A stretch of 25,385 nucleotides of DNA from positions 1-25,385 of the IMG/VR virus record IMGVR_UViG_3300016722_000154; one strand, written 5' to 3'. Origin of the DNA: a virus (Duplodnaviria > Caudoviricetes). A program made the position numbers and the translations under genes. The notes under the pieces were generated by a model, which saw only the letters and a program-made list of their open reading frames with translations, was not told the origin of the DNA and did not search any database. This document shows positions 1 to 25,385 of this stretch, one piece after another; positions within the stretch are counted from its first letter, which is position 1; the number at the start of each line of letters is the position of its first letter.

Positions 1-528
1 ATGCAGAACGAAAAGAATGAAAGTAAGGCTATAAGCCTTAAAGTAACCGAAGGTTTGAAGGTTACAGTCCTACCAGATTCAAACCACGAATTTTTAATGA
101 ACACGCAGGAAGTTGCTAACGGGTATGGATTAAGTCCAAACACCCTTCGTTCCCATGTTTCACAAAACAAAGCGGAATTAATTGAAGGAAAGCACTTTTT
201 TAAGGCCGTTCAGATTCTGAACACCCTTCCTGTAGGGGCGCAACCACATCAAATACTGTGGACTAAAAGAGGTATTGTCCGCCTCGGTTTTTTTATTAAG
301 ACAGAGCGGGCAAAATTATTCAGGGATTGGGTTGAAGAACTTGTTCTTAATGTTACGGGCCATAAAGTACCCGCTTTACCTGAAGCAAAAAAACGCCGTT
401 GCAACCGGCTTAGCCAGGAGCGGCTTGTTAATATTTTAGCCGATGTTTGCCGGATAGAAGACAACCAGCTCCGGATGAGTATTACTAATAAACTTATGGG
501 TGGTTTTGAATATGGAGGCAAGTTATGA
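1..528 (+). CDS. phage antirepressor-like DNA-binding protein (Bro-N/ORF6N-like N-terminus)
   Basis: Motifs 'MNTQEVANGYG', 'ELIEGKHF', 'LWTKRGIVRLGFFIKTERAKLFRDWVEELV' typical of phage antirepressor N-domains; start lies at the window edge. Confidence 0.65.
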   Translation: MQNEKNESKAISLKVTEGLKVTVLPDSNHEFLMNTQEVANGYGLSPNTLRSHVSQNKAELIEGKHFFKAVQILNTLPVGAQPHQILWTKRGIVRLGFFIKTERAKLFRDWVEELVLNVTGHKVPALPEAKKRRCNRLSQERLVNILADVCRIEDNQLRMSITNKLMGGFEYGGKL

Positions 529-731
529 AACGGTATTTTGCAAAGAGAAGCGAAATGACGGCCTATGCCGCCACTTCGGGGCTGGAGACGGTAAGATGTA
601 AGCAAAACTGTAATCATGTGCCTGCGGCCAGACCGGCTATCCTGCTGGTGAATTCTAACGGCGTAATTGTGGAGCGACTTGTAAGATGTAAGGTTTGTGC
701 ACAGGAAGGGGGTTGTGATGGTAAAAAGTGA
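525..731 (+). CDS. small Cys-rich phage protein, possible Zn-binding
   Basis: ATGA overlap with upstream stop, GGAGG upstream, CxxxCxH and CxxC motifs. Confidence 0.6.
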   Translation: MKRYFAKRSEMTAYAATSGLETVRCKQNCNHVPAARPAILLVNSNGVIVERLVRCKVCAQEGGCDGKK

Positions 732-900
732 AATGAAACCCGATTACGACGAACTGCAACTCCTGATGAATCTGATGAAGACACAGGAACAATTATGTAA
801 CACACTTTACGGCCTGGCTATGGCCATGAATGAGCGGTATAAAGCCGAAAGCAATCTGTTAAAAATAAACCATCCAACTTTGCGGGTTTGTAAAGGATAA
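718..900 (+). CDS. small hypothetical phage protein
   Basis: ATG at 718 preceded by AGGAAGGGGG, overlaps the previous gene, ends just before a terminator hairpin. Confidence 0.55.
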   Translation: MVKSEMKPDYDELQLLMNLMKTQEQLCNTLYGLAMAMNERYKAESNLLKINHPTLRVCKG

Positions 901-905
901 TTTTT

Positions 906-942
906 TAAGAAAAAGTCCTGCGATATGTGGGACTTTTTCTTA
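906..942. terminator. intrinsic terminator hairpin, probably bidirectional
   Basis: TAAGAAAAAGTCC (906-918) / GGACTTTTTCTTA (930-942) 13-bp inverted repeat whose arms include A/T runs. Confidence 0.7.
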
Positions 943-948
943 TTTTTG
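941..948 (+). promoter_or_regulatory. Bacteroidota primary-sigma -7 box for the moron gene
   Basis: TATTTTTG matches TAnnTTTG, 19 nt before ATG 968; no clear -33 TTTG. Confidence 0.4.
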
Positions 949-967
949 TATGGTAAAATTTAAAAGT

Positions 968-1339
968 ATGAAAACCAAACACTTTGTATTAATATTCATT
1001 GGAGTAATTATCTTAGGTGGTGTTATCAGTAGGCAAATTTATAATCCTGACAAGAATAAAAAAGAAACCAGAGAAATGGTTTCTAAATATGATATTTATA
1101 AGTTTGCAAAAAAATCAATAACTGCAACATTGAAAGCCCCATCAACCGCAAAGTTTCCTGATTATAATGATGAGGGTGTTAATATTGTAATAGCAGATTC
1201 TACGAATATTGTGGTAAGTGGATATGTGGACGCTCAAAATTCGTTTGGTGCAATGTTAAGAAGTCGTTATATTGTTGCATTGTCTATAAAGGGAGGTATG
1301 CTACATGTTGAGAGTATTGATTTTGATGATGGTAATTAA
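968..1339 (+). CDS. membrane-anchored accessory (moron-like) protein
   Basis: N-terminal TM helix, conserved-hypothetical motifs 'LKAPSTAKFP' and 'GYVDAQNSFGAMLR', AT-rich, flanked by terminators; alternative start 950. Confidence 0.75.
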   Translation: MKTKHFVLIFIGVIILGGVISRQIYNPDKNKKETREMVSKYDIYKFAKKSITATLKAPSTAKFPDYNDEGVNIVIADSTNIVVSGYVDAQNSFGAMLRSRYIVALSIKGGMLHVESIDFDDGN

Positions 1340-1352
1340 TTTTAATAGCTGG

Positions 1353-1377
1353 AAAGCCCCATAACGGGGCTTTTTTT
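1353..1377. terminator. intrinsic terminator between convergent genes
   Basis: AAAGCCCC-ATAAC-GGGGCTTT followed by a T-run. Confidence 0.85.
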
Positions 1378-1930
1378 ATTTTCCAAATATTTCAATCTCC
1401 AAATCCGATTCCCCTTCCGGATTAGCTTCCTTAAGTTTTCCACCACCAAGTTTAATATTTTCCACAACAGCCGGTATTAATTTATGTTTGTGTATGCTGT
1501 CGGTGTAGGAATCAATCTTACAGGTGTATTCCAGCACGTGGTATCGCATGATCCGGTTGGCCCCCTGCCGCTCTCCTTTATAGGTAAGCGGGCTGCTAAC
1601 GTCCGACCTTAACCCGTTTACCAGATATTTTACCGCCTTAAGCATTTTCAGGTATTCCAGCCCTTCCTCCAGCCTTTCGCTGAAGTTTTCTGTAGGCGGT
1701 CCGGGTTCCTGTAATACGGATAGTTCAAGTGTGAGTACATCCGGATCGTCTCCATCCGTTTTTATACTCCAGGCAATAAAAATAGCGGGAAGAAAAATTT
1801 CCCATCCCTCCGGATCGTCGGGCTGCCCCAGGTTAATATCTATCTGTCGCGGAACCGGCAGACCCTGTTCGGTGAAAACTTCCGGATGATCCTTAAATGT
1901 TTTTAGTATTTTTTGATAAACGATTTCCAT
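1376..1930 (-). CDS. putative tail terminator/completion protein (Mu gp37-like)
   Basis: 'IDINLGQ...LPAIFIAW' pattern and position after the gpG-like gene; ATG 1930 abuts the upstream stop. Confidence 0.55.
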   Translation of the reverse strand: MEIVYQKILKTFKDHPEVFTEQGLPVPRQIDINLGQPDDPEGWEIFLPAIFIAWSIKTDGDDPDVLTLELSVLQEPGPPTENFSERLEEGLEYLKMLKAVKYLVNGLRSDVSSPLTYKGERQGANRIMRYHVLEYTCKIDSYTDSIHKHKLIPAVVENIKLGGGKLKEANPEGESDLEIEIFGK

Positions 1931-1931
1931 C

Positions 1932-2519
1932 TTAATGATTTTTAATTGCAAATATTAATTCTGCCTGCATCATCCGTTCTTCGCGCCGTATCAGCACAGC
2001 GGAAGGGCCTATATATGGCCTTGCAGGTATGTTTTGTTGTATGATTCTTGTATGAGCGCTTACCTTTACATCGCCGCTACGTTCCCTTACCGTTTTGGTA
2101 TGTTCCCTCCGGCTGCCGATACTATAAACGCCGGTGCCTTTTTTTACGTTGTTAAACCTGCCACGGGTGTATGCCCGTACATGCTGTGTTACTTCGCCCT
2201 TAAAACCTTCATTGTGTACCCTGGCATAAGGAACATCTGTACCGATTATAACATAAGATTCAGAAACGTATATCACCCTGATCGACTGTCGCAGCCTTCC
2301 GGTACCCACCAGCAATCCCCTTCCTTTCCGTTCGCGCCTTCCCCAACTCTGATTTTTGCTACGCTCCTTCCAGGGATGCCGAGTGTTGTCGACCCAGTTA
2401 TGCATCAGAAACCGCTCCTTACTGAAGTTAACGGCAACCACAGCCGCTTTCTGTGGAATGCGATCCACAGCAGTGGCTATGCGGTTCATCATGTTTATAA
2501 ACTCGACGGTTTCGTTCAT
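1932..2519 (-). CDS. phage virion morphogenesis protein (Mu gpG / tail completion family)
   Basis: Motifs 'LVGTGRLRQSI', 'IGTDVPYARVHNEG', 'IPARPYIG'. Confidence 0.85.
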   Translation of the reverse strand: MNETVEFINMMNRIATAVDRIPQKAAVVAVNFSKERFLMHNWVDNTRHPWKERSKNQSWGRRERKGRGLLVGTGRLRQSIRVIYVSESYVIIGTDVPYARVHNEGFKGEVTQHVRAYTRGRFNNVKKGTGVYSIGSRREHTKTVRERSGDVKVSAHTRIIQQNIPARPYIGPSAVLIRREERMMQAELIFAIKNH

Positions 2520-2523
2520 CGGT

Positions 2524-4326
2524 CTACTGATATGCTGTTTCTACGTTGGCAATAACCCTCATAAACATGTCGCGCAGATAGGCTTCGATCTGCCGTTCGT
2601 CCATTTTTTGTAACGTTGTATTCTGGGTGTTAATTCCACCCTTCACAAAACTGTCGATATTGATATTAATGGTTTTTATCTGCTTTGCACTCCCGGTTAT
2701 CTTATTGGTAAGATCGTCCCCGGTAGGCGTAGCGGGGTTTTTATTTTTATCATTAGTATTAGCTTGGGTTGCAGCCCAAGGATTTCCGCGCGCTTCTAAA
2801 ATTCGTTGTCTTATATCTTTAAATGCTTCTAAATTACCCCACGCCCATTCTTTAACCTCAGTACCCGATTCGGGATGTTTATAGATAGCCATCATTTTGC
2901 GATACTTATCATCTAACTCACCCCACGTTTTATCCCATTCCGATTTTGACATTTTATCAGCACGATCAATCCTGGAATCCCAGTATCCCACTTCCTTACC
3001 CTTTACCCATTCTGATCTTGACAGTTCTTTATCTTTCCAATGATTAATATTCATCCAGTGGTATGTGGTTTTATCTATATTTCCGGTTAATCTCCCGTAT
3101 ATCAAAACTAAATTTTGGAGATGTTCTGTTAATGGAAGGATAAGATTCTTTTTAATAACCATCCATGTTGGCATCGCTGTTTCTCCAAGCCTTACCATAG
3201 ATGTCCTAAGCCTGTTATTTATCATTTCGTTAACATAGCCAAGGTTGTTTTCGGCATTTTCCTTGATTTTTGAAAAATCCACTTCTACGTTATCAAACTG
3301 TTTGAGGGTTGCCAGTGTTTGGCCGCTTCTGTCGGAAGCTATTGCTAACAATGCGTTCAGCCCTTCACTTCCCTGGAATTGCCCCCGGATTTTGGAAAGG
3401 TCGTAGTCTGTTTTAGCCGTCAGTAGCTTATGGTTTAATTCGGTAACTATCTGGCTAAACTGTTTCATCTTTCCCGCTTTATCAAACACTCCGTTGCCAC
3501 CCAGTACATCCTTAAATGTTTTTTGAATCTGAAGTCTTGAGAGATCGGTAAACAGGGATTTTGTTAGGGTCGCCGCCTCTTCCGGGCTCTTTGTTTTTAC
3601 GGTAAATAAAGCAAAGGCCTGGTTTGCGCTGTTGTAGTCCTGTGCAGCCCCTTTAGCAGCTCCGGCGAAGTCGCTTTGTACCTTAGCCAGCTGATCGTAG
3701 GTAACCAGAGCGGTACTCATTGTTTTGTGGCTGCTTTCCAGATATTTATTGACATCGTTTGTTGAAAATCCAAAGTTTGCCATTGCTTTTGCCGCTCCAC
3801 GGATGGTTTCGTTAAAATCTGACTTAACATACTGGCTGAATTTCCCCACCTTTCCAACAATCGCTTCCGCAGCACTGCCATACTTCCCGGTTAATGACTG
3901 AACGTCGAACACTGCCCCCGCCGTTTTATCAGGGTCAAATCCTTTTTTGAAAGAGAAATCAAGAATTTCATTTTTTAAATCAGATATTTGCCGTTTGCTT
4001 TTGTCAAGGTTTAAGTTTTGTATATTTAAAAACGAGTTATCGAATTGCTCCGCCGCGGCAATCGCCTTTTTATATCCGATTCCCAAGGCAATCACCCCCG
4101 ATATAAGCCTTACATAAGGGTTGCCTAATAATTCCATCGCTCTTCCAAAACCTGGGATTTCATCCTTCATTGCCTGGAATGCTTTTATGTGCGATAATTT
4201 AAGGTCTGCCAGTCGGTTTTTTATATCACGCACATTACTATTTACAACTTCTTTAGCTTTTGTAAATCCGGTTTTTAACCTTTCCTTCATTTCAAGAATT
4301 AACTGTACTTTTGCTTGTCCGTCCAT
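2524..4326 (-). CDS. tail tape measure protein (600 aa)
   Basis: Long Ala/Lys-rich helical protein with TP901-like core ('GKMKQFSQIVTEL', 'GSEGLNAL') and C-terminal 'KTININIDSF'; ATG 4326 preferred over the ORF-track start at 4416. Confidence 0.85.
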   Translation of the reverse strand: MDGQAKVQLILEMKERLKTGFTKAKEVVNSNVRDIKNRLADLKLSHIKAFQAMKDEIPGFGRAMELLGNPYVRLISGVIALGIGYKKAIAAAEQFDNSFLNIQNLNLDKSKRQISDLKNEILDFSFKKGFDPDKTAGAVFDVQSLTGKYGSAAEAIVGKVGKFSQYVKSDFNETIRGAAKAMANFGFSTNDVNKYLESSHKTMSTALVTYDQLAKVQSDFAGAAKGAAQDYNSANQAFALFTVKTKSPEEAATLTKSLFTDLSRLQIQKTFKDVLGGNGVFDKAGKMKQFSQIVTELNHKLLTAKTDYDLSKIRGQFQGSEGLNALLAIASDRSGQTLATLKQFDNVEVDFSKIKENAENNLGYVNEMINNRLRTSMVRLGETAMPTWMVIKKNLILPLTEHLQNLVLIYGRLTGNIDKTTYHWMNINHWKDKELSRSEWVKGKEVGYWDSRIDRADKMSKSEWDKTWGELDDKYRKMMAIYKHPESGTEVKEWAWGNLEAFKDIRQRILEARGNPWAATQANTNDKNKNPATPTGDDLTNKITGSAKQIKTININIDSFVKGGINTQNTTLQKMDERQIEAYLRDMFMRVIANVETAYQ

Positions 4327-4349
4327 AATTTTAAAAATATTTGTGTGTT

Positions 4350-4383
4350 TTTGTCGAAAACGTGAATTTTGATTGTATCTTTG
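4350..4383 (+). promoter_or_regulatory. consensus Bacteroidota promoter antisense to the head operon
   Basis: TTTG (4350-4353), 22-nt spacer, TATCTTTG (4376-4383). Confidence 0.7.
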
Positions 4384-4387
4384 CATC

Positions 4388-4455
4388 AGATCGGGATGCG
4401 TCCCGAACTTCCCCAAACGGCTAACCGGTTTTTCCTGTTAGCCGTTTGGCTTTTA
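4388..4455 (+). ncRNA. candidate ~65-nt two-hairpin small RNA converging on the MuF-toxin stop codon
   Basis: Follows the promoter; hairpin TCGGGA-TGCG-TCCCGA (4391-4406); 13-bp hairpin 4413-4425/4437-4449 followed by CTTTT; no ORF. Confidence 0.55.
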
Positions 4456-5784
4456 TGGTAATCCTAATAATTTTCTTGTGTATTTCATTGGTACTCCTGT
4501 TTTATTTATTATCCATACCTGATTGATATTAGCCGATTGCTTCATCTGCCCGCGCACAGCATCAATAATATCATTTTCATTCATTTTATCGGTAAGATGT
4601 AAAACGGCAACACCCGCCTGATTTTCCGCGCTTCTTATCCTGTTATGAATAGCTGTTTTTGTTGGTTTCGGGTGCTTTATTTCTGCAATAATTTTATTAT
4701 CAATCAAAGCATCTGGATTTTTACCCTTTATAAAGTCTTTTGTCCCATAAATTTTTTCACGGATTTTATCATCATTCTTACCAAGTTCCGGCAATAACTT
4801 TACGTTATATCCTGCGTCGGCAAGCAACTTAGCCGTAGCTACATTATTTGCCATTTCCTCTATGCCGTGTAACAGGTGAACTTGTACAGTTTTGCCATTA
4901 TCGGCTTTGTATACCGTATTATAAGCGGCATCGGCTGGTAAGGTCTGTAAGGATTGTCTTAACACATCAGCCGGTACCCCATCGTAATACGGATGTCCTG
5001 CCGGGAAAATCAGTCCTGATTGAGCCAGATTAGTACGGAACATGGGCGGGATAGGGACGTCCGGAATTTCTTTTGTTTCTTTGGCGTTGCTGTTTGGTAA
5101 CTGGTTTGCGCTGCACCGGCAACCCCAGCCGTTGGGCGGGAAATGTGTAGCCCAGAAAGCATCATCCATTTTCTTTATTATACCTTCCAGGGCACGGTGA
5201 GTATCGCGCACGCGGGCATCACCCACGGTGCTATACTGAAGAAAGGGCATAATCTTTTTGTTAGCCTCAAACTCACTCCAGCGGGCGGCCATAGTAGCTG
5301 AACCAACAGCCTGGTTGTATTCCGTCCGTAACCAGGAAGAGTTATATTTTCCGTTAATTGCACCGGCGGCATCTTTAAAGTCGCCAAAACTCCTGAGTTT
5401 ACCGTTTTCATCCTTTAAAGCCAGCGTCATGTCCCGCATCTGCTGATAATTCTTAGCGGCACTAAAGTTCCATACATCGCGGGTTAACCGGGTAAGCATT
5501 GCCGCATCCGGGGTATCCCAATCTATCTGCAGGAAATTTTTGCCGTAACCATCAAAAACCTGGCTTTGCAGAACAGAGCCTACCAGCTTCAGTATTCCGG
5601 CATCGGTAAGCCCGGCGGTACCATTCCATATTTCATCCAGTACCCTTTCCAGTTCCGTGGTAAGGTTCTGGGTAAAAGAAGCGGGTAAGTCAGCCTCAGC
5701 GGTGGGACGTAATCCACCACAGCAGGGACATGGCTCATATAGTTGTTGGGGGGCGGCTGTGGCCGTTGGGCCGTCCCCTATTGA
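4453..5784 (-). CDS. MuF (SPP1 gp7-like) minor head protein with C-terminal PD-(D/E)xK CdiA-like nuclease domain; probably expressed as a -1 frameshift fusion to portal
   Basis: MuF motifs 'WLRTEYN', 'YSTVGDARVRDTH', 'FPPNGWGCRC'; C-terminus 'KNPDALIDNKIIAEIKHP...SAENQA'; frame is open upstream to about 5862, first ATG only at 5499. Confidence 0.85.
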   Translation of the reverse strand, partial: SIGDGPTATAAPQQLYEPCPCCGGLRPTAEADLPASFTQNLTTELERVLDEIWNGTAGLTDAGILKLVGSVLQSQVFDGYGKNFLQIDWDTPDAAMLTRLTRDVWNFSAAKNYQQMRDMTLALKDENGKLRSFGDFKDAAGAINGKYNSSWLRTEYNQAVGSATMAARWSEFEANKKIMPFLQYSTVGDARVRDTHRALEGIIKKMDDAFWATHFPPNGWGCRCSANQLPNSNAKETKEIPDVPIPPMFRTNLAQSGLIFPAGHPYYDGVPADVLRQSLQTLPADAAYNTVYKADNGKTVQVHLLHGIEEMANNVATAKLLADAGYNVKLLPELGKNDDKIREKIYGTKDFIKGKNPDALIDNKIIAEIKHPKPTKTAIHNRIRSAENQAGVAVLHLTDKMNENDIIDAVRGQMKQSANINQVWIINKTGVPMKYTRKLLGLP

Positions 5785-5790
5785 AAATTT
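5750..5790 (-). other. candidate -1 programmed ribosomal frameshift signal (portal to MuF)
   Basis: In-frame heptamer A AAT TTT (5790-5784), 5-nt spacer, stem GGGG(A)CGGC (5778-5770) / GCCGCCCC (5757-5750); the -1 frame is the MuF frame. Confidence 0.75.
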
Positions 5791-7040
5791 GCCGAAAAAG
5801 CGGCCTTTGGCTTCCCCGGTTCCGGGGTGGTTGGCGTTTTCTTCTTTCCTATAATTGGAAAGTTAAAGCGATTACTCACCCAGTCCGGATCAATTTCATA
5901 AGATTGTAACGCCTCGTTTACAATTTTCCAGTGATCGCTTATACCGATGCTTTCCGTGCGGTCAAACGCAAATACGCTGGTATCTGTAAACTTAAAACCC
6001 CAATTCCGTAGCAGCGGGATAAGTTTTCCATTAACGAAAAACTCTATCATCCGGCGGTCGCTTTCGGCTATCTTTTCATCAAGGGTGCGTTCATGAACTT
6101 CGCTTTGGCTCCGGGAACTCCCGTTGTCGATCACCATGGTGCCACCAAGGATATTTTTACTAATCTCGTCGTTAGCCAGGTTGATTTGTTCAAGAAAAAC
6201 CTTATGAGGGTCTCCCTTTTGAACTGAGTCGTGTATGGTGATTTTAGTTCCTTCGGGTAATATTGCCTGTGCCGCCTGCCCAAGGTTTTTCATTCCCTTC
6301 TGGATTTTGTCTATTGTCAACTTATCCGTCCGGGTTGTTTCGGCAGATATCAGAGGAATGCCAAATCTTTCAGCAAAATCAGCCCATACCTGCTGGGCGT
6401 TACGCTTCCAGATTAATTGAGGAATTATATTATTCAATATCCCGTATTTACTACTGACGCTTTTTAGTTCAATTACGTTTTTTGCAAAAGCGGGGTCTGT
6501 GTAGTTAACTCCTTTGTTGCCTGCCACCTCAAAGTAAATCATTCCGGTTTGTGGCACACAGTTCCGGCGTGGGATAAGCTGCCAGGTGTTGGTGGTTGGA
6601 TCGACAAGCTCCATGACAGTATAATAACGAAAAACACTATCCAGGAGATACTCCATCATGTTATACCACCATTCCGTTTGAAAATAGGCGGTTTGCTCAG
6701 GAATTTCCGTCCCGGATTTAGCGTCCTTAACCATTGATCGCCGCGACATCGTGGCTGCTTTCCGTATATTGATAACGGCAGCCAGGTGTCCATCCGTTAA
6801 AAGATTATCATACAAATCTTGCTGTAGGTACCAACGCGGATCGTCTATATCATCCGTGGCGTCCATAGATTCACGCCACTTTTTTATATCCGACCGGGTT
6901 TTGTCGGTAAATTCTTTAACTAACTGAACCATTATTCCACTTGCGCCCTGGCCAGAAGCTAATGAAACCGGATGTTTTTCCGTTTTGTAGAGACCCCACA
7001 GGTAACTTTTTGACTGTTGTATATTATTTATAATATCCAT
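5778..7040 (-). CDS. portal protein (Mu gp29 / DUF935-like)
   Basis: 'DGHLAAVINIRK', 'WADFAERFGIP', 'NDEISKNILGGT', 'GSSRSQSEVHER'; lies between terminase and MuF. Confidence 0.9.
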   Translation of the reverse strand: MDIINNIQQSKSYLWGLYKTEKHPVSLASGQGASGIMVQLVKEFTDKTRSDIKKWRESMDATDDIDDPRWYLQQDLYDNLLTDGHLAAVINIRKAATMSRRSMVKDAKSGTEIPEQTAYFQTEWWYNMMEYLLDSVFRYYTVMELVDPTTNTWQLIPRRNCVPQTGMIYFEVAGNKGVNYTDPAFAKNVIELKSVSSKYGILNNIIPQLIWKRNAQQVWADFAERFGIPLISAETTRTDKLTIDKIQKGMKNLGQAAQAILPEGTKITIHDSVQKGDPHKVFLEQINLANDEISKNILGGTMVIDNGSSRSQSEVHERTLDEKIAESDRRMIEFFVNGKLIPLLRNWGFKFTDTSVFAFDRTESIGISDHWKIVNEALQSYEIDPDWVSNRFNFPIIGKKKTPTTPEPGKPKAAFSANFQ

Positions 7041-7043
7041 GTC

Positions 7044-7259
7044 TTATTTTGTTTTATAGAGTGCAACTTCTTGTAACTTTACCCAGTCTATTGTTATCAT
7101 CTTCTGTTTTCTCATTTCTTTGAGTTGATGAGCTGAAAATACCTTTAGTTTCTTTTGCCAGCGAATAACATAATATTGCCGTTTTGTGGCTTTGTGGAGT
7201 GTGTTGGCTTTGTGCTTTGCGTAGCGAAAGCGGATTGTAAATAATAAGAATTTTATCAT
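7044..7259 (-). CDS. small basic hypothetical phage protein
   Basis: Fills the operon gap between the gp36-like gene and portal; ATG at 7259. Confidence 0.6.
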   Translation of the reverse strand: MIKFLLFTIRFRYAKHKANTLHKATKRQYYVIRWQKKLKVFSAHQLKEMRKQKMITIDWVKLQEVALYKTK

Positions 7260-7284
7260 CGTTGAAATAGTATTTAAAAAGTTA

Positions 7285-7707
7285 TTAAAACCGGTTGCTT
7301 TCTTTTGGTTGTTCGCTCCAGATACGTATGTCGCTTTCTTCCTCTCCACTTTCGTTTGTGAGGGCTGGCAGGTCGGCATTCTGTCCTTTTTGTACAGCAG
7401 TTAACCATTTGAGTGCGTCCCCATATCGCTCTTCGCGGGTTTTTGGGATATTGTTAGGGCCTTCCTTACTCCAGAGGTGGTATAAAGCAAGGTCGATTGT
7501 AATCATTACGATATACCGATCTCTATTATCTACATCTCCGGCAGGAGTAAATATTTTATTACAATCGTATCGCCCAGCAATATGGTTTCTGATCTGGGCG
7601 ATTGCCATACCTTCCGCCTGAAGTAAATTAGTTCCTTCGGGGTCGATTATCTTCGCTATTTCGGAGCGAATTTGAACGTTGTAATCCGAATCTTTTAAAA
7701 ATCTCAT
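7285..7707 (-). CDS. head-tail connector (Mu gp36 / DUF1320-like)
   Basis: 'GRYDCNKIF', 'IDLALYHL', 'ERYGDALKWL..VQKG...DLP'; ATG 7707 abuts the terminase stop. Confidence 0.85.
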   Translation of the reverse strand: MRFLKDSDYNVQIRSEIAKIIDPEGTNLLQAEGMAIAQIRNHIAGRYDCNKIFTPAGDVDNRDRYIVMITIDLALYHLWSKEGPNNIPKTREERYGDALKWLTAVQKGQNADLPALTNESGEEESDIRIWSEQPKESNRF

Positions 7708-7708
7708 A

Positions 7709-9286
7709 TCAAAATCTGTTTTTTGAATGGTTATACATATCTTCAATGGTGGTTATAATCGGGCCAAACTTATCCTCCCGGGTGGTTCGGTTGCATTCAG
7801 CGAAGCCACCCTCTAAAGCGTCGGGGCCATCTTTAGCCACGCCGCTACCTTTTTCAAAAGCAAGCATCTGATCGCGCAGCTCTATCTGATCATAATTGTT
7901 TTTTTCATCCTCATTGAAGAAACAATTACGTCGTTCCCAGAATGCTGCCATTGCCTCAATACGATCATCCTTATCCGCCTTTGGACGTTTATCGGCAACT
8001 ACGGGAATGTAATAACCTCTTAAATCTCCTTCATTGTCAAAATCGTTCACAAAATCATCCATCGCAAACAACCCCTCAATGTGATATTTAATTGGATATT
8101 TTTCCAGCTTTTTATCTTCATACAGATCGTAAAGCCAGGAGGCGATCGCTGGCCTGGATGCTTGTCGCAAAAAGCCATGGATGACATAAAACTCTCTTCC
8201 TAATTTACCGACCAGCCACAACCCTTTAAAGCAGGCGTTTTCCTTATATGAAAGGTCTCCATAAAATACAAGAGCATCGAACTTGTCGAGCTTGGGTACC
8301 TTTTTCCACTGGAAATACTCATACTTGAATATTTTACCTTCCTCAACATGAATGTGCATGTATTCACGCATGAAGGAGCGATAGGGCATGTCCCGGAATT
8401 TTCTGCGCCAGTAGTCGGCTGATGCCTTTTCCGGCCACTCCGGTTCAAAGGTTTGTAAATCTTTTACGGCACAAACAGTAAGAATTTGAAAAGGTGATTT
8501 TTCGCCGTCTGTTTTCGCCTTTTGGACAGCGGTTTTGAAGTATATCTTCAGGCGGTTGGTGATACTCTTTTTGTGGGTGTTATTATTAGCGAACACAAAG
8601 CGTTCGGTTCCGCCTTCCATATTATCAAAGCAACCCCACACGTCTTCCGTAATGTAATCAACGGAATCAGTCATTAACCGCTCATTCTTAAAATGCTTGC
8701 GGTTGTCCACATCGTCTACAACAATATAATCAGGCCGCTCACTACCCTCACGGGCACCCCTTGGGTTCTGACCAAACCCCAGTGCCTGGAAGCGAACCCC
8801 ATCTTTAGTAACAAAATCACCATTACTCCAATCACCGAACTGAAATTTTTCACCGTAGTCGTTTATTAGCCTCTTATTGTACTGTAACTGAACCTGGATA
8901 CCTGAAAGGAGTTTTTTTGCCTTATCTTCGGTTTCCCCAATAAGGAGCATAAAATGCAGATCGTTCAGCGCAAACATCAGAAACAGGGGAATACCCATAT
9001 CAATATGCACCGACTTCCCAGCTCCACGGAACAACTCAGCCAGCAGCCGGATTACCTTGTTTTTTATGATCAGGTTTGCCAGCTTGCGATGAAACCATGC
9101 TGATTTTACTTTCGCATAGTTAGGAAAGTAGTATTCAAACCAGGTTATGTAATCAGTTTCAAGCGTTTTTTTACGCTCATGTTTCTGCTTTTCCGACTCC
9201 CCGAGTTTTATCTCTGTTGCCCTGGAAACGGCAAGACAGTGTTTGTCAAAGTCGGCTAAAAGCTGCTGATATTTGTTTATAGCCAT
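7709..9286 (-). CDS. terL: terminase large subunit
   Basis: Walker A-like 'FRGAGKS', Walker B 'YIVVDDVD', nuclease acidic motifs 'YGDLSY' and 'DGPDALEG'. Confidence 0.9.
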   Translation of the reverse strand: MAINKYQQLLADFDKHCLAVSRATEIKLGESEKQKHERKKTLETDYITWFEYYFPNYAKVKSAWFHRKLANLIIKNKVIRLLAELFRGAGKSVHIDMGIPLFLMFALNDLHFMLLIGETEDKAKKLLSGIQVQLQYNKRLINDYGEKFQFGDWSNGDFVTKDGVRFQALGFGQNPRGAREGSERPDYIVVDDVDNRKHFKNERLMTDSVDYITEDVWGCFDNMEGGTERFVFANNNTHKKSITNRLKIYFKTAVQKAKTDGEKSPFQILTVCAVKDLQTFEPEWPEKASADYWRRKFRDMPYRSFMREYMHIHVEEGKIFKYEYFQWKKVPKLDKFDALVFYGDLSYKENACFKGLWLVGKLGREFYVIHGFLRQASRPAIASWLYDLYEDKKLEKYPIKYHIEGLFAMDDFVNDFDNEGDLRGYYIPVVADKRPKADKDDRIEAMAAFWERRNCFFNEDEKNNYDQIELRDQMLAFEKGSGVAKDGPDALEGGFAECNRTTREDKFGPIITTIEDMYNHSKNRF

Positions 9287-9287
9287 C

Positions 9288-9758
9288 TTACTGATAGTTA
9301 CTTATAGCGTATTGTAAAAACATCTTTTCAAACTTTGTAAACTCATTTGCCTTAACCGGGTCAATATCTACAAGCCAGTTATTGAATGATATAAACACAG
9401 AGGAAATAACCCGCGGGTTAACCGTGCTGTCCAATTTGTCGATAGCAGCCATCACCTTACTGAGTGCATCGGCTTTTAGCGAAGGATCCTTTCCTTGAGC
9501 GATGCTAAGAGCTTCAGAAAGCAAAACTTCCCGAAGCTTAACAGGAGTTAATTCATTGAAAATTTTTCGTTCATCCCAGTTTTTTTCGCCGGTACGACCT
9601 TTTTTCCATTTAATCAGGCTCTGCTCACTCACATCCCAATCGGCGGCTATCTGTTTGAGGCTATAACCCTTATTTATGTATAAATCTTCAGCTTGTCCGC
9701 GGATACGATCCAGTTCTGCACGCGTCCACTTTTTTTTATCTGCCGCTTTTTTTGCCAT
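9288..9758 (-). CDS. putative terminase small subunit (HTH, DUF1804-like)
   Basis: HTH 'SLKQIAADWDVSEQSLIKWK', directly upstream of terL. Confidence 0.7.
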   Translation of the reverse strand: MAKKAADKKKWTRAELDRIRGQAEDLYINKGYSLKQIAADWDVSEQSLIKWKKGRTGEKNWDERKIFNELTPVKLREVLLSEALSIAQGKDPSLKADALSKVMAAIDKLDSTVNPRVISSVFISFNNWLVDIDPVKANEFTKFEKMFLQYAISNYQ

Positions 9759-9774
9759 TGTCTTTACCTTTTAA

Positions 9775-9911
9775 ATGCAAAGTTGGTTTCTCTGCCGGTT
9801 TTGATAAAATAAAAAAGACATGAACGCAGTGAAACCTGTAAAAAATGCAGTGAAAACCGTCATCATGTCTTTTCGATTTGCAGGATATTTTCCGCCGCGC
9901 CAACTTTGCAT
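9775..9911. promoter_or_regulatory. symmetric divergent late-promoter region
   Basis: Inverted pairs ATGCAAAGTTGG (9775-9786)/CCAACTTTGCAT (9900-9911) and AAAAGACATGA (9813-9823)/TCATGTCTTTT (9863-9873), both centred on 9843; direct repeats GCAGTGAAA at 9826 and 9847. Confidence 0.75.
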
Positions 9912-9958
9912 CTGCAACGAGAAAAACTCAACCTGTTTTTAAAACAAAATGTATGTAA

Positions 9959-11083
9959 ATGTTTAAAGTAGAAAAGTTATCGGATAAGGCAGTATTAACA
10001 GTGTATGGCTATGTGGGAGGTTACTACATGGATATGCGTGCTGTTAATTCTGCCATTTCTGATATTCAGCAATCAGGTTATAAACAACTTGATTTTCACA
10101 TGCACACTTATGGCGGATCGGTTATCGACGGTAATCTGATTTATAATTTCCTTGCCGGGTTTTCCGGGAATGTTGACATTTATATCGATGGAATTGCCGC
10201 TTCGATGGGTAGTATCATTATGCTCGCCGGTAAGAATAAACCTCAAATTGCTGAAAATGGATTTATAATGATTCATTCCCCGTCAGGTTATGCTGAGGGT
10301 ACGGTGGCTGATCTTAATTCTTGCGCTGATTTGCTTTCTATGATGGAGAAAAACTTCAGGCAAAAACTTATATCTGTAACGGGTAAAAGTGAGGATGATA
10401 TTAACGCCCTATTTGATGGAACAGATCACTGGTTTGATGCCGACAAAGCTATCGCCTTTGGCCTTGCCTCTGGTAAGTTCTCTGCTAAAGTACAAGATTT
10501 AGCTGCCATAAACACTACTGAAGCTTCACAGCTTGGCGCAAAGGCGGTTTTTGATCGCTTTAGTGCCCTAACTCAAAATATGTTAAACCAACCCCCAAAA
10601 AATAAAATGGACAAAAAAACAATCATTACAAGGTATAAGCTTACTAATGTAACTGAAGCCAATACCGAGGAGGAAATTTACGCCGCTATCGACGCTAAAC
10701 TTTCTTCAGCTACTACAGCAGCCACAACTGCTGAGCAAAACGCCGCTGACGTGGTTAAAACTGCTATTACCGCCGCCGTAGACCAGGCAATACTTGATAA
10801 GAAAATTACAAAAGAACTCCGGGATTCATATATCGCCCGTGGTGAAAAACTTGGTCTCGCCGATCTGAACGCTGTATTTGCTGACATGCATCCCTATCAG
10901 CCAATTTCGGGTAAAATTGTTGGAACCGCCGGTGGTGAAAAGGTAGCCGAAGACCGTAAAGGCTGGACGTGGAACGACTATCAGGCCAAAGCCGCTGACG
11001 AACTGGAAGCAATGCCTCAAACAAATCCGGATTTATTCATAGCTCTTTACAAAGCTGAATACAAAACCGAACCGGAATTGTAA
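9959..11083 (+). CDS. ClpP-like (S14) head maturation protease with C-terminal scaffold region
   Basis: 'GGSVIDG', catalytic Ser 'GIAASMGS', His 'MIHSP', 'WFDADKA..FGL'; helical C-terminal half. Confidence 0.9.
   Translation: MFKVEKLSDKAVLTVYGYVGGYYMDMRAVNSAISDIQQSGYKQLDFHMHTYGGSVIDGNLIYNFLAGFSGNVDIYIDGIAASMGSIIMLAGKNKPQIAENGFIMIHSPSGYAEGTVADLNSCADLLSMMEKNFRQKLISVTGKSEDDINALFDGTDHWFDADKAIAFGLASGKFSAKVQDLAAINTTEASQLGAKAVFDRFSALTQNMLNQPPKNKMDKKTIITRYKLTNVTEANTEEEIYAAIDAKLSSATTAATTAEQNAADVVKTAITAAVDQAILDKKITKELRDSYIARGEKLGLADLNAVFADMHPYQPISGKIVGTAGGEKVAEDRKGWTWNDYQAKAADELEAMPQTNPDLFIALYKAEYKTEPEL
10607..11083 (+). CDS. putative nested in-frame scaffolding protein
   Basis: In-frame ATG after A-rich AAAAAATAAA at the protease/linker boundary; analogous to Mu I/Z. 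Confidence 0.45.
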   Translation: MDKKTIITRYKLTNVTEANTEEEIYAAIDAKLSSATTAATTAEQNAADVVKTAITAAVDQAILDKKITKELRDSYIARGEKLGLADLNAVFADMHPYQPISGKIVGTAGGEKVAEDRKGWTWNDYQAKAADELEAMPQTNPDLFIALYKAEYKTEPEL

Positions 11084-11117
11084 TTAACAATTTGATAACT
11101 AACATTTTTAAAAAACC

Positions 11118-12179
11118 ATGAAAACAAAATTCATCTTCTCTTTTCTGATCGCCATGCTGATGAGTGTGGCTGCCGGCGTTGGTATAGCCCATGCCGCTTC
11201 CCTGCCGGTGTTGCCGGTTGTTGCAGTTCTTTCCGCCTGTTCTTTTATTCCATTTCCACAATCAGGAATTACTCTTGCGGGTGTCTACCAGGAGGTGTGG
11301 ACTAAGGAAGTTATTAAATCCTTTACCGCATACCTTAAAAATACTTTTCTGGAGGGAATTAAAGATTATTCACGATATGTGAGTAATGTTGGAGATGAGG
11401 CACAGGCAATACATTTAATTTACCTTGGCGTCCGTCCTGATGTTCTGATTAATAATACGACTTATCCTATTCCTATTCAAGATTTGCCGCCAGAAGATGT
11501 GGTAATTGCTCTTGATAAATATCAGACTAAAGCAACTCCTATTACTGATGATGAATTATATGCGCTGACTTATGATAAGATAGCTACAGCGAAGGATTTA
11601 CACGCTGAGGCAATAGCTTCTAATCAGACATTAAAGGCAATACATGCTTTAGCACCAGGATCGAATACTGCTAAGATGCCCGTCATATTAACCACTGGTT
11701 CCGATGATGGAACGGGTAGAAAAATGCTGACATGGGGAGATATTTTGAGTTTAAAAAGGGAAGTTGACAAAACTGATCCATCAGGTGCAGGTCGTAGACT
11801 TGTGCTTTGCACAGATCATTTAAATGATCTATTATTAAGTGCACAGACTTTTAAAGATCAATTTTACAATCGTGCTGATGGAAGTATTTATAACCAGCTT
11901 GGTTTTGAATTCTACGACTACAATGGTAATCCATATTTCAATCCATCCACAAAGACTAAGCTCAGTTTTGGCGCTATTCCATCTGCAACCGATCATAGGG
12001 CATCTATCTATTTCAACATGTCGCGGGCAGCAAAAGCAACTGGTTGGACAAAAATGTATTGGTCTCAAGCTAATACAGACCCGCTATATCAGCGTAATTT
12101 ACTCAACTTCCGCAACAATTTCATTGTGCTTCCTACTTATGAAGAGGGTCGTGGAGCTATTGTATCTGATAACGTATAA
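11118..12179 (+). CDS. major capsid protein with hydrophobic N-terminal leader
   Basis: Follows protease/scaffold; 353 aa; 'GVYQEVW', 'PDVLINNTTYPI', 'LDKYQTKAT.ITDDEL' resemble Bacteroidota Mu-like capsids. Confidence 0.8.
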   Translation: MKTKFIFSFLIAMLMSVAAGVGIAHAASLPVLPVVAVLSACSFIPFPQSGITLAGVYQEVWTKEVIKSFTAYLKNTFLEGIKDYSRYVSNVGDEAQAIHLIYLGVRPDVLINNTTYPIPIQDLPPEDVVIALDKYQTKATPITDDELYALTYDKIATAKDLHAEAIASNQTLKAIHALAPGSNTAKMPVILTTGSDDGTGRKMLTWGDILSLKREVDKTDPSGAGRRLVLCTDHLNDLLLSAQTFKDQFYNRADGSIYNQLGFEFYDYNGNPYFNPSTKTKLSFGAIPSATDHRASIYFNMSRAAKATGWTKMYWSQANTDPLYQRNLLNFRNNFIVLPTYEEGRGAIVSDNV

Positions 12180-12209
12180 GTAATGTTTGTTTAATTTAAC
12201 ACTATAAAA

Positions 12210-12653
12210 ATGAAACGATTAATTCTATTATTGTTTTTTGCCGCAGGTACCTTTTTTCTATCTGCGCAGACCGTGAATGTGAGGTTTAACCCCACAGAAA
12301 CATTCCGAACCTTTAGCGCCGTTACGGCAGCTGATACCGTAAATGGTACCGCAGAACTGGGTAAGGTATTCTTTGTAAACAAAGGATATAAATATACTTA
12401 CATGTGCCAGGCTTCGGCTACACGGGTATCAGCCTCCGGACAGGTGAATTTTATCCTGTATGGTAGTATGGATGGAACGAAATATTATACGGTTACTACA
12501 ATACCCTGGTATATGACAACTGCTGATACTGCGGTAATGTTTAACTCAAATACCACTTATGTAGCCTGGCGATACCTGAAGACTTCAATAAAAGGCGCCA
12601 GTTCCGGCACCCGAGCGAAGTTGGGAAACCTTTATCTGAATGTAAATAAATAA
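12210..12653 (+). CDS. signal-peptide-bearing beta-rich protein
   Basis: 'MKRLILLLFFAAGTFFLSA|Q' Sec-type leader; Thr/Tyr-rich mature part. Confidence 0.75.
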   Translation: MKRLILLLFFAAGTFFLSAQTVNVRFNPTETFRTFSAVTAADTVNGTAELGKVFFVNKGYKYTYMCQASATRVSASGQVNFILYGSMDGTKYYTVTTIPWYMTTADTAVMFNSNTTYVAWRYLKTSIKGASSGTRAKLGNLYLNVNK

Positions 12654-12673
12654 GCAAAGAAAAGTTTAATGTT

Positions 12674-12711
12674 AAAATTCCGGCCTGGGAAACCGGTGCC
12701 GGAATTTTTTT
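12674..12711 (+). terminator. intrinsic terminator after the capsid block
   Basis: AAAATTCCGGC (12674-12684) / GCCGGAATTTT (12698-12708) with inner CTGG-GAAA-CCGG, T-run follows. Confidence 0.8.
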
Positions 12712-12724
12712 AAAAAAACATATT

Positions 12725-13162
12725 ATGGTAAAAGAAAAAAACATTCCTGATCCGGATGTTTCCGAACAGGAAAAAAACACAGAAACCCAGGGAGCCACGG
12801 CCCCAGCAGAAACCCCGACCTCAGAAGCTGACGAAACCCCTAAAACTCCCGATGCTCCATCTAACGAACCCCCAGAGGATTCAGTTGACGAGACTTCGGC
12901 TGATGAAACTCCTAAGGAAACCCCTAAAACTCGAAGGATGCCGGTAAAACCTCTTTCTAAACCTGAAATCAAATCAGTGAAGGAAGAACTTGCAATAATG
13001 GATCGACTCAAAATAGATACCATGTACAAAAACTCCAAAGGAGAATATTTCACCCAGGAGGGACTTGCAGTGTATAGCGAAGGCGGTAAAAAAGACAATG
13101 TGTCCACTATATGTAAAGCTGATTTAGAAACGATTATTAAATCATTGAGCGATGCCGATTAG
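12725..13162 (+). CDS. hypothetical protein with acidic Pro/Thr-rich disordered N-terminus
   Basis: ADETPK repeats; compact C-terminal part 'YKNSKGEYFT'; overlaps the sheath start. Confidence 0.7.
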   Translation: MVKEKNIPDPDVSEQEKNTETQGATAPAETPTSEADETPKTPDAPSNEPPEDSVDETSADETPKETPKTRRMPVKPLSKPEIKSVKEELAIMDRLKIDTMYKNSKGEYFTQEGLAVYSEGGKKDNVSTICKADLETIIKSLSDAD

Positions 13163-14411
13163 AGGATTTGAACTATCAAAAGGCGCTGTAGGTGTAAGCA
13201 CAAGCGATTCTGAAGATAATATCTGCATGTTGCTCGTTAACGCTGATGGGCCTAAAGCCGGCGAAACATTCACGGATGGTAAGGTATATCCACTTACTAA
13301 ACTGAAAGATGCTGAGACGTTAGGTATCACCGAGCTTTATGATAAGAATAATAATGTCCGCCTATGGCGTCATATTTCAGAATTCTACCGCATGGCTGGC
13401 GAAGGCACAAAGCTTTATTTGCTAATCGCTTCAAAAGATAAGACGCCTAAGCAAATGATTGAAACCTATGGTCAGCAAATGATTATTGCTGCCAAAGGTG
13501 CCGCTTACTATATGGGTGTGGCTTACAATCCTCTTGCTGCTTACGCTCCTACCTACGTGGATGGGCTTGAACAGAATATCCGTGAAGCTATCGCCCCTGC
13601 TCAGGCTCTGCATGAATGGAGTTGGAATACCGATCGCCCGATTAATATTTTTCTTGAAGGTCGTGGCTTTAATGCCGCTACCGGCGCAGCCGCTTTAGAT
13701 CTTCGTAACATCATGGATGGAGCCGCCCTCTTAGCTGCTACACACGTGAGTTTGTGCATCGGGCAGGATTGGGATTATGCAGATACCCTCACTGGTGAAT
13801 CTCAGAAATTTGCCGACGTGGGCACTATGTTGGGCACTAAAGCCGCTATTTCTGTTAACAGGAATATTGGTGAAGTGGAGAGTTTAGATATTAGCTCTGC
13901 CACAAAAAGCCGCTGGCTTACTGCCGGGCTATCTAATCATAAAACCATCGAGGAGATGGATTCTGAGCTGTCCGATCTGGATGGTAAGGGTTACGTCTTT
14001 GGAATGAGTTATACCGGCATTACCGGAATACGCTGGAATGGCGATCATGTCTGTGCTCCTATCATTGTGGATGACGATGGCTTTATTTCAGTTAGTTCCA
14101 TCGGACATGGCGCAACCCTCAACAAAGGTGCCCGTATGCTTCGTAAAAAGCTGTTGCCAAAGCTAAAATCTACCGTGCCGGTTGACTCTACTACCGGCTT
14201 CTTGCCAACCGGTATTATTAAATATTTTGAAAATTTAGGTGATCAAGCATTTGATAATATGGGCAATGAAATTAGTGCCGGAAAAACTATTGTTGACCCT
14301 AAATCGACTCTTCTAACCGGAGATAAATCCCTTAACGTTGATTTTATTTTGATTCCTACATTTTCAATCCTGAAAATTAAGGGAACGCTTAACCTTAAAA
14401 CTAAACTGTAA
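13152..14411 (+). CDS. tail sheath protein (DUF2586-like)
   Basis: 419 aa; 'HISEFYRMAGEGTKLY', 'LDGKGYVF..SY.G..G..WNGDH'; precedes the tube gene. Confidence 0.85.
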   Translation: MPIRGFELSKGAVGVSTSDSEDNICMLLVNADGPKAGETFTDGKVYPLTKLKDAETLGITELYDKNNNVRLWRHISEFYRMAGEGTKLYLLIASKDKTPKQMIETYGQQMIIAAKGAAYYMGVAYNPLAAYAPTYVDGLEQNIREAIAPAQALHEWSWNTDRPINIFLEGRGFNAATGAAALDLRNIMDGAALLAATHVSLCIGQDWDYADTLTGESQKFADVGTMLGTKAAISVNRNIGEVESLDISSATKSRWLTAGLSNHKTIEEMDSELSDLDGKGYVFGMSYTGITGIRWNGDHVCAPIIVDDDGFISVSSIGHGATLNKGARMLRKKLLPKLKSTVPVDSTTGFLPTGIIKYFENLGDQAFDNMGNEISAGKTIVDPKSTLLTGDKSLNVDFILIPTFSILKIKGTLNLKTKL

Positions 14412-14830
14412 TGCCAGTAATTAACAGAAACGGAAAAGCGTACGACAGCGGAGACGTTGCCGTAACAATATTTGGAAGAAATGATTACGAAGTAACCGAA
14501 ATTTCTTACAACACCGAACAGGAGCACCAGCCCAATCACAGCCTTGGCAGCAACGATGCAACTTCTTATTCGATGGGGAAAAAAACAAATTCGGCAACGA
14601 TTACTTTTCGCCTTGCTTCGATGTCAGTAATCGAAAAGGCTGCAGCTGGTAATATCCTTAGGATAAAACCATTTCCAATCAATGTTACATTGCTGAATGA
14701 GGATAACGATATCATCAATGATACTATTACGGCAAAATTTCAAAACCAGGGCCGTGACATTGGCGGTGATATGGATTTGAAAAAGCAATGCACATTATTT
14801 GTATTAGGTATTGATTTTAATAACGCTTAA
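14411..14830 (+). CDS. tail tube protein
   Basis: 139 aa, 'INRNGKAYD', 'EISY', directly after sheath with TAATG overlap. Confidence 0.8.
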   Translation: MPVINRNGKAYDSGDVAVTIFGRNDYEVTEISYNTEQEHQPNHSLGSNDATSYSMGKKTNSATITFRLASMSVIEKAAAGNILRIKPFPINVTLLNEDNDIINDTITAKFQNQGRDIGGDMDLKKQCTLFVLGIDFNNA

Positions 14831-14839
14831 TTAAAAGCT

Positions 14840-15184
14840 ATGAAAAAAGAAACAGTAGAATTACCGGCAGGAGTAACTTCGGAAATGGTCGCCGCATGGA
14901 AAGAACGTTATGGTGAAAACAAAGTGAAGCAGGCTCTGCTTCCATTAACGGAAGACTGCAACGATTATTTGTCTGTAATCGTCCGGGCTCCCGGTCGGAA
15001 AGAAGCCTCGGAATTTGAAAAGTGGATCGATAAAAATCCCGACAAAGCAAAGGAAATTCTTGTCAATACCTGTCTTTTAACGAATAAAGATGAAGTGAAG
15101 ACAAACGAATACCTGTTCTTTGGTGCCGCTGATGCTATCATGAACCTCTTACAAGTACCGAAAGCGATCATAAAAAACTTATAG
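14840..15184 (+). CDS. tail assembly chaperone (G-like)
   Basis: After tube; 'AAWKERYG'; ends in slippery A AAA AAC TTA TAG. Confidence 0.8.
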   Translation: MKKETVELPAGVTSEMVAAWKERYGENKVKQALLPLTEDCNDYLSVIVRAPGRKEASEFEKWIDKNPDKAKEILVNTCLLTNKDEVKTNEYLFFGAADAIMNLLQVPKAIIKNL

Positions 15185-15402
15185 AGGGCTATCCCTCTAT
15201 TGACGTAGTCGAGGATGAGGATAGCCTGACGAGACAGGATGCTAATTTTATAAGACGCGGGGATGCGATGATAAGTTATTTTCTGAACATCCCCTTTCCT
15301 GAAAATTTAGACGATGACACCTGGATGGAAAAGTTCCGGCAGGTTGAATGGCTTTCAGAAATGGGAATATTAGGAATTAAAAAGAAAAATGCCTCAAGTT
15401 AA
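14840..15402 (+). CDS. tail assembly chaperone frameshift product (GT-like, ~187 aa)
   Basis: -1 frame open from 15178 to TAA 15400-15402 (LIEGYPSIDVVEDED...PENLDDDTWMEKFRQVEWL...), filling the gap to the next gene. Confidence 0.75.
15172..15200 (+). other. -1 programmed ribosomal frameshift signal
   Basis: A AAA AAC (15172-15178) followed by perfect hairpin ATAGAGGG-CTAT-CCCTCTAT (15181-15200). Confidence 0.8.
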
Positions 15403-16042
15403 CATAAATACGATTTTAGCCCGCTACCAGAGCGGGTTTGGTTATGTGGCCGGCAACGTCGCCTCTGTGGTGGCCAACCGGCTATGGGCTAAATTTGTTA
15501 ACATGCCCTTATATGCTGAGCGTCTTGATGGGGGGACATCTAATGAAAGCATTGATCTTTTTCCCGTAACTGATATTCATTTTGCCGAAGCTGAGTTTAA
15601 AAACTCAAAATCCGGGAATAAATACAACTTCGGAACCGATATTGTTAGCTATGGAATTGGTAAAAAATTTCTTGCTCCACCTTTAATGCTCTCGTTCACC
15701 AGGGATAAAAATGTCTGTCGTACACCTATTGATAAGTCCGAAATAGAGGTGATTGAACATTTTGGATTAAAGCCTTGGTCAATTAAAATACAGGGAATTA
15801 TTGTGGATATAGACAATCACCAATACCCTGGCGATTTATTACATGTAATAAATAATATGTTTTTAGAGTGGGGGACTTTTGCTGTTACCGGATCGATATT
15901 TAACGACCTTGATATCTGTGAGGTTTTTTTTGATTCCGGGTTTGAAGTCAGTTTTGTAGAAGGATATGCCGACACGGTTAAGTTTTCGGTAAATGCTATC
16001 AGCACAACACCTATTGAAATTTCAAAAGTAAATTTAAACTAA
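15389..16042 (+). CDS. tail/baseplate-associated protein (DUF6046-like)
   Basis: 'PPLMLSFTRDKNV..TPI', 'W.IKIQGII', 'YP', 'F..NAIS' pattern; position before the hub gene. Confidence 0.65.
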   Translation: MPQVNINTILARYQSGFGYVAGNVASVVANRLWAKFVNMPLYAERLDGGTSNESIDLFPVTDIHFAEAEFKNSKSGNKYNFGTDIVSYGIGKKFLAPPLMLSFTRDKNVCRTPIDKSEIEVIEHFGLKPWSIKIQGIIVDIDNHQYPGDLLHVINNMFLEWGTFAVTGSIFNDLDICEVFFDSGFEVSFVEGYADTVKFSVNAISTTPIEISKVNLN

Positions 16043-17019
16043 TGTTTACATACGCCGAACCCTGTGCACGTATTAGAATTGGTAGTGATACTGAATTCTT
16101 AGAATTCAACTCCGTCAACAAAATTGTGATTGATGAGAGTGTGAAGGAGCTTGGCAATAAAGCAACCATTACCCTGCCAAAAAATTACGAAAAACTGGAG
16201 GGTAAAAGCCTGCTTGATTTACTAAAAACAGGCGATAAGGTAAAAATATGGTTAGGGTATGATGGACAGCTAAATCAGGAATTTTCCGGCTACCTGCAGG
16301 AGATCGAAAGCGAAGCGCCGCTTGTACTTCATGCTGATGATGAATTCTATCCGATGAAGCGTAACAATTTTACAAAGGCGTGGAAGTCAATTACCCTTAA
16401 GGATTTGTTAAAATATATCGCTCCTGATTTTAAAATCAGTTGTCCTGATGTAAACTTAGGCTCTTTTCAGATTTCTGGCGCATCTACTTATAAAGTTTTA
16501 CTTGCTATACAGGAACAATATGGCTTTTATACAAGTCTCCGCTCTGGGGTACTTACTTGTTTGTGGCCCTTTAAAATTGGAATGTCGGAAACGATTCACA
16601 CATATACTTTTTTCACACAAACTGTGAAAAAAAGTAATTTAAAATATCATCGTGTTGAAGATGTAAAGGTGCATGTGCGCGCAACCTCGAGTCTCAGAAC
16701 CGGCAAAAAGTCCATTAAATATGAAACCGGAAACAGGGAGCACGAATCAAGCCTTTATGAGATAAAGATTCCGGGCGCCACCATGGCAGAACTTAAAAAG
16801 TTTGCTGATGCTAAGTATAACCAGCTATGTTTTGATGGTTATTCCGGCTCAATTACAGGTTTTGGGATTCCATGTACACATGCAGGAGATACTTTAAAAC
16901 TGGTAAACTCGGAAGAAAAAGACAAGGAGGGTAATTATCTGATTGAATCTGTAAAAATCACCTACGATGTTAACTCGCCTATTTTTGATCGTGAGAACTT
17001 TTTAAGCTTCAAAGTATGA
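16042..17019 (+). CDS. baseplate hub / late control D-like protein
   Basis: 'ATITLPK', 'GDKVKIWLGYDG...EFSGY', 'GYSGSITGFGIP', 'GNYLIESV'. Confidence 0.8.
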   Translation: MFTYAEPCARIRIGSDTEFLEFNSVNKIVIDESVKELGNKATITLPKNYEKLEGKSLLDLLKTGDKVKIWLGYDGQLNQEFSGYLQEIESEAPLVLHADDEFYPMKRNNFTKAWKSITLKDLLKYIAPDFKISCPDVNLGSFQISGASTYKVLLAIQEQYGFYTSLRSGVLTCLWPFKIGMSETIHTYTFFTQTVKKSNLKYHRVEDVKVHVRATSSLRTGKKSIKYETGNREHESSLYEIKIPGATMAELKKFADAKYNQLCFDGYSGSITGFGIPCTHAGDTLKLVNSEEKDKEGNYLIESVKITYDVNSPIFDRENFLSFKV

Positions 17020-17585
17020 GTGGAGAATCAATGGCCGCATTAGCGCAAAAGGCGATAGAAAAAGTAAAAAAAGGCAAAAATCTTCCTGTTATAAGTGAAG
17101 GTGTTGTTACTTCCGTTGACCGCGACACTCGAACCTGTGAAGTTGAACGAGAGGGCGCTCCACAGCTTTATGATGTACGCCTGAACGCCTTCCTGGAATC
17201 AGGAAACGATGTAATAACGGTATATCCCAAAAAAGGGAGCAAGGTGTTGTGTACAACGATAGAGGGTGATCAGGCAGATGCCTATATTTTAGATTGCACA
17301 GACATTGAAGAAATATCCGGGCAAATTGGAGATGTAAAAATAAAGATGACCACTGACGGAATTGTCTTTAATGAAGGTAAAATAGGTGGGATGGTAAAGG
17401 CTAATGAGTTAAAAACTCAGCTTGACAAGCTGACTAAGCGTGTAGATGATCTCATCAATGCTTTGAAGTCAACAACTCCTGATAGCGCAGGTGGAACATT
17501 TAAAGCGAGCTTAACACCTTTACTGTCGTTAATTATCAATAAAGAAGATTTTTCAAAAATCGAAAACGATAAAGTAAAACATTGA
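17016..17585 (+). CDS. baseplate spike / gpV-like protein
   Basis: OB-fold-like N-terminus 'GVVTSVD..TCEV...DVRL...PKKGSKV'; ends 'KVKH'. Confidence 0.7.
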   Translation: MSGESMAALAQKAIEKVKKGKNLPVISEGVVTSVDRDTRTCEVEREGAPQLYDVRLNAFLESGNDVITVYPKKGSKVLCTTIEGDQADAYILDCTDIEEISGQIGDVKIKMTTDGIVFNEGKIGGMVKANELKTQLDKLTKRVDDLINALKSTTPDSAGGTFKASLTPLLSLIINKEDFSKIENDKVKH

Positions 17586-17586
17586 T

Positions 17587-17901
17587 ATGGCTACAGAACT
17601 AAGAACCGATATAATGCTTGATGATGACGGCGATTTGGCTGTTTCGGCTGATGGTGATTTTGTAGTCGGAAATAGTGACGAGCAGAATGTAGAGCTTTTA
17701 TTAGTCGCTACCCCGGGGCAATTTAAGCAATACCCCGGGATAGGGATAGGATTAGAATATGAGCTAAAAAAACAGGATAACAATGCCGCTTCAATTAAGC
17801 GACGGGCGCAGGTTAATCTGACGGCTGACGGGTATAAACTTAAAGATATCTCACTTGATAAGACAGGTAATTTTAATATCGACTTTGACATAAACTATTA
17901 A
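17587..17901 (+). CDS. baseplate wedge protein (gp25/gp46-like)
   Basis: 'DGDFVVGNSDEQNVELLL...PGQFKQYP.IGIGL'; 104 aa. Confidence 0.65.
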   Translation: MATELRTDIMLDDDGDLAVSADGDFVVGNSDEQNVELLLVATPGQFKQYPGIGIGLEYELKKQDNNAASIKRRAQVNLTADGYKLKDISLDKTGNFNIDFDINY

Positions 17902-17903
17902 CA

Positions 17904-18095
17904 ATGAAAGAAAACCTTTTATCAATAATGTGCGGCTGGATAGTGTCTGTTTTCGGCATGATCACCGGAATGATATGCTTTAATACGCTGCTTGAGGTAG
18001 TTGTTTACGGAGCCGCCGGAGGAGCAGCGGGGTATATGGGTAAAATCATTATTTCTTCCATTCACAGAAAAATTAAAAAATTATGCTCAAAATAA
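17904..18095 (+). CDS. small two-TM protein, holin candidate
   Basis: Two hydrophobic segments, basic C-terminus, immediately upstream of the endolysin. Confidence 0.5.
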   Translation: MKENLLSIMCGWIVSVFGMITGMICFNTLLEVVVYGAAGGAAGYMGKIIISSIHRKIKKLCSK

Positions 18096-18547
18096 GCGAC
18101 CATATCACTTACGCTGAGGCTACGAAAAGCCAAACTGCGGTAAGGTACAACCTTAAAAATATTCCCAATCAGGAACAGCTCGCAAATATGGAATTAACGG
18201 CTGAAAAGATATTTGAGCCGGTAAGGGAGCATTTTGATGTTCCTATCGCTGCCACTTCCTTTTTTCGCGCACCAGCTGTAAATGCCGCCGCCGGTGGCGC
18301 AAGAAACTCGCAGCATAGTACCGGCCAGGCTATGGATATCGATGCTGACGTATACGGAAAAATAACAAATAAACAGGTTTTTGACTATATACGCGAAAAC
18401 CTCGAATTCGACCAACTTATATGGGAGTTTGGTGATGATAAAAACCCGGCATGGGTTCATGCAAGTTTCAGCAAAACTGGCAATCGTAGGCAGGTTTTAA
18501 AATCGTTGAAACAAAATTATAAAACCATTTATATTTCATTTAAATGA
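18083..18547 (+). CDS. endolysin, peptidase M15 family Zn metallopeptidase
   Basis: 'SFFR...VN.AAGGA.NSQH..GQAMD', 'FDQLIWE', 'WVHAS'. Confidence 0.9.
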   Translation: MLKISDHITYAEATKSQTAVRYNLKNIPNQEQLANMELTAEKIFEPVREHFDVPIAATSFFRAPAVNAAAGGARNSQHSTGQAMDIDADVYGKITNKQVFDYIRENLEFDQLIWEFGDDKNPAWVHASFSKTGNRRQVLKSLKQNYKTIYISFK

Positions 18548-18756
18548 AAGATTTTTTAAAAAAACTGGTAAGTGTATCCGACGAGGTTAGCCACAAGCGG
18601 GTGATCTCTGTCGCTTCTTTTTTAGTGTTAGTCGGAATGGTAATTGCAAAATTCTTCAATTTACCGCTTGACAACACTTTAATATATGTTTTTGCCAGCC
18701 TGGCCGGCGGTGAAAGTGTGTTAACTGTAATTGACAATTTAAAGGGAAAATCATGA
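18544..18756 (+). CDS. small membrane protein, second holin candidate
   Basis: 'SHKRVI' followed by TM segments; ATGA overlaps on both sides within the lysis cassette. Confidence 0.55.
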   Translation: MKDFLKKLVSVSDEVSHKRVISVASFLVLVGMVIAKFFNLPLDNTLIYVFASLAGGESVLTVIDNLKGKS

Positions 18757-19298
18757 AAAACCTTATAAAAATACTTACAATAATTATTCTGTTTTCTGCC
18801 TGCTCAACTACAAAACAGGTAAACAGACAGATAACAAAAGAAGAAAAACGGCTTACTACCGACTCCACTGCTGTGAGTAAGAAACAAACATTTGAGTCTA
18901 CTCAAAAGACAGATAGCTCAACTATAACAATAACTGAGCATATCGAAACCAACTACTATCAAATTCCTGACACCGGGAAAACGATACCGGTATCTCAAAA
19001 ACAAGTTCCTGATGTCAATAAAATGATACCAGTATCTCAAAAAATAGACAGAAAAATAGTTGAGAAAAAAGCTATTAAGGAACAGTCTACTAAAACCGAG
19101 ACAGAAAACAGTAATGTTAATTTAAATAAAAAAGCTACTGATAATCAAAATAAAAAAGAAGTTACAAAGGATGTCAAGCGACCGTTTGTGCCCTGGTGGG
19201 TGTATGTAATACTTATTGTTATTGCCGCCGCTTTATTGTATATCTATAAAAACAAAATAGTATTTATTATCAGAGAATTAATCTGGCTGTTAAAATAA
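18753..19298 (+). CDS. putative unimolecular spanin
   Basis: N-terminal lipoprotein signal (lipobox LFSA-C) plus C-terminal TM 'WWVYVILIVIAAALLYIY'; follows endolysin/holin. Confidence 0.7.
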   Translation: MKNLIKILTIIILFSACSTTKQVNRQITKEEKRLTTDSTAVSKKQTFESTQKTDSSTITITEHIETNYYQIPDTGKTIPVSQKQVPDVNKMIPVSQKIDRKIVEKKAIKEQSTKTETENSNVNLNKKATDNQNKKEVTKDVKRPFVPWWVYVILIVIAAALLYIYKNKIVFIIRELIWLLK

Positions 19299-19756
19299 TG
19301 CAAGTAAAAAACATACATATCACCCCTGGTCAAAACCTTTTCGACATCGCCATACGAGAGTACGGCAGCGTTGAAGGGGTATTTTTAGTCATGCTCGCCA
19401 ATACTGACAAAATCCAGAGTATTACTGATGATCTGGTGCCGGGGCAGTCATTAACCATCTGGCCGCTGAAGATCGTACAAGACGTCGTAGCTCAAGAGGA
19501 ATCTTTGTCCAGCTACTTGCCTGTTTTAATGCAGTGGGCTGCCGCGATCGGTAGTCAGGCTGGCAGTGGAACCGGCAGCGGTAGCAACCTGAACGACGCG
19601 GATTATGTCCACGTTAGAGGTGATGAAATAATAGCAGGTATTAAAACCTACCTGCAGGAATTAAAAGTAAACCAGCTCGAAGAGGCTGGCACGGAAGGAA
19701 TCAACATTGAAGGCGTCAATATTGATGATGGTGTCATCGACCTTGGAACCTTCTGA
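19298..19756 (+). CDS. LysM-like / tail X-like baseplate protein with C-terminal extension
   Basis: 'GQNLFDIAIREYGSVEGVF...N...ITDDLVPGQSL'; ends 'IDLGTF'. Confidence 0.7.
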   Translation: MQVKNIHITPGQNLFDIAIREYGSVEGVFLVMLANTDKIQSITDDLVPGQSLTIWPLKIVQDVVAQEESLSSYLPVLMQWAAAIGSQAGSGTGSGSNLNDADYVHVRGDEIIAGIKTYLQELKVNQLEEAGTEGINIEGVNIDDGVIDLGTF

Positions 19757-19799
19757 TTTTAAAATATAAACCAAAAATAACAAACCAAAAAACTTTGAA

Positions 19800-20843
19800 A
19801 TGGCAACAATAAAAATTAAGCGCGGCCTTGCCGCAAACCTTCCCTCAACGGGATTAAACCCTGGCGAATTTTTGTTCGCTACGGATACCGGCGATTTGTA
19901 CATCTGTCAAACCGCGACAACAAAAATCCTCTTAGGTAAATACAGCGACCTGAGTAATTACCTGCTGAAAAGCGACAATCTTGCGGGGTTAAGCGATAAA
20001 GCGGCTGCACGGACAAACCTTTCAGTTTACAGCAAGGTTGAAGTTGACCAGTTGATCGCCGGACTGCGATGGAAAGACCCGGTAAAAGCTGTAGCAACTG
20101 CAAACATCACCCTTTCGGCAGCGCAGACAGTAGATGGTGTCGCTTTAGTTGTCGGAGATCGCGTATTGGTAGTTGGACAAACAGACGCCAAAACAAATGG
20201 TATCTACGTCGTAGCTGCCGGCGCCTGGGCTCGTTCCGCGGATGCCGACAGTGCAGCTGAACTCCTGAACGCAGCTTGTTTTGTATCGGGTGGCACCGCT
20301 AAAGGCGATACCGCCTGGGTGTGTACTACTGATAGCATCGCGCTTGGAACATCTAACTTAACATTTGTTCAATTTGCTGGTACCAGTACTTATATTGCCG
20401 GATTCGGAATTGATGTAAATGGCAATCAATTCGATCTTAACCTGGAGGATTTGACGGCAGGTACCAGCTTTGACACTGGAGATTCTTTAGTTTTTATCGA
20501 TTCGTCTGCGACAGGCACGGCTCGTATGAAGTTAATTACAAAAGCTAACTTCCTTTCCACTGTAGGTATAGTGTCAGATACATATAAAGTCAAAGCGTTT
20601 GGCACAGACGTGGAAGGTTGGCTTGCTGATAAAATTATAGTTAATACCGCTAAAACGGGGTTGACTATAAGCGGGTCAGCATCTCAGATATTAATCGGAC
20701 TTGACTTATCTTTACTTAGCACGGTTACAACTTTTGATCCTGTGAACGACTTTTTAATCGCATCTTCCTCCGCTGGCGCAAACGAAAAGATTAATATAAA
20801 CAATGCGCTTGCAGGAGCCACAGTAGACGGAGGAACTTTTTAA
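19800..20843 (+). CDS. tail fibre / appendage protein
   Basis: N-terminal 'IKIKRG...LP...L.PGE..FATDTG.LY'; 'WKDPVKAVATANITLS...DGV....GDRVLV..QT....NGIY'; ends 'VDGGTF'. Confidence 0.7.
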   Translation: MATIKIKRGLAANLPSTGLNPGEFLFATDTGDLYICQTATTKILLGKYSDLSNYLLKSDNLAGLSDKAAARTNLSVYSKVEVDQLIAGLRWKDPVKAVATANITLSAAQTVDGVALVVGDRVLVVGQTDAKTNGIYVVAAGAWARSADADSAAELLNAACFVSGGTAKGDTAWVCTTDSIALGTSNLTFVQFAGTSTYIAGFGIDVNGNQFDLNLEDLTAGTSFDTGDSLVFIDSSATGTARMKLITKANFLSTVGIVSDTYKVKAFGTDVEGWLADKIIVNTAKTGLTISGSASQILIGLDLSLLSTVTTFDPVNDFLIASSSAGANEKININNALAGATVDGGTF

Positions 20844-20855
20844 TTTTCATCTTAA

Positions 20856-21653
20856 ATGACTTTAATAAGGCATAAAATATCGACCACAGACGGCCACTTT
20901 CCCACTGCCGCGCAGTTGCAGCCGGGAGAATTGGCTGTTAATGTTTGTAATGGATTTATTTTCTTGAAAAAGGTTGTTGGTACCACTGAAAGTATAGTGA
21001 TTTTTAAAGACTTTGAATCAATGTACACAGAAATCAACTCGATTCTTTGGCCAGCCTTTACTTATCAAACCCTTCCAGATACATCAACAGGAACAGTTGT
21101 ATGCGCTTGTGCTAATAGTCAGCTTCCTCAATTCTTTATTGCTTTATCCACTACATACTCAACGTTGCAAATTACACAAATAAATGAAGGTGCTGGCACT
21201 ACTGGTTTGTTATTTATTGATCCGTCTGCCTATAAGCTACGTCCCCCTATCGACATGTCAGGATATTTATTGATGTCTGATGATGTTTGGGTTTGGGATA
21301 ATTGGAATTATACAGCAAAATCTGTTGTTGAATACACAACTGGCCCGCCGGCGTTCGCCACCTTCACTTGCACACATCACGGCTATGTGACAGGAAGTTA
21401 TGTTAAAATAACGGGGTATTCAGGAAATAAGAGTTCGTATAACGGCGTACATAAGTTAACATCTGTCGATTTGAACACATTCCGTATTGATGTGGCTTAT
21501 CAGGTAAGTGGAACGGCCAGTTCTCCTACCGCTATCGCTCAGGAGAAAATTTTTGCCATTAGCAACTCTTACACGTATATATACGAATTTTATTATAGTA
21601 TTGAAACGGGAGATTTGTATATCACTTTTAAAAATAAGGTAAAAAGATACTAA
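20856..21653 (+). CDS. tail fibre / appendage tip protein
   Basis: Same N-terminal module ('PTAAQLQPGELAVN..NG.IF'); beta-rich C-terminus 'HGYVTGSYVKITG....YNG.H.LT'. Confidence 0.6.
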   Translation: MTLIRHKISTTDGHFPTAAQLQPGELAVNVCNGFIFLKKVVGTTESIVIFKDFESMYTEINSILWPAFTYQTLPDTSTGTVVCACANSQLPQFFIALSTTYSTLQITQINEGAGTTGLLFIDPSAYKLRPPIDMSGYLLMSDDVWVWDNWNYTAKSVVEYTTGPPAFATFTCTHHGYVTGSYVKITGYSGNKSSYNGVHKLTSVDLNTFRIDVAYQVSGTASSPTAIAQEKIFAISNSYTYIYEFYYSIETGDLYITFKNKVKRY

Positions 21654-22490
21654 ATGGCCAGGAGTGTAAATACTATATTTAACAGCATTTTAGCCGCGAA
21701 AGAGGCAAACGCAGACTTAGCTGTAATAAACACAAGCAGCAAAACGTCGATTTACCGACTGTGGGCGTGGATTACGGCAACTGCTATGTTTACCGTTGAG
21801 ACTTTTTTCGATCTACTACCTGCCGAACTTAAAGGTATTTTGGCATCACAAAAATCAGCAAGGTTACTGTGGTATAGATGGATTGCTATGCAATTTCAAT
21901 TTGGAGATGCATTACAGGTGTCTGATTACGGAGCCGTTTCTTATAGTAATATTGATACAACCAAGCAAATTATTAAGCAGTGTAATGCTGTCGAAAGTGG
22001 AGATGGTATTATTTTAAAAATCGCAACTATTGACACAAATAATGCATTGTGTCCTCTTTCTACGGAGCAACTTAACGCCTTTTCTGTATATATTGCTAAA
22101 GTAAAGATTGCCGGAACTCACGTTTTTATCCGTAACCGCCAGGCGGATAAAATAAAAATCGCCGGCATTGTATATTTTAATCCATTAATCATGCGTCCAG
22201 ACGGAACGTTGATTAGTGATAATAGCCGACCTGTTGATAATGTAAGCACTGATTTTTTACGTAATTTATTATTTGATGGATTATTACGCCGTACAGACAT
22301 TATTTCGACCGTTAAAACGGCAACCGGGGTAGTTGATTTTAAACTAATTGATTTACAATGTTGTACTAATGATTCTGGCGAATATAATGAGATAGATGTA
22401 AGTTATTTACCAGAATCTGGTTATTTTAAAATTGATGATTTGTTTCCATTAGCAACAACTATTACATATCAAAGCGATGTATCTTATTAA
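21654..22490 (+). CDS. baseplate J-like protein
   Basis: 'MARSVNTI', 'SKTSIYRLW', 'WYR..A.QFQFG', 'KIAGT', 'PESGYF' typical of Bacteroidota prophage baseplate proteins. Confidence 0.7.
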   Translation: MARSVNTIFNSILAAKEANADLAVINTSSKTSIYRLWAWITATAMFTVETFFDLLPAELKGILASQKSARLLWYRWIAMQFQFGDALQVSDYGAVSYSNIDTTKQIIKQCNAVESGDGIILKIATIDTNNALCPLSTEQLNAFSVYIAKVKIAGTHVFIRNRQADKIKIAGIVYFNPLIMRPDGTLISDNSRPVDNVSTDFLRNLLFDGLLRRTDIISTVKTATGVVDFKLIDLQCCTNDSGEYNEIDVSYLPESGYFKIDDLFPLATTITYQSDVSY

Positions 22491-22986
22491 TTTTTCCAAA
22501 CTGGTAAATAATCTCCTTCCCGCTATTCTGCGTAAAAAAAGAATGAGGGCATGGATTGAATGCCTTGTTTATCCATTACAAGACTTACATAATAGCTTCG
22601 TAAAATTAAGGGAAGAATTGATATTAGAGGCAACGGCTACTCCACAGGTAGCATCACTTGAATTTATAATTAACAAAATACTATTTAATGGTAGAAACGA
22701 TTGTTTTATTAGCGATAATGATCATGCTGCCCGTATATTAATATATAATCGCAATGAAGAAAAACGACCTACTGTATTAATATATAATCGCAGCGAGGGA
22801 ATCGCTCCCGTTCCTCCTATATGTATATTTAATCGTAACGAACCACGTGAGCATGATTTTAATATTCATGTTCCAGGCCCACTTTCTTCAGATAAGCGAG
22901 ATCAGATAATTAAACTTGCCAATAAATATCGTGCAGCGGGCTTTTTTTTCAAAATACTTGAATATGAACCAACAAAAACAGAATAA
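22477..22986 (+). CDS. baseplate wedge / P2 gpI-like protein
   Basis: 'LLPAILRK', 'QV.SLE..IN', 'DF.IHVP', 'KYRAAG'; between J-like and fibre genes. Confidence 0.6.
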   Translation: MYLINFSKLVNNLLPAILRKKRMRAWIECLVYPLQDLHNSFVKLREELILEATATPQVASLEFIINKILFNGRNDCFISDNDHAARILIYNRNEEKRPTVLIYNRSEGIAPVPPICIFNRNEPREHDFNIHVPGPLSSDKRDQIIKLANKYRAAGFFFKILEYEPTKTE

Positions 22987-22988
22987 AA

Positions 22989-23849
22989 ATGAATAGGCTA
23001 TTAACCGAATATACCGAAGGATATTATCTATACATCACCGACTTGAGGTGGATGGATAATGCTTATCGTCTCGCTTTTACGGATATATTGAAAGGAATCT
23101 CTGCAAATACTAATTTTCAGGATTTTATTATATATGGCTGTGAGCTAACCTATCATAATACACAGACTCCATATTATTCCGTTAACGAGGGTGCTATTTT
23201 TCATTCAGGAGAGATTTTTCATGTTTATCCACACAACTTCATTGACCTTGTGAATCAAGAGCCATATGTTGTTTTTCCTGCTAATCTTTTCGATCCGGAA
23301 GGAAGTGCTTTAATGGGTAATGGGCTTACTAAAGACTTGTATCAAATTCGTAAAGCAATCTTTATTGAATCCATCACGCCTCCTACCGATGAAAATATTA
23401 ACTATGAGGATTTGGTCACGCTTCAGTATATTCTCAACCAACACACACACTCACAGTATGCTCTTAAAGCGCAGGAGTTGTGGCATAATGTCGGAGAAGC
23501 CGGGGTCTTATTTGAAGCCAGATGGTCTAATGTTTCATCTTTGTATAATCCATTATCTTTTATGAAAGATAATTTGGGGTTTATTCACTTAAGAGGTGCT
23601 GTTGCGGCTTCAGCATATGAATTAGATCAATACAATCTTATAGCAACATTACCCGCCGGATATAGGCCGTCAAAAAAGGAACATAGAGTTGTGTACGCTT
23701 CTAATGTACGAGATGAGCAATCTGTTAATAGAATAGAAGAACCACATATTGTATTAATACTGCCAGATGGAGGAATTTGGTTTCATCATAATTCAGCTAA
23801 GATAGATGTTCCTGAAAATATTGACCTTGGGCATATAATATTCACATAA
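22989..23849 (+). CDS. tail fibre / receptor-binding protein
   Basis: N-terminal 'IIYGCE...GAIF..GEIF' anchor; C-terminal 'G.IHLRG...IATLPAGYRP' fibre-tip pattern. Confidence 0.7.
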   Translation: MNRLLTEYTEGYYLYITDLRWMDNAYRLAFTDILKGISANTNFQDFIIYGCELTYHNTQTPYYSVNEGAIFHSGEIFHVYPHNFIDLVNQEPYVVFPANLFDPEGSALMGNGLTKDLYQIRKAIFIESITPPTDENINYEDLVTLQYILNQHTHSQYALKAQELWHNVGEAGVLFEARWSNVSSLYNPLSFMKDNLGFIHLRGAVAASAYELDQYNLIATLPAGYRPSKKEHRVVYASNVRDEQSVNRIEEPHIVLILPDGGIWFHHNSAKIDVPENIDLGHIIFT

Positions 23850-23862
23850 GGCTGTTAAGATA

Positions 23863-23980
23863 CCCCGCCGCTATGTAGCAGGTCTCAAGCTGCTACATAG
23901 TAAAGGTGCACGAACACCACGACGAAGGCATAAGCCTTTTCCGGTGTTCGTGCACCTTTTTTTATTACTAAAATTGAGAC
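23863..23980. ncRNA. structured RNA element upstream of the methylase (two hairpins plus potential pseudoknot)
   Basis: 11-bp stem 23871-23881/23890-23900; 17-bp stem 23902-23918/23943-23959 plus T-run; loop GTCTCAA (23882-23888) complementary to TTGAGAC (23974-23980). Confidence 0.6.
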
Positions 23981-23983
23981 TCG

Positions 23984-23991
23984 CAAAAATA
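23984..23991 (-). promoter_or_regulatory. Bacteroidota -7 box pointing leftward into the structured element
   Basis: Minus strand TATTTTTG(C) = TAnnTTTG; TTG about 21 nt upstream (24015-24013). Confidence 0.5.
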
Positions 23992-23999
23992 ACAATTAA

Positions 24000-24806
24000 A
24001 TGAAAACAGAAACAATAAAAATGAAGACGCCTATCAGTTATTATGGTGGCAAGCAAACTTTATGCAGCCGTATAGCTGCTTTAATTCCAGAACACAGTCT
24101 TTACTGTGAACCCTTTTTCGGCGGCGGCGCTGTGTTTTTTGTCAAGCCTAAAGAGGTTAGTAAAGTAGAAGTGATTAACGATACCAATAAGGAGTTGATT
24201 AACTTCTATAAAGTAGTTCAGAATGATTTTATAAGCCTTGAAAAAGAGGTGAGGATAACGCTTCACTCAAGAGATTTACACCGTAAAGCAAGCGTGATTT
24301 ATAACAATCCGGACATGTTCAGCGAAGTAAAAAGAGCTTGGGCGGTGTGGGTATTAGCCACCCAAAGCTTCGCTTCGATAGTTGATGGCTCCTGGGGTTA
24401 TGATATCAACACCCGGTGCACCTCAAAGAAGATTATGAATAAGAGGGATAGTTTTACCGAAGAGTACGCTATACGCCTTCAGGATGTACAAATTGAGTGT
24501 ACAGACGCTATCCGGATTATCACCAGCCGTGATACTGAGCAATCCTTCTTTTACTGCGATCCACCGTATTTTCAGGCCAATATGGGGCACTATGCCGGGT
24601 ACACCTTAAAAGATTTTGAAACGCTATTGCAATGCCTTTTAAATATCAAAGGAAAATTCATCTTATCATCTTATCCATCGCCCATTTTAGAAGAGTATGT
24701 AAAGAAAGGGGATTGGAGCCAAAAAACATTTGAGATGAGCGTGAGTGTTGCTAAGGTAAACCGGCCAAAAAAGACAGAGGTGTTAACCGCAAACTTTTCG
24801 ATTTAA
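24000..24806 (+). CDS. DNA adenine methyltransferase (D12/Dam-like family)
   Basis: 'PISYYGGKQ', motif I 'EPFFGGGAV', 'VINDTN', catalytic 'DPPY'; alternative start 24021. Confidence 0.92.
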   Translation: MKTETIKMKTPISYYGGKQTLCSRIAALIPEHSLYCEPFFGGGAVFFVKPKEVSKVEVINDTNKELINFYKVVQNDFISLEKEVRITLHSRDLHRKASVIYNNPDMFSEVKRAWAVWVLATQSFASIVDGSWGYDINTRCTSKKIMNKRDSFTEEYAIRLQDVQIECTDAIRIITSRDTEQSFFYCDPPYFQANMGHYAGYTLKDFETLLQCLLNIKGKFILSSYPSPILEEYVKKGDWSQKTFEMSVSVAKVNRPKKTEVLTANFSI

Positions 24807-24876
24807 AACGTGCGTGTGCAAAAATATTTATACTTTTGGTTTTAAAAAAGTACTACATTTCGTTTTTGCGATTATA
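24793..24876. repeat. putative right end of the transposable prophage (three transposase-binding-like repeats)
   Basis: ACTTTTCGATTT (24793), ACTTTTGGTTTT (24832), ACATTTCGTTTT (24855), then GATTATA (24870-24876). Confidence 0.6.
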
Positions 24877-25289
24877 AATAAGGCATACCTGCTTTTACAA
24901 TAGGTGATTTGTTTATTAAATATTTGTTTTGACGAAACTTTATTCAATGATTTGGATGAGTTCTCAAGTTGGTCAAATAAACTGGAAAAGTTAATGATAT
25001 TTGTTGAAGGAGTAATAGCCCTTTCCAGTTTATATTTTTTGGAAAGGAGATGGGTAGTTACGCTGTCTATTAACTTTTGGTTTTCTTTTGCTAATGTCAA
25101 GTTGGTGTATTCCGTTTCAAAGCTTTTAGCAACAATTTGAACTACTGGGTTTATTAAAGTTAATGTGTCGACTCCTTTTTTTACTTTTTTGAATTCAGGA
25201 GAATATTTCTCGGGAATAAAAGCTGTCAAAAAGAGAAATAGAATTCCAAATAAAATGGCTCCGTAATGATTAATTAAATGATTTTTCAT
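24828..25289 (-). CDS. host exported/membrane protein, probably truncated by the prophage insertion
   Basis: ATG 25289, N-terminal hydrophobic segment; last ~15 codons are read from the phage end repeats. Confidence 0.5.
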   Translation of the reverse strand: MKNHLINHYGAILFGILFLFLTAFIPEKYSPEFKKVKKGVDTLTLINPVVQIVAKSFETEYTNLTLAKENQKLIDSVTTHLLSKKYKLERAITPSTNIINFSSLFDQLENSSKSLNKVSSKQIFNKQITYCKSRYALFIIAKTKCSTFLKPKV

Positions 25290-25385
25290 GGCTTTGTCTG
25301 TCGTTATCTTTAACTTGCTGCTAACAATTGCAAAACCACCATCATGGTGGTTATTTTGTAAATAATTATTGTTTTCCGTCCACAA

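Follow-up and report, generated by a model that had tools for sequence, protein, structure and literature searches.

A putative small RNA resembling a tRNA acceptor end lies in the immunity slot behind a CdiA-type MuF tip of a Mu-like phage

The stretch of viral DNA analysed here (the window; 25,385 nt) is a segment of a Mu-like phage of the Bacteroidota type, and its minus strand carries genes for terminase, a gp36 adaptor, portal, MuF, tape measure and neck proteins. The Mu-type portal gene (5778-7040, minus; PF06074, E = 3e-63) is followed by the gene for a MuF minor head protein of 348 aa, counted from its first in-frame ATG (4453-5499, minus; PF04233, E = 3.8e-19), which puts the N-terminal MuF domain beside the portal. 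The tape measure gene comes next (2524-4326, minus; PF10145, E = 8e-13); its start at ATG 4326 is conserved, as relatives use the ATG of MDGQAKV and the upstream frame is broken in the related locus L002, and an ORF caller pushes it back to a TTG at 4416. This gene sits between MuF and a neck gene, far from the tail genes at 13152-17901, in an order that is kept in close relatives; elsewhere the neck gene follows MuF. A D12-class adenine methyltransferase gene is found near the right end of the window (24000-24806, plus).

MuF polymorphic toxins (Jamet et al. 2017, PMC5576092; Apk2/IapK, PMC12226406) lie behind the portal gene and combine a variable C-terminal toxin with a downstream immunity slot, as in the window. 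A small immunity ORF directly downstream is usual for such toxins (89.4%); in the window this ORF is absent. The accessible text of both papers makes no mention of Bacteroidetes or of frameshifting. Here, the MuF frame is open upstream of the first ATG and runs, with no ATG, GTG or TTG start, into the end of the portal gene in the -1 frame. A slippery heptamer, A AAT TTT (5784-5790, minus), is located two codons before the portal stop, and among 77 MuF loci (defined below) 37 have it at the same position and frame: the portal stop codon ends 13 nt further on, and MuF lies in the -1 frame. By tip class it occurs in 14 of 22 CdiA-type loci, 14 of 16 LPD3/PBECR-type loci, 8 of 16 loci with other tips and 1 of 23 without a tip, counts in which lineage and tip status are confounded. 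The fold after the heptamer is stronger than that at loci where MuF has its own start (median -17.3 versus -6.3 kcal/mol); the window's own downstream hairpin does not exceed shuffled sequences. In Porphyromonas phage BK068094.1, portal, MuF and tip form a single in-frame fusion. As judged from these sequence features, a programmed -1 frameshift likely produces a portal-MuF-toxin fusion. The region concerned, with a hairpin after the portal stop, spans 5735-5795 (minus) in the window and 2205-2250 in L007, and is seen in many other loci.

The last ~155 aa of MuF (4453-4920, minus) form a tip that we predict to be a CdiA_C-type PD-(D/E)xK nuclease acting on tRNA. The first-pass annotation of this DNA had described an AT-richer C-terminal extension with a PD-(D/E)xK pattern and expected a profile or structure search to return CdiA_C, and both points were borne out: GC content is 35-38% in the tip against 46-52% in the MuF core, the motif residues are D263, E273 and K275 (numbered from ATG 5499), and the tip matches Pfam CdiA_C (PF18451; 4495-4722) with E = 5.4e-12 and 46.2 bits (cut-off 26.6). 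An AlphaFold model of the tip, built from 34 tips, reached a pLDDT of 96.7, and its nearest fold was 4G6V_A, the CdiA-CT of Burkholderia pseudomallei 1026b (Foldseek E = 4.3e-6; Z = 12.1, rmsd 2.5 over 118 aligned residues), with the next entry at Z = 6.7. A tip profile search of the PDB also led to 4G6V (E = 1.2e-7); phmmer with the single tip sequence gave no match there.

Within the Bp1026b catalytic set (E187, D214, D223 and K242), D214 and D223 align with D263 and E273 of the window tip, and the E187 position is occupied by N219, with E215 one turn earlier. As read from the alignment, an equivalent of K242 is absent and the canonical K275 is present instead; since K242 is not conserved, activity of the window tip would rest on the canonical E-x-K. 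The tip differs from Bp1026b CdiA-CT/CdiI (PDB 4G6V; PMC9990079, PMC9086364), with which it shares Pfam family, fold and PD motif, in having E-x-K where Bp1026b has a displaced lysine, in sitting on a phage head protein rather than being delivered by CdiA/CdiB, in its ~20% identity, and in the lack of a CdiI. CdiA-CT of Bp1026b cuts tRNA-Ala at the acceptor stem, as stated in the accessible text of a review (PMC9086364), whereas the tips studied here have predicted Cys-, Gly- or Thr-like targets. From the fold and from the shape of the RNA described below, the MuF tip is predicted to be a tRNA acceptor-stem nuclease.

Between the MuF stop codon (4453-4455, minus) and the tape measure ATG lies a gap of 126 bp (4327-4452) that holds no ATG-started ORF on either strand. 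On the opposite strand it carries a possible -33 box, TTTG (4350-4353, plus), 22 nt ahead of TATCTTTG (4376-4383, plus), a -7 box of the Bacteroidota sigma-A type; the -33 spacing depends on this single TTTG. In Flavobacterium the -7 box occupies -12 to -5, according to the accessible part of PMC9723704, and for this reason we place the predicted start site at 4388. A sigma-70 promoter scan did not detect the window promoter, the scanner being blind to promoters of this type. The predicted product is a non-coding RNA of ~68 nt (4388-4456, plus), convergent with MuF and overlapping its stop codon. It begins with a 5' hairpin whose core (4391-4406) can be extended until 4388 pairs with 4409; U-C-C follows at 4410-4412, and together these nucleotides (4388-4412) look like an acceptor end. 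The remainder (4413-4454) consists of a 13-bp terminator-like hairpin (4413-4449) and a tract of only four U, which reads C-UUUU-AU on the plus strand. This anatomy agrees with the first-pass annotation, which had listed an ORF-less gap, an opposite-strand promoter of the form TTTG-N22-TATCTTTG, a short hairpin plus a 13-bp terminator-like one, and a U tract on the plus strand only.

The 69-nt unit folds with -33.2 kcal/mol (z = -6.6), and none of 200 shuffled sequences folded as well. It is present once in the window, downstream of MuF and on the opposite strand. In an Rfam search the best E value for the window region was 4.5, with every score below the gathering threshold, and 20 related loci gave no match. 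In the contigs of four sequencing runs, one of 227 nt spans 4281-4506 at depth 2; it shows neither strand nor ends and speaks neither for nor against a transcript.

The first-pass annotation had also named an alternative immunity protein, a basic 71-aa ORF between gp36 and the portal gene (7044-7259, minus; pI 10.7, no Pfam match). We rejected this candidate as unlikely: tblastn gave matches in 2 of 84 loci, which are both close relatives, and the closest CdiA loci lack the space for such an ORF.

To place the gap in a wider context, we searched part of a viral collection with a MuF profile and took the best 80 of ~596 confirmed loci, which with earlier ones made 87; removal of eight duplicates or near-duplicates and two unparsed loci left 77. 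Tips were classed by Pfam into CdiA-type (22 loci, three of them assigned by alignment and our own profile), LPD3/PBECR-type (16, three by eye) and other tips (16, six of which have no informative Pfam label, the labelled ones being papain, ADP-ribosyltransferase or peptidase-like), next to 23 tip-less MuF loci. The element was scored by a rule blind to tip type: a TAnnTTTG on the opposite strand, 25-130 nt past the stop codon, a folded RNA, and no abutting ORF over it. It was present in 22/22 CdiA-type and 15/16 LPD3/PBECR-type loci, 0/16 loci with other tips and 1/23 tip-less loci; as the loci are related to one another, Fisher p values overstate the support for this pattern. The four classes are scattered over the MuF tree (22 changes; 11 for the CdiA label, at least 7 of them forced), and seven independent pairs (starred branches) all point in the same direction (median sign-test p = 0.016). 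Covariation of the RNA with toxin type across MuF loci, which had been suggested as a check, was therefore observed, both in these counts and in the reverse searches below.

None of the 22 CdiA-type tips is followed by a downstream immunity ORF, the ORF-less gap of the window included. By contrast, all 16 other tips have a flanking ORF. Behind nine of them (L024, L061, L066, L067, L075, L079, L082, L086 and L087) which include papain, ADP-ribosyltransferase and peptidase-like tips, the same box stands 178-245 nt out and is followed by a 60-85-aa convergent ORF. The remaining seven have an abutting same-strand ORF, which in L037 is possibly just the next structural gene. These ORFs mark the slot as the site of candidate immunity genes, and we therefore read the convergent unit as encoding a protein for some toxins and a non-coding structure for RNases. 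Candidate immunity ORFs on the opposite strand escape same-strand searches; phage p00 (L345, 3668-3919) has an annotated convergent ORF of this kind.

The convergent layout suggests another role, that of a cis-antisense (type I-like) silencer which pairs with the 3' end of the MuF mRNA, or whose convergent transcription keeps leaky expression of MuF low in the lysogen. Type I systems with a convergent 3' overlap are known, the RNA would be fully complementary to read-through late mRNA, and in 26 of 41 CdiA-type loci with the box the terminator hairpin reaches into the ORF of the toxin. However, the overlap with the MuF ORF is only ~3 nt in the window (0-39 nt in relatives), and a silencer would serve peptidase tips equally well, yet these have ORFs instead of the element (0/16). 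Antisense action needs neither a shape matched to the nuclease nor compensatory base pairs, and it could not stop a protein delivered by the virion. We consider a silencer unlikely.

A protein search gave 43 non-redundant CdiA-type tips (<80% identity), among which L277, identical to the window, represents it; 8 of 53 loci had been found by the RNA pattern alone and were excluded from this set. The -7 box lies 25-130 nt behind the stop codon in 41 of the 43; the two loci that lack it (L153 and L155) have an abutting small ORF in its place. L154, a Pfam match outside our own profile, likewise lacks the box and has a 72-aa ORF. In the 41 box-bearing loci a hairpin is closed at +1/+2 in 38 and missing in three, compared with 94 of 600 background boxes. 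These numbers bear on another reading of the gap, in which it holds a mere terminator or attenuator with a chance box, while immunity is provided by a protein elsewhere or is needless because the tip is inactive. TAnnTTTG is indeed frequent, with 19 copies in the window, and the short 5' hairpin folds weakly by itself (z = -2.0). Against this stand the fixed register of the box and the first pair, the strand of the U-rich tail after the terminator (that of the RNA in 35 and that of MuF in 5 of 41 loci) and the absence of the element behind 22 of 23 tip-less MuF genes. An inactive tip does not fit the PD..[DE]xK pattern, present in 34 of 43 tips, and the one protein considered elsewhere, the basic ORF at 7044-7259, is missing from most CdiA loci. 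A mere terminator is thus distinctly improbable.

Three loci (L036, L019 and L018) have an additional hairpin before or after the acceptor-like unit, which in L036 is a short 5' hairpin ahead of a Gly-like end; perhaps these are processed or tandem RNAs. The isolated Elizabethkingia phage TCUEAP3 (L156) carries the element at 3515-3590, with a Trp-like end.

The 5' hairpins resemble tRNA acceptor ends in several respects. N-C-C directly follows the hairpin in 21 of 38 loci, compared with 4 of 94 background boxes and 30 of 296 shuffled hairpins, and 17 of the 38 lack it under the blind rule; the nucleotide before C-C is U in 23 cases and G in nine. A match to a tRNA end of at least 6/7 was found for 22 of 38 hairpins (11 of 94 background, 66 of 296 shuffled), scored against tRNAs from three host genomes of which two, G402 and G403, have incomplete tRNA sets. 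The RNA end of L103, GCGA..UCGC-U-CCA, equals that of tRNA-Gly in its own host genome; those of L009 and L095 equal tRNA-Cys ends and that of L013 a Thr end. The Trp end of L156 matches 7/7 but goes on with G-C-U, and the UUCC/GGAA-G class reaches only 5/7 against Asn, its own host G402 included. Because a MAFFT alignment of the 40 RNA 5' ends contained too many gaps for counting pairs, covariation was scored in 14 equal-length hairpins, which include the close pair L001/L002: seven of eight pairs vary on both sides, the score was reached by 0 of 500 shuffles and it lay above all slid controls. The percentage paired in these hairpins is circular, as they were chosen by fold.

The RNA of the window belongs to the Cys-like class but has A1-U72 and, at 3:70, an A-A mismatch; its best agreement with a host tRNA end is 5/7. 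No tRNA with A1-U72 plus U73 was present among those read from the three hosts (with the G402 and G403 sets incomplete). Going by its sequence, the window's copy is an imperfect mimic. A different target for the mimicry would be the 3' end of 16S rRNA, a helix followed by ACCUCC: host 16S rRNA ends in ..GAACACCUCCUUU, and ACCUCC occurs in 7 and CCUCC in 10 of the 41 RNAs. Yet ACCUCC is absent from 34 of 41, the window's RNA among them, the ACC is paired within the RNA, the Gly-, Thr-, Leu-, Trp- and Asn-like ends match tRNA only, and the nearest fold of the tip is a tRNase. We regard mimicry of 16S rRNA as very improbable and retain tRNA as the model.

Searches in the reverse direction, from RNA to toxin, gave the same association. 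The acceptor-like motif alone had 118 matches, of which 17 close a hairpin, and a CdiA-type domain lies upstream of 12 of these 17, compared with 2 of the 101 others (39 loci have <350 nt upstream). A covariance model of the acceptor-like RNA recovered 11 of 28 box-bearing CdiA loci on which it had not been trained, and 0 of 62 other sources (E <= 0.1). Two loci depart from the pattern: in L183 (901-939) a Cys-like RNA follows a peptidase-like tip, which has a small ORF as well, and in L252 a Cys-like RNA has no nuclease within the 300 nt covered; both are possible orphan immunity RNAs. A pattern search for more copies in the three host genomes produced two matches, compared with one control match.

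Between the window and L004, nucleotide identity is 96% in the MuF core and falls to 68% in the tip and 71% in the RNA and box, rising again to 86% beyond. This contrast of core and tip, together with the scatter of tip classes over the MuF tree, identifies the C-terminal domain as the exchangeable toxin domain of a MuF polymorphic toxin, and the tip and RNA appear, from sequence comparison, to be swapped as a single cassette on the MuF scaffold.

We consider it probable that the RNA acts as a tRNA-fragment decoy and thereby confers immunity against the tip nuclease. The observations behind this reading are the family and fold of the domain, the anatomy of the gap, the compensatory conservation of the hairpin, the way in which the element tracks RNase-type tips, and the match between RNA shape and tip. 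In the proposed mechanism, the promoter would be fired by host sigma-A, both in the lysogen and directly after DNA entry. Nucleotide +1 of the RNA would pair as tRNA position 1 does with position 72; N73-C74-C75 would continue into the terminator, leaving no free CCA, so that the RNA would not be charged. It would then occupy the active site of the nuclease as a poor or sacrificial substrate. An RNA antidote would act without the need for translation, which would suit a toxin that attacks translation. As the window's class is most like tRNA-Cys, its predicted target is tRNA-Cys or, more widely, tRNAs with U73. The first-pass annotation had allowed the RNA either to neutralise or to guide the nuclease; the substrate-mimic part of that proposal fits better than its "type III-like" and "guide" parts, given a convergent RNA that is present in one copy and has the shape of a tRNA acceptor end.

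The same comparative data would fit an RNA that binds the tip for another purpose, either within a switchable toxin-antitoxin module, which would help to maintain the prophage or provide abortive defence against other phages, or as a cofactor packaged with MuF. At E <= 0.001 the CdiA-type tip has 2,837 relatives, among them many short, apparently stand-alone matches of 134-220 aa, and the orphan copy in L183 points the same way. Here, however, the tip forms part of a virion protein encoded in the head operon and is probably made late only, and ordinary small ORFs fill the same slot for other tips. We give such a module or cofactor only a small chance and keep immunity by a decoy as the preferred reading.

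Protein toxins checked by RNA are known. ToxIN-type antitoxins are repeat arrays that precede the toxin gene in the same operon. As far as the accessible accounts of type III toxin-antitoxin systems (ToxIN; CptIN, PMC4627078; AvcID, PMC10511110) and of the AbiF RNA (10.1101/2025.04.15.648962) go, they share with our prediction the control of a protein by an RNA. Unlike the type III antitoxins, the window RNA is a single copy that lies downstream and convergent, has its own promoter and the shape of a tRNA fragment, and shows no repeat array or pseudoknot; its toxin is joined to a virion protein. The phage tRNAs that counter anticodon nucleases (PARIS, PMC11464382) are likewise tRNA-related RNAs directed against a tRNase, but in the accessible text they are full tRNAs opposing a host defence nuclease, whereas the window RNA only resembles a tRNA fragment and accompanies a toxin of the phage itself. 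For MuF and CdiA toxins, the immunity factors described in the accessible text of the papers cited here are all proteins. Literature joining MuF toxins to RNA antitoxins, or describing tRNA-fragment decoys as immunity, was not found in a search covering few subscription journals, although both kinds of system have been described separately. The element itself is a real feature, and its predicted RNAs would represent new families. If true, an RNA decoy in the immunity slot would explain MuF toxins that seemingly have no immunity, link polymorphic toxins to RNA antitoxins, and provide natural RNA inhibitors of tRNases together with testable functions and targets for CdiA_C tips, with their 2,837 relatives, and LPD3 tips. 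It bears on the role of virion-borne MuF toxins and on how phages survive them.

The element behind LPD3/PBECR-type tips takes another form, one long hairpin. A 7-nt Y-U-N-N-N-R-N loop on a stem occurs in 10 of 15 of these RNAs, compared with 2 of 22 CdiA RNAs, although chance probably accounts for two of the ten and several of the loci are closely related. In L016 the sequence CGGU-UUGCAAA-ACCG compares with CGGU-CUGCAAA-ACCG of the host tRNA-Cys. A reverse search with the Tyr-like loop yielded 105 distinct sequences among the 120 of ~610 matches listed; among these, 36 are structured, and an LPD3-like domain lies upstream of 33 of the 36 (a CdiA domain of none), compared with 1 of the 69 others. 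A model of LPD3 weakly resembles colicin D, BrnT, MqsR and RelE, with Z only up to 5.6 and mostly BECR-type toxins in the top rows; Foldseek returned no match at E <= 0.001. Together with the RNA, this suggests that LPD3 is an anticodon nuclease. In a 401-genome sample, four of five LPD3 genes lacked a box up to 130 nt from the end of the frame read, with the frame of L339 probably misread and the box of L342 just past 130 nt; L343, from the same sample, has the element without an anticodon-like loop.

A catalogue of candidate structures (PMC10690425, supplement) contains DNAVirus_4052, a 48-nt structure from five sequences of Bacteroides phages, located <=25 bp from LPD3 genes. Compared by its catalogue entry, it may be the anticodon-like sister RNA; it is catalogued there with no function. 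The files of this study that we searched hold no CdiA_C or PF18451 entry.

Taken together, we lean slightly towards a general picture in which Bacteroidota Mu-like phages carry polymorphic toxins whose small-RNA immunity would copy the attacked part of the tRNA (acceptor ends for CdiA_C, anticodon loops for LPD3/PBECR), so that the RNA would reveal the tRNA target from sequence, with the toxin joined to the head by a -1 frameshift from the portal gene. Anticodon-like loops behind LPD3-type tips (Tyr GUA, Cys GCA and Glu) are found in L072, L077, L081, L083, L016, L041, L073 and L349-L464. In L344 (3557-3785) and in L069 (~200 nt past the stop codon), a structured region of ~200-230 nt with no clear ORF separates a PBECR2-like tip from an opposite-strand box.

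Follow-up and report, generated by a model that had tools for sequence, protein, structure and literature searches.

A probable -1 recoding signal at the portal/MuF junction of Bacteroidota Mu-like phages, apparently retained with reversed polarity in in-frame fusions

Introduction

Among the closest described systems is dnaX (tau/gamma), in which subunits of two lengths, made from one gene, belong to a single oligomer; in E. coli a -1 slip leads to an immediate stop, in some bacteria the arrangement is apparently reversed, and in Thermus the two forms result from transcriptional slippage on a 9-base run (available text of PMC5009743). A second related system is that of the MuF polymorphic toxins, where muf lies directly downstream of the portal gene and carries a variable C-terminal domain, and where SPP1 gp7 binds the portal in one to two copies (available text of PMC5576092). 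Fusions of portal, MuF, and PBECR have likewise already been published (available text of PMC5512222). No report of a portal frameshift was found in the open literature, including Table S6 of PMC12135933; other supplements and subscription journals could hold such an annotation. The word 'frameshift' is absent from the available portions of PMC12135933, PMC5576092, PMC5512222, PMC11699363, PMC3482391, PMC8776804, and bioRxiv 10.64898/2026.09.22.753630; it occurs once, about spanins, in that of PMC10367356, and 'portal' has no occurrence in the available part of the frameshift review PMC5009743.

The stretch of DNA analyzed here, hereafter the window, comprises 25,385 nucleotides of a viral record (IMGVR_UViG_3300016722_000154). 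Where its portal gene runs into MuF, a conserved heptamer and stem are present in the overlap; ribosomes very probably slip there by -1, which would yield two products from one message, as judged from comparative evidence.

Genome Setting of the Window

By gene content over its 25 kb, the window is assigned to a Bacteroidota-type Mu-like myophage. Terminase, a Mu gp36 adaptor, portal, MuF, tape measure, and neck genes are located on the minus strand, and a Clp protease, capsid, sheath, and tail genes on the plus strand (Pfam and PHROG; the Pfam scan covered 13 ORFs, and the genome is represented by these 25 kb). A core gene list of the Winoviridae and Mu-like transposable phages is given in the available text of PMC8776804; in the window, the head genes Portal_Mu, MuF, gp36 adaptor, and gpG are all present, together with the Clp protease and the sheath. 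The portal is 24-37% identical to those of Winoviridae isolates, Porphyromonas phages, and the hankyphage. An Rfam search of positions 4200-7300 returned a single chance match (E about 1). Separately, a G/GT-type frameshift site with the same layout as the portal site is seen at 15172-15178 of the window. The features of the junction are collected in Table 1.

Table 1. Features at and around the portal/MuF junction of the window.
Feature	Position	Strand	Description
Mu-type portal gene	5778..7040	-	420 aa, ending SANFQ-stop; Portal_Mu PF06074, E 3e-63; phrog_113
Slippery heptamer A_AAT_TTT	5784..5790	-	one sense codon ahead of the portal stop
Stem 1 of the predicted stimulator	5749..5778	-	5778-5770 pairs with 5757-5749; 8-9 bp, one A.C mismatch
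Likely pseudoknot stem 2	5732..5764	-	loop GGC (5764-5762) with GCC (5734-5732); 3 bp only in the window
MuF frame (-1)	4453..5784	-	MuF domain and C-terminal CdiA_C / PD-(D/E)xK-like nuclease fold
Start-less N-terminal part of MuF	5500..5784	-	95 codons: linker, CxxC motif, two helices, start of a third
Candidate antisense RNA of ~70 nt	4376..4455	+	convergent TAnnTTTG (4376-4383), two-hairpin stretch, T-run end; z -5

Slip Site and MuF Frame

The portal gene ends in GCA AAT TTT CAA TAG, in which the heptamer reported by the first-pass annotation is indeed present in the X_XXY_YYZ phase and inside the overlap of the two ORFs. The -1 frame, open from 5862 to 4453 on the minus strand, is also the MuF frame as that annotation had claimed, since both Phage_Mu_F (E 7e-19) and CdiA_C (E 4e-11) fall on it in Pfam; the predicted transframe product would comprise 419+443 = 862 aa, or about 97 kDa. 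Readthrough of the stop was considered and rejected, as frame 0 past the TAG holds an unrelated 62-aa stretch. Downstream of the heptamer, the GC-rich stem claimed after a 5-nt spacer is found, beginning 5 nt from the heptamer. In the window alone, this stem lies within chance (z -1.55; 13/200 shuffles equally good) and three further in-frame heptamers occur within the portal gene, and the significance of the window's signal therefore derives from its relatives only.

The first ATG, GTG, or TTG after the slip site is the ATG at 5499, 95 codons on, which agrees with the start-free stretch described earlier. Among relatives, the first ATG lies at a median of 91 codons past the slip, and an ATG, GTG, or TTG within 10 codons is found in 16/108. 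The suggestion that the region upstream of 5499 reads as real protein is likewise upheld, because most of it folds into the MuF domain and it aligns with natural fusions. When the -1 frame was modelled with AlphaFold (48 sequences, pTM 0.87), residues 1-29 came out disordered and the remainder confident, with a pLDDT of about 88-98 for residues 31-100, two helices before Met96 (the ATG at 5499), and Met96 itself inside a third. The start-less segment, including its CxxC region, aligns with a probability of 100% to residues 428-507 of natural in-frame fusions, which is the region that follows their portal domain, and PHROG matches also begin upstream of 5499.

A MuF domain downstream of the portal and a variable C-terminal domain, as in the MuF polymorphic toxins, are both present, and the tips among the surveyed loci include CdiA_C-like, PBECR2, LPD3, and Gln deamidase types. 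For the window tip, the only Foldseek match in the PDB at E<=0.001 is the CdiA-CT 4g6v (E 8e-5), a sequence search against the PDB gave no match, and a regular expression finds a PD-x-(D/E)xK-like pattern in the window and in 35/59 relatives. The tip resembles a CdiA tRNase, a likeness of fold drawn from Foldseek and Pfam, and by this fold it is a candidate for the 'toxin' of the first-pass annotation.

Conservation of the Junction

The locus survey included 222 records (221 loci and the window), namely 179 split, 26 fused in frame, 10 running off the contig, and 7 with no MuF match; the 179 split loci include both the window and its own contig, L149, and the lineage counts derive from pattern-seeded scans. 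The alignment of related junctions proposed in the first-pass annotation was run, and heptamer, stem, and -1 phase all proved conserved: in 172/179 split loci MuF lies in the -1 frame and shares an overlap with the portal stop, and a perfect X_XXY_YYZ stands at exactly the same position, one codon before the stop, in 105/120 distinct split junctions, with the T_TTY tetramer kept in 6 more of the 120. The perfect heptamers are AAATTTT (80), TTTTTTC (12), AAATTTC (12), and GGGTTTT (1), such that XXX may be AAA, TTT, or GGG, and the portal C-terminus reads NF(Q/R)-stop in 88/120 homologs. Conservation at the nucleotide level exceeds what the protein needs; for example, the Asn codon of the slip site is AAT in 92/92 cases compared with 877/2092 (42%) elsewhere in the same genes, and the third base before this codon is A in 65/65 compared with 2374/10757 (22%) elsewhere. 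Four loci keep the signal with the MuF frame broken downstream (L074, L152, L188, and L219), one (L004) is without MuF, and in 11 a separate MuF begins at an ATG of its own close to the portal stop, the heptamer and stem being missing in these own-ATG loci.

The stem is similarly conserved. Over 111 junctions, from which L089 was left out because an internal stop had been mis-called in the locus survey, the 40 nt after the stop fold with a mean of -16.1 kcal/mol compared with -5.0 to -8.5 at six other offsets, and the stem has z<-1.5 in 97/111. Covariation was assessed in 30 relatives (30 rows of equal loop length from 37 and the window, the structure being derived from the same sequences), in which 94.6% of cells are paired and two-sided change occurs at 6/8 pairs; there are 53 two-sided changes compared with 15.8 after shuffling, and slid controls pair at 35-56%. 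A predicted 3' stimulator that covaries is therefore present at the distance expected of -1 frameshift signals, 5-9 nt downstream of the slip site. Loop and downstream segments pair better with their own partners than with permuted ones (12.4 vs 10.86+/-0.23; 0/2000 permutations; 89 junctions), which suggests that the stimulator is likely an H-type pseudoknot; the same pairing in a control window was not significant (238/2000 permutations). A second stem claimed near 5720-5699 folds in the window but is not conserved (offset +45: mean -8.5 kcal/mol, median z -0.64, 111 junctions). An upstream Shine-Dalgarno-like stimulator, optional in bacteria, was represented by GGAG at -14 in only 18/102 upstream regions and is absent from the window.

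Alternative Origins of the Two Frames

It is improbable that MuF is made separately, by re-initiation at an ATA overlapping the stop, at a later CTG or ATA, or at the ATG 5499, with the stem tuning coupling or mRNA stability. Such an ATA does overlap the portal stop in the -1 frame of the window (5781-5779), some relatives have an early GTG or TTG, and the 11 relatives with their own MuF ATG show that a separate MuF occurs; however, those loci lack heptamer and stem. The stop-overlapping -1 codon is GTA in 56, TTA in 31, CTA in 12, ATA in just 11, and CTG in 1 of 111 junctions, for which reason re-initiation at this ATA was rejected. A start at 5499, upstream of which GC is 70% compared with a range of 10-45% ahead of 11 further starts of the window, would delete two confidently folded helices in the AlphaFold model. 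Moreover, separate synthesis does not explain why synonymous bases are locked ahead of the stop, or why the same heptamer and stem are found inside in-frame fusions.

Slippage of RNA polymerase rather than of the ribosome at the A3T4 run is very improbable as the source of the shift. A related lineage has stem-less runs of A9-11, a known substrate of transcriptional slippage (available text of PMC5009743), but the run here is only T4, and both the X_XXY_YYZ phase and the covariation of a stem 5-6 nt away are marks of a ribosomal shift. The probability that an assembly indel or a recent mutation has merely disrupted an in-frame fusion is negligible: in-frame portal-MuF fusions do exist (93/301 loci; 144 long proteins) and the L008/L286 pair, discussed below, makes such a break possible in the A-run class, but this explanation is refuted for the window locus by conservation, the break being found at the same base in more than 100 distinct junctions whose portal identity falls to about 40%. 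The proposed check for an assembly error excluded one: the junction is also covered gap-free by contigs from X1 and X2, two runs that may represent the source sample, and from X5, a run of a different study.

Reversed Polarity in In-Frame Fusions

To see whether in-frame fusions keep the signal, the set was enlarged to 301 records (184 split, 93 fused, and 24 incomplete), which include 64 distinct fused junctions. A slip signal is kept in 61/64 of these junctions, with no such signal in the remaining three (L257, L266, and L278). T_TTT_AA with a stem occurs in 20/64 (17 as A_AAT_TTT), G_GGA_AAR with a stem in 7/64, and A9-11 runs in 30/64; three more junctions bear a signal (L124, A_AAT_TTT_AA; L224, A10; L236, A11), and L013 has T_TTT_TTC with a stem beyond the scanned zone. 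Where A_AAT_TTT_AA stands in a fusion, the -1 frame meets a TAA at once; in this sister cassette the fusion is encoded in frame 0, and a -1 slip on the same heptamer followed by AA would yield the short portal. As controls, there were 0 heptamer-and-stem sites of the T_TTT_AA type in 46,510 other codons, 0/12 other in-frame AAATTTT sites in these ORFs had such a stem, and a single A9+ run was found elsewhere in 143 kb of these ORFs. A9+ runs are present in 34/40 fused junctions without heptamer and stem compared with 0/141 junctions with them. L008 and L286 (98% identical) differ by one A in the A-run, which may be an error or phase variation.

Polarity travels with the MuF cassette, since it requires 11 changes on the portal tree compared with 4 on the MuF tree (unrooted FastTree trees, whose basal part drew long-branch warnings; loci of neither class were left out of the count) and since near-identical portals can have opposite polarity; for instance, L106 and L115 are 92% identical in the portal and 34% in MuF, and L202 and L095 are 84% and 33% identical, respectively. 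Similarly, the distant type with T_TTT_TTC and a GCCCC-GGGGC stem leads by -1 into MuF in the hankyphage (L014), L016, and L303, and in frame 0 in two Porphyromonas phages and L302. The tip travels with the cassette as well: CdiA_C-like tails are of the forward heptamer type in 83/88 cases and PBECR2-like tails of the fused type in 67/79, a link between tip and polarity that may be plain shared descent. The pair of products, as read from these junctions, seems to be conserved and the direction of the shift not.

Region Downstream of MuF

There is no room for an adjacent sense-strand immunity gene in the window, in which about 125 nt separate the MuF stop from the tape-measure ATG at 4326; on the antisense strand, no ORF of at least 40 aa follows MuF in 84/84 CdiA_C-type loci. 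The candidate antisense RNA occupies the place where an immunity gene would be expected. TAnnTTTG, which we take to be the -7 element of the Bacteroidota consensus, occurs within 200 nt past the MuF stop in 181/195 loci compared with 29.6 expected.

Proposed Mechanism and Significance

In the proposed mechanism, tRNA-Asn and tRNA-Phe would slip in tandem on A_AAU_UUU, stimulated by the stem, probably as an H-type pseudoknot, so that a predicted 862-aa portal-linker-MuF-nuclease chain would be made besides the 420-aa portal. Short and long chains would then co-assemble in one portal ring. On the model of SPP1 gp7, MuF and its tip may be delivered together with the DNA, and the biology of that protein also suggests that they would be loaded at the vertex through which the DNA leaves. 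Other lineages would use G_GGA_AAR, T_TTT_TTC, or A9-11 runs, the last probably by transcriptional slippage. The case is carried by sequence comparison, which demonstrates the phase of the site, the locking of its heptamer, covariation in the stem, the absence of a usable MuF start, collinearity with fusions, and both polarities.

The frameshifted portal-MuF-nuclease proposed in the first-pass annotation thus has strong comparative support, which does not extend to its view of long chains as a minority that fixes stoichiometry. In close relatives whose portals share 84-92% identity with split types, the fusion stands in frame 0, and a slip at the same site would run into a stop. From these frame-0 fusions, it follows that slippage is highly efficient, as in dnaX, or that cassettes differ greatly in the proportion of the two chains: a low efficiency would imply opposite proportions in forward and reversed phages, and one near 50% would make reversal easy, as stated for dnaX (available text of PMC5009743). 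A_AAU_UUU belongs to a motif class that is efficient in E. coli, where H_HHU_UUY and V_VVA_AAR are listed among the most efficient motifs, data that pertain to that species and not to Bacteroidota (available text of PMC4066793). In hankyphage mass spectrometry (PMC12135933, Table S6), MuF is represented by 3 peptides (9% coverage) in the 250-85 kDa slice with no fusion shown, and these data cannot show one because small proteins (Gam and the adaptor) are in the same slice.

On balance, we lean towards a mixed portal ring of short and MuF-effector subunits governed by a dnaX-like switch that has been repeatedly rewired (forward -1, reverse -1, and A-run), whereby the polarity of each cassette would set the effector dose per virion and annotated fusions would also make plain portal. 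Apparently, this is a recoding site of a known kind, real and widespread, in a new place, with interchangeable dnaX-like wiring and unpublished; the new element appears to be that in-frame portal-MuF fusions mostly keep the slip signal with polarity reversed. If true, the portal would join the phage proteins made by recoding, and a covalent link would offer MuF with its effector a route to the portal vertex, as opposed to the non-covalent binding of SPP1 gp7. It is also predicted that MuF genes are mis-started in the annotations of numerous prophages of Bacteroidota, among them the gut hankyphage, and that 'portal' genes of ~850 aa conceal a short form. Pairs with near-identical portals and opposite polarity would offer a natural experiment on how many effector-bearing subunits are needed or tolerated per portal ring, and the survey yields a large covarying set of putative Bacteroidota frameshift signals.

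Comparison with Known Systems

As in the MuF polymorphic toxins, muf follows the portal gene and has variable tips; unlike in those systems, no immunity ORF follows here, and plain fusions are predicted to yield a short portal too. The extension of a fraction of a structural subunit by frameshifting is shared with T3, T7, A2, A118, A500, and PSA (available text of PMC5009743), where, in contrast to the present case, the subunit is a major capsid or tail protein and the extension is mostly Ig-like. Lambda gpG/gpGT likewise has its heptamer late in the reading frame of a late gene, towards the 3' end, where it leads to a C-terminally extended form; however, lambda G and GT are non-virion chaperones made at 30:1 (available text of PMC5009743), whereas the proteins here are a portal and, attached to it, a whole head protein and an enzyme-like domain. 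With dnaX, the likeness is that all three dnaX arrangements appear to occur at the portal-MuF junction; the differences are that a phage virion protein is involved, that polarity moves with an exchangeable MuF-effector cassette, and that no conserved upstream Shine-Dalgarno-like stimulator accompanies the site.

Structured stretch downstream of MuF genes

Downstream of the MuF-nuclease genes, a TAnnTTTG element accompanied by a structured stretch of ~70–100 nt was found at 181 of 195 loci, against 29.6 expected, with the element generally lying no more than 130 nt past the MuF stop. In many cases, the units of the CdiA_C type comprise a GGGATGCGTCCC-like hairpin followed by a terminator-like stem, and the units of the PBECR2 type are longer. 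Comparison of the structured stretch with Rfam returned no match. The stretch is a candidate antisense RNA, located where an immunity gene would be expected.

The MuF tips of the L043 cluster (4 loci) and of L014 (hankyphage) and L016 are non-nuclease, being either unassigned or a glutamine deamidase. At four of these six loci, a small antisense ORF is located behind the same convergent promoter (TAnnTTTG), and in hankyphage such a minus-strand gene is already annotated; this ORF likely encodes an immunity protein.

Features located in the window
Feature	Position	Strand	Basis or setting
Tape measure gene	2524-4326	-	Head operon, adjoins MuF directly
Convergent TAnnTTTG element and structured stretch	4376-4455	+	Motif and predicted structure
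CxxC motif (CPCC)	5740-5718	-	Early part of MuF frame
Tail-assembly-chaperone-type site, standard	15172-15198	+	A_AAA_AAC, one codon, TAG, hairpin, open -1 frame
ORF resembling Dam-type adenine methyltransferase	24000-24806	+	DPPY motif, judged by eye

MuF and its junction with the portal

The CRC cysteines of MuF are invariant, and 59 of 108 relatives have a CxxC or CxC motif inside 70 aa; together, the CxxC motif and these cysteines possibly form a zinc site. MuF is dispensable in some relatives, because two loci (L004 and L218) contain neither MuF nor the NFx* portal ending and carry a tape-measure-like gene directly 3' of the portal stop. In the window, the genes for the tail tube and the chaperone are encoded on the opposite strand to the tape measure gene, at a distance of ~11 kb.

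Flavobacterium phage fF4 (L008:3650-3661) carries a run of A9 with portal and MuF split, while a 98% identical prophage (L286:3680-3700) carries A10 with the two fused; this single-A difference at the run may reflect either homopolymer error or phase variation. The tail-assembly-chaperone-type site of the window and its portal site are identical in layout.
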